Shown here: positions 1 to 64,000 of the stretch, in pieces
Layout: the number at the start of each line of letters is the position of its first letter
Numbering within the stretch: the stretch's first letter is position 1
Assembly (NCBI GenBank): GCA_017621525.1
Contig: JAGASX010000011.1
Span: 112,111 to 176,110, forward strand
Source of the DNA: Clostridia bacterium
Lineage (GTDB): Bacteria > Bacillota > Clostridia > Christensenellales > UBA1242
Direction of reading: 5' to 3'
DNA: 64,000 bases
Translations under genes and position numbers: made by a program
The notes under the pieces: generated by a model
What the model was told of the DNA's origin: nothing
The model's input: only the letters and a program-made list of their open reading frames with translations
Databases searched by the model: none

Positions 1-446
1 CCTATCAAAATTTTTGCACACTCTTTCATGCGTTTTACGTCTAATAGTTTTCTTACCCACGCCATGCGGTTTGCAAGAAATGCTTGTTTTATTTGGCTGT
101 TGTATATTTGATATAAATAGCACTTTCTTTTGATTGAAAAGCGTGCATGAAAATCTGGCACAACTTCTTCCGCCCCTTTTATTACAATATCGGCAGGAAG
201 TGCGTTGTTGAGAATATCTGGAATTTTGCTTGTAGGAACGGGCAGGTCAAGGTCAAAATGTGCAGTTTGATGAAGTGCGTGAACGCCAGCATCTGTGCGA
301 CCGCTTCCAAAAATTTCAACCTCTTTACCTATTGCACGAAAAATTGCACCCTCTATTTCACCTTGTATGGTTTTTTGACATGGTTGTTTCTGCCAGCCTG
401 AATAATTTGTACCATCATATTCAATTGTAAGTAAAATTCTTTTCAT
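1..446 (-). CDS. truA: tRNA pseudouridine synthase TruA, N-terminal part (3' end lies outside the window)
   Basis: Absent from the ORF track because it runs off the window edge. Minus-strand translation from ATG 446-444 gives MKRILLTIEYDGTNYSGWQKQP...FGSGRTDAGVHALHQTAHFDL...PDFHARFS. This contains the TruA catalytic RTDAGVH signature, and the frame stays open to position 1. Confidence 0.85.
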   Translation of the reverse strand, partial: MKRILLTIEYDGTNYSGWQKQPCQKTIQGEIEGAIFRAIGKEVEIFGSGRTDAGVHALHQTAHFDLDLPVPTSKIPDILNNALPADIVIKGAEEVVPDFHARFSIKRKCYLYQIYNSQIKQAFLANRMAWVRKLLDVKRMKECAKILI

Positions 447-506
447 GCAATCATTATACACCTTTTAAGGGCAAAAGCAAAAATATTTTTAAAACATTTT
501 TTTGAT

Positions 507-535
507 TTGACTTAAATAATTAAAAATAATATAAT
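507..535 (+). promoter_or_regulatory. sigma-70-type promoter for the PFOR gene
   Basis: TTGACT (507-512), a 17-nt spacer, then TATAAT (530-535). A GGAG RBS sits about 7 nt before ATG 554. Confidence 0.6.
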
Positions 536-553
536 TTTACTAATGGAGTTATT

Positions 554-3500
554 ATGAAAACAGTTATCACCGACGGAGCAAGTGCAGTTGCGCGCGTTGC
601 ATACAAACTTTCACAAGTTGTGCCTATTTACCCTATTACACCATCAAGTCCAATGGCAGAATTTTGCAGTGGGCTAAATGCGAAAGGCGAAAAAAATATT
701 TTGGGGCAAAAGGTAAAGATGATTGAAATGCAATCAGAGGCCGGCGTTGCTGGGGCGATGCATGGTGCAAGTCTTTCGCGAGCACTTACCTGTTCTTTCA
801 CATCAAGTCAAGGGCTTTTATTGATGATACCAAATATGTACAAAATGGCTGGAGAATGTCTGCCTGTTGTTTTGCATGTGGCAACGCGTGCTGTGGCAAG
901 TCATGCACTTTCTATTTTCTGCGACCACAGCGACATTATGGCAACGCGTATGACAGGCTTTATTATGCTTGCATCTAATTCTGTGCAAGAAGCCCACTAT
1001 ATGGCGCTTGCAAGTCATCTTCTATCACTTAAATGCAAACTGCCCGTTCTTCATTTTTTTGACGGCTTTCGCACAAGTCATCAAATTCAAAAAATTGATG
1101 TCTTTGAAGATGAAGAAATTAAACCTTTATTTGAAAAATTGGCAAAAGATTATATAAATTCTTATGAAGATAAACAATTTGGAACAGCACAAAACCCAGA
1201 CGTATTTTTTCAAAATCGCGAGCGCAATGAAAAAAATTATATTGCCGTTGAGGGTTGTTTAAATGAAATTTTTGGGCAAATTCATTCACTTACCGGCAAA
1301 AAATTTTCTGCATTTGAATATGTTGGCGCAAAAGACGCGGAGCAAGTTGTTGTTTCAATGGCGTCATCTTGTCAAACTATTGAGGAATATATTAAAAGTA
1401 ACCCAAATGAGAAAATTGGGCTTGTAAAAGTAAGGCTTTATCGTCCGTTTTTACAAAATGCTTTTCTTTCAGCACTTCCAAAAAGTGTAAAAAAAGTTAC
1501 TGTTTTGGACAGGACAAAAGAAAATGGAGCCAATGCACCACTTTTTCTTGACGTTTGCAGTGCACTTATGGGTAAAAATATTGCCCTGCTTTGCGGGCGA
1601 TATGGGCTTGGTGGAAAGGAATTTTTACCAGAGCACGTTCATTCAATTTTTGAAAATATGAAATTGCAATCGCCAAAAAATAACTTTACCGTTGGTATTG
1701 ATGATGACGTGTTTGGCAATTCTCTGCAAATTTTACCTTACAAGCACCATTCAAACGATTTTGCAATTAAGGTTTTTGGGTTAGGCTCTGACGGCTCTGT
1801 ATCTGCAAGTAAGGCGACAATTAAAATTCTTGGTGAAAATTACAATAAAAATGTGCAGGGTTATTTTGAATATGACTCTAAAAAATCTGGCAGTTTAACA
1901 ACCTCGCATATTCGCATTTGTGAAAATGAAATTTTAAGTGAATATTTGCTTGAAAGTGTTGACCTTATTTCTATAAATAATTTTTCATTTGTAGGAAAAT
2001 ACCATTGTTTGAAAGGAATTAAAAATGGTGGTACCGTTGTTTTGAATACCATTTTTTCTGCCGACGAATTAAATAAGGTTTTACCATGCGAGTTTGTGAA
2101 AACATTAAAGGAAAAAAATTGCAAATTATTTATCATTGACGGGCAAAAAATAGCACGCGATTGCGGGCTTGGAAGTAAAATTAACATTATTATGCAAACT
2201 GCCCTATTTAAGTGTGGCGGACTGCTTGATGAAATTGAAATTAAAAAGAACGTTGAAAAATATATTCGCCATAACTTTGCTGTGAAAGGTGATGACGTTG
2301 TGGCAAAAAACATTAAAGCCATGGAAATTGCCTTGGGTGAAATTTCACAGGTTGAAATTGACAATTTGCAAGGCGTTGAAGTTCAACCAAAAGCCAAAAT
2401 TGACAATGATTTTTATAATGACATTATAAGCCCTATCAGCAAGTTGGAGGGCGACAAAATACCTCTTTCAAAATTTTCTGTTGACGGTTCTGCACCGCTG
2501 GGCACAACTGAATTTGAAAAACGGGCTATTGCATCACGTTTGCCAGAATGGATTAAAGAAAATTGTATTCAATGTGGCAAGTGTGTGCTTGCCTGCCCTC
2601 ACTCTGCCCTTTCTGCATTGCTGACAGAGGACAAAGTAGATGACACCTTTGTAAAGGCGTTGGGATTGCCCGACAAGATGTTTAAAATTTTGCTTTCACC
2701 AGAAGATTGCACCGGTTGTGGCGTTTGTGCAAACACCTGCCCTGCAATTAAAAAGGCACTTTCTATGAAAGGCGCAGAAGAAATTTTATCGCAAAAAATT
2801 GAAGAGTACCTCAAAGGTTTAAGCGTTTGCAAAAGTGAACAAAAATTATTCTCTGAAAATACCGCCAAAGGATTGCAGTTTAAGGAAAGTTTGTTTAAAT
2901 TCCCCGGAGCCTGTGCTGGTTGCGGGCAGACGCCTTATTTAAAACTTTTAAGCATGATAAATGGAAGCAACATGATGATTGCAAATGCCACAGGCTGTTC
3001 TTCAATCTATGCCGGAACATTTGGCAGTTGCCCTTACGGAAGTGATGAAAATGGAGGAATTTTCTGGGCAAATAGTCTGTTTGAGGACAACGCTGAGTTT
3101 GGCTTAGGCTTAAAACTTGGCAACGCTTTCACCAAGAATAAAGGCAAAAATGTTTGGATAATAGGCGGTGATGGTTGGGCAAACGACATTGGATTTGGCG
3201 GGCTTGACCACATTCTTGCAAGTGGTGAAAATGTGAATATTTTGGTGCTTGACAACCAAAGTTATTCCAACACCGGCGGGCAGGCAAGCAAAGCGACACC
3301 TACGGGCGCAAGTGTTAAGTTTGCCGAAGGTGGTAAAGAGAATTTTAAGAAAAACCTTGCACAAATTGCCCTTTGCTATGACAATGTTTATGTTGCACAA
3401 ATTGCCATTGGTGCAAGTATGGAGCAAAGCATTAAAGCATTTAAAGAGGCGCAAATGCATAACGGCGTAAGCATTGTTATTGCATACTGCCCTTGCATCA

Positions 3501-3763
3501 ATCAAGGTTTTGAACTTTCTGACATGATAAGTGATACAGCAAATGCTGTGAAGTGCGGTTTTTGGCCTATCTTCCGTTTTGTCCCTGACGAAAATAAATT
3601 ATATTTAGACAGCGACATAGACGAGAAAAAGTTTTTTGATTACATTAAAAGGCAACGAAGATTTGCAATTACTTTACGTGCTGGAAAAAATCACCTTATT
3701 GAAAAGCAAAAGTTGCAAGCAGTGCGTGATTATCAATTTTTGAAAGATTTAAGTGAAAAATAA
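554..3763 (+). CDS. nifJ: pyruvate:ferredoxin (flavodoxin) oxidoreductase, single-chain PFOR
   Basis: 1069 aa. N-terminus is DGASAVARVAYKLSQVVPIYPITPSSPMAE. Two ferredoxin-type cluster motifs are present, CIQCGKCVLACP and CTGCGVCANTCP. The TPP-binding motif is GGDGWANDIGFGGLDH...LDNQSYSNTGGQ. Confidence 0.95.
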   Translation: MKTVITDGASAVARVAYKLSQVVPIYPITPSSPMAEFCSGLNAKGEKNILGQKVKMIEMQSEAGVAGAMHGASLSRALTCSFTSSQGLLLMIPNMYKMAGECLPVVLHVATRAVASHALSIFCDHSDIMATRMTGFIMLASNSVQEAHYMALASHLLSLKCKLPVLHFFDGFRTSHQIQKIDVFEDEEIKPLFEKLAKDYINSYEDKQFGTAQNPDVFFQNRERNEKNYIAVEGCLNEIFGQIHSLTGKKFSAFEYVGAKDAEQVVVSMASSCQTIEEYIKSNPNEKIGLVKVRLYRPFLQNAFLSALPKSVKKVTVLDRTKENGANAPLFLDVCSALMGKNIALLCGRYGLGGKEFLPEHVHSIFENMKLQSPKNNFTVGIDDDVFGNSLQILPYKHHSNDFAIKVFGLGSDGSVSASKATIKILGENYNKNVQGYFEYDSKKSGSLTTSHIRICENEILSEYLLESVDLISINNFSFVGKYHCLKGIKNGGTVVLNTIFSADELNKVLPCEFVKTLKEKNCKLFIIDGQKIARDCGLGSKINIIMQTALFKCGGLLDEIEIKKNVEKYIRHNFAVKGDDVVAKNIKAMEIALGEISQVEIDNLQGVEVQPKAKIDNDFYNDIISPISKLEGDKIPLSKFSVDGSAPLGTTEFEKRAIASRLPEWIKENCIQCGKCVLACPHSALSALLTEDKVDDTFVKALGLPDKMFKILLSPEDCTGCGVCANTCPAIKKALSMKGAEEILSQKIEEYLKGLSVCKSEQKLFSENTAKGLQFKESLFKFPGACAGCGQTPYLKLLSMINGSNMMIANATGCSSIYAGTFGSCPYGSDENGGIFWANSLFEDNAEFGLGLKLGNAFTKNKGKNVWIIGGDGWANDIGFGGLDHILASGENVNILVLDNQSYSNTGGQASKATPTGASVKFAEGGKENFKKNLAQIALCYDNVYVAQIAIGASMEQSIKAFKEAQMHNGVSIVIAYCPCINQGFELSDMISDTANAVKCGFWPIFRFVPDENKLYLDSDIDEKKFFDYIKRQRRFAITLRAGKNHLIEKQKLQAVRDYQFLKDLSEK

Positions 3764-3790
3764 AAAGAGGCTTTGATAAGCCTTTTTTTA
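3764..3790. terminator. bidirectional intrinsic terminator between convergent genes
   Basis: AGGCTT-tgat-AAGCCT hairpin with an A-run on one side and a T-run on the other. It lies between stop codons at 3763 (+) and 3791 (-). Confidence 0.6.
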
Positions 3791-4702
3791 TTACATATAA
3801 TATTTTGACAAAAAATTTTCAACAACTTTTGTGTATGATTTTGGATTATTTAAGTATGATTGCACATGAGCCGAGTTTGGAGCAATATAAGTTTCTTTTC
3901 TTGTTTCTGGCAATTGTGATGAAAGAGTTTTTAAGTTTTCAGTTGGCACAAAATCGTCATTTTCACCATGAATGAAAAGCATTGGTATTTTACATTTTTG
4001 AAGAGCCTTGACCCCATCTACCTTTTTTAAATCAAAGTTTTTTGTGCGTTTTGTGTAAGAATAAAATATTTTAAAAATTGGTTTGATTGCCATTTTGCTT
4101 TTAAAATATACATGGGCAAGTTGATTATAGGCGTTGCTGAAACCGCAATCTTCAATGGCAAGCACAACGTTTTGCGGAAGTTGATTTCCGCAGGCAAGGC
4201 ATATTGATGTTGCACCCATTGATATACCAAAAAGAATGATTTTATATTGGGGATTTCTTTCAAGCATTTTATTTACCCACAGCATCAAATCTTTGCTTTC
4301 ATTCTCGCCCATTGTGATGTCATCACCCTCGCTTTTGCCATGACATCTTAAATCTATTGCAAGTATATCATAGTTTCGAGTGGCAAAGATTTTTACGTAG
4401 GGCTCCATTTGATGACAGTTTCCGCCATAACCATGCACCAAAATAGCAAGTTTCTCACCTCCCATTTGTTTGAATATTCCCCTTAATTTAAGGTTGTCAT
4501 GGCTTTTAATTTCCACGCGTTCAACATCTTCGGCGAACAAGTTTTGTGGATGATTTTGAATATTTTTTTGTATGCTTTTTTTATATTTTCCATTTCTATT
4601 TAAACATCGATTATAGGTAATATTGCCTATTAAAATATAACTGGCAAGCACAAGCAAAATTGCCACCAAAATTATAAGGCTGACAAGCCAAAAAATTTTC
4701 AT
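3791..4702 (-). CDS. membrane-anchored alpha/beta-fold hydrolase
   Basis: 303 aa. It has an N-terminal TM helix, HGYGGN, a GISMGA nucleophile elbow (GxSxG) and HGENDDFVP. A GGAG RBS precedes the ATG. Confidence 0.8.
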   Translation of the reverse strand: MKIFWLVSLIILVAILLVLASYILIGNITYNRCLNRNGKYKKSIQKNIQNHPQNLFAEDVERVEIKSHDNLKLRGIFKQMGGEKLAILVHGYGGNCHQMEPYVKIFATRNYDILAIDLRCHGKSEGDDITMGENESKDLMLWVNKMLERNPQYKIILFGISMGATSICLACGNQLPQNVVLAIEDCGFSNAYNQLAHVYFKSKMAIKPIFKIFYSYTKRTKNFDLKKVDGVKALQKCKIPMLFIHGENDDFVPTENLKTLSSQLPETRKETYIAPNSAHVQSYLNNPKSYTKVVENFLSKYYM

Positions 4703-4711
4703 ATTTTCTCC

Positions 4712-5614
4712 TTAAACAACTATTGCCTTAACGCTTTCTCCATTTGAAGCGTCTTGATAGGAAAGCCAATATCCAAAACCCTGTGGTTTTTCTTGGTCAA
4801 GAGGTAGCCAAACGGGAAAGCCAGACAACTCGCGTGGAGGGATTTTTTGATACACTCCCGGCACACCATAACAGATATATTTTAATATTTCATCTTGATA
4901 AATAAGCCCCAAAACGTAAAAGTCATCACCTTTGTCTATTGCAACTTTTACCCATTTTGAATTTGGTATAATTTGTTGAAGATACTCCTCTTCTGGATTG
5001 TTTTCAAAAAGGCTGTCGATTTGACCTTTTAATTGATGATAAAATTGAGGAGGCTGTTTCTCTTCTATCTTTTCTTCGCCCATTGTTGACACCGATTGCA
5101 TATAAAATTTTTTATATTGGCAGTTTTCGCAATCCGAGCAATTTTGCAAACATTGTGTGATATTTTCTTCTATTTCTTCCTTTAATTTATCATCAAAATC
5201 TATACCATTTTGGTCGAGTACGCTTTCCACTTCTTCAATATTTTGAGTTTGTGAAAGTGATGAAACAACTTCATCGAAAATATCTTCGCAAGAGGTGTAA
5301 CCCTCGCTGGTGCCATACAGAATTGGCGTAGGTTCTCCATCCAAAAAATTTACAATCGCGCATGAAAAATTTTCTGGAATATCTTTCATAGAGCAGGTGA
5401 AAGAAAACAGCATACCGCCCGTATGTGTTAGTCCAGCCTTTGCAACCTTGCCGTTATGGCAAATGCCTAAACTTATTATTCCGCGTGGCTGAGTGCCAAA
5501 ATTGTAAAGTCTTACAGTCCCCGAAAGGCAGTCTTCACCACTTTCTATGGTCATAAGTGCCCTTTTTGAGCGGTCTTGAACGCCGTTTAGCACAATGCTT
5601 TTCTTTGTCAACAT
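4712..5614 (-). CDS. conserved-looking hypothetical protein with a central Cys cluster
   Basis: The ORF-track start was trimmed to ATG 5614 (MLTKKSIVL), which follows a GAGGTG RBS. The protein is about 300 aa. It has a CLQNCSDCENCQ cluster, an acidic linker and a C-terminal YICYGVPG...GYWLSYQD module. I recognise no family. Confidence 0.6.
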   Translation of the reverse strand: MLTKKSIVLNGVQDRSKRALMTIESGEDCLSGTVRLYNFGTQPRGIISLGICHNGKVAKAGLTHTGGMLFSFTCSMKDIPENFSCAIVNFLDGEPTPILYGTSEGYTSCEDIFDEVVSSLSQTQNIEEVESVLDQNGIDFDDKLKEEIEENITQCLQNCSDCENCQYKKFYMQSVSTMGEEKIEEKQPPQFYHQLKGQIDSLFENNPEEEYLQQIIPNSKWVKVAIDKGDDFYVLGLIYQDEILKYICYGVPGVYQKIPPRELSGFPVWLPLDQEKPQGFGYWLSYQDASNGESVKAIVV

Positions 5615-5716
5615 AAAAACACCTCTTTTTAATACAATAATATTATACAAAGAGATGTTTTTTGATGAATTGGTTATATTGACAAAAAAGTTTGAAAAAT
5701 CAATTTTTTTGACGAA

Positions 5717-7678
5717 TTATTTGCCAATTTTTTTGGTTATTTTTTTGATAATTTCTTTTTCGGCAAAACCTGCTTTTTCATAAATTTCCTTTCCGTCGCC
5801 AGAGCCTTGATATTCATTTACACCAACAAAAATTCCCTCGGTGCCAATGTATTTATACCAAATTGCGTCATTTGATGCCTCTATTGCAACCCTTATTTTA
5901 GCGTTTGGCTGAAGTACCTTGTTTTTGTATGCATAGGATTGTTTTTCAAAAACTTCTATACATGGCATTGACACAACAGACACGGTGTGTTTTTTTGAAA
6001 GTTCATTTGCAACGTTAAGGGCAAGTGCGACCTCACTTCCAGAAGCAAAAATAACAACATCGGCATCTTTTTCTGCCTCTTTGATGATATATCCGCCCTG
6101 TTTGGCCTCTTTAAATTTGCCCTCTACAATAGGCATATCCCCTCTTGAAAGAACCATTGCAGTTGCCCCGCCATTTGTAAGATAGTTATCATAGCCGGCA
6201 AGAAGTTCATTCGCGTCGCAAGGGCGATATACATTAAGACCAATAATTGAACGCAGGTTTGCAATTTGCTCTATTGGTTGATGTGATGCACCATCTTGTC
6301 CTATGGCTATGCTGTCGTGGGTGAAAAAGTAAAGTGTGTTTATATCCATCATGGCTGACATACGGATTGCTGGAAGCATATAGTTTGAAAAGCCAAGGAA
6401 AGTGGCACAGAATGGAATAAAGTCCTCATAAAGTGCAATTCCATTGCAGATGCCTGCCATGGCGTGTTCTCTTACACCAAAATGAATATTTTTGCCCCTT
6501 CGGTTGAAAGAGTGATAGTTTGATGCAGATTCTATAGAAGCGCCTGTGGTATGGCTTACATCGGCGTTTCCGCCAATTATTTGAGGAAGTTTTTCGGCAA
6601 TTTCATTTAAAATCTGTTTGTTAAGTTCTCTACCGCTTAGCCCCTCCCACTTATACGCATTGCGAACGAGTTTTTCTATATCTATTTTCTTTTTGTCAAA
6701 AAAACTGATGAATTGGCGGTAAAGTTCTGGGTTTGATGTCGCATAGACAGCCAAGCATTGGTTCCATTGTTCATGGGCAAGTTTTCCGGCACGAGTTGTT
6801 GCCATGCACCAATCGCGAACATCGTTGGATACATAAAATTTTTCATGCACGCCCATTTTTTTATTAAAATCTTTAAGTTCTTCTTCCGTAAGCACTGCAC
6901 CATGAACAGCAGATGTGCCCTCTTTATTTGTGCCAATGCCTATTGTTGTTTTGAAAATGATGATTGTTGGTTTTGTTGATTTTTTTGCACGAGCAATAGC
7001 GCGGGAGCAGGCATAATAGTCATTGCCCTTTACGCATTTTATAACGTTCCAGCCCATTGCCTTGAATTTTTTTGTTACATTTTCTCTATTGGAAATGTTT
7101 AAACTTCCGTCCATTGTAACATCGTTTGAATCGTAAAGAAGAATAAGTTTGTTAAGATTTAGTTGTCCGGCAAGTGAGCAGGCCTCTTGTGCAACGCCCT
7201 CCATAAGGCACCCGTCCCCTGCAAGGCAGTAGGTGTAGTGATTTATGATTGGAAAGCCAACGCTGTTGAACCTTTCAGCAAGTACAGATTGGGCAATTGC
7301 CATACCCACAGCGTTTGCCACGCCTTGGCCAAGTGGCCCGGTTGAAACCTCTACGCCGTCGGTTGTTTTATATTCTGGATGTCCCGGTGTTTTGGAGCCG
7401 AGTTTTCTTAAATCTTTAAGGTCTTGAAGCGATACATCAAATCCAAAAAGTGATAACAGTGTGTAATACACAGGGCAGGCGTGTCCTGCTGAAAGAACAA
7501 AGCGGTCGCGATTTAAAAAGTCGGTATCGGACACATCAAATGTGTAGTGGTCTTTAAATAAAGCAAGCATGATTGCGCTTATGCCCAACGATGCACCTGT
7601 ATGTCCGCTTTTTGCACTTGTGATTGATTGTGCTGTAAGTGATTTTATATAGTTTAATGTTTTTTCAGCAATTTTCAT
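5717..7678 (-). CDS. tkt: transketolase
   Basis: 653 aa. Motifs are SGHTGASLG, the GDGCLMEG TPP motif and HDSIAIGQDGASHQP. A GGAG RBS precedes the ATG. Confidence 0.95.
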   Translation of the reverse strand: MKIAEKTLNYIKSLTAQSITSAKSGHTGASLGISAIMLALFKDHYTFDVSDTDFLNRDRFVLSAGHACPVYYTLLSLFGFDVSLQDLKDLRKLGSKTPGHPEYKTTDGVEVSTGPLGQGVANAVGMAIAQSVLAERFNSVGFPIINHYTYCLAGDGCLMEGVAQEACSLAGQLNLNKLILLYDSNDVTMDGSLNISNRENVTKKFKAMGWNVIKCVKGNDYYACSRAIARAKKSTKPTIIIFKTTIGIGTNKEGTSAVHGAVLTEEELKDFNKKMGVHEKFYVSNDVRDWCMATTRAGKLAHEQWNQCLAVYATSNPELYRQFISFFDKKKIDIEKLVRNAYKWEGLSGRELNKQILNEIAEKLPQIIGGNADVSHTTGASIESASNYHSFNRRGKNIHFGVREHAMAGICNGIALYEDFIPFCATFLGFSNYMLPAIRMSAMMDINTLYFFTHDSIAIGQDGASHQPIEQIANLRSIIGLNVYRPCDANELLAGYDNYLTNGGATAMVLSRGDMPIVEGKFKEAKQGGYIIKEAEKDADVVIFASGSEVALALNVANELSKKHTVSVVSMPCIEVFEKQSYAYKNKVLQPNAKIRVAIEASNDAIWYKYIGTEGIFVGVNEYQGSGDGKEIYEKAGFAEKEIIKKITKKIGK

Positions 7679-8141
7679 AATATTCTCCTAATTTATCCAT
7701 AATTTTTTTAACAGCCTGCACCGAAGAGCGTTTTTCAAGTTCTATCACCATTCCGTTGGCAATTTCACGCAAAAATTCATCTCTGTGGGTGTAAGAAACT
7801 TTATTAACGGCTTGGGTGATACGCTCTTCTGGCAATTTTACATATATTATAAGCGAATTTTCAAAAAGTGAGTGATATTCATGGATTATATCATAGTTTA
7901 CAGATATTACAGTATCCAAAAAGCCGGCACAATTTTTTACCGCACTTTTTTCCCTTTTCTTAAAATAATCTATACCGCACTTTTGCAAAACATCCTTGGG
8001 ATTGATAAGCTCATACACAATCATTTGATGACAATCCGCCACAAACATACCAAGTTTTGATGCCAAACTTGATGCAATGGTGTTTGAAAACTTATCGTTG
8101 AGTGAAACAATAGCAATGTTTATTGGTGTTTTTTTATCCAT
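7665..8141 (-). CDS. shikimate-kinase/P-loop-kinase-like protein with a degenerate Walker A motif
   Basis: 158 aa. The layout NIAIVSLNDKFSNTIASSLASKLGMFVADCHQMI mirrors the shikimate kinase N-terminus (I.L.G..GSGKST.G..LA..LG..F.D.D). However, the GxxGxGK(S/T) motif is replaced by SLNDKFSN. The 3' end overlaps the tkt start by 14 nt. Confidence 0.45.
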   Translation of the reverse strand: MDKKTPINIAIVSLNDKFSNTIASSLASKLGMFVADCHQMIVYELINPKDVLQKCGIDYFKKREKSAVKNCAGFLDTVISVNYDIIHEYHSLFENSLIIYVKLPEERITQAVNKVSYTHRDEFLREIANGMVIELEKRSSVQAVKKIMDKLGEYYENC

Positions 8142-8176
8142 GTTTCTATTTTAACATAATTTTTCATATTGTACAA

Positions 8177-9289
8177 TTATTTAGCAATCTTTTTTTGAAA
8201 ATAAGGCATATTAAGGTTTTTGAAGGGATTTTCCCATACAATTAAAACAATGGTAAGAAAGCAGGCAAAAATAATTGCCAAATAGTTTGGCGGACGTGTT
8301 GCTTTTGCAAATACAATGTTGTTATCTTCAATTGTAAAAAGAATTGTTCCCATTTTGGCAGTTGATAGTACTTGTGAGTTTGCATTATTTAACCTTTCTA
8401 TCACCTTTGCGTTTGGAAAGTATTGGGAGTTGCCGTCTGTGGATATAACAGCATATTGTGGCTTGACGGCATCAAGCAATTTTTGAGATGTTGAGGTATT
8501 GGAGCCGTGATGTCCAACTTTTAATAAGTCAGCATTAAGGTTATTGCCATATTTATCTACAATTCTGCTTTCTATTGAATTTTCACAATCGCCCATAAAC
8601 AAAAACTTTTTGTTTTGATATTCAATCATAAGAACTACGCTGTAATTATTAGATGATTGTTTTACCTCTTCGGTAGGCGAAAGGCAGGTGATTTTACATT
8701 CGCCCAAGTTAAGCGACATTCCGTCTATGGCAAAATGCATAGTTATTTGATTTTGATAGGCATAATTTATCACATTATCATATGTGTAAGTTTCATCATA
8801 TCCATATTCGGGATATGATCCCCTTTCATATTCGCTTATGCTTATAACCGGAGGTCTTAAAAAATTGACAACCTCAAATGTTTGCATAATTTTTAAGGCA
8901 CCGCCTATATGGTCGGTATCTGGATGAGTTATTAAAAAATAGTCAACTTTGTCCATATCTTCGGCAATCATGTATTGGGTTATATATTCGCAAACGCGGA
9001 GTGAATATTCCTCTTCTCCGGTGTCTATAAGCATGGTTTGATTTGTGGGCAGTTTTATTAAAATGCAATCACCCCTGCCAACATCTATAAAATGAATTTG
9101 AAAGGGGTTGCTTTGAAAATTGTTGCCATAAATTGTAGCGTAGCAATAGTTAAAACCATTGTTTGATACAAAAATCACTACAAAAATTACAGCAAAAAGG
9201 ATAGTAAAACATAGTTTTACGTAAAATTGCCCACTTTTAAGCATTTCATTTTTCAACTTTTCCTTAAATGTTTTCTTTTGTTGTTTCAT
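8177..9289 (-). CDS. membrane-anchored MBL-fold hydrolase (ComEC/Rec2 C-terminal domain type, no channel domain)
   Basis: 370 aa. It has one N-terminal TM helix, DVGRGDCILI, the ITHPDTDHIGG metallo-beta-lactamase motif and VGHHGS. Its ATG overlaps the upstream stop as ATGA. Confidence 0.75.
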   Translation of the reverse strand: MKQQKKTFKEKLKNEMLKSGQFYVKLCFTILFAVIFVVIFVSNNGFNYCYATIYGNNFQSNPFQIHFIDVGRGDCILIKLPTNQTMLIDTGEEEYSLRVCEYITQYMIAEDMDKVDYFLITHPDTDHIGGALKIMQTFEVVNFLRPPVISISEYERGSYPEYGYDETYTYDNVINYAYQNQITMHFAIDGMSLNLGECKITCLSPTEEVKQSSNNYSVVLMIEYQNKKFLFMGDCENSIESRIVDKYGNNLNADLLKVGHHGSNTSTSQKLLDAVKPQYAVISTDGNSQYFPNAKVIERLNNANSQVLSTAKMGTILFTIEDNNIVFAKATRPPNYLAIIFACFLTIVLIVWENPFKNLNMPYFQKKIAK

Positions 9290-10113
9290 TCAATTATTTT
9301 TATATCGTCAAATGAATATTTTTTACGATTTCTACGTCTTCTGTTGAAAATCTCCATAATTTGTGGCATTGCGTCAATTGTGGCTTTGTACCCTTCTTCA
9401 ATCATTTCATCCATGCCATCGGTTTTTGTAGATTTAAAACGTTTTGTTTCTGGTGCTATGATAAGGTCGGAATTAACATATCCGCGAAGTGCATTGCTTT
9501 TCATTAAAATACGGATTGAGCAAAACAAAACGTCCATAAATTTTGTGCTGTCTGTACCATAAGTGCGAGATTTGTTTACATCGACAGATATAACATAATC
9601 GCAACCAAAATATCTTGGAATATCCGCAGGAATTGTGTTTTGAAGTCCTCCGTCGCACAAAATCATATCATTGTATACGACAGGTTGAAATACGCCCGGC
9701 ACGGCACAACTACCCATAACCGCTTTTGCAAGATTTCCCTTTGCAAAGCATACCTCCTTGGTTGACTTTATGTCTACGGCAACCGCAGCGAATGGTATTT
9801 TAAGGTCTTTTATGTCTATATCCCCAAGATTATTGATAAGTATATCCCCTACGCCATCAATTTTTGAAGGGGTAAATGGTATTATGTTTTTGCGAATATC
9901 CTTTTCTTTTATATCCTTAACAACCTCATACATTTGCTGATATGAATAGCCGGCAGAATAAAATGCACCGGCGAGGCTTCCTGCGCTTGTGCCAGATACA
10001 AAATCAAACTTTAAGCCAAATTCTTCAAACGCCTTAACAGCGCCCAAATGACAAAAACCACGTGTTCCACCACCGCCAAAGGCAAGACCTATTTTTATCT
10101 TTCTTTTTCTCAT
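9286..10113 (-). CDS. patatin-like phospholipase
   Basis: The start was trimmed to ATG 10113 (MRKRKIKIGLAFGGGGTRG), which follows an AGAGGG RBS. It has the oxyanion GGGxRG motif, the GTSAGS nucleophile and DGG (catalytic Asp). Confidence 0.85.
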   Translation of the reverse strand: MRKRKIKIGLAFGGGGTRGFCHLGAVKAFEEFGLKFDFVSGTSAGSLAGAFYSAGYSYQQMYEVVKDIKEKDIRKNIIPFTPSKIDGVGDILINNLGDIDIKDLKIPFAAVAVDIKSTKEVCFAKGNLAKAVMGSCAVPGVFQPVVYNDMILCDGGLQNTIPADIPRYFGCDYVISVDVNKSRTYGTDSTKFMDVLFCSIRILMKSNALRGYVNSDLIIAPETKRFKSTKTDGMDEMIEEGYKATIDAMPQIMEIFNRRRRNRKKYSFDDIKIIE

Positions 10114-10197
10114 ATTCCCTCTTGATTTTATTATATACAAAAGGCCTTCAAAAACAAAACCAAACTGTGGAATTTTATAAAAATTTTATCAAAACAC

Positions 10198-10226
10198 TTG
10201 CTTTCATTATCTCTTTTTGTTATAAT
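10198..10226 (+). promoter_or_regulatory. promoter for tRNA-Glu
   Basis: TTGCTT (10198-10203), a 17-nt spacer, then TATAAT (10221-10226). An upstream TGt gives an extended -10. The element sits about 20 nt before the tRNA 5' end. Confidence 0.55.
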
Positions 10227-10245
10227 ACACTTGTTAATTTATTAT

Positions 10246-10320
10246 GGCCTCTTGGTCAAGCGGTTAAGACGCCGCCCTCTCACGGCGGAATCAGGGGTTC
10301 GATTCCCCTAGAGGCTACCA
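10246..10320 (+). tRNA. tRNA-Glu (anticodon CUC), CCA encoded
   Basis: A cloverleaf was read by hand. The acceptor stem is GGCCTCT/AGAGGCT. The anticodon stem is CCGCC/GGCGG with loop CTCTCAC. The T arm is AGGGG-TTCGATT-CCCCT. The 3' end is ACCA. The backbone closely resembles Bacillus tRNA-Glu. Confidence 0.9.
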
Positions 10321-10321
10321 A

Positions 10322-10350
10322 AAAACACCTAATTTGTTAGGCGTTTTTTA
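10322..10350 (+). terminator. intrinsic terminator after tRNA-Glu
   Basis: AACACCTAA-tttg-TTAGGCGTT hairpin with one mismatch, followed by TTTTTT. Confidence 0.55.
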
Positions 10351-10518
10351 TTTATATAACTTTATTAAACATTTTTACAAAATTGTAAATTATTTTACAA
10401 AAGGGTATTTACTTTTGCTTTTGTTTGTGATATTATAATGCCTGTAATCAGTCAATGGCTGGTTGCATAGTGGTGTGGGAGGCGTTCTCCTGAGTTTTAT
10501 TCGCCTCCCCAACCATTA

Positions 10519-11130
10519 TTATTTTAAAACAACGTTTATAATAAATTCAAATTCAAGTTCTGTAAAAACAAGCGTTATTTTACAATTTGAGTTTACAGAA
10601 AGTACAACACCATAAAAAGTTTTTACTGCACTGCCATCGCCATCAATTATGATTTCATATTGAGGTGATGGCATTTTTATTCCGCGAGAATCATATACTT
10701 CAAAATCAACTTGGCAAATATTTGATGTTGCGAAAAGGGTTTTATCTTCTAAATAACAATCAACAGTTTGTATGAACGAAAGAGTGTAATTGTTATCTGA
10801 AACTTTTACAGTAAAGGTTGTTTGTGCGTTTTCCTCGCCATATGACGCTGAAAGTGTTACTTTTGTTGAGCCAATACCAATGGCGGTGATTTTATTATTA
10901 TCTATTTCGATTATATTTTCTTTTTCTACATTTATTTGCACAATTGCAAGTTGGTGTGAAAGTTGATAGTAATTGTACGCGGTTTCTCCTATAATTAAGT
11001 TTACATCTTGTGCCTTACAATAGAATTCTTGATTTTCTTGCTTTTTGTCGGTCAAAAAAGTAAGCAGTAAGATTGCTGAAACTGCAAGCATCAAAAAGCA
11101 AGATATAATTGTTGCAAGTTTTTTATTCAC
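10519..11130 (-). CDS. membrane-anchored protein with a bacterial Ig-like (Big_2-like) domain
   Basis: 203 aa with a GTG start and an N-terminal TM helix. The stretch ITAIGIGSTKVTLSASYGEENAQTTFTVKV is typical of Big_2. The RBS is weak. Confidence 0.6.
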   Translation of the reverse strand: MNKKLATIISCFLMLAVSAILLLTFLTDKKQENQEFYCKAQDVNLIIGETAYNYYQLSHQLAIVQINVEKENIIEIDNNKITAIGIGSTKVTLSASYGEENAQTTFTVKVSDNNYTLSFIQTVDCYLEDKTLFATSNICQVDFEVYDSRGIKMPSPQYEIIIDGDGSAVKTFYGVVLSVNSNCKITLVFTELEFEFIINVVLK

Positions 11131-11194
11131 TTAACTATTTTATCAACATTTGTCGCAAAAGTAAAGAAAATGACGATTTAATAGTGTTTTTCGC

Positions 11195-11225
11195 ATAAAA
11201 AAAGAGGTTTAAAACCTCTTTTTTG
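11195..11225. terminator. intrinsic terminator after rpoC
   Basis: AAGAGGTTT-aa-AAACCTCTT hairpin flanked by an A-run and a T-run, immediately after the rpoC stop. Confidence 0.7.
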
Positions 11226-14200
11226 TTATTCTGCAATTGCATCAGTTGGAATAGGCTCTTCTTCCTTAACCACAACAGGCATAACTGACCTATATTTTTT
11301 AAGACCAGTACCAGCAGGAATAAGTTTTCCAATGATAACATTTTCTTTAAGACCAAGCAAGTTGTCAACTTTGCCCTTAACTGCGGCATCGGTAAGAGTT
11401 CTTGAAGTCTCTTGGAATGATGCGGCTGAAAGGAAGCTTTCTGTTGAAAGTGATGCCTTTGTGATACCAAGTAAAATTCTTTTAACGGTTGCAGGAACCC
11501 CGCCCTCGCGAAGAATTCTCTCGTTTTCTTCATCACATTTATATACATCAACAATTTCGCCCGGAAGAAGTGAAGTGTCGCCAGAAGACTCTACTTTAAC
11601 CTTTTTAAGCATTTGTCTGATGATAAGTTCTACGTGTTTATCATTAACTTTAACGCCTTGGCCTCTGTATGTGTCGATAACTTGGTTGAGCATATAGTCT
11701 TGCAAGCCCTTTACACCCCTCATTCTTAAAAGTTCGGCTGGGTTGATTGCACCAGCAGTAAGTTGACTGCCCGGTTCAACAGTTTCGCCATTCTTTACAA
11801 GAAGAACAATTGGCTTTTTAGCCTCATATTCAACTTCTCCATCACGAGATTGAACTGTGATGTAGTAGTATTTAGGGTCTTGTTTGATTGATACTTTACC
11901 AGCAACTTCTGAAATAAGTGCCTCACCTTTTGGTTTTCTTGCTTCAAAAATTTCTTCTACACGAGGCAAACCTTGTGTAATATCAAGCGCAGAAGCAACA
12001 CCGCCGGTGTGGAATGTTCTCATAGTAAGTTGGGTACCAGGTTCACCAATTGATTGGGCTGCAATGATACCAACAGCCTCACCAACTGTAACCATATTTT
12101 TATTGCTCATATCTCTGCCATAGCATTTTGCACATACGCCATGTTTGCAACGGCAGGTGAAAAGTGAACGGATTTGAACTTGTTTGATGCCTGCTTTTTC
12201 AACTGCATCAGATTGTTCTTTTGAAATCATTTCATTTGCTTTAACAATGATTTCACCTGTTTTAGGGTCCACAATATCGTCAACTGCAACTCTGCCATAA
12301 ATTCTTTCAGCAAGAGTTTCTTGAACGGTGCCATCAACAACAAGGTCGCCAACTGTTACACCTTTAACCTTTTCGCCAAGGTCAGCGAAGCAGTCTTCTG
12401 TTGTAACAACTACATCTTGTGAAATATCTACAAGACGGCGTGTAAGGTAACCAGAGTCGGCCGTTTTAAGCGCTGTATCGGAAAGTGATTTACGGATACC
12501 GCGTGCAGTAATGAAGTATTCGATTGGTGTAAGACCTTTAACGAAAGATGACTTAATTGGGCCTACTCTTTCGCCAGATGCTGTAACTTTAAGACCAATC
12601 ATACCCGCCATTGAGTTGATTTGGTCGGAGTTACCACGGGCACCAGATACGAACATCACTTTGAATGGGTTATCCTCAGCCATGTTGCCTACAACGGCTG
12701 AAACGACTTTTGCCTTTGTTTCTTCCCAGAAGTTGTTGTTAAGTTTGATTTTTTCTTCATTGGTGATAAGACCGCGTTTGAAAAGTTTTTCATTTTCAAG
12801 CACTTTCGCCTCGGCCTCTTTAAGAAGTTCTGCCTTCTCTTTTGGCTCTGCAATATCAAATGCGTTTACGGTAAGAGCACCCAATGTTGAGTATTTGTAA
12901 CCGGTTTCCTTGATTTTATCTACAAGGATAGCACATTCTGTTGTGCCATGTTTATCATAAGCACGAGCAAGAATGTTGCCAAGGTCTTTCTTAACAATGT
13001 TTTTGTTAAGTTCAAGTTCGCAAATATTTTCAGGGTTTGTTCTATCAACAAAACCAAGGTCTTGTGGAATTTGCTCGTTGAAAAGTATTCTTCCCACAGA
13101 AGTTTCAACAACTTTTGAATATTTTTTGCCATCAACTTCTTTTGAAAGTCTTACTTTTATTTTTGCCTGCAAGTGCAGGTTTTGTGTTGCATATGCAATT
13201 TTTGCCTCTTCTGGTGATGCATAAATGCTACCCTCGCCAAGAGCGCCTGGTTTAAGCATGGTCATATATGCACAACCAAGAATGATGTCTTGTGATGGTG
13301 TAACAATTGGCTCACCATCGGCAAGTTTTAAAATGTTGTTTGATGCAAGCATAAGCGTTCTTGCTTCTGTTCTTGCGTCAAGTGAAAGTGGTACATGGAC
13401 AGACATTTGGTCCCCGTCGAAGTCGGCGTTGAAGGCAGCGCAGACTGATGGGTGAAGTTTGATTGCCCTGCCCTCTACAAGTACAGGTTCAAACGCTTGA
13501 ACTGAAAGTCTGTGAAGTGTTGGAGCACGGTTTAAGAACACTGGGTGGTCTTTGATTACCTCTGCCAAAATATCCCAAACAACAGGTTTTGCGTTTTCAA
13601 TCATTCTTTTTGCTGCCTTAATGTTGTGTGATTTGTTAAGGTCAACAAGTCTGTTCATGATGAATGGTTTAAAAAGTTCCAATGCCATTTCTTTTGGGAG
13701 TCCGCATTGATACATTTTAAGTTCTGGGCCAACTACAATAACCGAACGGCCAGAGTAGTCTACACGTTTACCCAAAAGGTTAAGTCTGAAACGGCCTTGT
13801 TTACCACCAAGCATTGCTGTAAGTGATTTAAGGTCGCGTTGTTTTGAAGATTGAACAGCCTTACCGCGTTTACCATTATCAATAAGGTTATCAACCGCCT
13901 CTTGAAGCATACGTTTTTCATTTCTTACAATGACGTCTGGCGCACCAAGTTCCATAAGTTTCTTTAATCGGTTGTTTCTGTTGATAACACGTCTATAAAG
14001 GTCGTTAAGGTCACTGGTTGCATATCTTCCGCCGTCAATTGGCACCATTGGGCGAAGGTCTGGTGGAAGAACAGGCACAACGTCAAGTACCATCCATGTT
14101 GGGCTGTTGCCTGATTTAAGGAAAGACTCGACAACGTCAAGTTTTTTCATCGCCTTCATTCTTCTTTGACCTTTTAAGGTAAGAAGTGCCTCTTTAAGTG

Positions 14201-14771
14201 TTTTTGCCTCGCGTTTAAGGTCTACTTCGCCAAGAAGTCTTTTGATTGCCTCAGCACCCATGCCAACTTCAAAAGCGTCATAGCCATATTTTTCGCAAGC
14301 GTCTGCATATTCTTTATCTGTGATAACTTGTTTATAAGCAAGGTCGGTGCGTTTTGGGTCGAGAACTACATAGCATACATAGTACACAATTTGTTCCAAT
14401 ACCTTTGGTGTCATTTCAAGAAGTGTACCAATTTTTGATGGCACATTTCTGAAAAACCAAATATGTGTACATGGGGCAGCAAGTTCAATATGTCCCATTC
14501 TTTCACGTCTTACTTTGGCGCGTGTAACTTCTACACCGCACTTATCGCAGACTACGCCTTTATAGCGTACGCGTTTGTATCTTCCGCACTGACACTCCCA
14601 ATCTTTTCTTGGTCCAAAAATCTTTTCACAAAAAAGACCATCTTTTTCTGGTTTTTGTGTTCTATAATTGATAGTTTCAGGTTTGGTAACCTCACCATGA
14701 GACCATTCGCGAATTTTCTCTGGTGAAGCTACGCCTATCTTAATAGAATCAAAATTGTTTAATTCAAACAT
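11226..14771 (-). CDS. rpoC: DNA-directed RNA polymerase subunit beta'
   Basis: 1181 aa. It has the zinc motif [20 protein letters not shown], the catalytic NADFDGDQM motif and trigger-loop/bridge-helix regions. Confidence 0.98.
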
Positions 14772-14788
14772 TTCAAATCCCCTTTTTT

Positions 14789-17700
14789 CTAATCATCAAA
14801 GTCACCGAAATCATCAAAGATGTCGAGATTGTCTATATCGTTTTTGGTGCTTTCTTCAAACACTTCGTTAAGTTCTTTTGCCTCTGCCTCTTCTGCTGTA
14901 AGTTCTGGTTGAGTGTTATGCTCTTCAAAATCGAAGATTCCTTCGGCAAGGTCTTTTTCTGTTTCATGAGCCATTGATGGTGATTGGTCTTGTTCATCTT
15001 GGCTGAGTTCTGCAAGTGAAATTTCTTTGTCACCCTCTGCCAAAATTTTAACGTCAAGTCCAAGTGCCTGCAATTCTTTTACAAGAACTTTGAATGACTC
15101 TGGAATACCTGGCTCTGCAATTGGCAGACCTTTGATAATAGACTCGTAAGTTTTAAGACGTCCATTAAGGTCGTCAGACTTAACTGTAAGCATTTCTTGC
15201 AGGATATGGCTTGCACCATATGCTTCAAGTGCCCAAACTTCCATTTCACCAAATCTTTGTCCACCGAAGAGTGATTTACCACCAAGTGGTTGTTGCGTGA
15301 TGAGTGCGTATGGTCCAATTGAACGAGCGTGGATTTTTGAGTCTACCATGTGTTCAAGTTTAAGCATATATTTAACGCCGACAGTTGTAAGGTTATCAAA
15401 AGGTTCACCTGTTCTGCCATCATAAAGTTGCATTTTACCATCTTCACGGAAGTTGTTTTCAATAAGAAGTTCTTTGATATCCTCGGTTGTTGCACCATCA
15501 AATGCTGGGGTTGCTACCTTCCATCCAAGGGTTTTAGCAACAAGGCCAAGGTGAACTTCCATAACCTGACCGATATTCATACGAGATGGAATACCAAGTG
15601 GGCTGAGTACAATGTCAAGTGGTTGTCCGTTTGCAAGGTATGGCATATCTGCCTCTGGAAGAACAATTGAAACTACGCCCTTGTTTCCGTGACGGCCTGA
15701 CATTTTATCGCCGACAGAAATTTTTCTCTTTTGAGCAACTGTTACGCGTACCATCATGTTTACGCCTGGTTCCAAATCATCTTTATTTTTCTTTGAGAAC
15801 ACTTGAACGTCAACTACTACACCGCCCTTACCATGTTGAACGCGGAGTGATGTATCGCGGACATCTCTTGCCTTGTCGCCAAAGATTGCGCGGAGAAGTC
15901 TTTCTTCTGGTGTAAGGTCGGTTTCACCTTTTGGTGTAACTTTACCAACCAAGATGTCGTTTGGATGCACTTCTGCACCAATTCTTACAATACCGTTTTC
16001 GTCAAGGTCTTTAAGTGCCTCTTCGCCAAGGTTTGGAATATCGCGAGTGATTGCCTCATCACCAAGTTTGGTTGTACGGCATTTTACTTCGTGGTCATAA
16101 AGTGTGATTGATGTGTATACGTCTTCTTTTACAAGTCTTTCATTGATGAGGATAGCGTCCTCGAAGTTTTGTCCTTCCCAGTTCATATAACCGATAAGAA
16201 CATTTTTACCAACGGCAAGTTCTCCGTTATCAGTTGAATAACCGTCTGTGAGAATGTCGCCTGCTTTTACCCTTTCGCCTTTAATAACGCATGGGCGTTG
16301 GTTGAAGCAAACATCGTCGTTTGCTTTTGCAAATTTGATAAGTGTGTAAATATCTTCATCGCCTTTATCTGTGCGTACGCGAATTTCATCGGCTGATACA
16401 TAACTTACTGTACCATCGCGTTTTGCAAGGATAACGCATCCGCTGTCATGTGCAGCAACAGCCTCCATGCCCGTACCAACAACTGGTGATTCTGGACGGA
16501 TTACAGGCACTGCCTGACGTTGCATGTTTGCACCCATGAGGGCACGGTTTGCTTCGTCGCCGTTTACAAATGGAATAAGGCTTGTTGCAACTGAAATAAG
16601 TTGTCTTGGAGATACGTCCATATAGTCAACTTTGCTTGCTGGAACGTCTACGTTTGTTGAGCCATGACGGCAAATGATATGTTTGTTGATGAAGTGTCCC
16701 TCTTCATCAAGTGGTTCGATTGCTTGGGCGATATAACTATCGTTTTCTACGTCTGCCATTTTGTACACAATGTCTTTTGTTACAACGCCACGTTCTTTAT
16801 CCACAACTCTGTATGGAGTTTCAAGGAAACCATAGTCGTTGATGCGAACATATGTTGCAAGTGTGTTAAGCAAACCAATTGATTGACCTTCTGGTGTTTC
16901 AATTGGGCAAATTCTGCCATAGTGTGTAAAGTGAATATCACGGATTTCTGGGTCAGCACGCTCCTTTTTGATACCGCCAGGTCCAATCGCAGAAACACGA
17001 CGTTTTTGGGTGATACCAGAAAGTGGGTTCTTTTGGTCCATGATTTGTGAAAGTTGTGATTGAGAGAAGAAATCACGTACGGCTTTGTTTACAGCCTTTG
17101 GATTCATAATTTGAGAAGGTGTAACTTCTACAAATTCTCTGCCCTGCAATGTTTCTTTTACGTTTGTTGAAAGTTTTGTTACACCCTTTCTAAATTCATT
17201 GCAAGTAAGTTCTCCAACTGTTGCAACTCTTTTATTTGAAAGGTGTTCGATTTTGTCAATGCCTGCAATTCCTTCCATTACGTCAAGGTAGCAAGAGATT
17301 GTAGCAAGAATATCATCCATTGTAAGAGTTGTGATGATAAGGTCTTTTGCACTTGCTTTGATTGCTTCAAGGCGTTTTTCTTTTGATTTGTTTTCTGAAA
17401 GGATTTGTTTAAGCACAGGAAGATATACATCTTCAAAAATTCCAAGGCTTTCTTGGTCGCATGGGAAGTATTCGCTTAATGTAACGCGGTTGTTACCCCT
17501 CATAAGATGACGTTTGCCATTGAATTGTACCCAAACTTCATTTACGCCAGCGTTTTGAACTTTCTTTGCACTTTCTGCGGTAAATTCTTCGCCCGCTTTT
17601 ACAATAAGTTCTCCATCAACAACGATGTCATCGGCATTGATGAGGCCTGAAAGTCTTTCTTTAAGGGCAAGTTTTTTGTTTACCTTGTATCTGCCCACTT

Positions 17701-18502
17701 TTGAAAGGTTGTAGTAAGCGTCTGTGAAGAAAGAGGCGTTGAGGAAACTTCTTGTGCTTTCAACTGATGGAACATCGGCTGGTCTGGTTTTTCTTGAAAA
17801 TTCAAGAAGAGCATCTTCCTGTGTAACCTGAGTTTCTTTATCAAGCACATATTTGATATATCTGTTTCCACCAAATACTTTTGTGATTTCATCATTTGTG
17901 AAACCAAAGCATTTAAGGAAAACGCCAAGGCTGATTACATTTTTTCTTTCAAGAACAATTTTAAGGTTTTCGTTGGCGCCTTGTTTAACTTCAATCCATG
18001 GTCCGTGAACTGGAATGATTTGAGCTTTTAAAGTTGCGTTGTTTTCTTTCTCACGCGACATATAAACGCTTGGTGCACGAACAATTTGGCTGATAACAAC
18101 CCTTTCAATACCGTTGTATATGAAAGAGCCCTGTTCTGTCATCATTGGCATATCGCCCATGAAAACTTCTTGTTCAACAGCCTGTCCTGTTTCTTCAACT
18201 ACAAAGCGTGCTTTCACTTTGAGTGGCGAAGAGTATGTCGCACCGCGACGTTTGCACTCTTTAATATCATACTTTGGCTCTGCAAATGGCAGAACTTCTG
18301 TGATATAAAGTTTTGCTTTGCCAGAGTAGTCAGATATTGGGAAAAATTCATCAAGAACTTTTTTGATGCCCTTTTCCAAGAAATCCTTATATGACTTTTT
18401 TTGGATTTCAAGAAGTGGTGGAACAGGGATTAAATCTTCACATTTTCCGAAAGTGTATCTTTCTGCTTTTCCATTTCTTACTTTTCTTACTTTAACAGAC
18501 AT
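14789..18502 (-). CDS. rpoB: DNA-directed RNA polymerase subunit beta, with an acidic C-terminal tail
   Basis: 1237 aa. It has the rif-cluster region [28 protein letters not shown] and [10 protein letters not shown]. The C-terminal ~90 aa are strongly acidic and end in [11 protein letters not shown]. Confidence 0.98.
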
Positions 18503-18537
18503 TTACCTCTCCTTCTTTCCTCGGCCATTTAATGGGC

Positions 18538-18580
18538 AAAAAAAGGACTTTACGGCACAAAAATGCCATAATAGTCCCCG
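18538..18580 (-). terminator. attenuator-like hairpin plus T7 run in the rpoB leader
   Basis: The minus strand reads GGACT-attat-GGCA-tttttg-TGCC-gtaa-AGTCC followed by TTTTTTT. It sits about 35 nt upstream of the rpoB ATG and downstream of the predicted promoter. Confidence 0.45.
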
Positions 18581-18645
18581 CCTATTAAATTAAAAACCTA
18601 AAATTTTCTTCAAATTTTCTTCACAGCCGATATATAGTCTTAAAC

Positions 18646-18675
18646 ATTATAACAAATATACCTTGTTTTTGTCAA
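18646..18675 (-). promoter_or_regulatory. rpoB promoter
   Basis: On the minus strand, TTGACA (18675-18670), an 18-nt spacer, then TATAAT (18651-18646). A TGt extended -10 is present. Confidence 0.6.
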
Positions 18676-18773
18676 TACTTTTTCACCATTTTTTTGTCTT
18701 TTATACACAAAAGTTTTGCCAAAATGCTTTAAGCGTGTTCTTTTTTGTAATTTTAAGTTGAAAAATAGACGCA

Positions 18774-18808
18774 AAAAGAACTTCTATTTGAAATAGAAGT
18801 CCTTTTGT
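18774..18808 (-). terminator. intrinsic terminator after the giant gene
   Basis: The minus strand reads GGACTTCTATTT-ca-AATAGAAGTTC followed by TTTTTG, about 10 nt after the stop at 18818. Confidence 0.75.
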
Positions 18809-18817
18809 GGCTGTGAT

Positions 18818-21800
18818 TTATATTTTGTTTAGCCAATTGAAGTGGGCCTCAAATGCAAGTGTGCTTAATGCACTTGTTGAACTTTCCCAAACTTCAATAT
18901 TTGGAATTTCGGCAAGAGCACCATCGCTGTTTGAGAATACACCCTCGCTTAATTCATAGAATACAATTCCGCTGTCAAGTTTTTTGAAACTGCGAACAAT
19001 GTCAGAGCCACGTTTACTGATTCCGCTGATATAGTAATCACCGTTTGAATCTGCATAAAGTTTTGACACGGCAAGTTCGGCAGAATTGAATGTGATTTTT
19101 CTTGAAACGTCGGCAAGATTTAATTTCTCACCTTCTCCGTTATAGAACGCGGTGCCATTCCACGTCCAAGTAGTGATTGCACTTGCACCTACGTGAACAA
19201 ATGAATATTGTTTCTCTCCTCCTGACAGGTTGATAACTTTATATTCCAAGTTGCCATCACCCAACTTTTTGTGTTGATATGTTACAACAAGGCCATCGTT
19301 TGACATTTTCATAATAGTGTTTGGATTATCTGTTGCTGTAAGGCTTATTTCATTATAGAAATACCCCTCTCTGTTTTCATCTTTTTGATAACTTATTCCA
19401 TTATTTACATCAAAGAATGTGTTGTCATGGCTTTTGTAAATAAAGTTTGCAATTTCATTTCCGTTTTTAAGTTGAACATTGTTGTTGAACAGGTTGTAGA
19501 AAATGTCTTTGCTTGCACCAGTGTTTGTAGAACCAAGGTTTGAACCAAGTTCTAATGAAGATAAACCATAATTGTTTACGGTAAGGCCAATTGATACATT
19601 TTTTACCTTTGTAGCAAATGATACAAAGCCAAACCCGCTTGCTTTTGCATATTCTGCTTTTGTTTCATTGCCTCCATTCTCTGCACCTGTGCTGTCTGTA
19701 CCTAAATAATACACATGATTGTTTTTGTAAACTTCATTTATTGAATTGTAATCGGCTGATGACACCATATTTGCAATTGTACTGCTGTATGATGCGTTGT
19801 CGGTTGAGCCGCCTTCTTCGCTGGTTAAACTGCCGAAGTCAGTTATTGCGCCAACCTTTCGAGAATCATAAACTTGAGCATTTATAATTGAAGTTGTATA
19901 GCAGTATGCAAGGTATGGAACTTTTTCTGCGATTGCAACAAGACCGCCCACCTTGGCTGTTGATTGAATACCTGACGTGCTTGTTGAAACAACAAGGTCG
20001 CTGTTGCAATAACTGTTTGTCATTGAAAGTGATGCATTTGTATTGGTGCCAGAAACATAAGCGATAATTCCGCCCAAGATTGGGTTTGCACGTTCTCCCA
20101 CAACAGAAAGTTTGGCAGATTTGATTGCAAGGTTATCTACAACAAGTGGAGAATTTACCCTACCTACGCCGCCGCCAAGTACCGAAGAGGCTGTTACTTC
20201 GGCTGTTACAATATTTCTTGCAATAGTTGAAACGTTTACTCCGCCAGAAACAATACCGACAAGTCCGCCAACATTTTCAATAACTTTTGAATTTGTGCTT
20301 GCGGTAACGCGGAAATCTTGCTCTACCAAAGAATCGGTTATTTTACCACCCACCATTCTGCCTGCAATTCCACCAACTGCAACAGGAGTTTTTGGAATTA
20401 CTGCAAATGTGGATTCTATATTATTGTTTTTTGACACATGAGCATATGATAAACTACCGCCCATTTCGCCTACCACAAAACCTGCGTAGTGGTATGCTTT
20501 GATGCTTGAATTTAATTCTACATCAACAAATGTGTAGTTTACATAAGCGTTGTCGCCAATTCCACCAAAGGCAAATCCTGCACGGCTTCCCATAACCGAT
20601 GAAACTTCGCTGACGTGAGAATTGTAAACGTTGCCCTTGCCAACAAAGCCGGCAATGCTTCCTGCATAAGAGAAGTTTTCCACCGATGACTTATCTTCAT
20701 CATAAGAAGCGTCTGATATTGGTGAATATGTTGCGGATACATTTGCATGGCTGTACATATCTTTCATTGTAAATGATGATACCGCCCTGCCTATGATACC
20801 GCCAACAAAGTTGAGGCCTGAAACAGTACCCGCTGTACCTTGCACTTCATTTACAGTGATGTTGTATATATCGCCATATTTAAGCACGCCAGCAAGTGTG
20901 CCTACGCTGTTTGTGCTGTTGAATGCAACCTCTTGTGGAGAAATTGTAAGGTTTTTAACTACACCGCGTCGGCTTGCCGAATAACCTATTTGAGCAAACA
21001 ATCCAGCACTTTCAATTTGGTCCATTGAAACAAGGCTTATTCTTGAAATTTCCATGCCGTTGCCCTCGAAGTTGCCCGCAAAAATCACTTTATAAGTGTT
21101 TGAGTGTCCTTCAATTTCATTATAATCAATGTCGCTGATTGCCCTATAATGAGAAATATTGATATTGGTTGATGATGTTTGTCCTAAAATTTGGCTTTCC
21201 AAATTTTCTGCGGTTGAAATTAAGTATGGATTATGCAAAGTTCCGCGGTTTGGAGCATTGGCATCATCTATATAATGATAGGTTATATCGCCTGTTGCAT
21301 CATCATATTCTGAATAAGAGAAGTTGCGCATTGACAATGTTTTTACGTTTGGAGAAACAAGTTCCAATCTATTTAAGCCAAATGTCATTGTTTCTGTTTG
21401 GTAAATAGTGTTTGTTTGAGTATTGCCATCGCTTCCTGCAATTACACTTTTTTCTGTTGTTGGAACAAAGTCTACAAAAGTTGATGAAAAATTGCCTTTT
21501 GAGTGGAACCAAACGGCATTTACGCCCATTGTTTCTTGGTATGAATAGTCTGCAAAATATTTTTCAATTTCATTGAAATTACCAGCCGACAATTTTTCAA
21601 TACCTTCATAATTCACATTGTAAAGTGAAGTATTGATGTTTGGTTTGCCCAACATAAAGCCAAGTTTTATATATTCCTCTTCGTTTTCCCCTGTTTGTTG
21701 AAGTCTGTTGTATAGGTAATAGCAGTTTGAGAAAGTGCCCGTTGTGCCTTCAAGTAGGTTTTCCTTTGCAAAACCAGCAGATGCTGTAACATTGTTACGA

Positions 21801-24800
21801 AGCACTGAAAGTGAGAATGAATTTTTGATTGTGCCACCGTTGCGATATGCAAAGCCCGCCATTTCACTTGTTGTTTTTGAAAGGTCAATATCGGTATAGC
21901 AATCTTGGATTACACCTCTATTTTCATATATAAAGCCTGCGCCTGCCAATGTTGACTCTATTGAACTGTTTGTGTCTTGGCTGTAAAGGCTTGTATTTGT
22001 TTGGTCGCCCGCAACATATGATGAAATGATTTGAGCATCGCGAGAATTGTTGAGAGCAAAACCTGCTATGTGTTGGTCAAATTGTGAGTTGTTGATAAGT
22101 TTTCCGCCCTTGAAATAACAGCCGGAAATTTTGTTGAAGTTTTGTCCAACAACACCACCTATATTGAAAGGTGCTTTTGCATTGATTGAAACGCCAGAGT
22201 TTGTGATATATCCGCTGTTTGAGCCTGCTATACCACCAATGTAACTTATGCCTGTAAGCGCATTGTCTGCCTTAACTGTGAGGTAGTATGCATTGTTTGA
22301 GATATTGTCGGTTGAAACAAAGCAGTTTGTGATTATACCTGCGTTTTCGGCAGTGATTGCACCAAAAGTGAAAGAATCTGCCGAAGTGATAAACTTAACC
22401 GTTCTTTTACCATAAAGTGCATAGGTTGTGTCGCTTGAATCTGTGTTTGTATCGCTTCTGTCCGCTGGTGCGGTGAAATTGATGTTAAGATTTTTAACTA
22501 CGCTGTTTTCTGCAATTGAACTGAACAGACCAATGTTGGTAAGTGAGCCCATATTGTATGTTCCAGCCATATTGATTGTATGTCCATTCCCATCAAATGA
22601 GGCAAAGTTGCCGTTGATTGGTTTGAAAATTGACAGACCGTCCTCGCCTAATTCATTTGGAAGTGTGATGTCGTTGAGAAGTATATAGTATCCGCCCTTA
22701 TGAATTTCGGTTGTAAGGTCATCATAATCATAAATTGGAATTGGGCTTTCTTCACTGCTTGAAGTATAAACATTAAGTACAAATGTAGTTGTAATTCTTT
22801 GTGCTGTATGGTTTTGTGGCTGAGCGTATTCATAGTATGAATAAACGCCGTTTTGTATATTGAAGTAACCTTCATACGTGAAGAAATAGTATTTTTCTTC
22901 TGGCATATGTGTCCTTGTAGGAAGAACATTTAAGCCATTGAAGTTGAAGTAGAAGTTTGAGCCCTTTAATGGCGCATCTTCTTGATAACCCACCTCATAA
23001 ACTTTACCATATTTTTGTGTATGTTGATTTTGATAGATTTTATCAACAGCGTTTGTGGTCATGTTGTAGTCTGGTTGAGACTCTGAAAGCAAGTTTGTGT
23101 ATGCCGTCCAACTGCCCTTCTTTGCCATATTATCAAAGAACTCGGCGATTTTGTTTAACACCTCGTTGTTTGTATGGTCGTATTCAATATATTTATATAG
23201 GTCAAGTGCAAAAGTTGTTTGACTGCCCACTTGAATATTGATTTCTCCGTCGCCCATACCCTCTACAATGTCAGCGTCAAAGATTTGCTCGCCATTATAG
23301 TTGAACACGTATTCATTGATGATTATTTTAGTTTTACTGCTTGCCTCGCGTAAAACTTCGCCCTCTGTTTGGCTGACAGAAATTGAAATTTCCATTTCGT
23401 TTTCTGGATAGTTGATTGTTGAAGAAGTTACATCTAAATAGTAAGTGCCGTTTTCTTCTACAATTGTGCCTAATGTTGGATTGCTTGAAATGATTTGTAC
23501 GTTTTCTTCATTAAATCCATAAGAATTTATGTTGAGTTTATAGCGAAGTCCGCGTGCAACCTCGTACGTCATATAATAGCCTGCTTGGTTTGCTGTGCCA
23601 TTTTTGCCGTCAAGTTCAACCGCAACATAGTTTTTAAGTTTGATTGTAAGTTCTTTTGTTGCCTCACCATTGCCAGCAATTTTACCGTCTTTTACAAGTT
23701 TTACATTGATTTTTGATACGCTTCCGTCAACAACATTGTTTGATGTCATGTTGTACTTGATATAAACAACGCCACGATAATCTACATATCCCTCTTTTGA
23801 GTAAAGATTTACAATGTCTGCAAGTGAAAGGCGAAGTCCTGTTTTTGTTACAGAACCGCTGATTGTGCCATCTTCAAACATTTGGTCGCTTCCGTCTGCG
23901 CTATCCTTTCTTGCCAAGATGCCAAGAAGTGCAGAAGAGTTGCCCTCTTTGTAGTTATCTTCATGGTTTTCAATGATGATATAGTCAAAGTCGCTATCCT
24001 CTGGTGTAACAGTGATTGCAAGAAGTCCGCTTTCGCCCGGAAATGCATATTTTGATGATGAAGCAAGGCCGTTGTTTACTGTTGCATCATTTAATGCTGT
24101 ATAATTATCTACAACAAGTGAGAAAACATTTGTTTTTTCATAATCAATATAGATAAGAATGTTTTTGCCAGCATTTGATGCTGTTTGAATTTGAAGTGCA
24201 TATCTGCCGTAAATGTTTTGTTGGTATCTTGACTGATAGATTGTTGAATTTGTGTTTATTTCAAAAATCAAAGTGTAAGTATGTTCAAATCTGCCAAGTC
24301 CAATTTCTTGTGTTTTGGTTTTGATGAATGAAAGTGTGAAAAGCCCGTCATCTTCTGTTAAACCCTCTAAATTGCCCTGAATTACATTGCCGTCTAAACC
24401 ATAAATTTGGTAAAGTGGTGAATCTTCGTTTTCATCAGTTGATGAAACGGCAATTGTATCTACCATTGTTTTGCTTGTATAAATTGGCACTTCGTTATAG
24501 TTTTTGTTGGTGATTGAAAGCGCGCCAAATTTATATTCAACATTGGTGTCTGTGATTATTTTGTTTACGTTTGAATAATAAAGGTCTGCACCGCCCTCTT
24601 TTTCAAGTTTTAATTGAAGTTGAGCAGTGAAAGTAAGGTTGTATATACCCTCCTCGGTTTCTGCAAGTTTTTTAATTGTGATAACCTGCCCAACAACCTC
24701 TATATCAAGATTTGCTTGACCATCTGTTTCATACACTTGTGCGGTTACTGCATCATTTCCGGCAAGTTTGAATGTTAAACCGCTTAAAATAACATTTCCC

Positions 24801-27800
24801 AACTTATCGCCTTTGGCTGAAATGGTTGAATTTCCGGCAAAAATTTCTCTGTTTAAGGTGTATGTTGGTTTAACATAAAGGGTTGCGCTGTTTTCTCCGC
24901 GAAGTTCAACTGTTGTTTTGTCAATTGCAGTAGCAGATGCTGACATATTTGGATATATAATTGAAGTACGAAGGTTGTTATCTTCTATGCTATATTCGCC
25001 GTCAAAATAGTTTACAACATAGATATAGAAGTTGAGTGCATCATTGGAGTTGAGAACGCTTGATGCAGAAACTTGGGCAAGTCCTGATTTTTTGATTGTG
25101 ATTTTGCCCATTTGGTCGATAGTTAATATATCGGCGTTTCTGGAAGTGAACAACATTTCACCATTTGTGATAAATGGATAGAATTCATCTGCGAGTGAAA
25201 GTTTGTTAAGGTATTTATCCACCTCTATTTGAACAGATGTAAGGTCATCAATATCGGCAGATGCAACTTGATAGTGGTATGTGTAGTAAATTTCAAGTGT
25301 GCCAACATTGCTTTGCATTTTGTTGTTGAATTTTGGTGAAAGTGAAAGATTTTCCTCGTCGCCTTTTGTAAAGAATTTTTGGTCTACAATAAGCGAACTT
25401 CCCTCATAGTTTGCTATAACAATATATTCACCATAATACGAATCTTTGGCAATATTTTCAATAATAAGGTTATCATCATCTGGAATAAGGATTTTATTTC
25501 TTGAAATTACATATGTGAATACGTTGATTGGTTTTGTTTCGCTTGCAATAGCACCTTCAAAACCAGAAAGGACATCTATTTTATTGTCAAATCTGCCAAA
25601 GCCGAGTTTGTTTACATCATCTGTGTAATCGGCAACTGCGCCATTGTTGTAAAGAACAACCATTGATGCCTCTTCGCAAGTTTTGCCATCATCAACTGCC
25701 TGAATAGCAAATGCGTTGTTAAGGCTTTCGTTGCCTTGCATACCCTCAATGTTTGCAATAAGAGCAATATGTGCAACTGTATTGCCGGCTTTTTGTCCGC
25801 GAATGAACGTTCTTGCAGTGATACCTGCAAAATTTGCGCTGGTCGCAAGTGTTTGAATTCTGCCAACCACACCGCCTACGTAGCCATATCCCCAAACATC
25901 ACCGCCAACAACAATACCCTTGCCAGCAGTAAAGTTGCCGACTGAAATTGTGCCATCGGCTGATGCAATTTCATGGATATAGTCATTATAGATTGTGTAA
26001 ACCACTTTTGGTGTGCCTGTGCTGTTGTCTATATCGTTAAAACCGCCATAAATAGTGCCACCAATTACGTTTGTGCCATCTTTTGTAAGCGTATTATCGC
26101 CCACAAGTCCGCCAACAAATGTTTTATTGATGTTTGAAAGAACTGCAAGATTGATTGGTTGTGATTTAATGCGAGTGTATGCCATATAGTTTGCATAGCC
26201 GGTAAGAGATAGTGAATTGCTGTCTACCTTTTTGATTACACCGCAGTTGTGTCCAACCACGCCACCCATTCTGGTGATTGCAGTGCTTGCGTTGCTTACA
26301 ACATAGTTTATATTTACATAATCTGTCATATAAACAGTTGTTTTTGGAGAAAGGTTTTGGTATGAATATCTGCCTTGAAGTGCAAGGTCTTCTGCCTTTT
26401 CACTTCTTGAAACAGATGTGTTGTCTTCAAACAATGTGAAGTCTTGCAAAATTAAGCCGTAGTTTGCGCCAACTAAGCCACCAAAGTTACCACCATTTAT
26501 ATAAAGGTTTGAGTATGAAATTGTAGCGCCAACATTGATAAGTTTACCATAGTTTGCACCAGCAACAAGACCTACATAAGTGAAGCCTTCAATAGGAGTT
26601 TCGGCAGTGCCTACATTAAATGAGCCTTCAAATTGAACATATTCTATATATGCATTGTGTGCGATTTGGCTGAAAAGTGCATAAAAACTTGTTGTTGCAT
26701 TGCCATACTGCCCTTCTGTATTAGATGTGATATTAAGTCCTGTGATTGTTGCATATTCAGTTGTGCCAACAATTGAGCCTTTAAGTTCCCCAAGAGGAAG
26801 TTTGTTGGCAATTGTTGATGCATCTATTGTTGTTTTTATTTGATAATGCGCTGAAAGGTTGTCTTTTATTGCATAAAGGTCTTTTTCATCTTTAATGGTG
26901 AAACGGTTTTTCTCTGTACCATTTGCAAAATTGATTGTGATGTGAATTGCAAGGTCTTGATATGCACTGTTTAAGTTGCCAGCGACATCAAGCCAATCTT
27001 TTGCAACGATGATAAGGTCCCCCTGCATTTTTTCTGTATACCCTACCGAATTTTCAAGGAAATCTTGCGACAAGGTAAGTTTAATTTGGGTTCTGCCATC
27101 GCTTACAAGATAAGATATTGAATTTTTATCTAAAATTGAATATGTTACATCTTCAACCGTGATTGTTCCACCTGTGAAAATGGCAACAATTTCACCATTT
27201 GTGGCTGTTGCATTTGTTGGAGAAGCAACAAGGTAGTGCTCTCTTTCAATAGTTGAAAATTCAAGTTCATCAACGGCGTTTTGAAGTGTAACCCTTTCAA
27301 CCTCTTCATAAATTGAAACTTTTATATTTACTGTATATGAGTACAATGTGTTGTATTGTTTGATATGGGCAATAAGTCTTAAAGATCCGCTGTTTTGCAT
27401 ATTTGCAAAGGCAGTAAGCTTCATTGTTTCGGTATCAAATGTGCCATAATTGCCAAGGGTGTAAACATTGTTACCCTCTTCGTCAAAACACATTTCATTT
27501 ACACGAACGCCGTTTTTGTAAATAACGGTATCGCTTTCCCAATATACAAATTTATCATCAAAACCTTGTGCGACATAAGCCTTTTCATTTGGATTTTCAA
27601 AAAGGTATGCCTCTGTATTTTGAATACCAACCTTAAAATGAGCCTCTCTTGCAAAGTCGTTTGAAGTGTTTGAATAAACATTTGTGTAACTTGCAAGTGA
27701 GTTTTCTGCATAAGTACCAAAGCCGTCTTTTTCTTTATATACGCTCATTTTCTTAACAAGGTCATAAGAAACAACATAAATGGTATAATCTATGTTTGTA

Positions 27801-30088
27801 TTCACACGTCTAAATGCGTTTACGCTGTAACCCTCAATTGTTAAGTTGATCTGACAACTGCCAATTTGGCGAAGGTATACATTAAATTCTTGATTATTAA
27901 AACTTGCGTTGCCAAGTTCTATAATTTGAGAGTCGCTTACAGGTGTAACCTTATCTATTGCCTGTGAATTTTCATCGCCATTGGAGATGATTTTAAGGTC
28001 AAAGTATGAGTTTTCTTTTTTATTATGTGCATAAATAAGTGTTGCATCTTCCCCTTCAACAGGTGAAAGCATTGAAATTATGTTATCTTCATTGTTTGAA
28101 ATTACAGAAACCTGTTCAAGTCCCTCCAAAACGGTAACATTAAGTGTGGTCATTTTGCCATTATCAAGAGAGATTGTATAAGAGCCTGTACCGCAAGCAA
28201 TTGGAACTATATCAAAATTAAGCACATAGTCATGGCCATACATTGTGTATGGTGCGTTTTTATCATATTCAAAGCGAACAACATTGTCATCGTTTTCATG
28301 TTTGAATGTTATGCTTGAAAATTCTGCATCAGCATAAAGGTCTGAAAAATTAACTTTTCCGCCTGCAATATCAAGGAACACCGTTTCTTTAAGGTCTTCT
28401 GATTTATAGTCAAGCACTGTTGCACCTTTTGAGATGCGATAGTTTATATATGATGTCATTGTATCTTCTTTGATTACGCTGAAATCAAGAAGAATTGGAA
28501 GTTGGCGTGGTTCTGTTGAAACAGTTGCGCCATCACGTCCGCGTATGTAAAGGGTTTCATTAAGGTTTGAAATGGTGATTGTGCCAGAAGTATAAACAAT
28601 GTTTTTGTATCTTATTTGAAGGTCAGAGCCTGTAAGGTCGATTGTGATTGCGTCAAATTCTGCCCCCTCTGGAACAACAGAGAAGTTGAATGGTTGCCAG
28701 CCAAGTGTTGATGATGGATAACTGTTGTAGAAAAGATATACATTATCCGCCTCATCTTCGGCAACATTGTTTACCAAAAGTTTTGTTGGAATGATGCGAA
28801 TTTCAACCGGCACAGAATAGGTGAAGTTGACATTTTCATCTTCACTATTTTCAAAGCCTTCATAGTAGAAAGTAAGTTGATAGTTTGTTGATTTTGCCTG
28901 TGCGATACCACAATTTACTTCTATATAATATGTTTTATCATCACCATTTTCAAGGCAGGCAAGAACACGGCTGTTTGCAACCAATGTATCCTCTGTTTTT
29001 GCCTCTACCTTTAATAGGTCGCTTGCTGATTTTGCAGTAACTTCCAAGTAAACTGTTGAATAAATTGCTTTTTTGCCAACAAGAAGTCCGCTATCAATTG
29101 TTGATTTATAATCTGGGATAAGAGTTATGTTCCCGCTTTTCAACTCTTCCATTTTATATGATGTAAGCGCATCGGCTGGAATGTATTCAACGCCCTCTAC
29201 CTTATAGCCAAATTCATGAGAAAAACTATCCTTGTTTATGTCAACAAGAACATAAAATTCTCTTTCACAATAAAGGACATCACCCTCTTCTGCCCCTTGA
29301 TATTTTGCAACAAAAGTGAATTTATCACCCGCGTTTACCGCTGTTGCTTGGGCTGGAAGAACATATGTTTCCCCCTCTTTTTCAACTTCTGCAAATGCAT
29401 ATTTTAAGTTGCCATTGCCAGCGACAGCAGTTGAAGAGCCCAAAGTGAACAAATTGCCCGTGGTATCCTTAAAAATAAGGTATTGTTTATCTTCAACTTC
29501 CGCCAATTTTACGCTTACAAAGTCCTTTGTTTGCAGGTCTGCATTGGTGAAGTCATCTTGGTTAAGTTGGTTTGAAGTGGTTGTTTTTCCATAGAAGTAA
29601 AAGTTGAGGTTTCGTTCTGTTGCATTTTCTTTAAATTGAAAATCAACTGCCGATGGGGCAAGTTCTTTCCCCTTTGAAACATACAAAGAGTTGTTGCCCT
29701 TTGCAAGAGTATCTGAATATTCTTTTACATTTACGGTAAGTTCAAGTTCTCTTGCGCCCTCTTCGGTAACAAATATTATTTTTGCTTGTCCGCCATTAAG
29801 GCCGGTAATTTTGTAAGTTGTTGTATAGTCTACTGTAACCAATTTTTCAATTCGGCAGGCAAAAGTGTTTAAGTTTTCATGCAAAATGCCACTTTCCATG
29901 CCACCAACTGGGTTGTCAATGGTTACTGACACCTCTTTGGTTTCATTTTTATATAGTTCTATATAAGTGGAGTGCGTTTGAAGTGTGGTCTTTGAATAGT
30001 CGTTTTTATTGCAGGCGACAAAAAGGAAACTTGCCAGCACAAGCATTATACTTATTATAAAAACGCTTAATTTTTTGGATTTTATCAT
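18818..30088 (-). CDS. giant (about 3,756 aa) surface lipoprotein with GLUG-type beta-helix repeat clusters and Ig-like regions
   Basis: The ORF-track TTG start was trimmed to ATG 30088 (MIKSKKLSVF...), 6 nt after an AAGGAAGG RBS. The signal peptide ends in LFVAC, which is lipobox-like. There are three clusters of repeats such as IGGIAGSNSGYITNS, VGGLVGIVSGG and FGGLVGANYG. Long beta-rich stretches separate them. There is no LPXTG and no C-terminal TM helix. Confidence 0.85.
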   Translation of the reverse strand: MIKSKKLSVFIISIMLVLASFLFVACNKNDYSKTTLQTHSTYIELYKNETKEVSVTIDNPVGGMESGILHENLNTFACRIEKLVTVDYTTTYKITGLNGGQAKIIFVTEEGARELELTVNVKEYSDTLAKGNNSLYVSKGKELAPSAVDFQFKENATERNLNFYFYGKTTTSNQLNQDDFTNADLQTKDFVSVKLAEVEDKQYLIFKDTTGNLFTLGSSTAVAGNGNLKYAFAEVEKEGETYVLPAQATAVNAGDKFTFVAKYQGAEEGDVLYCEREFYVLVDINKDSFSHEFGYKVEGVEYIPADALTSYKMEELKSGNITLIPDYKSTIDSGLLVGKKAIYSTVYLEVTAKSASDLLKVEAKTEDTLVANSRVLACLENGDDKTYYIEVNCGIAQAKSTNYQLTFYYEGFENSEDENVNFTYSVPVEIRIIPTKLLVNNVAEDEADNVYLFYNSYPSSTLGWQPFNFSVVPEGAEFDAITIDLTGSDLQIRYKNIVYTSGTITISNLNETLYIRGRDGATVSTEPRQLPILLDFSVIKEDTMTSYINYRISKGATVLDYKSEDLKETVFLDIAGGKVNFSDLYADAEFSSITFKHENDDNVVRFEYDKNAPYTMYGHDYVLNFDIVPIACGTGSYTISLDNGKMTTLNVTVLEGLEQVSVISNNEDNIISMLSPVEGEDATLIYAHNKKENSYFDLKIISNGDENSQAIDKVTPVSDSQIIELGNASFNNQEFNVYLRQIGSCQINLTIEGYSVNAFRRVNTNIDYTIYVVSYDLVKKMSVYKEKDGFGTYAENSLASYTNVYSNTSNDFAREAHFKVGIQNTEAYLFENPNEKAYVAQGFDDKFVYWESDTVIYKNGVRVNEMCFDEEGNNVYTLGNYGTFDTETMKLTAFANMQNSGSLRLIAHIKQYNTLYSYTVNIKVSIYEEVERVTLQNAVDELEFSTIEREHYLVASPTNATATNGEIVAIFTGGTITVEDVTYSILDKNSISYLVSDGRTQIKLTLSQDFLENSVGYTEKMQGDLIIVAKDWLDVAGNLNSAYQDLAIHITINFANGTEKNRFTIKDEKDLYAIKDNLSAHYQIKTTIDASTIANKLPLGELKGSIVGTTEYATITGLNITSNTEGQYGNATTSFYALFSQIAHNAYIEYVQFEGSFNVGTAETPIEGFTYVGLVAGANYGKLINVGATISYSNLYINGGNFGGLVGANYGLILQDFTLFEDNTSVSRSEKAEDLALQGRYSYQNLSPKTTVYMTDYVNINYVVSNASTAITRMGGVVGHNCGVIKKVDSNSLSLTGYANYMAYTRIKSQPINLAVLSNINKTFVGGLVGDNTLTKDGTNVIGGTIYGGFNDIDNSTGTPKVVYTIYNDYIHEIASADGTISVGNFTAGKGIVVGGDVWGYGYVGGVVGRIQTLATSANFAGITARTFIRGQKAGNTVAHIALIANIEGMQGNESLNNAFAIQAVDDGKTCEEASMVVLYNNGAVADYTDDVNKLGFGRFDNKIDVLSGFEGAIASETKPINVFTYVISRNKILIPDDDNLIIENIAKDSYYGEYIVIANYEGSSLIVDQKFFTKGDEENLSLSPKFNNKMQSNVGTLEIYYTYHYQVASADIDDLTSVQIEVDKYLNKLSLADEFYPFITNGEMLFTSRNADILTIDQMGKITIKKSGLAQVSASSVLNSNDALNFYIYVVNYFDGEYSIEDNNLRTSIIYPNMSASATAIDKTTVELRGENSATLYVKPTYTLNREIFAGNSTISAKGDKLGNVILSGLTFKLAGNDAVTAQVYETDGQANLDIEVVGQVITIKKLAETEEGIYNLTFTAQLQLKLEKEGGADLYYSNVNKIITDTNVEYKFGALSITNKNYNEVPIYTSKTMVDTIAVSSTDENEDSPLYQIYGLDGNVIQGNLEGLTEDDGLFTLSFIKTKTQEIGLGRFEHTYTLIFEINTNSTIYQSRYQQNIYGRYALQIQTASNAGKNILIYIDYEKTNVFSLVVDNYTALNDATVNNGLASSSKYAFPGESGLLAITVTPEDSDFDYIIIENHEDNYKEGNSSALLGILARKDSADGSDQMFEDGTISGSVTKTGLRLSLADIVNLYSKEGYVDYRGVVYIKYNMTSNNVVDGSVSKINVKLVKDGKIAGNGEATKELTIKLKNYVAVELDGKNGTANQAGYYMTYEVARGLRYKLNINSYGFNEENVQIISSNPTLGTIVEENGTYYLDVTSSTINYPENEMEISISVSQTEGEVLREASSKTKIIINEYVFNYNGEQIFDADIVEGMGDGEINIQVGSQTTFALDLYKYIEYDHTNNEVLNKIAEFFDNMAKKGSWTAYTNLLSESQPDYNMTTNAVDKIYQNQHTQKYGKVYEVGYQEDAPLKGSNFYFNFNGLNVLPTRTHMPEEKYYFFTYEGYFNIQNGVYSYYEYAQPQNHTAQRITTTFVLNVYTSSSEESPIPIYDYDDLTTEIHKGGYYILLNDITLPNELGEDGLSIFKPINGNFASFDGNGHTINMAGTYNMGSLTNIGLFSSIAENSVVKNLNINFTAPADRSDTNTDSSDTTYALYGKRTVKFITSADSFTFGAITAENAGIITNCFVSTDNISNNAYYLTVKADNALTGISYIGGIAGSNSGYITNSGVSINAKAPFNIGGVVGQNFNKISGCYFKGGKLINNSQFDQHIAGFALNNSRDAQIISSYVAGDQTNTSLYSQDTNSSIESTLAGAGFIYENRGVIQDCYTDIDLSKTTSEMAGFAYRNGGTIKNSFSLSVLRNNVTASAGFAKENLLEGTTGTFSNCYYLYNRLQQTGENEEEYIKLGFMLGKPNINTSLYNVNYEGIEKLSAGNFNEIEKYFADYSYQETMGVNAVWFHSKGNFSSTFVDFVPTTEKSVIAGSDGNTQTNTIYQTETMTFGLNRLELVSPNVKTLSMRNFSYSEYDDATGDITYHYIDDANAPNRGTLHNPYLISTAENLESQILGQTSSTNINISHYRAISDIDYNEIEGHSNTYKVIFAGNFEGNGMEISRISLVSMDQIESAGLFAQIGYSASRRGVVKNLTISPQEVAFNSTNSVGTLAGVLKYGDIYNITVNEVQGTAGTVSGLNFVGGIIGRAVSSFTMKDMYSHANVSATYSPISDASYDEDKSSVENFSYAGSIAGFVGKGNVYNSHVSEVSSVMGSRAGFAFGGIGDNAYVNYTFVDVELNSSIKAYHYAGFVVGEMGGSLSYAHVSKNNNIESTFAVIPKTPVAVGGIAGRMVGGKITDSLVEQDFRVTASTNSKVIENVGGLVGIVSGGVNVSTIARNIVTAEVTASSVLGGGVGRVNSPLVVDNLAIKSAKLSVVGERANPILGGIIAYVSGTNTNASLSMTNSYCNSDLVVSTSTSGIQSTAKVGGLVAIAEKVPYLAYCYTTSIINAQVYDSRKVGAITDFGSLTSEEGGSTDNASYSSTIANMVSSADYNSINEVYKNNHVYYLGTDSTGAENGGNETKAEYAKASGFGFVSFATKVKNVSIGLTVNNYGLSSLELGSNLGSTNTGASKDIFYNLFNNNVQLKNGNEIANFIYKSHDNTFFDVNNGISYQKDENREGYFYNEISLTATDNPNTIMKMSNDGLVVTYQHKKLGDGNLEYKVINLSGGEKQYSFVHVGASAITTWTWNGTAFYNGEGEKLNLADVSRKITFNSAELAVSKLYADSNGDYYISGISKRGSDIVRSFKKLDSGIVFYELSEGVFSNSDGALAEIPNIEVWESSTSALSTLAFEAHFNWLNKI

Positions 30089-30140
30089 AGATACCTTCCT
30101 TTTGTTTTTCAAAGACCTTAAAGTCTTGTAAACGCATCAA

Positions 30141-30166
30141 GCAGAAACCCCAAATGGAGTTTCTGC
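30141..30166 (-). promoter_or_regulatory. intercistronic stem-loop between the ATPase and giant genes
   Basis: The minus strand reads GCAGAAAC-tccatttggg-GTTTCTGC, an 8-bp stem. No clear T-run follows. Confidence 0.35.
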
Positions 30167-30172
30167 GTGGTT

Positions 30173-32833
30173 TTATCTGCTTTCAATGATTGAGTGTACA
30201 TATTCAAGTGGGTGAATTTGTACCATTGTTCTTGCGGTTGGCGATGTGATAACAAATGCCTGACCTACCGATGCACTGACAATTCTGTTTCTTTCCTCTT
30301 TATTGATACCGCCCGAGTTTTTGTAAAGTTCAATAAGGTCATTCACGTCGTTTGGTGAAAGTGAGAAGATAAGTGAATATTGGCAGGCATTGATAACCGC
30401 TGTTGACTGACGTTTGATTTCTTCCGAGCCCACAAAGTCATTGATGTTTTGGGTAATAACAATCTGCATACCGCCATATTTACGGATACGTTTTGCCATT
30501 GATGTCATAAAGTTGAGGGCGATTGGGTATTTAGGGTTGATGAAAATGTGTGCCTCATCTACAACGACAATAATTTTACGGTTGGTTTTGTGAAGTTCGT
30601 TATAATCCTTATTATTGATAACTTCACTTTCAATATATTTGAATACAAGAAGCATCTGTGCACTTGTAAGCATTTCATTGTTACCAGCAATCAGCGATTG
30701 GAAGTTGAAGCAAACAAAGTTTTCATTTGTTTCAATTGACGTTGGACCATTCCAAAGGTTGGCGTTACGTCCACCCCTCGCAAACTTTCTTATATAAGTT
30801 TGTGCAACGCGGAGGTTGTTGATAAGAAATTCTTCCTTCGCTTCGGCAAGGCGCTCGTTAAGCAAATCATACAAGTCATCAAATGTTGGGTAATCGGTTG
30901 GTTTTAAGTATTTAAGGTCGGTCATTTCATTGATGTTGAATTTGGCGTAAAGGTCAAGGACAAGAGAGTTGATAACCTCAAACGCGTCCGACGATATACC
31001 CTGCAAAATTGTCCTTAAAAATTGTTCAAGGAATTGCAAGTGTTGGTTAAACGAGTCGTCCACTTTTACCTGTTTATCGCGAAGTGTTGGGTCCTTTTCA
31101 TCATCATCTTTATCAAGTGCACGAATTACGTTGAATGGGTTGATGATACCTTGAAGAGAAGAACCTACGTCAATCAACTTGCCATGAAGTCTGTCAGCAA
31201 GGGTTGCGTATTCTTTTTCAGGGTCGCAAATGAATATTTTGGTGTTGTCAGCAGCAAAGTTTGCAAGAAGTGTTTTTGTTGCAAAGGATTTACCAGAGCC
31301 CGACTTTCCAATAATCATCATGTTTGAGTTTACGCGTTGTGGGTCGCGTTTAAAGAAGTCTACAAACACAGGATATTCGTTATCGCCAAGGTAGAAACCG
31401 TTTTCATCTTGAAGTTCTGATGAAACGAATGGGAACACACCCGCAAGTGTGTATGTTGGAATTCCGCGTTGAAGTTCTTTTATATTATCCCTCATTGAAA
31501 TTCCTGTGCTTATGAAAGCGTCGATTTGGCGAGCGAAAAGTTCTGTATAGCGATAGCCCTCTTGTTTAAGCACCGCCTTAACGTCTTTTCTTGCAGAATC
31601 TTCACAAGTGATGAATGTGTTTACATCGTAAAGTTGTTGGTTGGAGTTTTTAAGTTCTGCCAAAAGATTGCGAAGAGTATCAAGGTGGGTTGAAAGTTCT
31701 ATTCTTGTACTGCTTTTGCCGGTTTTGTACAATTTGGTTTCCATATCCATGATTGCTTTGTCGATTTTCTTTTCGCTATCATATTTTGGTGCTTTTTGAA
31801 ACTTCATTACAACCTTTGTACGGTCAAGCAAGAAGAATGATGCACCCCATGCATTGCCAACTTGAAGTGGATATTCGCTGATTGCGTATGTACGATAGTT
31901 TCTGCCGTCGATATTATACTTCGCAGAAGAGAATTTGATTTTCTCTGGTGTTGCCCAATCAATGTATTCAGAGAATGGTACGCTTTCCAAATCTCTTTCG
32001 TTGAACTCTCTGTTGTAATTGGCACGAAGGAAAATTGCAAGTTCCGCACCGGTAAGGCGAGTTGCTTGAACTGGTGTAAGAGATGTTGCAAGAGAGGTTA
32101 TCATACCATTTACTGTATTTTCAAGTGCCTCTATATCCTTGCCCATTACAACAAGATAGAAATAGTCTTTGTAAATTTTGTTTGTTCTGTTTTTATCTTC
32201 AAGGAATGACACGCGCTCTTCAAAAATAGGTGCACGGGCATCAATCTCTTTTTGGCTCATCTGCTTTTCATACAATTGGTCAAGAAGTCTGTCGTACTTT
32301 TTGTTTTCATTGTAAGAATAGTTATCCAGCACCATTGCCTTGTTGATTTTTACAATCTCACAAACTTGATTGTCGTCAAGTCGGCGAAGGGCATTTCCAA
32401 AGCCCACGTCAATTACGTTGTTTTGACTGTATTCATTAAGAAGGTCAAAAAGTATTGGTTTGATTTCCAAAACTTCGGCATAGTAATTTCCGTAAGAGAT
32501 GCATCTGTCTTGATAAATAGATTCAAACGGAATTATGTCTTTTATGTTTGCCTTACCCTTCTTTGGAGATTTCTCATACTTTTTCTTCTGCATAGAATAT
32601 CTTGCAAGGTGGCTTATTGTAACATAAAATCTGTCGCTATCGGCGATTTTGAAAAATAGCGACAATCCCAAAATTGCCCATGCCATTGCAATCCAAATAT
32701 GTCCTGGAAAGTTTGATGCTGCAAGCACAATAAGCACAGCACAAACAACAAGGGCGATTATAAGGTCGATGCCTGTAAAGCCCTTTACAAATTCAAGTTT
32801 TACTTTTGTTTTTCTTGGAACTATTCTTACCAT
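30173..32833 (-). CDS. VirB4-family T4SS ATPase with a fused N-terminal two-TM (VirB3/PrgI-like) segment
   Basis: The start was trimmed to ATG 32833 (MVRIVPRKTK), which follows an AGAGG RBS. The protein is about 886 aa with two N-terminal TM helices. Walker A is MIIGKSGSGKSF (about 31.30 kb). Walker B is IVVVDEAHIF (about 30.56 kb). The C-terminal ITQNINDF...ACQYSLIF stretch resembles Gram-positive conjugative VirB4 proteins (Tn916 Orf16 / PrgJ / TcpF class). Confidence 0.8.
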   Translation of the reverse strand: MVRIVPRKTKVKLEFVKGFTGIDLIIALVVCAVLIVLAASNFPGHIWIAMAWAILGLSLFFKIADSDRFYVTISHLARYSMQKKKYEKSPKKGKANIKDIIPFESIYQDRCISYGNYYAEVLEIKPILFDLLNEYSQNNVIDVGFGNALRRLDDNQVCEIVKINKAMVLDNYSYNENKKYDRLLDQLYEKQMSQKEIDARAPIFEERVSFLEDKNRTNKIYKDYFYLVVMGKDIEALENTVNGMITSLATSLTPVQATRLTGAELAIFLRANYNREFNERDLESVPFSEYIDWATPEKIKFSSAKYNIDGRNYRTYAISEYPLQVGNAWGASFFLLDRTKVVMKFQKAPKYDSEKKIDKAIMDMETKLYKTGKSSTRIELSTHLDTLRNLLAELKNSNQQLYDVNTFITCEDSARKDVKAVLKQEGYRYTELFARQIDAFISTGISMRDNIKELQRGIPTYTLAGVFPFVSSELQDENGFYLGDNEYPVFVDFFKRDPQRVNSNMMIIGKSGSGKSFATKTLLANFAADNTKIFICDPEKEYATLADRLHGKLIDVGSSLQGIINPFNVIRALDKDDDEKDPTLRDKQVKVDDSFNQHLQFLEQFLRTILQGISSDAFEVINSLVLDLYAKFNINEMTDLKYLKPTDYPTFDDLYDLLNERLAEAKEEFLINNLRVAQTYIRKFARGGRNANLWNGPTSIETNENFVCFNFQSLIAGNNEMLTSAQMLLVFKYIESEVINNKDYNELHKTNRKIIVVVDEAHIFINPKYPIALNFMTSMAKRIRKYGGMQIVITQNINDFVGSEEIKRQSTAVINACQYSLIFSLSPNDVNDLIELYKNSGGINKEERNRIVSASVGQAFVITSPTARTMVQIHPLEYVHSIIESR

Positions 32834-33051
32834 AATTACCTCTTGTGAATATTTTACAACAAAACAAAACAAAAATACAAACGATTATGCGAGATTTTAT
32901 AAATTTATATAAATCATTTTATATAAAGGGGCGTGGGCAATTTGTGAAAAAACATATTAAAAAATAAAAAATAAATACAAAAAAAGCAATAAAAAATATT
33001 AAAAAAATTATTTTTAACATATTTTATTGCCTTTATTTTAAAGGTAAAGCG

Positions 33052-33744
33052 CTATTTGCTGTAAAATGAAAGTAAATTGATTTTATTATGCAATTTTGCC
33101 TTATTTATCATGTTTTTATCAATAATATCAAATTTTCTTGCAATCACCTCATTATTAAAGCCCAAAATGTCATTTGTAACCATTTTACCCACCAAAACAT
33201 TGGGGTTTGCCAAAAGTATTGTGGGACTTCCTTGTTTTTGATTGTTTTGTATGTGCACATTTTCATTTATAAGGCCGTTTGCAGAAGAAATTTCCTTTAA
33301 TTGAGGAAAAGTTACCTCTTTTTCTTTCTTTTTGGGGTTGCCATAAATTATATACTTTTCGCCTGCTGTGCGGATATATCTTTGAGGAAATTCACATTTG
33401 TCTGTGATGACCTTTTTCACCCATTTACCTGCAACTTCAATATCAGTAACTCTGCCTAACATATTACCATGGGTATCATAAACAAGTTTTCCAATTGGGC
33501 TGTTTGATGAGGATATATTATATTTTAGTTTTAACGAGTTTTCAATCATTACACAGTCCTCGCCTACCGAAACAATATCTTCGCGAGGCAGAACAAAAGA
33601 ATTTTCGCTTTCTTCATCAACTATGATAAGCCCAGCAAATGTTTTGATATTCTCATCAAAAAACACATTAAGCACATATCCTGCCATGTTGCCATCATCA
33701 AGAGAAATCACTTTTTTTGAAATATACGATGTTATCTTTTCCAT
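33052..33744 (-). CDS. PRC-barrel domain protein (two YlmC/YmxH-like modules)
   Basis: 230 aa. LDDGNMAGYVLNVFFDENIKTFAGLIIVDEE and a second module, GNMLGRVTDIEVAGKWVKKVI, resemble PRC-barrel repeats. Confidence 0.55.
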   Translation of the reverse strand: MEKITSYISKKVISLDDGNMAGYVLNVFFDENIKTFAGLIIVDEESENSFVLPREDIVSVGEDCVMIENSLKLKYNISSSNSPIGKLVYDTHGNMLGRVTDIEVAGKWVKKVITDKCEFPQRYIRTAGEKYIIYGNPKKKEKEVTFPQLKEISSANGLINENVHIQNNQKQGSPTILLANPNVLVGKMVTNDILGFNNEVIARKFDIIDKNMINKAKLHNKINLLSFYSK

Positions 33745-33806
33745 GTTTTTAATTTATTGAAAAAAGTAAAAAAATAGAACATTTTTATAAAATTTTTAAA
33801 TATTTT

Positions 33807-33834
33807 TTGACAATATTTGTTTTTGTGATATAAT
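33807..33834 (+). promoter_or_regulatory. consensus promoter positioned for a leaderless transcript
   Basis: TTGACA (33807-33812), a 16-nt spacer, then TGaTATAAT (-10 at 33829-33834). Only 6 nt (aattat) separate the -10 from ATG 33841, and there is no SD. Confidence 0.6.
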
Positions 33835-33840
33835 AATTAT

Positions 33841-34074
33841 ATGAAAGATAGAAAAAGAAAAAAGATTGTGGCTATCACAAAAGATATGTTTATTGATGAT
33901 GTTATTAAACTTGATGAAAGATTGGGTGATGTTTTTTTAGGTTTTGGCATGCACTGCATTTTTTGTCATTTGGGTTTGGAAGAGACAATTGAAGAGGCTG
34001 CTGGCGTGCACATGGTTGACGTTGACTTTTTGATTAAAAAACTTAATGAAACATATAAATCTCTTAAAAAATAG
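33841..34074 (+). CDS. DUF1858-type small redox-disulfide domain protein (hybrid-cluster-protein-associated family)
   Basis: 77 aa. ITKDMFIDDVI...FGMHCIFCHLGLEETIEEAAGVHMVDVDFLIKKLNE matches the ITKDM...GMHC.gC....E.iEEAa..HgiD pattern. Confidence 0.7.
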   Translation: MKDRKRKKIVAITKDMFIDDVIKLDERLGDVFLGFGMHCIFCHLGLEETIEEAAGVHMVDVDFLIKKLNETYKSLKK

Positions 34075-34087
34075 TTAAAAATTAAAG

Positions 34088-34114
34088 AAAAGATGCATTT
34101 TGGCATCTTTTTTG
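34088..34114. terminator. intrinsic terminator between convergent genes
   Basis: AGATGC-attttg-GCATCT hairpin followed by TTTTTT. Confidence 0.6.
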
Positions 34115-34117
34115 GTT

Positions 34118-35263
34118 TTATAAGTCAAGTTTTGTTTTTATTGCGTTTACAAGGTCGGTAAGTCCCCTTTTTGTTTTTGCAGAAATAAGCACTTCATTTT
34201 CTTGCAAAACATGCGGTTTTTCAAGTTTATCGCATTTGTTTAGCACCACAATTCTGTTTTGGGTTGCACCTAATTCATTAAGCAGTTTATTTGTGATTTG
34301 CATATTAAGTTGATATTCTTTTATTCCGTCTATATTCTGTTGCAGTGATGCATCAACAACATGGAGTAAAAGGTCGGCATCAACCGCCTCTTCGAGAGTT
34401 GAAGAAAAGGCATCTACAAGTTGGTGTGGCAGGTCTGAAATAAAACCTACGGTGTCGGTTATTATGGCGTATTGATTATCCCCTAAAAATAATTTTCTTG
34501 AAGTGGTGTCAAGGGTTGCAAAATATTTATCATCAGCGTATATGTTCTCTTTTACAAGTGTATTTAACAGTGATGATTTGCCAGAGTTTGTATAGCCAAC
34601 AAGTGCTATTTTAGGTAGTGAAGAATTTAATCTTTCCTTTCTTGTTGATTGGCGTTGTTGTTTTATTTTTTCTATTTGGCTTTTAAGGCTTTCAATTTCT
34701 TTTTCAAGTACACGTCGGTTGAGTTCCAACTTTGTTTCCCCTGGCCCTCTCATTCCTACTCCGGCACTGCCATATCTTCCGCTTGTACCCTGCATTTGCG
34801 AAAGTCTTGGTAAAACATATAAATCTTGGGCAAGTTTGACTTGAAGTTTTGCCTCTTTTGACCTTGCACCTCTTGCAAAAATATCTATGATAAGCCCAAC
34901 ACGGTCAAGCACTTTAACACCAAATTCATTTGACAAGTTTTTCATTTGAGAGCCTGAAAGCGGATAGTCTACGATTACAACATCTATAATTTCTGGGCAA
35001 GAATTTATATATTCTTTTATTTCCGCTACCTTACCGCTTCCAATAACTGTGCTTTTGTTATAGTCTTTTATAATTTGGTAGAATTGCCCAACAACATTAA
35101 GTCCTGCCGAAAAAGACAGGCGTTTTATTTCGTCTGTTTTTCTTTCAATATTATCTGTTTTTTTTGTGCAAACTGCAACAATTATTGCGTTTTCTTGTTG
35201 CAAAAACTCTTTCATAATTTCTTTCATATAATTATGATAGCATTTTTTATTTGCCTTTTGCAA
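34118..35263 (-). CDS. hflX: GTPase HflX
   Basis: 381 aa, exact start uncertain. G1 is LVGYTNSGKSSLLN, G3 is DTVGF and G4 is NKCD. An HflX N-terminal domain with a coiled linker is present. Confidence 0.9.
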   Translation of the reverse strand: MQKANKKCYHNYMKEIMKEFLQQENAIIVAVCTKKTDNIERKTDEIKRLSFSAGLNVVGQFYQIIKDYNKSTVIGSGKVAEIKEYINSCPEIIDVVIVDYPLSGSQMKNLSNEFGVKVLDRVGLIIDIFARGARSKEAKLQVKLAQDLYVLPRLSQMQGTSGRYGSAGVGMRGPGETKLELNRRVLEKEIESLKSQIEKIKQQRQSTRKERLNSSLPKIALVGYTNSGKSSLLNTLVKENIYADDKYFATLDTTSRKLFLGDNQYAIITDTVGFISDLPHQLVDAFSSTLEEAVDADLLLHVVDASLQQNIDGIKEYQLNMQITNKLLNELGATQNRIVVLNKCDKLEKPHVLQENEVLISAKTKRGLTDLVNAIKTKLDL

Positions 35264-35279
35264 TAATTTTTTGATAAAT

Positions 35280-35924
35280 TTAATTTAAAATTACAACTTC
35301 GCCTGAATTTGTATCTATTACAACATTGTTTGATTGGCCTTGCCTGCCTATTACAGTAAAAATCCAAAATAGGGTTGAATTATTTTCCTCTTCCTTTAAA
35401 ATTTTAAGGTAACACTCACCTTGAAAGTTGCCGTTTGAATGATAACTATTTAAACTTTCGCCGAGTGCAGATATTGCAATCTGGGTTGCTTGATTATAAT
35501 CGACAACAAAATTGTCGCTTATTTTTTGTAAAATTATTGTATTTTCTTCTACAATGCATGATATATTTTCATTTTCAATTTTGTATCCCAAGTCCCCCAT
35601 GTATGAATTATTTAAAGGGTTAAATTCAAGCAAAATTTCACTATCATCTATTTTTACCGATATTTTATTGAATGTTTGTTTTTGTGAAAATGAAAGAGTT
35701 ACAAGCGAAAAGTCCACATTATCTGTGTGATTGCCATCAATGATATAAGGTTGTTCCCTTTCGCCAACGCTTATAGAAAGGAATATTCCTTTTGACGCAT
35801 CTTCACCGTAATAGTACAAATAAGTTATTTCGCTGAAAGATGATTTTATTTGCTGTTTAGGCGTGCACCCAAAAAGCAAAAGTGCCGAAATGATTAGCGA
35901 GATGATTAAAATAAGTTTTTTCAT
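35280..35924 (-). CDS. lipoprotein of unknown function (PepSY-like C-terminus)
   Basis: 214 aa. The signal peptide carries a LLFGC lipobox. Confidence 0.55.
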   Translation of the reverse strand: MKKLILIISLIISALLLFGCTPKQQIKSSFSEITYLYYYGEDASKGIFLSISVGEREQPYIIDGNHTDNVDFSLVTLSFSQKQTFNKISVKIDDSEILLEFNPLNNSYMGDLGYKIENENISCIVEENTIILQKISDNFVVDYNQATQIAISALGESLNSYHSNGNFQGECYLKILKEEENNSTLFWIFTVIGRQGQSNNVVIDTNSGEVVILN

Positions 35925-35965
35925 AGTACCCTATTTTTATGTTTGAAATATCTATAAAATGCGGA

Positions 35966-35996
35966 AAAACAAAAAATCACGCCAAATAGGCGTGAA
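35966..35996 (-). terminator. intrinsic terminator after spoIIID
   Basis: The minus strand reads CACGCC-tatttg-GCGTG followed by a T-run. Confidence 0.6.
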
Positions 35997-35998
35997 AT

Positions 35999-36259
35999 TT
36001 ACATCGTATGTTCCTCTTCCAAGTATTTTTTCTTGGTCGCTTCCCCTCCTCGAATATGTTTTTCTGCGAAGTTTTCATCGAGGATTTTTTTCGTTTTTTC
36101 ATAAAGACTACGGTCTATGGCTTTAAGTTTTACCGACACATCGTTGTGTATGGTGCTTTTGCTGTAACCATATATTTTTGCCGTCTTTCTTATGGTATCA
36201 TGAGTGTCATAAATATGATTTGCAACGCAAATCACCCGTTCTACCAAGTCTTCTTTCAT
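35999..36259 (-). CDS. spoIIID: stage III sporulation protein D (HTH transcription regulator)
   Basis: 86 aa. The sequence is VERVICVANHIYDTHDTIRKTAKIYGYSKSTIHNDV...HIRGGEATKKKY. It is collinear with Bacillus SpoIIID (...FGVSKSTVHKDL...RHLRGGEATK). Confidence 0.9.
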   Translation of the reverse strand: MKEDLVERVICVANHIYDTHDTIRKTAKIYGYSKSTIHNDVSVKLKAIDRSLYEKTKKILDENFAEKHIRGGEATKKKYLEEEHTM

Positions 36260-36337
36260 AATTCCCTCCGCCCTATATTTTTATGAGCGGAATGGGCAAT
36301 TATGTTATATTTTGACGAATTTTATCGATATTTATTT

Positions 36338-36574
36338 TTACTTCTTTGAAAATTCATCTATGATTGCAACGATTTGAGGAATTGATTTAAGTTCTTCCAA
36401 TCTTTCATCTGGAATTGAAACCTTAAATTCATCTTCAAAAGTCATTAAAAGTTCTACAATATCAAGTGAATCTGCCCCCAAATCTTCAATAATGTTGGCA
36501 TCATCTTTAATATCATCAACAGAAATGCAAAGTTGTTCTGCAATAATCTTTTTAACCTTTTCGATAGTGTTCAT
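36338..36574 (-). CDS. acpP: acyl carrier protein
   Basis: The start was trimmed to MNTIEKV, which follows a GGAGGG RBS. The phosphopantetheine site is DLGADSLDIVEL. Confidence 0.9.
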   Translation of the reverse strand: MNTIEKVKKIIAEQLCISVDDIKDDANIIEDLGADSLDIVELLMTFEDEFKVSIPDERLEELKSIPQIVAIIDEFSKK

Positions 36575-36621
36575 AAAACCCTCCATGTGTGTATTATACC
36601 ATAAATTTTTTAATATGTAAA

Positions 36622-36650
36622 TAAAAAATGCGATATTTTTTATCGCATTT
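36622..36650 (-). terminator. intrinsic terminator after the M23 gene
   Basis: The minus strand reads ATGCGATA-aaaa-TATCGCAT followed by TTTTTT. Confidence 0.6.
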
Positions 36651-36664
36651 AGGGTTTATTGAAT

Positions 36665-37228
36665 TTATTTTTGTTGCAAATCTAAATAATCATTAGGGTC
36701 TACAAATGCATTATTAAGTTTTAAGCAAAAGTGCAAGTGTTCACCAAGGTCAAGTTCCCCAGACGCACTGGTGCTGACTACACCAATTTTGTCCCCTGCC
36801 TTAACTTTGTCGCCCTCTTTAACCAAAACCTCTTCTTTGAGTGAAGAATATTTGCTTTCAAAACCGCTTTCATGAGTAAGGGTGATTGTGTATCCATCAA
36901 GGAATGAATAGTCCACCTTTGTTACAGTGCCGTCAAGAATTGCAAACACATCTCCGTCTTGCCCTGCAAGGTCAACAGCAAGGTGAGCCTCCCATTGATT
37001 GAGGGTTTCATTGTTTTGAAGTTCTGTGTTTGAAAAGTCTTTGATTATGGTTGCGTTTGTCATTGGCAACTGAAACTCCATTCTGTTGGTGCTTGCTGGC
37101 ACTGATGCATTTACAGCGGCAACAATGCTGAATGTGAGTGCAACTGCAAATATTACAAGTGCAACCGCGATGTACATTGCATAATTTTTTACAAATTCAA
37201 TAAACCTGTTTTTCTTTTCGATTTCCAT
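36665..37228 (-). CDS. membrane-anchored M23/LytM-domain protein (SpoIIQ-like by context)
   Basis: 187 aa with an N-terminal TM helix. The LytM fold reads DGTVTKVDYSFLDGYTITLTHESGFESKYSSL...GDKIG...HLHF. In clostridia spoIIQ neighbours spoIIID. Confidence 0.6.
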   Translation of the reverse strand: MEIEKKNRFIEFVKNYAMYIAVALVIFAVALTFSIVAAVNASVPASTNRMEFQLPMTNATIIKDFSNTELQNNETLNQWEAHLAVDLAGQDGDVFAILDGTVTKVDYSFLDGYTITLTHESGFESKYSSLKEEVLVKEGDKVKAGDKIGVVSTSASGELDLGEHLHFCLKLNNAFVDPNDYLDLQQK

Positions 37229-37300
37229 TTCAACCTCCTATGCAAGTTATTGACCTTAAAATTTGATTTATACAACTTGTAAATTGAAATATTTGTCGAA

Positions 37301-37765
37301 TTAAAAGCCTGTTAAAATAAGCGGAAAGCCCAATATCCAACCCTCTGACGTTTGAGCAAGTTGGGCATTTACCTTTTTGTTTTTATGAACAACATATTTG
37401 TTGAAGTCTGCATGAAATCCGTGGTAAACTTCTATTCCTTGTATGGTTGTGGATTTTGTAAGAGAACTTTTAAACAATTTTTGAAAATATTTTATTGACG
37501 TTTGGGGCGAGAAGTAAAAAACTATTCCCTCAACGTTATAATTTTGTTGTGGCAGGTTTTGGGAATTGAATGTATAGTAATTTAAGTTGCCGTTTGATAT
37601 TTTTTCGGCACTGCAATCTATATTTTGATGAGAAACAATAGTAACCTTTTGATAGTTTTGGCAAAGATTAAAAATTCTTTTATTATCAAAAATTTTTGTG
37701 GCAAATAACCCCACAAAAATTAAAACGAATAAAAACATGGCATTAAAAAAAGCAATCTTTTTCAT
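37301..37765 (-). CDS. hypothetical membrane-anchored protein
   Basis: 154 aa with an N-terminal TM helix. No motif recognised. Confidence 0.45.
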   Translation of the reverse strand: MKKIAFFNAMFLFVLIFVGLFATKIFDNKRIFNLCQNYQKVTIVSHQNIDCSAEKISNGNLNYYTFNSQNLPQQNYNVEGIVFYFSPQTSIKYFQKLFKSSLTKSTTIQGIEVYHGFHADFNKYVVHKNKKVNAQLAQTSEGWILGFPLILTGF

Positions 37766-37821
37766 AACAAAATGATTGCCTTAATATTGTAAAAAATTAT
37801 GTTTTTTAGTGAAGATATTGT

Positions 37822-38010
37822 CTAAAAAACAAACATAAGCACAAAGCATACGATTGCAATAACAAGCGAAAATCCACCTAAAAGCCCGAACAATATCTCT
37901 TTTGATTGTTTAGTAAGTGGCTGTTTTTCCTTTGTTTGTTTTGGTTGTTTTGTTTTTTGTTGTTTTTCAATTGATTGTGCAACGCTTTGTTTTTCTTCCA
38001 TTTCTTTCAC
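37822..38010 (-). CDS. small C-tail-anchored membrane protein
   Basis: 62 aa. A K/Q/E-rich N-terminus is followed by one C-terminal TM helix. Confidence 0.4.
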   Translation of the reverse strand: MKEMEEKQSVAQSIEKQQKTKQPKQTKEKQPLTKQSKEILFGLLGGFSLVIAIVCFVLMFVF

Positions 38011-38044
38011 CTTTTTATTATTTTACTGTGATGTATAAATTTTG

Positions 38045-38599
38045 TCAAATGTTTTGAGGGGTTGTCCCCCAAATTGATTGAATTGGTTGTGTGGTTGAAA
38101 GAGATTCTACAACAATTGTTACAATATATTTTGTGTCAGTATACAGTGTAGTGTTTTCATCAATAAATACGTGAGAGCAAAGTGCAACCGTGTTTTGTGG
38201 TGGAAGGGTTGAATTAAAATAGAAATACCCGTCGTTTTGATTATATACCCAATTTACAGTTTCTGCCATATTCATAGGTAAAGTTTGGTTTCCGCCAGAA
38301 TATATAAAAATTTTAGCACGCAAAAAGAGGTCTGTTTGGTCATCTGTATTTTTTACAGATACAATTTGAGGCAAACGCTCCCCTGCCAAAAATGAGCCGT
38401 CAAGATTAAATGACACCGCGTTTGCGCTGTTTTGTTCTACGCCTATTTGTACCGTTTTGCCAAGTTGCATATCTGTTGTAAAATTTCTGTCATTTTCAAA
38501 ATACCAGCCACTTAAACCCAAATATATGGAAAGTGCAAGTAAAATTAAAAGAATGGCGCAGGCAAATATCCAACCAAAATTATCTTTACTAAATTTCAT
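38045..38599 (-). CDS. exported/anchored beta-rich protein, possibly TasA/camelysin-like fold
   Basis: 184 aa with an N-terminal TM/signal segment. The pattern AGERLPQIVSVKNTDDQTDLFLRAKIFI resembles the PGD..t..f.V.N.gs...y.R.k strand pair of TasA/Peptidase_M73-like proteins. The assignment is tentative. Confidence 0.4.
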   Translation of the reverse strand: MKFSKDNFGWIFACAILLILLALSIYLGLSGWYFENDRNFTTDMQLGKTVQIGVEQNSANAVSFNLDGSFLAGERLPQIVSVKNTDDQTDLFLRAKIFIYSGGNQTLPMNMAETVNWVYNQNDGYFYFNSTLPPQNTVALCSHVFIDENTTLYTDTKYIVTIVVESLSTTQPIQSIWGTTPQNI

Positions 38600-38621
38600 A
38601 AATTTAGTGTGGATAAAGTTT

Positions 38622-40004
38622 TTACAAATATTCCCTTACGCCATTTTTATTTTTTGTTTTTCTGCGTTTTGCGCGTGCGGAGCGGAATCTGTTTATCTGT
38701 TCTTGCTTAAACACCGCACTTTCTTCTGCCAGATAATTTTTGCGTACCTGCCATTTATATTTTCTGTTGCCGTATGCCATATCATAAGAGATGATGCATA
38801 CGCCTTGTACAAGGTAGAAGTAGTAAGAGCAGGTTCTCCACAAAATAAGTACCCATACAAGCAGGTTTGACTGCCCAACAACAGCACCAAATGCCGCAGT
38901 AAAGGAAATTTCATTCATTCCGGTACCGCCCGGTAGTGGAAAGAATGAAGATGCAAGGTCTACAAGCACAGTCATAACCATAAGTTTAAAGAACATTTCT
39001 CCGCCAATGCCCGGAGTGAAGAATTTTACTATGAAGAATGGTATTGCATAGTTGAAAAATTGTCGTAACAAGCAAATGATTGTCATAACTATAAAGTCTT
39101 TTGGCGACTTTGCATATTGTTTCATAACATCTTGAAATTCGCTTATATACTTTGTGATTTTTTCATACTGTTTATCATAATTTTTGATGATTTTTATTTT
39201 GTAAAGAATTTTTAAAACCCTTACAACAAGTTTTTTACCAACTGTTTTACAGCAAGAAAGAAATACCGTGATTGCAAGTATGGCAAAACTTAATACAAAG
39301 CCAATTATACTTGTAATCGACACAAAAGTGCCATAACTTTTATCCACCCATGAAACAATAAGGCTGACGAGGCTTATTAAAACCCAACCAAGTTGAGTAA
39401 ACACATACTTTGCAAGAGGAACTGAAAGTGCGGTGTGCAGAGGCACCCCTCTTGATTTAAGGTATGAAATTTGAAATGCCTGTCCACCCGAAGCCATTGG
39501 AGTTACGCTATCATAATATCTGCCAATTTGAGAAACCTTGTATGAAGTGCCAAACCTCCATTTGCCTGTTGATTGTTTAAGTAGATAACTTATTGACAAT
39601 GTTTCCATTAAAACAACAAATGCCAAAAGCAGTATCATAATAAGAAGTGAAGGAACATTTATGCGAAGTCCGCTGATTGGCACCCACTCTTCATTTGTAA
39701 GTTGGTATGCAAGAATACCCGCAACAACTGCAATGTTGATTATAAAAAATACTATATTTATTATTTTGCTTTTTTTTGTGTTTTGTTTTGATACAGATTG
39801 CTCTACCTCATCAATTTTTTTCTTTTGCGAATTGATGTTTTGTTGAACTTCTTCTGGACTGATTTCTATTTTTTCTACATTTTGAGGAATATCAAACCCA
39901 TTTTGGGTTTTGGTTTCTTCCCCTTCATTTGCTTGGGACAAAAAAGTTTCCTCACTTTGTGAGGAAAGGGCTTCTTGATTTTCAAGCAAATCTTTCTTTT
40001 CCAT
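38622..40004 (-). CDS. flippase-like / lysyl-PG-synthase-TM-region family membrane protein (UPF0104 type)
   Basis: 460 aa. An acidic cytoplasmic N-terminus is followed by about 8 TM helices. The signature is FPLPGGTGMNEISF. Confidence 0.65.
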   Translation of the reverse strand: MEKKDLLENQEALSSQSEETFLSQANEGEETKTQNGFDIPQNVEKIEISPEEVQQNINSQKKKIDEVEQSVSKQNTKKSKIINIVFFIINIAVVAGILAYQLTNEEWVPISGLRINVPSLLIMILLLAFVVLMETLSISYLLKQSTGKWRFGTSYKVSQIGRYYDSVTPMASGGQAFQISYLKSRGVPLHTALSVPLAKYVFTQLGWVLISLVSLIVSWVDKSYGTFVSITSIIGFVLSFAILAITVFLSCCKTVGKKLVVRVLKILYKIKIIKNYDKQYEKITKYISEFQDVMKQYAKSPKDFIVMTIICLLRQFFNYAIPFFIVKFFTPGIGGEMFFKLMVMTVLVDLASSFFPLPGGTGMNEISFTAAFGAVVGQSNLLVWVLILWRTCSYYFYLVQGVCIISYDMAYGNRKYKWQVRKNYLAEESAVFKQEQINRFRSARAKRRKTKNKNGVREYL

Positions 40005-40067
40005 AATTTTATATTAACAAAAAAACAAGTGCCCTGTCAAGCGACTTGGGCACCTATTTTATTTTTA

Positions 40068-41816
40068 TTAACCTTTAAGAAGAGAACTTGGAATTCTTCC
40101 GCTGTAAACAGTAATAGTATAATCCTGTTTGATTGTGTTAAGGTTTTGAGTTTCAAAATATGAATATTTATCTTGATAAATTTCATCGTACAATGCATCA
40201 AAATATGTTTTATCAACAAGTGGATTGATGCGGGTTGTGTACAATCTTGTGATTGCATCAGATTCTATGCTGTCGGAAAGTTCAAAGTCGCCGTCAATGC
40301 CATAGTCATCAAACAAATTTTCAACTTTGCCTGTGTAAACAAGTACATGGATACCATATTCGCTTCTTGCAACCTGCATATCGCCAAATTTGCCATTGCC
40401 GTTATCATAAAGTGCAAGACCTGCGTCATTAAATGACTCTACAAAACTTGAAACCGCATTGCCATCTTTGTCTACGCCGATAACATAGTTTGATTCTGCG
40501 TTCAACATTCCTGGGTCTTGGTTGTACTGGTAGATATAGTTGTTGATTGTTTCACCAATAAAGTTGATATTTTCGGTTGCTTGGGCAGATTTAATGCCTA
40601 TTTCAATCTTATCGTAAATGATTTCGTCAACGGTAAGGTTGCCCGCCTCTACTTCTTCATAAACCCCTGTTTCGCTGTTATACTGGCGAACAATTGGTTG
40701 AATTTGCGCGTAAAGAGCGTTAAGGTCTGACTGATATTCATCATAAGTATAGCCATTTCCGTCTTGTTTATCATATTTTGCTTTATATTCGTTGTACTTA
40801 TTTTGTTGTTCTTCGGTAAACTGGAACAAAATGTTTGATACAGTAAAGTATTTGGTTGAATCAGCATCGGTTTTGATATAATAAACCTCGTTGATTGTGT
40901 CTTTCATATCTGTATCATAATTTGTGTCGCCCTCAAACACATATTTTGTGTATGATGCACGCATACGGCTTGCGTATAAGTCGAGAATGTTTTTTGCTGT
41001 TACATCTGTTGCAGTTGTATCACCTTTGTGTGATTGAGCATACTTTTCAACCATTAAGTTTTCATAATTGATTTTGTAAAGTCTGTCAATTTCTCTCATA
41101 AAAATTGAGAAAGTATCTGTTGAAAGTTTTTGTCCTTGTTCTGACATTTTAAGGTTTTTAAGGTATTTATCAAATGCCTTTTGATAATCCTCATTATAAA
41201 GGTTGTCTACAAAGTTTTGGTACATAAGGGTTTTGTCTTCTTCAGTTGTTGCGTCTTTATTGCTTACTGATGGTGTGTAGTTTTCAAGAAGTCCGTCATG
41301 TTTATCAATTTTCTTTACAACATATTTGCCATTTTCAATTGTAAGTGTTGCATTTTTTTCATAACCATTAAAGGTAACATTGTTTTTTGTTTCTTCTTGG
41401 GTTTCTTCCTCGTTGGCAATTTCTTTATAGTAACTGTTTAAGTTGTCTTCAAGTGAAGATGATGTTGCCTCCCAAAGATATGTTTTTTCAAGGTCTGAAA
41501 GTGTGAACATTTTTTCTGCTGTCATAACAACAAGTTTGCGGTTTTCGAGAAGTCTTAAAGTTTCTGCAACTGCCTCTTCTTGTGTCATGCCATAGTATTG
41601 AACATAACTTTGTCCATAACTTTGAAAGCCAGAGATAAGTTCTTTATTTGTAACTTCCGCCACCTTAACGCCATCTTTATTTCTTATTTCGCTGATAACT
41701 GCGTTGTAGTATCTATCCCCATCGGTTTCTATTAAAGAACAGCCTGCAAAAAGTGTCATGCAAAGCATAACAAAGCACATTAAAAATCCGGTAAGTTTCT
41801 TTTTCATTGTATTCAT
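40068..41816 (-). CDS. PrsA/SurA-like lipoprotein with a divergent parvulin PPIase domain
   Basis: 582 aa with a LFAGC lipobox. It has FTVSNILF..., FVESFNDAGLAL and the EYGIHVLV parvulin-like signature. Its position after mfd matches that of prsA-like genes in clostridia. Confidence 0.55.
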   Translation of the reverse strand: MNTMKKKLTGFLMCFVMLCMTLFAGCSLIETDGDRYYNAVISEIRNKDGVKVAEVTNKELISGFQSYGQSYVQYYGMTQEEAVAETLRLLENRKLVVMTAEKMFTLSDLEKTYLWEATSSSLEDNLNSYYKEIANEEETQEETKNNVTFNGYEKNATLTIENGKYVVKKIDKHDGLLENYTPSVSNKDATTEEDKTLMYQNFVDNLYNEDYQKAFDKYLKNLKMSEQGQKLSTDTFSIFMREIDRLYKINYENLMVEKYAQSHKGDTTATDVTAKNILDLYASRMRASYTKYVFEGDTNYDTDMKDTINEVYYIKTDADSTKYFTVSNILFQFTEEQQNKYNEYKAKYDKQDGNGYTYDEYQSDLNALYAQIQPIVRQYNSETGVYEEVEAGNLTVDEIIYDKIEIGIKSAQATENINFIGETINNYIYQYNQDPGMLNAESNYVIGVDKDGNAVSSFVESFNDAGLALYDNGNGKFGDMQVARSEYGIHVLVYTGKVENLFDDYGIDGDFELSDSIESDAITRLYTTRINPLVDKTYFDALYDEIYQDKYSYFETQNLNTIKQDYTITVYSGRIPSSLLKG

Positions 41817-41913
41817 TGTATCTCCAATTCAAATTATAGACATATAATAGCACACATAAACTGAAATTTCAAAGCGTTTTTTGCTACTTTGGCAAATTTT
41901 GTCAATTTTCTTC

Positions 41914-44900
41914 TTACGCTTTGCCCGCACTTTCAAAAAACTCTATCATTTTGTCAAGTTTTTGTGCGACTGAATAGTTTCCTTCAAACTTGATTTTAAC
42001 AAGGCTATCAAATGCAAGTTTGCCACCAAATTCTTGTAAAATATTTGCAAGGCGTGGGTCTATGATGTTATCGCATTTTTCAAGCACCACCATGTTTTCA
42101 AGTCGGTTGATGACAATTCTTTTTCCACCAAATTCCCCTGCCAAATTACGCAAATAAGCAAATTTGCAAAGATTGATTGTTTCCTGTGGTACCTGTCCGT
42201 ATCCGTCTTCCATGGCGGACAAAAGAGAGGCAAGTTCTTCTTTTGTTGAAACCTCGCTTATGCGTGTGTACTGCACAATGCGTTGGTCGCTGTCTGATAT
42301 ATAATCTTCGGCAATAAACGCTGAAAGGTTGATTTCAAGTTTAACATCACTTTTCTTCTTTATCTTTTCTCCGCGAAGTTCTTTTACCTCTTCGTCAAGC
42401 AATTTTACAAACATATCATAACCCACTTTGGCGATATGCCCATGTTGTTCTTTACCAAATATATTGCCTGCACCGCGAAGTTCAAGGTCGCGCATTGCAA
42501 TTTTAAATCCGCTTCCAAGTTGACTGAATTCTTTTATCGCTTCAAGGCGTTTATATGCATCTTCTGTGATTTGTTTATCTTTAACGTAAGTAAGGTATGC
42601 ATAACTTAATCTGTTGCCTCTTCCAATGCGTCCGCGAAGTTGATAAAGTTGGCTTAGTCCAAGCCTATCCGCCTCTATTACAACCATGGTGTTTGCCTCT
42701 GGCAGATTTATTCCGTTTTCAATTAAAGTTGTTGCAATAAGTATGTTGTATTGTCCGTTGTACAGCCTTTCTATAACGCCTTCAAGTGCACGTTCGCTCA
42801 TCTGTCCATGTGCGACACCTATGGTCGCGTTTGGCATAAGGTTGCGTATATGTGATGCAAAGTCATCAATGGTTTCTACCCTATTATAAACCACAAAAGC
42901 CTGTCCGCCTCTTGCGATTTCTCGTGAAAGAACGTCTTTTATAAGGGCATCATTTTCTTCTGCAACATAGGTTTGAATTGGTAATCTATCTCGTGGAGGA
43001 GTTTCTATAATTGAAATATCGCGTATGCCTGAAAGCGACATATTAAGTGTGCGTGGAATTGGTGTGGCTGAAAGGGTAAGCACATCTATATTACGGAATT
43101 TATCTTTCAACTTTTCTTTATGTTCCACACCAAAACGCTGTTCTTCATCAAGCACAAGCAATCCCAAATCTTTAAATTCAACGCCCTCGCCAAGCAATTT
43201 GTGGGTGCCAATAAGCACATCAATTCTGCCCTCTTTAAGTCGGGAAAGGATGTTTTTTACCTGTGCTGGGGTTTTAAAACGATTTAAAACTTCAACCTTA
43301 ACTCCAAAAGGCTCTAAACGCGATTTTGCGGTATATTCATGTTGCTCTGAAAGTATGGTTGTAGGGCAAAGGAAAGCAACCTGTTTGCCATTGTATACCG
43401 CCTTGAAAATGGCACGCATTGCAACCTCGGTTTTGCCAAAGCCAACATCACCGCAAATAAGGCGTTCCATTACCCTATCGCTTTCCATATCCTTATCTAT
43501 ATCATAAATAGCCTTTGTTTGGTCTGGTGTTTCTGTAAAGCCGAAAGCATCGGCAAAGCGTTTTTCAAGTTCCTCATCGCGAATGAATTTGAAACCTTTA
43601 ATTTTTTGACGCTCTTTATATATTTCAATAAGAGAAATCGCCATTTGTTTAATGCTTGCCTTAACGCGTTCTTTTAATCGTGCAAATTCTGCACCACCAA
43701 GTGAGGAAAGTTTTGGCACCTCTTCACTGCCGACGTAGGCAGAAATTGTGTTTGCCTCTTCACTTGGCAGGTATAATTTATCACCATTTTTGTATTCAAT
43801 TACAAAATAATCTTTTTCTATGTCGCTGATTTTAAGTCTTTCAATTTGCGTACATTTCCCTATACCGTGAAAGGTGTGAACAACATATTCGCCAAGTTTT
43901 GGAAGATAGAAAACAGAATGTTTGTTTTTGGAAAAGGCAGGGTTTTTACTGCGAAAAAGGCTGTCGGCACCAACGCCAACAATACGCTCTTTTAAAAACG
44001 AAAATGAGTATGGAAAGGCAAGTGAAGAAATATACACCTGTTTTCTTTCCATTTCTCCGTCAAGAGTGTCATAATCAAAATATGTGATTTCATTTTGTGT
44101 AAGAAAATCGGCAAGGCTGTTTTTAAAACGCTCTTCCCCTGCAAAAAGAATTATTGTTTGATTTAAGTTTTTAAACTCGGTTATATCTTTTTTTAATGCC
44201 AAAAAGTCGGTAAGGTAACTTCTTGGGGCGATTGTTTGGTTGTTGTAGCCCTCGTTGTAAATTCTAAAATTGTCAAAAACATAATTCGCCTTTGGCATAA
44301 GGTCATCAAAGTGCGCATAAAGGTTTTCTTCAAAAGTGGTTGTTGCAAGACGGCTTTTAAAAATAAGGTCAATTTCTTCTTCAATCTTTTTAGGTTCATC
44401 AAGGATTTTTGTTCCGTCAAGGTCAAAAACTGTATTCTCGCCAAAGGGCAATTTTGCATAAAAAACATCTATTTGAGGCAATTTTTCTATGTTTTTCATT
44501 GAATTTTCATCAAAAGTGCCTATATTTTCTACTTCTTCATCAAAAAATTCTATTCTTATTGGGTGGTCGTTGGTTGTGGTGAAAATGTCCAAAATATCAC
44601 CACGCAGGGCAAACTGCCCACGCTCTTGTGCAAGTGGGTATCTTTCATATCCCATTTGGGCAAGCGTTTGAGTAAGGGTTTGCAGATTGAAATTATCACC
44701 AAGTTTTATTGTAAGAGGTTTTGTTTTTTGAATATTAAATTTGATAATTGCAGAGCATGGAAGAAATATAAGGGCATCAAGTTTTCCCTCAACATACTTA
44801 TTTACATTTTCAATGAAAGGCAAAAGGTTTTTATCGTTTTCGTCATCATTCTCTCGCGAAACTGAAATAATTTCAACTCGTTTGCCCAAAGCCTGCAACC

Positions 44901-45045
44901 CGCGTTTAAGTTTGCCAGCATTTACAAAGTTGTTAGACAAAAAAATCAGGCGTTGAAAATCGCTTGCAAAAATAAGTTTTTCGCCATCTTGGACGCCAGA
45001 TATTATTCTATTTCTTTTTAAGTTTTCTATATACTTTGTCAGCAT
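41914..45045 (-). CDS. mfd: transcription-repair coupling factor
   Basis: 1043 aa. It has CGDVGFGKTEVA, DEEQRFGV, the RID/TRG region QLRGRIGR and a CarD-like segment, GEYVVHTFHGIG. Confidence 0.95.
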   Translation of the reverse strand: MLTKYIENLKRNRIISGVQDGEKLIFASDFQRLIFLSNNFVNAGKLKRGLQALGKRVEIISVSRENDDENDKNLLPFIENVNKYVEGKLDALIFLPCSAIIKFNIQKTKPLTIKLGDNFNLQTLTQTLAQMGYERYPLAQERGQFALRGDILDIFTTTNDHPIRIEFFDEEVENIGTFDENSMKNIEKLPQIDVFYAKLPFGENTVFDLDGTKILDEPKKIEEEIDLIFKSRLATTTFEENLYAHFDDLMPKANYVFDNFRIYNEGYNNQTIAPRSYLTDFLALKKDITEFKNLNQTIILFAGEERFKNSLADFLTQNEITYFDYDTLDGEMERKQVYISSLAFPYSFSFLKERIVGVGADSLFRSKNPAFSKNKHSVFYLPKLGEYVVHTFHGIGKCTQIERLKISDIEKDYFVIEYKNGDKLYLPSEEANTISAYVGSEEVPKLSSLGGAEFARLKERVKASIKQMAISLIEIYKERQKIKGFKFIRDEELEKRFADAFGFTETPDQTKAIYDIDKDMESDRVMERLICGDVGFGKTEVAMRAIFKAVYNGKQVAFLCPTTILSEQHEYTAKSRLEPFGVKVEVLNRFKTPAQVKNILSRLKEGRIDVLIGTHKLLGEGVEFKDLGLLVLDEEQRFGVEHKEKLKDKFRNIDVLTLSATPIPRTLNMSLSGIRDISIIETPPRDRLPIQTYVAEENDALIKDVLSREIARGGQAFVVYNRVETIDDFASHIRNLMPNATIGVAHGQMSERALEGVIERLYNGQYNILIATTLIENGINLPEANTMVVIEADRLGLSQLYQLRGRIGRGNRLSYAYLTYVKDKQITEDAYKRLEAIKEFSQLGSGFKIAMRDLELRGAGNIFGKEQHGHIAKVGYDMFVKLLDEEVKELRGEKIKKKSDVKLEINLSAFIAEDYISDSDQRIVQYTRISEVSTKEELASLLSAMEDGYGQVPQETINLCKFAYLRNLAGEFGGKRIVINRLENMVVLEKCDNIIDPRLANILQEFGGKLAFDSLVKIKFEGNYSVAQKLDKMIEFFESAGKA

Positions 45046-45566
45046 TTTCCCTCGTCAGCAATTTTATTTAAAATTAAATCAACCGCCCTTTCAACTGCCT
45101 CGTCAATTATCTTTCTGCTTTCGCTGTCAATCACCGACAGCACAAAATCTGCAAGGTCTTTATTTTTATCTCTGCCTATTCCTACTTTGACGCGTTGAAA
45201 TTCCTCACCGACGAAAGAAACTATTGAGCGAAGTCCGTTATGAGTGCCTGCGCTTCCCCTTTCGCGATACCTTACCACGCCTTTTGCAAGGTCTATATCA
45301 TCAACTGCAACAATAAGTTGGGCATCTTTGAATTTGTTTTTAAGAAGGGTTACCGCCTCGCCACTGTTGTTCATAAATGTGGTAGGTTTTGCAATAAGCA
45401 CCTTTTGTCCGCGATAGTTGCCCTCGGCAATTTCTGCCTTATATTTTTCTTTTGTAAATTGTGCGCCTATACGTTTTGCAAGGCTGTCGGCAACAAAAAA
45501 GCCCACATTATGATATGTGTTTTTATATTCAAACCCCTTATTACCAAGCCCTACAACTATATACAT
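45039..45566 (-). CDS. pth: peptidyl-tRNA hydrolase
   Basis: 175 aa. It has MYIVVGLGNKGFEYKNTYHNVGF and GSAGTHNGLRS. A TAATG overlap links it to the upstream gene, and it overlaps mfd by 7 nt. Confidence 0.95.
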   Translation of the reverse strand: MYIVVGLGNKGFEYKNTYHNVGFFVADSLAKRIGAQFTKEKYKAEIAEGNYRGQKVLIAKPTTFMNNSGEAVTLLKNKFKDAQLIVAVDDIDLAKGVVRYRERGSAGTHNGLRSIVSFVGEEFQRVKVGIGRDKNKDLADFVLSVIDSESRKIIDEAVERAVDLILNKIADEGKC

Positions 45567-46414
45567 TATGCTTCCTCTTCAATTATTTTGCTGAACGCTT
45601 TTATGGTTTTACCTTGACTTATTTTACTTTTTTCTATATATGAATTTTCAATTTGACAATTACTTGAAATTATGCTGTTTTTTATAACATTTCCGCTTTC
45701 CAAAATTGTGCCTGATGATATGATTGACTCGCCTTTTATAACGTTGTTTGGATAAATTACCACGCCTGCCTCTATTTCTGCATCTGCATCAATAAAAACG
45801 GTGTTTTTGCCGTAAATTATCACCCCATTTGCTTGATGAAAAGCCAAAATTCTGTGTTGCAAAATTTCATTCATTTGTGAAATGGTTTTTGCATTGTCGG
45901 CTACTGAAAGTCCCGCATCCTCAAAGCCAACAGCTGAATTTTGCATAAGATTTGGACAAGAATTTATAAATTCTGCTTTTGCAACATATCCCCTTGATAG
46001 TTTTAGGTAGTTGATATTTTTTGATGAAAAATAATTCATTATTTTATAAAAAAGATTTTTGCTTAATAGTGGTGTATCGCTGTAAAAAATTGCAACATAT
46101 TTTTTATCTGTTTGAAAATCTTTTATTCTTTCAAAAACATCTTCGCCATCATCGACAACGATTTGCTGGCAAGAGGAGCCCGCAAGACGCACCCAATCTA
46201 TCATCTTTTTCCCGCAGAGTTTAAGTGATGGCAGGTCGTTTGAAAGGGCTTTGTTTTGAGTGCGAACAACAACAAAAAGCGTTTCCTCGCCAATCCAATT
46301 GAAATTTTGTGATTTTATAAGTTTTTCGGCAGGAATTGTCCCCCTTTCTTCCTCTTCAAAGTCAAAAGACATTTGACCATTTGCAATTTCTAATTCAAAT
46401 TCTTTTATTTCCAT
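45566..46414 (-). CDS. GlmU-like protein, truncated, with a degenerate nucleotidyltransferase motif
   Basis: 282 aa. The C-terminus has hexapeptide left-handed beta-helix repeats (IDADAEIEAGVVIYPNNVIKGESIISSGTILESGNVIKNSII). The N-terminal LCGKKMIDW resembles the GKPML of GlmU. The LAAGxGTRM motif is replaced by VRTQNKALS. It occupies the glmU position upstream of pth-mfd. Confidence 0.5.
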   Translation of the reverse strand: MEIKEFELEIANGQMSFDFEEEERGTIPAEKLIKSQNFNWIGEETLFVVVRTQNKALSNDLPSLKLCGKKMIDWVRLAGSSCQQIVVDDGEDVFERIKDFQTDKKYVAIFYSDTPLLSKNLFYKIMNYFSSKNINYLKLSRGYVAKAEFINSCPNLMQNSAVGFEDAGLSVADNAKTISQMNEILQHRILAFHQANGVIIYGKNTVFIDADAEIEAGVVIYPNNVIKGESIISSGTILESGNVIKNSIISSNCQIENSYIEKSKISQGKTIKAFSKIIEEEA

Positions 46415-46570
46415 GTTTAAAGTATATCTTTAAAGTGGGTTTTTGTCAACCGTATTTTAAGCGGTTAAAATTGAAAATATTTGATAAAATAAAAAAATAT
46501 TAAAAAAAACTGAAAATCATTTTCTTATTTTTTTTATTTATGCTATTATACAAATTATAAAGGAGCGGTT

Positions 46571-47701
46571 ATGAAGAAATTGCTTAAAAATAACAAAATT
46601 ATTCTTTCCTTTTTTATATGCCTTTTTGCACTGCTTTTTCTTATTGCAGGTATGCCTTTCGGTGGCAAAAATGCAAGTGCCCAGTCTACATCTGTTTCGG
46701 CACAATCTAATCAAAAATTTACCATTTCTTTATATGACAGAAAAACCGATGAAGAAAGTACCGCGTTTACCACAATGCACCTTCCTTTTGGCAAATGTTT
46801 TATTTATCAATGGGCTGACACAAACAAAATAACCTTCAATTATGACCCAACAATTGGTAATGCACCAAAAAAGAAATATGAGGACGAAAGCGACCCTACA
46901 AGTGAATATTATGACCTTTCAATTTCTATTGAATATTTGCAAGCGTACAAAGATGTTTCTGTTTTTTATTCAAGCGATGTGAAAATTATTGAAAATGCTT
47001 TTACAACACGCGTAAGTGGAATTGGAAGTTACACTCTGCTTGAAAACCTGCCTCAAAACTTTGTTTTTAATATTGATGACGGCAGAACTGCATTTGTAGA
47101 TGAGGAAACCATAAGGGTGCGTCAGTGGGGAATATATCGTTTTAAACTTCTTATCAACGACGAAGAAACTTACAGCGACTTTTTCGTTATTGAGCCAACA
47201 ATGAAGGTAAATAGCAAGAAAATTCCTGAACTTTCTTTCTACCCAACAAGCAGTAATTCTTCGCTTCACGATGACTATATTTTCTCTGTAACAAATTTGG
47301 AAGAATATAGGTACATTGACTCTTCAAAACTTGTTTGGTATGTAACCGGCAAGGGAGAAGACGGCACCATTTTTATTCTTACAACCGCTGACTTATCACT
47401 TGAACAATTTAAGGACAAACTTTTCACCCCTCTTTACCCAGACTATTCCGACGGTGCAAGAAGTGGGCTTTCATTCCGCTTTGATGACAAAGGAACAACA
47501 GGTGCTTGGGAAATTTGGTGTGAATATAACTATCACAATTCAACTGACGCACCTTTGGTAAGTAAGGTTGTAAAAATCAATACAGGAAGTCAAATAAGTT
47601 ATGAAATTATCATTTGGGTACTTTCTGGCGTGGCAATACTTTCAATTGTTGTAGCAGTTTTATTAGGCATTAGAAGAGCAAAGAAAGACAAAATTTATTA
47701 A
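46571..47701 (+). CDS. exported protein with a C-terminal TM anchor, unknown function
   Basis: 376 aa. It has a signal peptide (..GKNASAQS), a beta-rich body and a C-terminal TM helix followed by RRAKKDK. A GGAG RBS is present. Confidence 0.6.
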   Translation: MKKLLKNNKIILSFFICLFALLFLIAGMPFGGKNASAQSTSVSAQSNQKFTISLYDRKTDEESTAFTTMHLPFGKCFIYQWADTNKITFNYDPTIGNAPKKKYEDESDPTSEYYDLSISIEYLQAYKDVSVFYSSDVKIIENAFTTRVSGIGSYTLLENLPQNFVFNIDDGRTAFVDEETIRVRQWGIYRFKLLINDEETYSDFFVIEPTMKVNSKKIPELSFYPTSSNSSLHDDYIFSVTNLEEYRYIDSSKLVWYVTGKGEDGTIFILTTADLSLEQFKDKLFTPLYPDYSDGARSGLSFRFDDKGTTGAWEIWCEYNYHNSTDAPLVSKVVKINTGSQISYEIIIWVLSGVAILSIVVAVLLGIRRAKKDKIY

Positions 47702-47705
47702 AATG

Positions 47706-47734
47706 AAAAGCGAGAAAATCATCTCGCTTTTTTT
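47706..47734 (+). terminator. intrinsic terminator
   Basis: AGCGAGA-aaatca-TCTCGCT hairpin followed by TTTTTTT. Confidence 0.75.
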
Positions 47735-47856
47735 AGGCACGCAAGAATAACACGAACAAAGTGAGTATTTTCTTTAGGGACGCAAGAATAACACGAACAA
47801 AGTGAATGTTTTCTTTAGGGACGCAAGAATACACGAACAAAGTGAGTGTATTCTTA
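47734..47856 (+). repeat. tandem array of three 41-bp hairpin repeats
   Basis: Units start at 47734, 47775 and 47816. The unit is TAGGGACGCAAGAATAACACGAACAAAGTGAGTGTTTTCTT. Each folds as AAGAA(T)AACAC / GTGTTTTCTT, a 10-bp stem with an 11-nt loop. The third unit is a perfect hairpin and overlaps the stop of the 47854 gene. Confidence 0.9.
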
Positions 47857-48249
47857 CAACACATTATGCACGCTTGCGCCCATAAAATGTAGGTAACTAT
47901 GGCAATAAAACTTTATAAGTTCTATTGAAACCTCAAATTCTTGAACGTCATTTTCGGCAATATACTTTCTGGCTTTTACAATTTCCTGCCCTATTTCTTG
48001 CACATTTTTGTGGTGCACCATATAGCAAAGTTTGGATTCATATTCCGTCCACCTAAACTCTAAATTGTCAAGTGCAAGAACAATTCGGGCGTTTTGAATG
48101 TTTCCCTCCTCTTCGGCAAGGCTTTCAATTTGAAGGCATCTGTTTTGTATTTCAATAAGTGAGCGGGAAACAAGCACCTCTTCAACCACGCAAATTCCTG
48201 TAAGAATTAGTGCAATTATTATGAAGTTTATAACATTCATGTATTTCAT
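47854..48249 (-). CDS. DUF4363-like small membrane-anchored protein
   Basis: 131 aa with an N-terminal TM helix. It is a helical protein lying immediately downstream of, and overlapping, a DUF421 gene, which is the usual pairing. Confidence 0.5.
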   Translation of the reverse strand: MKYMNVINFIIIALILTGICVVEEVLVSRSLIEIQNRCLQIESLAEEEGNIQNARIVLALDNLEFRWTEYESKLCYMVHHKNVQEIGQEIVKARKYIAENDVQEFEVSIELIKFYCHSYLHFMGASVHNVL

Positions 48250-48956
48250 GTGCCACCAGCCTTTTTCATCTTGATTGTTCTGCCTGCCTCTTGAAAAAAC
48301 TGCAAATACCCCTCACCCAATCTATCAACGGTGAGAAGTAAAACATCTTTAAGTTTTTTATTTTGTTTTGAAAGCAATTTTAATATATCTTCTTCGCTGT
48401 AAGAGGCAAGTGTTATGTTTTCTTTTATCATTTTGCCCTCGCTGACAAGCACAATTGGTAAAAAACTCTCTGGTGATGATATGTTAAGGTCGCCATTTGT
48501 GGCTGGGGCAAATTCACCTTTTGGCATAACGGAGACCTTTCCATTTGTTTCCATAATGGCATATTGAACTTGATTTATGTTGAAATATCCCTGTTCTCGC
48601 AAGGCAGAAAAAATGTCATCAGTGGATAAATTTAGTTTTTTCATGGCTTTATAATCAATTCCCTTTGGGTTGATTATGATGACCGGCTTTCCGCTGACTA
48701 TTTTGCTGAATGTGTGGCTTATGCGTGTGGCAACCGTTATCACCAAGTGCAAAAGCACAAGGGTAAGAAGTGGCACAATGCCATGAAGTACCGGCACTGA
48801 CACCTCTGCCATTGGAATGGTGGCAAGGTCGGCAATAATAAGGGTAAGCACAAGTTCAAAAGGTTGCATTTGCCCCAACTGTCGTTTCCCCATAAGGCGG
48901 AACACCAAAAGCACAATTAAATATATTAAAACTGAACGTACTATGATTGTAACCAT
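48246..48956 (-). CDS. DUF421 (YetF/YrbG-like) membrane protein
   Basis: 236 aa. The family's typical N-terminus is present: VLIYLIVLLVFRLMGKRQLGQMQPFELVLTLIIADLA. Confidence 0.75.
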   Translation of the reverse strand: MVTIIVRSVLIYLIVLLVFRLMGKRQLGQMQPFELVLTLIIADLATIPMAEVSVPVLHGIVPLLTLVLLHLVITVATRISHTFSKIVSGKPVIIINPKGIDYKAMKKLNLSTDDIFSALREQGYFNINQVQYAIMETNGKVSVMPKGEFAPATNGDLNISSPESFLPIVLVSEGKMIKENITLASYSEEDILKLLSKQNKKLKDVLLLTVDRLGEGYLQFFQEAGRTIKMKKAGGT

Positions 48957-48989
48957 GCTTTATTATAAGCAATATGCAAAAAATTACAC

Positions 48990-50525
48990 TTAAACTTTTT
49001 TTCTTTTATTTCTTTTTCCTATGCCCACCTTTTTTAGAGTTGACGTCATAAATGCTTTTATATCAACCAAGTTCATAACGCCTGCAAGTGCAAGAAAACT
49101 GCCAACGCTGACGATACCGCCTATCATCAATGAAATTATTGTGGGGAAAATATACTCGCAGAGGCTTGTAACAAAAGCCGTAAGGGCACCCGACGGCACA
49201 ATGGCAAGCATGAAAAGTAGTATGGTTTTGCAAATTTTTGTTTCCACCTTTGCGCTTTTCTTTAATAGGCGTATGTTTAAAAATGCGGTGATTATATAAC
49301 TTATTCCCATGCCCCAAATAAGGGAGTTTATGCCAAAAATTGATGGCAAAAACCAAAGTGCAACAAACATGGCTATACTTCCCGCAAGGTAGTTTACAAA
49401 TGATTTCTTTTCAAGACCGAGAGAGTTGAGAAGTGATGATGAGATGTTTGTAAGCCCCATTGGAATTAAAATAAATGATGCCGATTGCAAAAGCGTTCCG
49501 CTTAATATATTGTCATAAAGAAATATGCCCATAAGTTCACCCATGCCAAGAAAAACAGGCACAAAAAGGGCTGAAATGAAAAGAGCGAAGTTGATTGCAG
49601 AATTTATTCGGTTTTCTATGTGTTTTTTGTCATTTTGGGCAAGTGCGGTGGAAATATCTGGCACAAGTGCGGTGGAAAGCGAGCCTATAAGGGTTGTTGG
49701 AATGAAAAGCAAAGGAAGTGTCATGCCCACAGCAACGCCATAAAGGCTTAACGCTTGCGAACTTGTATAACCAATTGATGTAAGGCGAGCGGGAATTATA
49801 AAGGCAATAAGAGGCTGAATAAAAGAGCCCGCCACCCTCATAAGTGTGATTGGTGTGGATTGTTTTATTAGTGGTTTTAAAATCCCCTTTTGTGGTTTGC
49901 CAAACTTGCCACCATAAAACAAAAACAGCAAAATTGCAAGTACCATAGAGAAAAAGCAGGCTATTGACAACGTCCAGCCTATATTTACCGCATTTTCAAA
50001 TGCAGAAAGTCCAACGCCAAGTGCGAGCACGCTTAATACAATTCTTACAACTTGTTCATAAAGTTCTGTTACGCAAAGCGCAAAATAGTTTCCCCTGCCC
50101 CACAGTGAGCCTCGCAGTGCGCTATACACCGACGAAAACACAAGGCTTGGCAAAAGCACAATTAAAATTTGCATACACCTTTTATCTGTAAAAAAGTGAG
50201 CAAACACATTTTTGAATATAAGCACAACAATGCACAAAACAATGGATAAAATAAGTGAATATATCACAGATACGGTAACAAGTGATGCCTCTTTTTTCTT
50301 CTCTCCATTTGCAAGGGCGGAAGCGCTTATGCGAGAGATTATTAAGGGTAGTCCGCTGGAAATGATTGTAAGAAGCACCATAAATACAGAAAATGCAACT
50401 TGATATATACCAAGTGCCTCGGCGCCAACCGTTCTTGACAAAAAAATTCTAAACATAAAGCCTAAAACACGTGTAAGCACAGAAAAAATGGTGATAAGTG
50501 CGACAGTTTTAAACAAAGATTTCAT
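48990..50525 (-). CDS. MOP-superfamily flippase (SpoVB / MurJ-like polysaccharide biosynthesis protein)
   Basis: The start was trimmed to MKSLFKT, which follows a GGAGAGGG RBS. It has about 14 TM helices. The N-terminus, LTRVLGFMFRIFLSRTVGAEALGIYQVAFSVF, is typical of SpoVB/MurJ. Confidence 0.75.
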   Translation of the reverse strand: MKSLFKTVALITIFSVLTRVLGFMFRIFLSRTVGAEALGIYQVAFSVFMVLLTIISSGLPLIISRISASALANGEKKKEASLVTVSVIYSLILSIVLCIVVLIFKNVFAHFFTDKRCMQILIVLLPSLVFSSVYSALRGSLWGRGNYFALCVTELYEQVVRIVLSVLALGVGLSAFENAVNIGWTLSIACFFSMVLAILLFLFYGGKFGKPQKGILKPLIKQSTPITLMRVAGSFIQPLIAFIIPARLTSIGYTSSQALSLYGVAVGMTLPLLFIPTTLIGSLSTALVPDISTALAQNDKKHIENRINSAINFALFISALFVPVFLGMGELMGIFLYDNILSGTLLQSASFILIPMGLTNISSSLLNSLGLEKKSFVNYLAGSIAMFVALWFLPSIFGINSLIWGMGISYIITAFLNIRLLKKSAKVETKICKTILLFMLAIVPSGALTAFVTSLCEYIFPTIISLMIGGIVSVGSFLALAGVMNLVDIKAFMTSTLKKVGIGKRNKRKKV

Positions 50526-50584
50526 ATACCCTCTCCTCATATATCCTATTTATGAGGAATAAAATTTAATACAAGTGAGGGGCG

Positions 50585-50743
50585 ATGAAAAAGGAATTTA
50601 ATCAATTTTATATCGTAAAAGAGGGCGACACCGTAGACAAAATTGCAGAAAAATATGGTGTAAGTGCGCTTTCTATTTTAATTGAAAATGCAATATCCCC
50701 AAAAATGATACGCAAAGGGTTTGTGTTGTTTATAAAACGCTAA
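50585..50743 (+). CDS. 52-aa LysM-domain micro-protein
   Basis: Absent from the ORF track because it is under 60 aa. It starts at ATG 50585 after GAGGGG. The LysM core is YIVKEGDTVDKIAEKYGVSALSILIEN. Its stop overlaps the stop of the convergent 50740 gene. Confidence 0.55.
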   Translation: MKKEFNQFYIVKEGDTVDKIAEKYGVSALSILIENAISPKMIRKGFVLFIKR

Positions 50744-51459
50744 ACCCCCTTTTTTTGCTTTTTAAACAAGTTTTTTATGAAATTTTCTATTTTTTGATTG
50801 TATTTGCTTGTTAAATATATAGCAACAAGTGAAAAAATGGCGATTATACCCCAAACAATCAGCCCCCAACCATGATATGGAATTATCTGTCCGCTTGAAA
50901 AGTATGAAAGGGCAAATATGCCAATTGGGCGAGATATAAGTTGTGTAACCATAAAAAAGGTACTGCTCATATCAGTAACGCCGGCGACAAGGCAAAGTAT
51001 ATCATCTGGAAAAAGTGGCAAAAGCATCATAAGCACAAAAGTGTATTTGCAACCACTTAAAAATTTTCTCCATTTCTGTTCTGTGTTTTTGCCGACCATG
51101 TAAACCACAAGTTTTTTGCCAAATATTCTGCCAATGAAAAAGGCAACAGCACTGCCTAAAAGTATACCGGCAAGCGATAAAAGCCCCGCCTCGAATGGCC
51201 CATAAATTAATGTTCCGGCAACAACCAAAATTGGCGACGGAATGGGTATGAATGTTACTTGTAAAAATTGAAGTAAAACAAATGCACTTCTGCCCCAAAA
51301 GCCCAATTCCAAAATAAGGGTTTGCAGTTTTTGTACCGAATTTACCCTTTCCCAAACGCCTGTTATTTTAAATACAAAGTATGTTGAGCACAAAATAAGT
51401 CCAACAATTACAACAACCAAAATTGTTCTTAAAACCTTTTGTTTACGTGAAAGTTCCAT
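50740..51459 (-). CDS. TVP38/TMEM64 (DedA-related) family membrane protein
   Basis: 239 aa. The sequence reads FLQVTFIPIPSPILVVAGTLIYGPFEAGLLSLAGILLGSAVAFFIGRIFG. Confidence 0.8.
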   Translation of the reverse strand: MELSRKQKVLRTILVVVIVGLILCSTYFVFKITGVWERVNSVQKLQTLILELGFWGRSAFVLLQFLQVTFIPIPSPILVVAGTLIYGPFEAGLLSLAGILLGSAVAFFIGRIFGKKLVVYMVGKNTEQKWRKFLSGCKYTFVLMMLLPLFPDDILCLVAGVTDMSSTFFMVTQLISRPIGIFALSYFSSGQIIPYHGWGLIVWGIIAIFSLVAIYLTSKYNQKIENFIKNLFKKQKKGV

Positions 51460-51551
51460 TAAAATTAGTATTTTCTTGCTTGCATCAATTATTCATTCAA
51501 TAAAAGTATATTTTTTCTTCTTTTTCAAACAATACTTGCAGGAGATTTTGT

Positions 51552-53066
51552 ATGAAAGAAAAAGTATCATCAAAGGGAGAGAAAAAACATATTTCTGCAA
51601 TTTGGCTTATTGCTGTTGCCTTTATTGCGGTGGGGCTTTTGCTGTTTTGCCAATTTTATTTTGGTGATAGCATAAGCAGTAAAACAACCTACTATCAAAA
51701 CACACACATAAATGGTGTGAATGTTTCTGGGCTTACTAGGGAAGAGGCAAAAAATTTGCTTACTTTGCAAATGGAAGAGCAAAAAGAAAATATAAATCTT
51801 ACCCTTAAAAATGGCGGGAAAGAATGGGTGATAAGTGGCGAAGAATTAAGTTTTGTGGGTAATTTTCAGCCAACGCTTGACGAGGTGATTGAATATGGGC
51901 GTGAAGGCAATATTTTCAGCAAAAAGAAAAATGAAAACAAAATAAAAGAAAATGGGCTTTTTGTAAATGTGCCTATTGAGGATATGTATGGCGGTTTTGA
52001 GGGCAAACTTGATACCATTATGGCTGACATTGAAAACAAGCACAAGCGTAGTGAAATTATCTTTCAGCCAAATGAAGAGCAAATGTTTAAATTAAATGAG
52101 GGAAACAAAGGGTATATTGTTTGCCGTGATGAACTTTTTAATCAAATAAATGACGCCATATATGGCGACGGTGAAAAAGTGATTGACATTCCTGTGCGTG
52201 AAATTGTACCTGAAAATAGTTTGGAGGAATTTGTAAGTCAAATTTCATTGCGTGCGACATTTTCAACCGATTATTCAAAATCGGCAAATGACAGAAAGGA
52301 TAATATTCGTTTGGCTTTATCAAAATTTAATGGAATGATTGTTGAGCCGGGCGAAGAGGTGTCTTTTAATGAAATTACAGGCGAAAGGTCTGCATTAAAC
52401 GGATATAAAAACGCAAAAATAATTATGGGCGGAAAATATGTTTCTGGCGTTGGCGGTGGCGTTTGTCAGGCATCAACCACCCTTTATAACGCTCTTATTC
52501 GTGCAGACATTGAAATTTTGCAGGTTTGTCATCATTCTTTGCCGGCAAGTTATGTTCCCCTTTCTTTTGACGCTATGGTAAGCGAGGGTTATGCCGACTT
52601 GAAGTTTAAAAACAATCTTGATACCCCAATTTTTATTAAAACTTTTTGTAGCGATACAAATGCCGTTGTTGAAATTTATGGTCAGCCTTTTGAAGATGGG
52701 CTTTCAATCAGCACGCGGGGCGAACTTGTGAAAATTATCCCTCATGGTGGCGACGACATAATAACCGACACTGATGGGCAATATGAGGACAAAGTGCTTT
52801 ACAAGGGTGAATATTACCGCCTTAAATTCCCACAAGAGGGCTATGAAACAAAGGGCTATGTGCAATACATTAAAAATGGCGAAGTTGAAAGTGAAAAACA
52901 AATTCGCCATGATAAATATATGCCTCAAAACGGAATTATTGTGGAGGGAAGTTCTGCCCTTGAAGAGGGAATGACACTGCCAAACAACTCTGTGCAATAC
53001 ATTGCCCCTCAAAAGGTAACCAAAGAGGCAACAGAAAAGGCAAAAGTACGTTGGGGAATAAATTAA
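51552..53066 (+). CDS. VanW/YoaR-family protein
   Basis: 504 aa with an N-terminal TM helix. It has the VanW core GGGVCQASTTLYNA...HSLPASYVP and a GGAG RBS. Confidence 0.85.
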   Translation: MKEKVSSKGEKKHISAIWLIAVAFIAVGLLLFCQFYFGDSISSKTTYYQNTHINGVNVSGLTREEAKNLLTLQMEEQKENINLTLKNGGKEWVISGEELSFVGNFQPTLDEVIEYGREGNIFSKKKNENKIKENGLFVNVPIEDMYGGFEGKLDTIMADIENKHKRSEIIFQPNEEQMFKLNEGNKGYIVCRDELFNQINDAIYGDGEKVIDIPVREIVPENSLEEFVSQISLRATFSTDYSKSANDRKDNIRLALSKFNGMIVEPGEEVSFNEITGERSALNGYKNAKIIMGGKYVSGVGGGVCQASTTLYNALIRADIEILQVCHHSLPASYVPLSFDAMVSEGYADLKFKNNLDTPIFIKTFCSDTNAVVEIYGQPFEDGLSISTRGELVKIIPHGGDDIITDTDGQYEDKVLYKGEYYRLKFPQEGYETKGYVQYIKNGEVESEKQIRHDKYMPQNGIIVEGSSALEEGMTLPNNSVQYIAPQKVTKEATEKAKVRWGIN

Positions 53067-53092
53067 AAGTGAGGGATAAACCTCACTTTTTT
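53067..53092. terminator. intrinsic terminator between convergent genes
   Basis: AGTGAGG-gataaa-CCTCACT hairpin followed by TTTTTT. Confidence 0.7.
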
Positions 53093-53100
53093 GCTTATAT

Positions 53101-53907
53101 TTAAAATTCAAGATTAAATGCAGGGCGGATAGACATAAGTGTACCATAAGGACGACCAAGAAAATTGCCATCACTTTCGACATAATATACACGAAATGAA
53201 GCGGTGGCGTCAGGAGAGCGAAGCCAAAACATATCATATGTGCTTTCTTCAGAACTCCAATCTATATTCGCCATTACCGATGACCAGTCATCTGAAATTA
53301 TGCCGTTAGTGATTTCCCCACCGCCGACCATCGAATATACTTCTGCTATGCTCATAAGCCAAAGTTTGTCGCTTTCTGTGTTTGTTGTGGTTATACTGTA
53401 AACTTCGTTTTCAGCGTAATTGCTATTCCCTCTATAATAATTCCACCCTATATCAGTATAAAGGCTTGTCATTGAACGTGGAATAATTGCTTTGTATGTT
53501 GTGTCATTTGCAAGGTTTAGGAGTGTTTTGTAATCTCCATTTAAATATGTGCGTATATCGCTTGTTGCGTAATCACTGCTATCTGCATCAAATTCTTTTG
53601 TCTGAGCTACATATGTTTCAAGCACAAATGTTCCTATTCCATTTGTTGGGGCGGTAGTACCGGTGAATCTGTTTCCATCCATTCCCACCAAACGCCATAC
53701 TACAGGAGCGTTGTTGTATGTTCCCATGGTTACGTAAAAGCCATTGCCGTCTTGCTGTAAATTTATTTGTGGTTCAGGTGCGGTGTAGGTTATATCCCCT
53801 CCGACAGTGAAGTCAAGGTCTGCAAGTGCCCATACCCCTACAAAGGTAAGCACAATTGCCATTGCTATAAATGATATTGTTGATAGTATTTTAATTGTTT
53901 TAGTCAT
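53101..53907 (-). CDS. signal-anchored exported protein, DUF6273-like (tentative)
   Basis: 268 aa with an N-terminal TM/signal segment. FWLRSP and IRPAFNL near the C-terminus resemble the WLRS...RPA signature I associate with DUF6273. An AAGGAG RBS lies 7 nt before the ATG. Confidence 0.6.
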   Translation of the reverse strand: MTKTIKILSTISFIAMAIVLTFVGVWALADLDFTVGGDITYTAPEPQINLQQDGNGFYVTMGTYNNAPVVWRLVGMDGNRFTGTTAPTNGIGTFVLETYVAQTKEFDADSSDYATSDIRTYLNGDYKTLLNLANDTTYKAIIPRSMTSLYTDIGWNYYRGNSNYAENEVYSITTTNTESDKLWLMSIAEVYSMVGGGEITNGIISDDWSSVMANIDWSSEESTYDMFWLRSPDATASFRVYYVESDGNFLGRPYGTLMSIRPAFNLEF

Positions 53908-54000
53908 GTTTTAACTCCTTGCGTCAAGGCTGACGCCTTGCTTTCTCGCTCCGAGAGGAAAATTTAACTTTTCACTCTTCACTTTCATTTCTTCACTTCG

Positions 54001-54031
54001 ATTATGCCCCCCCCCATTGCCATTTTGTCAA
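54001..54031 (-). promoter_or_regulatory. promoter with a G9 homopolymer in the spacer (candidate phase-variable promoter)
   Basis: The minus strand reads TTGACA (54031-54026), AAATGGCAAT plus G9, then CATAAT (54006-54001). The spacer is 19 nt. An AT-rich UP-like region lies upstream. The leader to ATG 53907 is about 87 nt. Confidence 0.55.
54007..54015. repeat. C9/G9 homopolymeric tract
   Basis: Nine consecutive C on the plus strand. It is the only long G/C homopolymer I saw in this AT-rich window. Confidence 0.95.
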
Positions 54032-54104
54032 GTGATTTTAACAAGTTTTTTAAAAAATTTTATTTAACCTCCATATTTAAGGGAAGTTATTATGCGAAGT
54101 GATT

Positions 54105-54134
54105 AAAAAAGCCTTACCCAGTTTCGGGGAAGGC
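54105..54134 (-). terminator. minus-strand-only intrinsic terminator
   Basis: The minus strand reads GCCTTCCCC-gaaac-TGGGTAAGGC followed by TTTTTT. The plus-strand side has an A-run only. Confidence 0.65.
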
Positions 54135-54278
54135 AAAAATATAGTACACATATAACGGAAGAGGCTTGTTTGATATGACTGATTTAGCGGAGCGTACGAG
54201 GCGGTCAGCGGTCGCCGAGCGTGCGGAGCGGGGCAAAGGAGCGTCTGCGTTGGTCGAAGGTCAACGCAGGTGCGATAT
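54135..54278 (-). ncRNA. candidate structured small RNA (GC-rich element), speculative
   Basis: A GC-rich block of about 110 nt sits in an AT-rich genome. It contains a perfect CTGCGTTG/CAACGCAG stem. It lies between the hairpin-repeat array and a dedicated terminator. No credible ORF or RBS is present, and no promoter was identified. Confidence 0.25.
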
Positions 54279-54357
54279 AAGAAAACACTCTCTTTGTTCG
54301 TGTTATTCTTGCGTCCCTAAAGAAAACACTCTCTTTGTTCGTGTTATTCTTGGGTAC
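54279..54357 (-). repeat. two copies of the 41-bp hairpin repeat, inverted relative to the 47.7-kb array
   Basis: Units lie at 54279-54319 and 54320-54357. Their reverse complement is TAGGGACGCAAGAATAACACGAACAAAGAGAGTGTTTTCTT. By eye this is about 90-95% identical to the 47.7-kb units. Confidence 0.9.
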
Positions 54358-54405
54358 AAAAAAAGCGTCGCTGGCGGTCTGTGGTCGCCAAGCGGTGCTT
54401 TTGTT
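54358..54405. terminator. GC-rich hairpin terminator after cca
   Basis: An A-run, an imperfect long stem (GCGTCGCTGGCG...CGCCAAGCGGTGC) and a T-run, directly after the cca stop at 54406. Confidence 0.55.
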
Positions 54406-55644
54406 TTATAGATATTTAAGTTTTTCTTGAACTGCTTGTATCAGTTCTGTTTTTTCATTTTGAAGTACGCCATCAAAAACATCACTTAAAAGGCTTTCTA
54501 AAATAGCCTTATATCTGTTTGGTTTTACATTTGGATAGTGCGTTTTTAATGTGTCGCCATTGATTTTAAGGTCTTTTGTTGACACGACAAGGCGGTGTGA
54601 GATGATATATTTATAGAAAAATTGATATTTATTTGCAAGTGATTTTGATTTATGAATTAAAAGCATATAAATTTGAGGGAAATTATCAAAATATTTAATA
54701 AAATATGGTTTATTTTGTTGGCGATTGAGGGCTTCGTAATAACCGCAAAGTATGTTTATATATTGTTCCACCATTTTTTTATTTAAGCCAAAAGAAGTTG
54801 TAAGTATTAAATTAAGATAGTATGAAATTGAAATTGGATTTACAGCATCAATCACATCAATTAAAAAGCCTTGTGATTTATGTTGTACTTTTTTTACCAT
54901 TTTGAATTTCAGTTTTTGGCAATCTATGCCAAAATATTGCCAAAGTGATGCCCTATTGAAGTGTTTTAATGCAGAAATGTATGCATTTTTCTTTGAAACG
55001 CCTTTATATTTGTTGGGGCTATGCAAAATTCTAGTGATTTCATGCACCACGCGTTCACCAGACACATCACAAAGGTTTTCTTTATATTTATATGCGCTTT
55101 CAAGGGTTTTAGGGTCTATTTTAAAATTAAGTTCGCATTGAAAACGGAAAAGTCTTAAAATTCTTACTCCGTCATGCGAAAGCACTTCATCTGGTGTTTC
55201 AACCGTTTTTAACACCCTTTTTTTGATATCTGATACGCCGTCATAAAAATCAATGAGTTGATTTGATTTAATATCATAATAAAGGGCATTGCAGGTGAAA
55301 TCTCTACGTTTGGCGTCCTCTTTTATATCTGTGATAAAAGTTACGCTTTCTGGCGAATGTGCCCCACCTTTTGGGTACACTTCCTTTCTGAAAGTGGTAT
55401 ATTCATAATTTTCTTTTCCGCAAGAAATAAGCGCAGAGCCAAGGGTTTTGCTTTTCACCTTAAAGTTAAATTTGCTGTCTTTAAGCAGTTTTTCAACCTC
55501 GTCAAGTGTAAGAGATGCACATATATCAATATCTTCGCCCTCTATTTCCATAATTTTGTTTCTTATATAACCACCTACAACATAAAGTTCTGTTGAAAAA
55601 AGTTTTGCAAGTTCTTTTAATGCCTTTGGAAGTTCTATTTGCAT
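54406..55644 (-). CDS. cca: CCA-adding tRNA nucleotidyltransferase
   Basis: 412 aa. The PolyA-polymerase head motif is YVVGGYIRNKIM..GEDIDI. RRDFTCNALYYD is also present. Confidence 0.85.
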   Translation of the reverse strand: MQIELPKALKELAKLFSTELYVVGGYIRNKIMEIEGEDIDICASLTLDEVEKLLKDSKFNFKVKSKTLGSALISCGKENYEYTTFRKEVYPKGGAHSPESVTFITDIKEDAKRRDFTCNALYYDIKSNQLIDFYDGVSDIKKRVLKTVETPDEVLSHDGVRILRLFRFQCELNFKIDPKTLESAYKYKENLCDVSGERVVHEITRILHSPNKYKGVSKKNAYISALKHFNRASLWQYFGIDCQKLKFKMVKKVQHKSQGFLIDVIDAVNPISISYYLNLILTTSFGLNKKMVEQYINILCGYYEALNRQQNKPYFIKYFDNFPQIYMLLIHKSKSLANKYQFFYKYIISHRLVVSTKDLKINGDTLKTHYPNVKPNRYKAILESLLSDVFDGVLQNEKTELIQAVQEKLKYL

Positions 55645-55684
55645 ATTTCACCTCTTTTCTTTTGTCTTAACAAGGATACTTTAT

Positions 55685-55701
55685 TTGACAAAGATTGTCA
55701 A
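55685..55701. promoter_or_regulatory. perfect palindrome TTGACA-aagat-TGTCAA (candidate operator)
   Basis: 6-bp arms with a 5-nt spacer, in the divergent cca / P-type ATPase intergenic region. Confidence 0.3.
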
Positions 55702-55719
55702 ATCTATTTTGTAATAAAG

Positions 55720-55748
55720 TTGACAATAAAATAATATTTATTTATAAT
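55720..55748 (+). promoter_or_regulatory. perfect consensus sigma-70 promoter for the P-type ATPase
   Basis: TTGACA (55720-55725), a 17-nt spacer, then TATAAT (55743-55748). ATG 55758 follows 9 nt later with no SD. Confidence 0.65.
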
Positions 55749-55757
55749 TTTATTATA

Positions 55758-58352
55758 ATGAAAAAACAAAAAGTTGAAGAAAAGGTTTACCCTACACTTC
55801 TTAAAACAAAAGAACGATTGGTACGAAAATTCTCTTACGATAGGCGTTTGAGTATTCTTTTTTATGACCAAAAAGGTTTGGAGAATAATAAAGGATTTAT
55901 CGCAAGGCTTAAAGAATCTTTTAAATTGAAAAGAAAAAATAAAAATGAAGAGGAATTAAAGCCTGCTGTTGATGACAGTGTGGAAAGGTTTTTCCCTGAT
56001 AAGGATTTGGGGCTTACAAAAGCACAGGTTGAATCTCGGCAAAATTCAAACCTATATAACAACACAAAGGTTACAACCTCTAAAACATACCGCTCTATTT
56101 TCTTTAAAAACATATTCACATTTTTTAATATGTTATGGCTTATAATTGCGGTTGCACTTATTTGCGTGGGCTCTTACAAAGATTTGATTTTTATATTTGT
56201 TATTGTTGCAAATACAGCAATTGCGATTATTCAAGAAATTCGCGCCAAAATTGCGGTTGAAAAATTATCTATTGTAACAACGCCTATGGTGAAAACCATT
56301 CGCGAAGGGGCAAGGTTGGACATTCCAGCCGATAAACTTTTGCTGGACGATGTGATTGTGCTTTCAAGTGGAAATCAAACACCTTCCGATTGCATAATTT
56401 TGGAGGGCAAGGTTGAAGTGAATGAAAGTCTTTTAACCGGCGAGTCCAACGCCATTGAAAAGGGTGAAAACTCCCCTCTGCTTTCAGGAAGTTTTATCGT
56501 TTCGGGTGAGTGTTATGCACGAGTTGACAAGATTGGAAGTGATAACTATATCAACCAAATTGCAAAAAAGGCAAAAGAATTTAAAACCCCTCAATCAAAC
56601 CTTTTTAAAGATTTGAACAGGCTTATAAAATATATCGGCATTGCCCTTATTCCTATTGGAGTGCTTACTTTCTTTAAAGAATTGACAATCAACGGCTCTA
56701 CCATTCAGCAACAAATTACAAACACAAGTGGTGCGCTTACAAGCATGATACCTGCCGGAATGTTTCTGCTTGTTACAATAAGTTTGGCAATAGGTGTTGT
56801 TAAACTTGCAAAAAAGAAAACCCTTGTACGCGACCTTTACTCTATTGAAATGCTTGCAAGAACAAATGTTTTGTGTTTGGACAAAACGGGAACTATCACA
56901 GATGGTACAATGAAAGTTGTTGGTTTTGAAACTTACACAAAAAAGCGTAAAGCAAACATACAAAAATTGTTATCAAACGTGCTTCATGTGCAAAAAACAA
57001 TGAATTCAACTTCAAGTGCTATGGTGAAAGAGTTTGGACGCAATGATGAGTTGCGTGCCGTGAATGTTGCTGAGTTTTCTTCAGAACGCAAATATTCTAT
57101 AACACAACTTTCCAACAGAAAAATTTATTTCCTTGGTGCCTACACCCGCATTGGTTGTGCCATTGATGAACAGCAACAAGCGTTTATTAAAGAGGCTCAG
57201 TCAAAGGGGCATCGTATACTTGCTTTTGCAGAGCAAGAGGGAGGAAAGTTTGACAAAAAAATGTCTGGCAAAGACGCCACCCTGCTTGCGCTTATTGTGA
57301 TTGAAGAGCACATACGCGAAGATGCAATTGAAACCATACAATGGTTTAAAGACAATGGTGTGGAAGTGAAAATTATTTCTGGCGACGACCCTGCAACTGT
57401 ATCTAAAATTGCACAGCGTGTGGGGGTTAAGCATAGTGATAAATTTGTTTCACTTGAAGGTGTAAGTTTGAAAGACATTGAAAAAATGGCTGATGAATTT
57501 ACCGTTTTTGGGCGTGTAACACCTGAGCAAAAATACACAATTATTAAAACTTTGAAAAATAAAGGCAAGGTAGTTGCCATGACAGGCGACGGCGTAAATG
57601 ATACACTTGCCCTAAAAGAGGCAGATTGCTCTATTGCAATGGCTGACGGAAGTGAAGTTGCAAGAAGTATATCCAAAATTGTTCTGCTTGAAAGTAATTT
57701 TTCTTCTTTGCCATCGGTGGTTAAAGAAGGACGACAGGTTGTAAACAATGTACAAAATTCTTCATCACTTTTCCTTATGAAAACATTTTTTGCAATACTT
57801 CTTACCGTGCTTACGCTTTTCTTGCAAATGCAATATCCTTTCAACCCGAGTATGATGATGCTTCTTGAATTTTTTGTGATTGGTATGCCATCATTCTTAT
57901 TAACGTTTGAGCCAAACACAAAACCTATCACCGGAAATTTTATTCCTCAGGTTATGAAGCGGTCGCTTCCTCGTGCCTTACTTCTTCTTATAAACGTGCT
58001 GATTGTTATGATACTTTACTACACGCAATCCTTGCAGGTTATGACTGCTGAGGAGTACACCACCCTTGCAGTGCTGACAATGACATATACAGGGTTTTTA
58101 AATCTTGTGTCGCTGTGTATTCCTGCAAATCTGCTTAAAATTGGAATTATGGCGTTGTCTTGCGTAGGCATTACCCTTGCAATTGTTGTTATGCCAAAAA
58201 TGTTTCACATATTAAGTGCATCTCATGCGGTATTGTTGCCATTCTTTGCAATTATGCTTGCGTCAATACTTTTGATTGTGATTATTAAATTAAATAAAAA
58301 ACACATTGACACATTGCGAGATAAACTTATAAGTCTGCTTCAAAAGCAATAA
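55758..58352 (+). CDS. cation-translocating P-type ATPase (P2-like)
   Basis: The ORF-track TTG start lies upstream of the promoter. The first ATG is at 55758 (MKKQKVEE). Motifs are DKTGTIT (phosphorylation site), TGES, TGDGVNDTLALKEAD and IPAGMFLL in TM4. The protein is about 864 aa. Confidence 0.9.
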   Translation: MKKQKVEEKVYPTLLKTKERLVRKFSYDRRLSILFYDQKGLENNKGFIARLKESFKLKRKNKNEEELKPAVDDSVERFFPDKDLGLTKAQVESRQNSNLYNNTKVTTSKTYRSIFFKNIFTFFNMLWLIIAVALICVGSYKDLIFIFVIVANTAIAIIQEIRAKIAVEKLSIVTTPMVKTIREGARLDIPADKLLLDDVIVLSSGNQTPSDCIILEGKVEVNESLLTGESNAIEKGENSPLLSGSFIVSGECYARVDKIGSDNYINQIAKKAKEFKTPQSNLFKDLNRLIKYIGIALIPIGVLTFFKELTINGSTIQQQITNTSGALTSMIPAGMFLLVTISLAIGVVKLAKKKTLVRDLYSIEMLARTNVLCLDKTGTITDGTMKVVGFETYTKKRKANIQKLLSNVLHVQKTMNSTSSAMVKEFGRNDELRAVNVAEFSSERKYSITQLSNRKIYFLGAYTRIGCAIDEQQQAFIKEAQSKGHRILAFAEQEGGKFDKKMSGKDATLLALIVIEEHIREDAIETIQWFKDNGVEVKIISGDDPATVSKIAQRVGVKHSDKFVSLEGVSLKDIEKMADEFTVFGRVTPEQKYTIIKTLKNKGKVVAMTGDGVNDTLALKEADCSIAMADGSEVARSISKIVLLESNFSSLPSVVKEGRQVVNNVQNSSSLFLMKTFFAILLTVLTLFLQMQYPFNPSMMMLLEFFVIGMPSFLLTFEPNTKPITGNFIPQVMKRSLPRALLLLINVLIVMILYYTQSLQVMTAEEYTTLAVLTMTYTGFLNLVSLCIPANLLKIGIMALSCVGITLAIVVMPKMFHILSASHAVLLPFFAIMLASILLIVIIKLNKKHIDTLRDKLISLLQKQ

Positions 58353-58353
58353 A

Positions 58354-58383
58354 AAATCCAAGAATTATCTTGGATTTTTTTAT
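58354..58383. terminator. bidirectional intrinsic terminator
   Basis: TCCAAGA-atta-TCTTGGA hairpin flanked by an A-run and a T-run, between convergent genes. Confidence 0.7.
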
Positions 58384-59061
58384 TTAGTTTTCAGTCGCAA
58401 ATTCATAAAGAGCCGATGTGTTTGCCCTTATTGAAATTTTTGTGATTGTGTATCCTGCGCCCGCACCTTTTGTACCAAAATAGAATGTAAGGTCATTATC
58501 TTGGTTGGTTGAGTTGATTGTGAAATACACATCATCAAATACCAATTGGCAATTTGTGTTCCATTTTGAAGTATAAACCTCTCCGTTTGCCTTTTTAACA
58601 GGTCTTTCGCTTGCAAATTCAAGTTTTACATAGTTGCTTCCAAGTGCCGAAGAAAGTGTACTGCTGATACCTGTTTTTTCATTTGCTTTGGAATAGAAAT
58701 TATCAAGAGTTTCTTCAATTTCATATCCGCCAAGTTTTCCTGTAAAGAGAGCGCTTAAATATGACACATTGAATGATTGTGAATAAATTTTGTAAAATTC
58801 ATCATATTTTTCATTGGTTTCATCTATATACTTCTTTTCGCTTCCATTGATGTAAATTGTATAAGAAGTTGGGTTGCCAATAAATGCTGGTTTAAGCCCC
58901 ACTGTGATTGATGACATTACGATTATAATGGTTGCAATTGCAAGCAAAACGCTTAAAATTGTGGTGTAAATTATATTTTTTTTGCGTTTTTTCTTTTGAA
59001 GATATTCATCGCTTACAGACTGCAAAATTTTTTCATCTTGTTGCATTTCAAGTTCTTCCAT
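58384..59061 (-). CDS. bitopic membrane protein of unknown function, translationally coupled to ftsH
   Basis: 225 aa. It has an N-terminal cytoplasmic K-rich segment, one TM helix and an extracytoplasmic beta-rich domain. Its ATG overlaps the ftsH stop as TAATG. Confidence 0.6.
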   Translation of the reverse strand: MEELEMQQDEKILQSVSDEYLQKKKRKKNIIYTTILSVLLAIATIIIVMSSITVGLKPAFIGNPTSYTIYINGSEKKYIDETNEKYDEFYKIYSQSFNVSYLSALFTGKLGGYEIEETLDNFYSKANEKTGISSTLSSALGSNYVKLEFASERPVKKANGEVYTSKWNTNCQLVFDDVYFTINSTNQDNDLTFYFGTKGAGAGYTITKISIRANTSALYEFATEN

Positions 59062-61232
59062 TACTTGCCCTCCTTATCTTCTGGTGTGTTGTCTTCTGCT
59101 TTTGGAAGTTCTATGCCCTGTTTGATTGTTACGGTAACTTCTTGTTCTTCTGCCTTTTCTTGGCTTTCATTTTCAATTTGGGCAACAAGTTGGTTGTAGG
59201 TTTCTTTTATTTTTTCAAGTTCTTCGGCTGTAAGAACACCGCCCTCTACAAGTTTTTCGCCCTCGCGAATTTTATTTTCAAGAAGAAGTTTTCTTTCAAG
59301 CAAAGCCTTTTGCTGTTTAAGTTTTTCTTCCTTTTCCTTTTGCTTTTCATTTCTTTCTTTAATTGCCTCGACAATTTCTGCTGTCTTTTTGCCCTCTAAA
59401 AGCATATCAATTTCTTCTTTATTGATTGTTTCTTCTTCAAGAAGAAGGTTTGACATTTCATGCAAAAGGTCAAGATTATCGGCAAGAATTTTCTTTGCGC
59501 GTTTATAGTTGTAGTCAAGAATTTGTCTTACTTCATCATCAGCCTCGGCGGCAAGTTTTTCTGAAAAATCATTGCGTGTTTGATAGTCCCTGCCAATGAA
59601 AACTTGTTCGCTGGAATCAAGGCTAAGGAAGCCAAGGTTTTTGCTCATACCCCAATTATAAACCATATTTCTTGCAATTTTGGTTGCTTGGTTTATATCG
59701 CTTGATGCACCTGTTGTGATGTCTTTAAAGACAATTTCCTCTGCGAGGCGACCGCCCATGCAAACTGCAATTTCATCCATAAGGTAGTTGTAAGTGCGGT
59801 ATGAGTTGTCGTTGTCTGGGCGTTGCATTGTGTATCCGCCAGCCATTCCGCGTGGAATGATTGACACCTCTTGCACTTCATCTGTATTTTCAAGTTTTTT
59901 GGCAAGAATTGCGTGTCCAGCCTCGTGGTATGCTGTGATTTTTTTGTCGCGTTCTGTAACCACACGGCTTTTCTTCTTTGGCCCCATGGTAACTTTGTTT
60001 ATGCCCTCTGTAATATCTGACATAACAATTTTTGGTCTGCCCTCACGCGCTGCAAGAATTGCCGCCTCGTTGAGCATATTTTCAATATCTGCACCTGTAA
60101 ATCCAACTGTGATTTTTGCAAGTGTTTTGAAGTCTACATTTTCATCAATTGGTTTGTTTTTAGCATGAATTTTTAAAATTCCCTCTCTGCCTTTTACGTC
60201 TGGAATGTTTACATAAATTTGTCTATCAAATCTGCCCGGACGCATAAGGGCTGGGTCAAGTACATCGCTTCTGTTGGTTGCAGCAAGCACAATGATACCC
60301 TCGTTTGGTTCAAAACCGTCCATTTCAACAAGAAGTTGGTTGAGGGTTTGTTCTCTTTCATCATTACCGCCACCAAGTCCTGCACCTCTTTGTCTGCCAA
60401 CGGCGTCAATTTCATCAATGAAAACAATGCATGGTTTGTTTTTCTTGGCCTGCTCGAAAAGGTCGCGTACCCTTGAAGCACCAACGCCCACAAACATTTC
60501 AACAAAGTCAGAACCGCTGATTGTGATGAATGGCACGTTTGCCTCGCCAGCAACCGCCCTTGCAAGCAATGTTTTACCTGTACCCGGATGTCCCACAAGA
60601 AGTACGCCTTTTGGTATTCTTGCGCCAAGGTCTGTAAACTTTTTAGGTGCTTTTAAAAATTCTACAATTTCTTTAAGTTCTTCTTTTTCTTCTTCTGTGC
60701 CTGCGATGTCGGCAAATCTTACCTTGCTGGTTGTGTATGCCCTTGCTTTACTTTTGCCAAAGCCCATAGCACCCTTGGATTGAGAGCCCATAAGTCTGAA
60801 AATCATCCAAACCATGAAAAGGCCAAATGCGATGTAAAGAAGTGGGTAAACAATGCTCCACCAATCTTTGCTGTTGGCAATTTTTTGGTAGTTGATGCCT
60901 GCGGTATCAAGTTTTTCAAGCACTTTTGTAAGTATGCCGTCATTTCCCTCGTAATACAAATAGTAGTCTGCGTATTCTGGGAACGCATCTTTATATTTTG
61001 AGCCGTCAAGCAAAAAGTAAATTGTGCCGTTTTTATAACGCATTTCAACAATCTGCTCTTTCTTGCCCTCTTCGTTTGTCCTGCCGTCAATAAGTTCTTG
61101 CACTTCGGTAAGACCACCGTCTATATATTCACCCTTATAGCCTCTGTTTGTGAACACAAGCACAAACACAAGAACAATAAGCAACAAAATGGCGATATAC
61201 GAGTATTTAAATTTAGGTTTTTGTTCTTTCAC
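59061..61232 (-). CDS. ftsH: ATP-dependent zinc metalloprotease FtsH with a long E/K-rich C-terminal extension
   Basis: 723 aa. It has a GTG start after a GGAGG RBS. Walker A is [11 protein letters not shown], the zinc site is HEAGHA, and the SRH region is present. The last ~110 aa are coiled-coil-like and E/K-rich. Confidence 0.97.
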
Positions 61233-61347
61233 CTTTTCCTCCTTAAAAAATCTTACAAGTTATTGTATCACAAAAAAATTTTTAATACAACTTTATAAAG
61301 GGACTTTTTAAAGAAAATATTTAACTTTACCACTTTTTTTGACACAT

Positions 61348-62598
61348 TTAGTCGGCACGAATTATTAAATTGACTTTAAAAGTAACATATTGAATGAATT
61401 TTTCTGGGCTTGTTATGGAGTTGCGAAACTTTATATAGCCCTTTCTGTTGTTTCGGTAAAATTGTTCGGTAACGCCTATAACGTCGGTTTCATTTTCTTG
61501 TAGCAACCTGATTGAATTTGTAAACTGTTTTTTTATAACCTCGTCAAGTTTTTTGGAAATCTCTGGTGTGATATGGCTGGACTCGGTGCTGATTTTAAGT
61601 TTTTCATGCCGTCCGCCAACTTCCACAAGTTCCATGCCAAGCACAACATGAGCCTCGAATACCGGATAGCCATTTTCAAAGTGAGTGTTGATGTTTACAT
61701 TTTTATTTCTTACCTTGTAGGTGGCGTCAACAACAGAATCGCCAAGTGTAACCTCTTGAACGGTATAATTTTGCCTAACCGCCTTTGAATTTAAAAGATT
61801 TATGCCATTTAATTCTTCAAGGGTGAGTTTTTTGATAAATTTACCCTCTTTTACAAGAACCGCCTCACCTTGGTTGACTATGCGTTTGCCACCGCTATCT
61901 TGGTTTTCACCCGTGCCTTTACTTCCGCTTGTATCCACTTGGTCGCTTCCCGATTGTTTTGCCGGTTGTGTGTCTGCCATAGAGGGTTCTTTGCCGTCTA
62001 CAACAGTAAGATAATCTATAATTGAAGATTTGACAGGACTGTAATATCCTTTATAAAAAGATTCAAGCGATGTGTCATTTACATACATATTTTCTGCGTT
62101 ATAGCCAATAACCTGTTCAAGTTGAAGTCCAACATTGCTTTCAAGGCTGAATGATGCTTCAAGCACCTCTTTGGCTGTTTTGTCTGTGCAAACTATAACT
62201 GTGTTTTCGGGAAGTGAGGAAACACGGCTTAAATAATCTATATGGCTGGCAATATCTTCCTGCATAAGCGTCCAACTGACAATTGTTGTTTTTGCATGCG
62301 CAAGTCCAACCCGTCTACCCATTGCTGTTTGGGCATTGTAAATTGCATCTGCCATGGTTTGACCTTTCCCGGAAATTACCGAACTTACCTCTTTAAACGA
62401 TTGATTTACATTGGGAATGAATGTGAGAAGTGAAACTTCATATTCATTTTCTACCATATCAATTCCAACTGCCGTTACAACGCCTCGTCTACGGCTTTCC
62501 CCCGGCGAATAAATGGCTGACGGCGTAAAAAAAAGAAGAATAACCACAAGAACAATAAGCATAGGGTTTTTGAAATACTTTAAGAAACCTTTATTCAT
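61348..62598 (-). CDS. Ger(x)C-family spore germination protein
   Basis: 416 aa. It is third in an A-B-C operon. GVVTAVGIDMVENEYEVSLL is typical of the GerAC N-terminal domain. No Cys is present in the signal region. Confidence 0.7.
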   Translation of the reverse strand: MNKGFLKYFKNPMLIVLVVILLFFTPSAIYSPGESRRRGVVTAVGIDMVENEYEVSLLTFIPNVNQSFKEVSSVISGKGQTMADAIYNAQTAMGRRVGLAHAKTTIVSWTLMQEDIASHIDYLSRVSSLPENTVIVCTDKTAKEVLEASFSLESNVGLQLEQVIGYNAENMYVNDTSLESFYKGYYSPVKSSIIDYLTVVDGKEPSMADTQPAKQSGSDQVDTSGSKGTGENQDSGGKRIVNQGEAVLVKEGKFIKKLTLEELNGINLLNSKAVRQNYTVQEVTLGDSVVDATYKVRNKNVNINTHFENGYPVFEAHVVLGMELVEVGGRHEKLKISTESSHITPEISKKLDEVIKKQFTNSIRLLQENETDVIGVTEQFYRNNRKGYIKFRNSITSPEKFIQYVTFKVNLIIRAD

Positions 62599-63664
62599 TT
62601 TTTCTCCTTTTAAGGGAAATTATCCAAAGGATTATCGGCAAAACATAGGCAACGGCAATACCTAAAATTGGAAGAAATTGCGTGGTTGTTGATACGATAA
62701 CTTCATATTTGCCAACGAATAAGTAATACAGCAGAAAAAACGCCAAATCAAAGGTGATGATAGCCCATTTTTTGTTAAGAAGTGGAAAAACGCCCTCAAA
62801 ACTTTGGCAAAAGGCAAGGCAAAAAATTTCCATTTGAAATGTTGCAAAAGTCATAATTGTCATCATGGCGATTATATCCAATCTGCCAATTGCGTTGAAT
62901 TGAACGGAAAAAACCAAAATATCGGCAAGTGCGTTGTTATGCATAAATGCGGTGATGTTGTATTTTGCAAAAAAGATGACAAAAAGCACAACAACAATTG
63001 CCATGCCAAATATTGTGAATTTATATATTTGTTTTTCTTCGCTTTTTTTGTATTCTATTTTGTCCATTATTAAAAACAAAAGTGAAAAATCACCAAACAA
63101 GAAAATATATCTGTAAGCACCAGATATGATTTTGCCTGCCGGAACAACAAAAAATGATGGAATTGTAAGTGTTGTGAAAAATGATATAAAAAAGCAGATA
63201 AAAATACCTACAACTACGAATGAAAACAAAAGTTCCATTGTGCGTGCCGTTGGGCGAAGTCCTTTTATAACCGCATGATTCATTATTGGGAAGATGCAAA
63301 TAAGTGCCATCCAAATAAATTCATCTTGATATATTTGCCTTTTGAAATAATCGTAAACAACGCTGAAAGTGAGAAGTGCCTTAAACAGCATAAATGCCAT
63401 AAGTACAATAAAAATAGCCTTTGCAACATATTTGGTAAGATATTTTGACACTATTTCAATCAATTTTTTGTCTGGATTGTTTCTTTTAAGTTTTAAAAAT
63501 ATTGGCAAGGCGACAAAATCGAGGGCAAACAAAAATATTACCGCAATCACGCCGTCCGCACGCATATATTTAAACATTTCTGACGGCAAAAGAAGCATTT
63601 TGTTTGCCAAAATGCAAAAAAGCATCATAATTCCCGCCTGCCTCATTGAAATTGTTTGTTTCAT
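62591..63664 (-). CDS. Ger(x)B-family spore germination permease
   Basis: 357 aa with about 10 TM helices. The N-terminus, ISMRQAGIMMLFCILANKMLLLP, is typical of GerAB/APC-like subunits. It overlaps both neighbours. Confidence 0.75.
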   Translation of the reverse strand: MKQTISMRQAGIMMLFCILANKMLLLPSEMFKYMRADGVIAVIFLFALDFVALPIFLKLKRNNPDKKLIEIVSKYLTKYVAKAIFIVLMAFMLFKALLTFSVVYDYFKRQIYQDEFIWMALICIFPIMNHAVIKGLRPTARTMELLFSFVVVGIFICFFISFFTTLTIPSFFVVPAGKIISGAYRYIFLFGDFSLLFLIMDKIEYKKSEEKQIYKFTIFGMAIVVVLFVIFFAKYNITAFMHNNALADILVFSVQFNAIGRLDIIAMMTIMTFATFQMEIFCLAFCQSFEGVFPLLNKKWAIITFDLAFFLLYYLFVGKYEVIVSTTTQFLPILGIAVAYVLPIILWIISLKRRKNE

Positions 63665-64000
63665 TTAATATCCTCCTTTTCGGGAGAAAAACTTTTCGGC
63701 CGTTTTTTAACGTCCACTATGGCAGTGGAAATTATGGCGTCTTGCAAATCTCTGCCAATACGCGGGCTGTAAGGGGCAAGGTATGGAGTACCAAAACTGT
63801 CTATATCATTTAAAACATTTACAATATATATTGCACCGGCGATTATACCTGCAAGTCCCAAAGAGCCACCCAAAATTAAAAACAAAAATTGTAAAATGGT
63901 GATTTGGGAGGACTGCTCTGGTATGGTATAAAGTGCGATTTTGGCAAGGGCGACAATAAGCACGGCTGGTGGCGAAATAAGCCCTGCTTTTACCCCCGTA
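63661..64000 (-). CDS. Ger(x)A-family spore germination protein, C-terminal part (5' end outside the window)
   Basis: The frame is open to the window edge. It has C-terminal TM helices and GTPYLAPYSPRIGRDLQDAI, characteristic of GerAA. Confidence 0.75.
   Translation of the reverse strand, partial: TGVKAGLISPPAVLIVALAKIALYTIPEQSSQITILQFLFLILGGSLGLAGIIAGAIYIVNVLNDIDSFGTPYLAPYSPRIGRDLQDAIISTAIVDVKKRPKSFSPEKEDIK

Follow-up and report, generated by a model that had tools for sequence, protein, structure and literature searches.

The stretch analysed here, 64,000 nucleotides of DNA referred to as the window, carries at 54001–54031 of its minus strand a run of nine G residues between the −35 and −10 hexamers of a promoter, upstream of a gene for a predicted membrane-anchored or secreted protein. 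This arrangement raises the question of whether the run acts as a switch, with slippage altering its length and thereby the expression of the downstream gene. Our reading, to which we assign a probability of roughly 0.6, is that the site is likely a contingency promoter, in which slippage would drive an on/off or volume switch of anchored surface-protein genes.

Re-reading the minus strand from 54031 to 54001 gave TTGACA-AAATGGCAAT-G9-CATAAT, in agreement with the first-pass annotation, which had described a TTGACA/CATAAT promoter with G9 inside a 19-nt spacer. The elements of the promoter are as follows.

54032–54064, minus strand: AT-rich, UP-element-like tract aaataaaattttttaaaaaacttgttaaaatcac, directly upstream of the −35 hexamer (read from the sequence)
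54026–54031, minus strand: −35 hexamer TTGACA, a perfect consensus, preceded by cac
54016–54025, minus strand: first 10 nt of the spacer, aaatggcaat (AAATGGCAAT) (read from the sequence)
54007–54015, minus strand: G9 homopolymer GGGGGGGGG (C9 on the plus strand), the candidate slippage tract (read from the sequence)
54001–54006, minus strand: −10 hexamer CATAAT (read from the sequence)

The AT-rich tract that the annotation had placed upstream is present at about 54064–54032 and includes an AT repeat with a 12-nt period, TTTTAAAAAATT. Downstream of the −10 hexamer the sequence continues as cgaagtgaag... (cgaagtgaagaaatgaaagtgaagagtgaaaag...), followed by a hairpin, AAGGAG, and ATG. A generic promoter scan passed over this site because it was limited to spacers of 16–18 nt.

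The G run is exceptional in its surroundings. The claim that it is the only long G/C homopolymer in the window held on recounting: the C9 (plus strand) at 54007–54015 is the sole G/C run of at least 6 in the 64,000 bases, with 12 runs of length 5, none of 6–8, and one of 9. Base composition predicts 0.022 runs of 9 per window, and a first-order Markov model predicts 0.037; the sequence has 37% G+C, and its longest A/T run is 8. We also scanned all fetched related loci, a partly redundant set of about 220 kb, for G/C runs of at least 7, and every such run fell inside the promoter module described below.

The gene that this promoter would serve, together with its leader and terminator, comprises the following features.

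53967–53997, minus strand: leader start, with 4–5 purine-rich heptads in tandem (about RAGTGAA; Tandem Repeats Finder)
53921–53936, minus strand: small hairpin GCGTCA-gcct-TGACGC (GCGTCAgcctTGACGC), abutting the ribosome-binding site on its 5' side
53915–53920, minus strand: ribosome-binding site AAGGAG, 7 nt 5' of the ATG at 53907
53101–53907, minus strand: gene for a 268-aa membrane-anchored or secreted DUF6273 protein (Pfam PF19789)
53065–53090, minus strand: bidirectional terminator hairpin, joint with the convergent VanW gene

Transcription is predicted, from the geometry of the −10 hexamer alone, to start near 53994, 7 nt past the −10 hexamer, which would give an 87-nt leader. With this start, the distance of about 87 nt to AAGGAG and ATG given in the first-pass annotation is reproduced (AAGGAG at 53920–53915, ATG at 53907), and the hairpin it placed against the ribosome-binding site was located at 53936–53921. 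Its purine-rich leader with GTGAA(G) reiterations corresponds to a weak tandem repeat at 53997–53967 (period 7, 4.4 copies, weak score).

The product, annotated earlier as a 268-aa signal-anchored protein at 53101–53907, is a DUF6273 protein with a predicted helix at residues 3–29. The Pfam match to PF19789 scored 46.3 bits against a cut-off of 23.5 and spans residues 93–267. In an AlphaFold model (pLDDT 83), the helix at residues 3–29 is joined through a linker of low confidence to a globular domain modelled with confidence. For this domain a single significant relative, in structure or sequence, was identified in the Thomasclavelia ramosa IgA peptidase (9qa6), namely its N-terminal DUF6273 domain, which is also matched by the family profile; the IgA peptidase paper leaves the function of that domain open (PMC12402451). 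From the predicted hydrophobic N-terminal helix, which precedes the DUF6273 domain, we infer a surface location for the protein. Residues 1–47 form the conserved N-terminal module of a family and are 85–95% identical to the N-termini of LRR_5 proteins, so that one N-terminus is common to this DUF6273 protein and to LRR_5 adhesin-like proteins.

The promoter is not confined to this gene. Homologues of the protein and the contigs that encode them place the window in an uncultured Clostridia species. Eight independent copies of the same module were found in two strains of this species (strain A, that of the window, and strain B, GCA_054265615.1) and in a second species represented by a metagenome-assembled genome titled 'uncultured Lachnospiraceae bacterium'. 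In each copy an AT-rich tract leads into C-TTGACA, which is followed by 10 nt, a run of G9 or G10, a −10 hexamer, and purine-rich heptads, and each lies 5' of a gene that begins with the common 47-codon N-terminal module. The copies are listed here with tract length and −10 hexamer.

Window copy, strain A, cca-vanW slot: G9, CATAAT
L003 copy, strain B, cca-vanW slot: G10, CATAAT
L034 copy, strain A, parA slot: G10, TATAAT
L014:9406 copy, strain B, parA slot: G10, TATTAT
L014:15234 copy, strain B, jag slot: G9, CATAAT
L005 copy, species 2: G10, TAAAAT
L006 copy, species 2: G9, TAAAAT
L009 copy, species 2: G9, TAATAT

The positions that are invariant across the eight copies can be written C-TTGACA-AA....C.AT-(Gn)-.A..AT. 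TTGACA is identical in 8/8 and is always preceded by C; the 10-nt part of the spacer keeps AA....C.AT in 8/8; and the core of the AT-rich tract, AAAWTTTTTAAAAAAC, is partly kept in 8/8. The −10 hexamer is CATAAT, TATAAT, TATTAT, TAAAAT, or TAATAT, with A2, A5, and T6 invariant. The G tract is uninterrupted and occupies the same position (after TTGACA plus 10 nt, before the −10 hexamer) in all eight, being G9 in four and G10 in the other four, which gives spacers of 19–20 nt. Because the whole −35 and the key −10 positions are fixed while the other −10 positions drift, this pattern is the one expected of a working sigma-A promoter under selection and not of a chance match. Leader heptads are present in every copy, at 4–7 repeats each.

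Other readings of the site were examined and set aside. The consensus sequences of SigB, SigK, SigE, and SigH, compared by eye, did not fit across the eight copies. A register with a 17-nt spacer would make the −35 hexamer GACAAA, which matches 2/6. Reiterative transcription, with xxCAAT as the −10 and a start inside the G run, was discarded since position 2 of that hexamer is never A, and a G-quadruplex was dismissed by reasoning, as a single G9 run is too short. The lone inverted pair that could suggest an inverton (13 nt, 85% complementary, 53988–54000 and 54095–54107) is absent from the other copies; no site-specific recombinase adjoins the window promoter, and no conserved flanking inverted repeats were found.

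The N-terminal module shared by the downstream genes has the consensus MTKT(F/I)KILS.ISFIA(M/L)AIVLTFVGVWAL(T/A)DLDF.VGG(D/N)ITYTAP and is rare, with 43 real clusters in 1.84 billion representative proteins. P0068, a protein of 2673 aa that matches the N-terminal module 12 times, was rejected as a low-complexity false positive. Neighbouring loci contain SpoIIE and SpoIVA genes, as would suit a spore-forming lineage. Searches of other collections for the module added no copies: among JGI metagenome contigs, the exact flanks with a variable gap gave 0 matches and a family-profile scan 0 confirmed ones; among viral contigs, the module pattern and the family profile each gave 0 matches; and a BLAST of the module against plasmid and phage collections returned nothing relevant.

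Members of the family whose promoters lack the tract have spacers of 17–18 nt: TTGCAT-17-TAAAAT in L029, both TTGACT-17-TAAAAT and TTGACA-18-TATAAT in L030, TTGACA-17-TAATAT in L031 (the slot of L012 in strain B), and TTGACA-17-TATTAT in L007. Other promoters of the window with a perfect −35 have spacers of 16–18 nt. This organism thus keeps to the usual spacing, to which the G run adds 2–3 bp. A divergent gene for an XRE/HTH_3 regulator lies directly upstream of every tract-less paralog except L029, and no regulator gene adjoins any tract-bearing copy, the upstream neighbours being cca, parA, and jag. The family appears to be under two alternative control regimes, XRE or G tract, which fits a G tract standing in place of deterministic control.

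If the tract is a switch, its length could be expected to vary, and a comparison among strains, which the first-pass annotation had proposed as a check, gave a mixed outcome. At the cca-vanW slot, G9 is present in three sample assemblies of strain A (ERZ28654807, ERZ28654748, and ERZ28655052), and G10 in strain B (GCA_054265615.1). The two strains are about 97.8% identical across the flanking 8.5 kb; to either side of the tract, 45 nt match exactly apart from one upstream SNP. Against this difference stand the single length in the three samples of strain A and the parA slot, where both strains have G10 with differing neighbouring bases. A/T runs of 7–8 also differ in length between strains A and B in about 21% of cases, so the lone G9/G10 difference is not beyond background. 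A systematic length bias of the platform is not indicated because G9 and G10 both occur within each assembly; in both assemblies genes are intact, and the few indels are located in intergenic A/T runs. No G7 or G8, which would give a spacer of 17–18 nt, was seen among the eight module copies. Tract-length variation between strains is demonstrated but modest, and the evidence that these sequences provide for actual switching of the tract is weak. The earlier proposal of a phase-variable switch is upheld as regards the promoter-spacer anatomy, which is conserved at 8 loci, and a strain difference of 1 G, but only G9 and G10 were seen and the difference is at background level.

The gene and its promoter also differ between strains as a block. 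Alignment to a third strain (L017; Logan SRR28167521, about 98% identical) stops at 53080 and restarts at 54350, and in that strain the cca terminator comes immediately after the stop codon of VanW.

53081–54349: 1.27-kb segment missing in the third strain (alignment to L017), containing the gene, its leader, the G9 promoter, GC-rich repeat modules, and 41-nt palindromic repeats

The content of the slot after rpsF-ssb-rpsR-rpmE-HTH_3 also differs: strain A has an LRR_5 protein there (L004), and strain B a DUF6273 protein with the same N-terminus (L013). Mosaicism is visible around the tract itself: L003 and L014a are 100% identical over the 60 nt upstream of the tract and 67% identical downstream, while L034 and L014b are 96% identical downstream and 70% upstream. 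Judging from these alignments, the gene together with its promoter is a movable, mosaic unit. Identity between paralogs is 70–88% over the first 141 coding nt and 52–73% over the remainder. Because many of the changes are synonymous, the N-terminal part is kept by protein-level selection, and recent gene conversion is not a sufficient explanation. In L003, L014, and L034, relics of the module, truncated or inverted, are present upstream. Neither the family-wide module nor the presence/absence cassette figured in the first-pass annotation.

In the mechanism that we favour, slipped-strand mispairing at replication would add or remove G residues, and each such change would shift both the distance and the rotational phasing of the −35 hexamer (TTGACA, presumably boosted by the UP-like tract) relative to the −10. 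With G9 or G10, the spacer of 19–20 nt predicts little or no promoter activity; if one to three G residues were lost, G7–G8 would result, with a spacer of 17–18 nt and a strong promoter. Because poly(dG) tracts are not standard B-DNA, the equation of 17 nt with ON may not transfer exactly; G9 might be a low-ON and G10 an OFF state. Tract-bearing paralogs would each switch independently, which would produce cell-to-cell variation in the surface proteins displayed. A promoter start at this site, high-frequency length change within populations, tract-dependent expression, and the ON lengths are what we infer in this model. The product suits a contingency gene, being membrane-anchored and belonging to a variable family with slots that differ between strains and a presence/absence cassette.

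The chief competitor of the slippage switch is a fixed element, in which a length-constrained G9–10 forms a constitutive part of a promoter class under deterministic control. The run could then set a low level of expression, or an A-like poly(dG) conformation or the 19–20 bp spacer could require an activator that distorts DNA or binds the G tract. Such a reading would account for the length of 9–10 in 8/8 copies from two species and for the one length in three sample assemblies of strain A, and MerR-type activated promoters are known by their 19–20 bp spacer. Apart from the spacer, however, little of the MerR type could be recognized: no dyad-symmetric operator is centred in the spacer, the lone partial palindrome, TTGACAaaaTGGCAA, extends into the −35 and is not shared by the other copies, and neither a MerR-family nor another regulator gene adjoins the tract-bearing copies (neighbours cca, vanW, parA/parB, and jag). 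We rejected a MerR-type promoter for this reason. More generally, a run this long cannot stay at one length without continual slippage, the strains do differ, and G9 and G10 are both tolerated beside near-identical flanks. We consider a fixed element unlikely.

The mosaic structure around the tract (L003/L014a and L034/L014b), the presence/absence of gene and promoter as a segment, and the truncated or inverted relics in L003, L014, and L034 could instead reflect a G run that is a junction or a hitch-hiker in a mobile module, with little effect on expression. A neutral G9–10 should decay by substitution and shrink, yet the tract is uninterrupted and exactly placed in 8/8 copies, and its occurrence in genomes otherwise without G/C runs argues for selection; a by-product of cassette recombination is accordingly improbable to us. 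An artefact of sequencing or assembly, or a chance run, is very hard to credit. Homopolymer miscalls are possible and all records are metagenome assemblies, but at least 4 independent sample assemblies and an NCBI genome contain the tract, which recurs at 8 loci of 2 species, the indels of both assemblies with their intact genes are few and confined to intergenic A/T runs, and the expectation by chance is 0.02–0.04 per window.

The proposed slippage switch has known counterparts. G/C homopolymers of at least 8 are hypermutable by slippage, and in Neisseria meningitidis porA the full-ON length is G11, which gives a 17-bp spacer. Tracts located in the spacer control the expression of porA and hif (PMC3899988). 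The porA tract is likewise a G homopolymer within the spacer of a sigma-70-type promoter of a surface-protein gene, where 1-nt changes alter spacing and, with it, transcript level (PMC3899988), and its range of about 9–11 is like that of the module. In contrast, porA is a single locus of a Gram-negative pathogen, whereas the present module is repeated before several paralogs of uncultured Clostridia, has 19–20 bp spacers, and is known from sequence alone.

Citti and Wise reportedly described the promoter-spacer tract of the vlp genes, in 1995, as poly-A. The vlp family of Mycoplasma hyorhinis is likewise a multigene surface family whose members share a highly conserved promoter and N-terminal export signal at the 5' end and diverge in the remainder, and in which a spacer homopolymer in each gene leads to independent switching and combinatorial surface mosaics (PMC4198240). 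The vlp genes are clustered, have a lipobox and internal repeats, and carry poly-A, whereas the genes described here are scattered beside housekeeping operons, encode no lipobox Cys, and carry poly-G. Further unlike vlp, their products contain DUF6273 or LRR_5 domains. The tract is limited to some of the paralogs, the rest (all but one) having an XRE regulator. Membership of the Vlp lipoprotein family was rejected on the absence of a lipobox Cys in the first 47 residues (MTKTIKILSTISFIAMAIVLTFVGVWALADLDF...), which contain an A-L-A motif instead. By analogy, the family may work like Vlp without being a member of the Vlp family.

Campylobacter jejuni is likewise AT-rich, with G/C runs of at least 8 nearly confined to contingency genes and typically G9–G10; its tracts are nearly all in coding regions and cause frameshifts, whereas every tract here is in a promoter spacer. 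In Bordetella pertussis, a poly-C tract in the fim2/fim3 promoters sets the spacing of promoter elements and controls surface-appendage genes. That tract, of about 13–15 nt, lies between the site of an activator (BvgA) and the −10, while no activator site is evident here. The invertible promoters of Clostridioides difficile and gut Bacteroides likewise bring surface or signalling genes of gut anaerobes under stochastic control, through recombinase-mediated inversion between inverted repeats; the present loci are without conserved repeats or a nearby recombinase. For clostridia, a 2025 review of phase variation describes invertible-promoter switches alone (PMC11868660), and in our literature searches no account of a homopolymer switch in a promoter spacer turned up for Clostridia or Lachnospiraceae. 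The mechanism we propose is that of a classical spacer-homopolymer switch; new are the host, a walled and sporulating member of the Clostridia, the gene family, and the regime of XRE or G tract.

A switch of this kind would single out the lineage-specific anchored DUF6273/LRR family as candidates for variable factors in the interaction with host, phage, or community. Should the tracts switch, the contingency-locus strategy of Neisseria, Haemophilus, Campylobacter, and Mycoplasma would extend to uncultured gut Clostridia. A broader proposal, which we offer tentatively and hold to be possible but short of probable, is that spore-forming uncultured Clostridia possess a Vlp-like combinatorial variation of the surface, with one anchor, interchangeable ligand-binding DUF6273 or LRR_5 domains, XRE or poly-G control, and modules that recombine at or near the tract and move between slots. 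If true, walled, sporulating Firmicutes would thereby gain their first family of homopolymer switches located in promoter spacers. To mine metagenomes and read pile-ups for further switches of this type, TTGACA-N10-G(9-10)-TAnnAT could serve as a simple signature where a genome otherwise lacks G/C runs.

The leader was also considered as a possible regulatory element. Of the family leaders examined, about half have a hairpin, of differing sequence, just 5' of the ribosome-binding site. Folded as a whole, the leader did not differ significantly from shuffled sequences (z = −1.2), and a riboswitch or attenuator reading was dropped on this basis; in Rfam, the leader and intergenic region matched no family above threshold. 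The lone Rfam match in the window is a tRNA at 10246–10317.

The family proteins share an N-terminal module of 47 residues (codons 1–47 of the window's DUF6273 gene, 53767–53907), consisting of a hydrophobic helix, A-L-A, and then DLDFTVGGDITYTAPEP. Despite differing C-terminal domains (DUF6273, LRR_5), conservation of this module reaches 75–95% in proteins P0055–P0067 and P0069–P0095, and worldwide it is restricted to ~43 protein clusters. The module may serve as a lineage-specific export or anchoring signal. The rpsF-ssb-rpsR-rpmE-HTH_3 slot is occupied by an LRR_5 protein in strain A (L004, 3001–3972) and by a DUF6273 protein in strain B (L013, 10001–10816). These two proteins have the same N-terminus, pointing to an exchange of cassettes downstream of a 5' end that is conserved.

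Comparison with a third strain, ~98% identical (L017, 6250–6258; Logan SRR28167521), revealed that window positions 53081–54349 are missing there, a loss that covers the complete DUF6273 gene, its promoter, and the flanking repeats. The DUF6273 gene segment between vanW and cca is a clean presence/absence cassette.

A divergent XRE/HTH_3 regulator gene lies upstream of the tract-less family genes at L004, L007, L011, L012, L013, L030, and L031, the sole tract-less exception being L029. No such divergent gene was found at any tract-bearing family gene among the loci compared in this analysis. A single family therefore seems to be under two alternative control regimes, the G tract in the -35/-10 spacer versus an XRE/HTH_3 regulator. 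In all copies of the tract-bearing promoter module, the leader opens with four to seven tandem heptads (RAGTGAA), located at 53967–53997 in the window and at equivalent positions elsewhere. Heptad copy number varies among paralogs, so that this regulatory region contains another simple repeat besides the G tract.

Pieces of the promoter module recur farther upstream. At three loci, an inverted copy of the -35 and spacer (GCCATTTTGTCAAG) is situated ~40 nt upstream of the -35:

L003 (strain B, cca-vanW slot) 2815–2850, inverted -35 and spacer region
L014 (strain B locus bearing the parA and jag slots) 9330–9365, inverted -35 and spacer region
L034 (strain A, parA slot) 9655–9690, inverted -35 and spacer region

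This copy adjoins a palindrome of the G4-CA-C4 type (GGGGTGCCCC in L003), and still farther upstream is a truncated UP-tract-plus-TTGAC copy. These pieces look like relics of a head-to-head module duplication. In the window, 54089–54104 (minus strand, AATCACTTCGCATAAT) fuses aatcacTT to CATAAT without spacer and tract, 67 nt upstream of the real G9 promoter; it resembles a collapsed promoter copy, a likeness that could be due to chance.

Reiterated GC-rich hairpin modules make up the leaders and upstream regions of family genes; in the window, an antisense ORF crosses them:

window 54110–54270, GC-rich hairpin modules
L006 (species 2, tract-bearing) 300–610, GC-rich hairpin modules
L014 9450–9590 and 15290–15510, GC-rich hairpin modules
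L029 (tract-less) 9262–10000, GC-rich hairpin modules
window 54166–54411, plus strand, 81-aa antisense ORF (78-aa gene in the ENA record)

One module type comprises, in order, CCTYCCC-loop-GGGRAGGTG, a second hairpin, and GGAAGRGG; another reads GACGCTCCGCT...CACGCTCGGCGACCG. Their motifs are similar to Shine-Dalgarno and anti-Shine-Dalgarno sequences, and the modules have no Rfam match. The 81-aa ORF is low-complexity, rich in Arg, Ala, and Glu, and probably not a gene.

A 41-nt tandem repeat is present in the window as two copies at 54279–54360 and, in the opposite orientation, three copies at 47732–47856. The repeat, whose units are imperfectly palindromic (AAGAA(T)AACAC-gaacaaagaga-GTGTT(T)TCTT), resembles elements of the REP/BOX type. 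The arrays are intergenic, immediately past terminators, and the 1.27-kb presence/absence segment has one of them at its edge.
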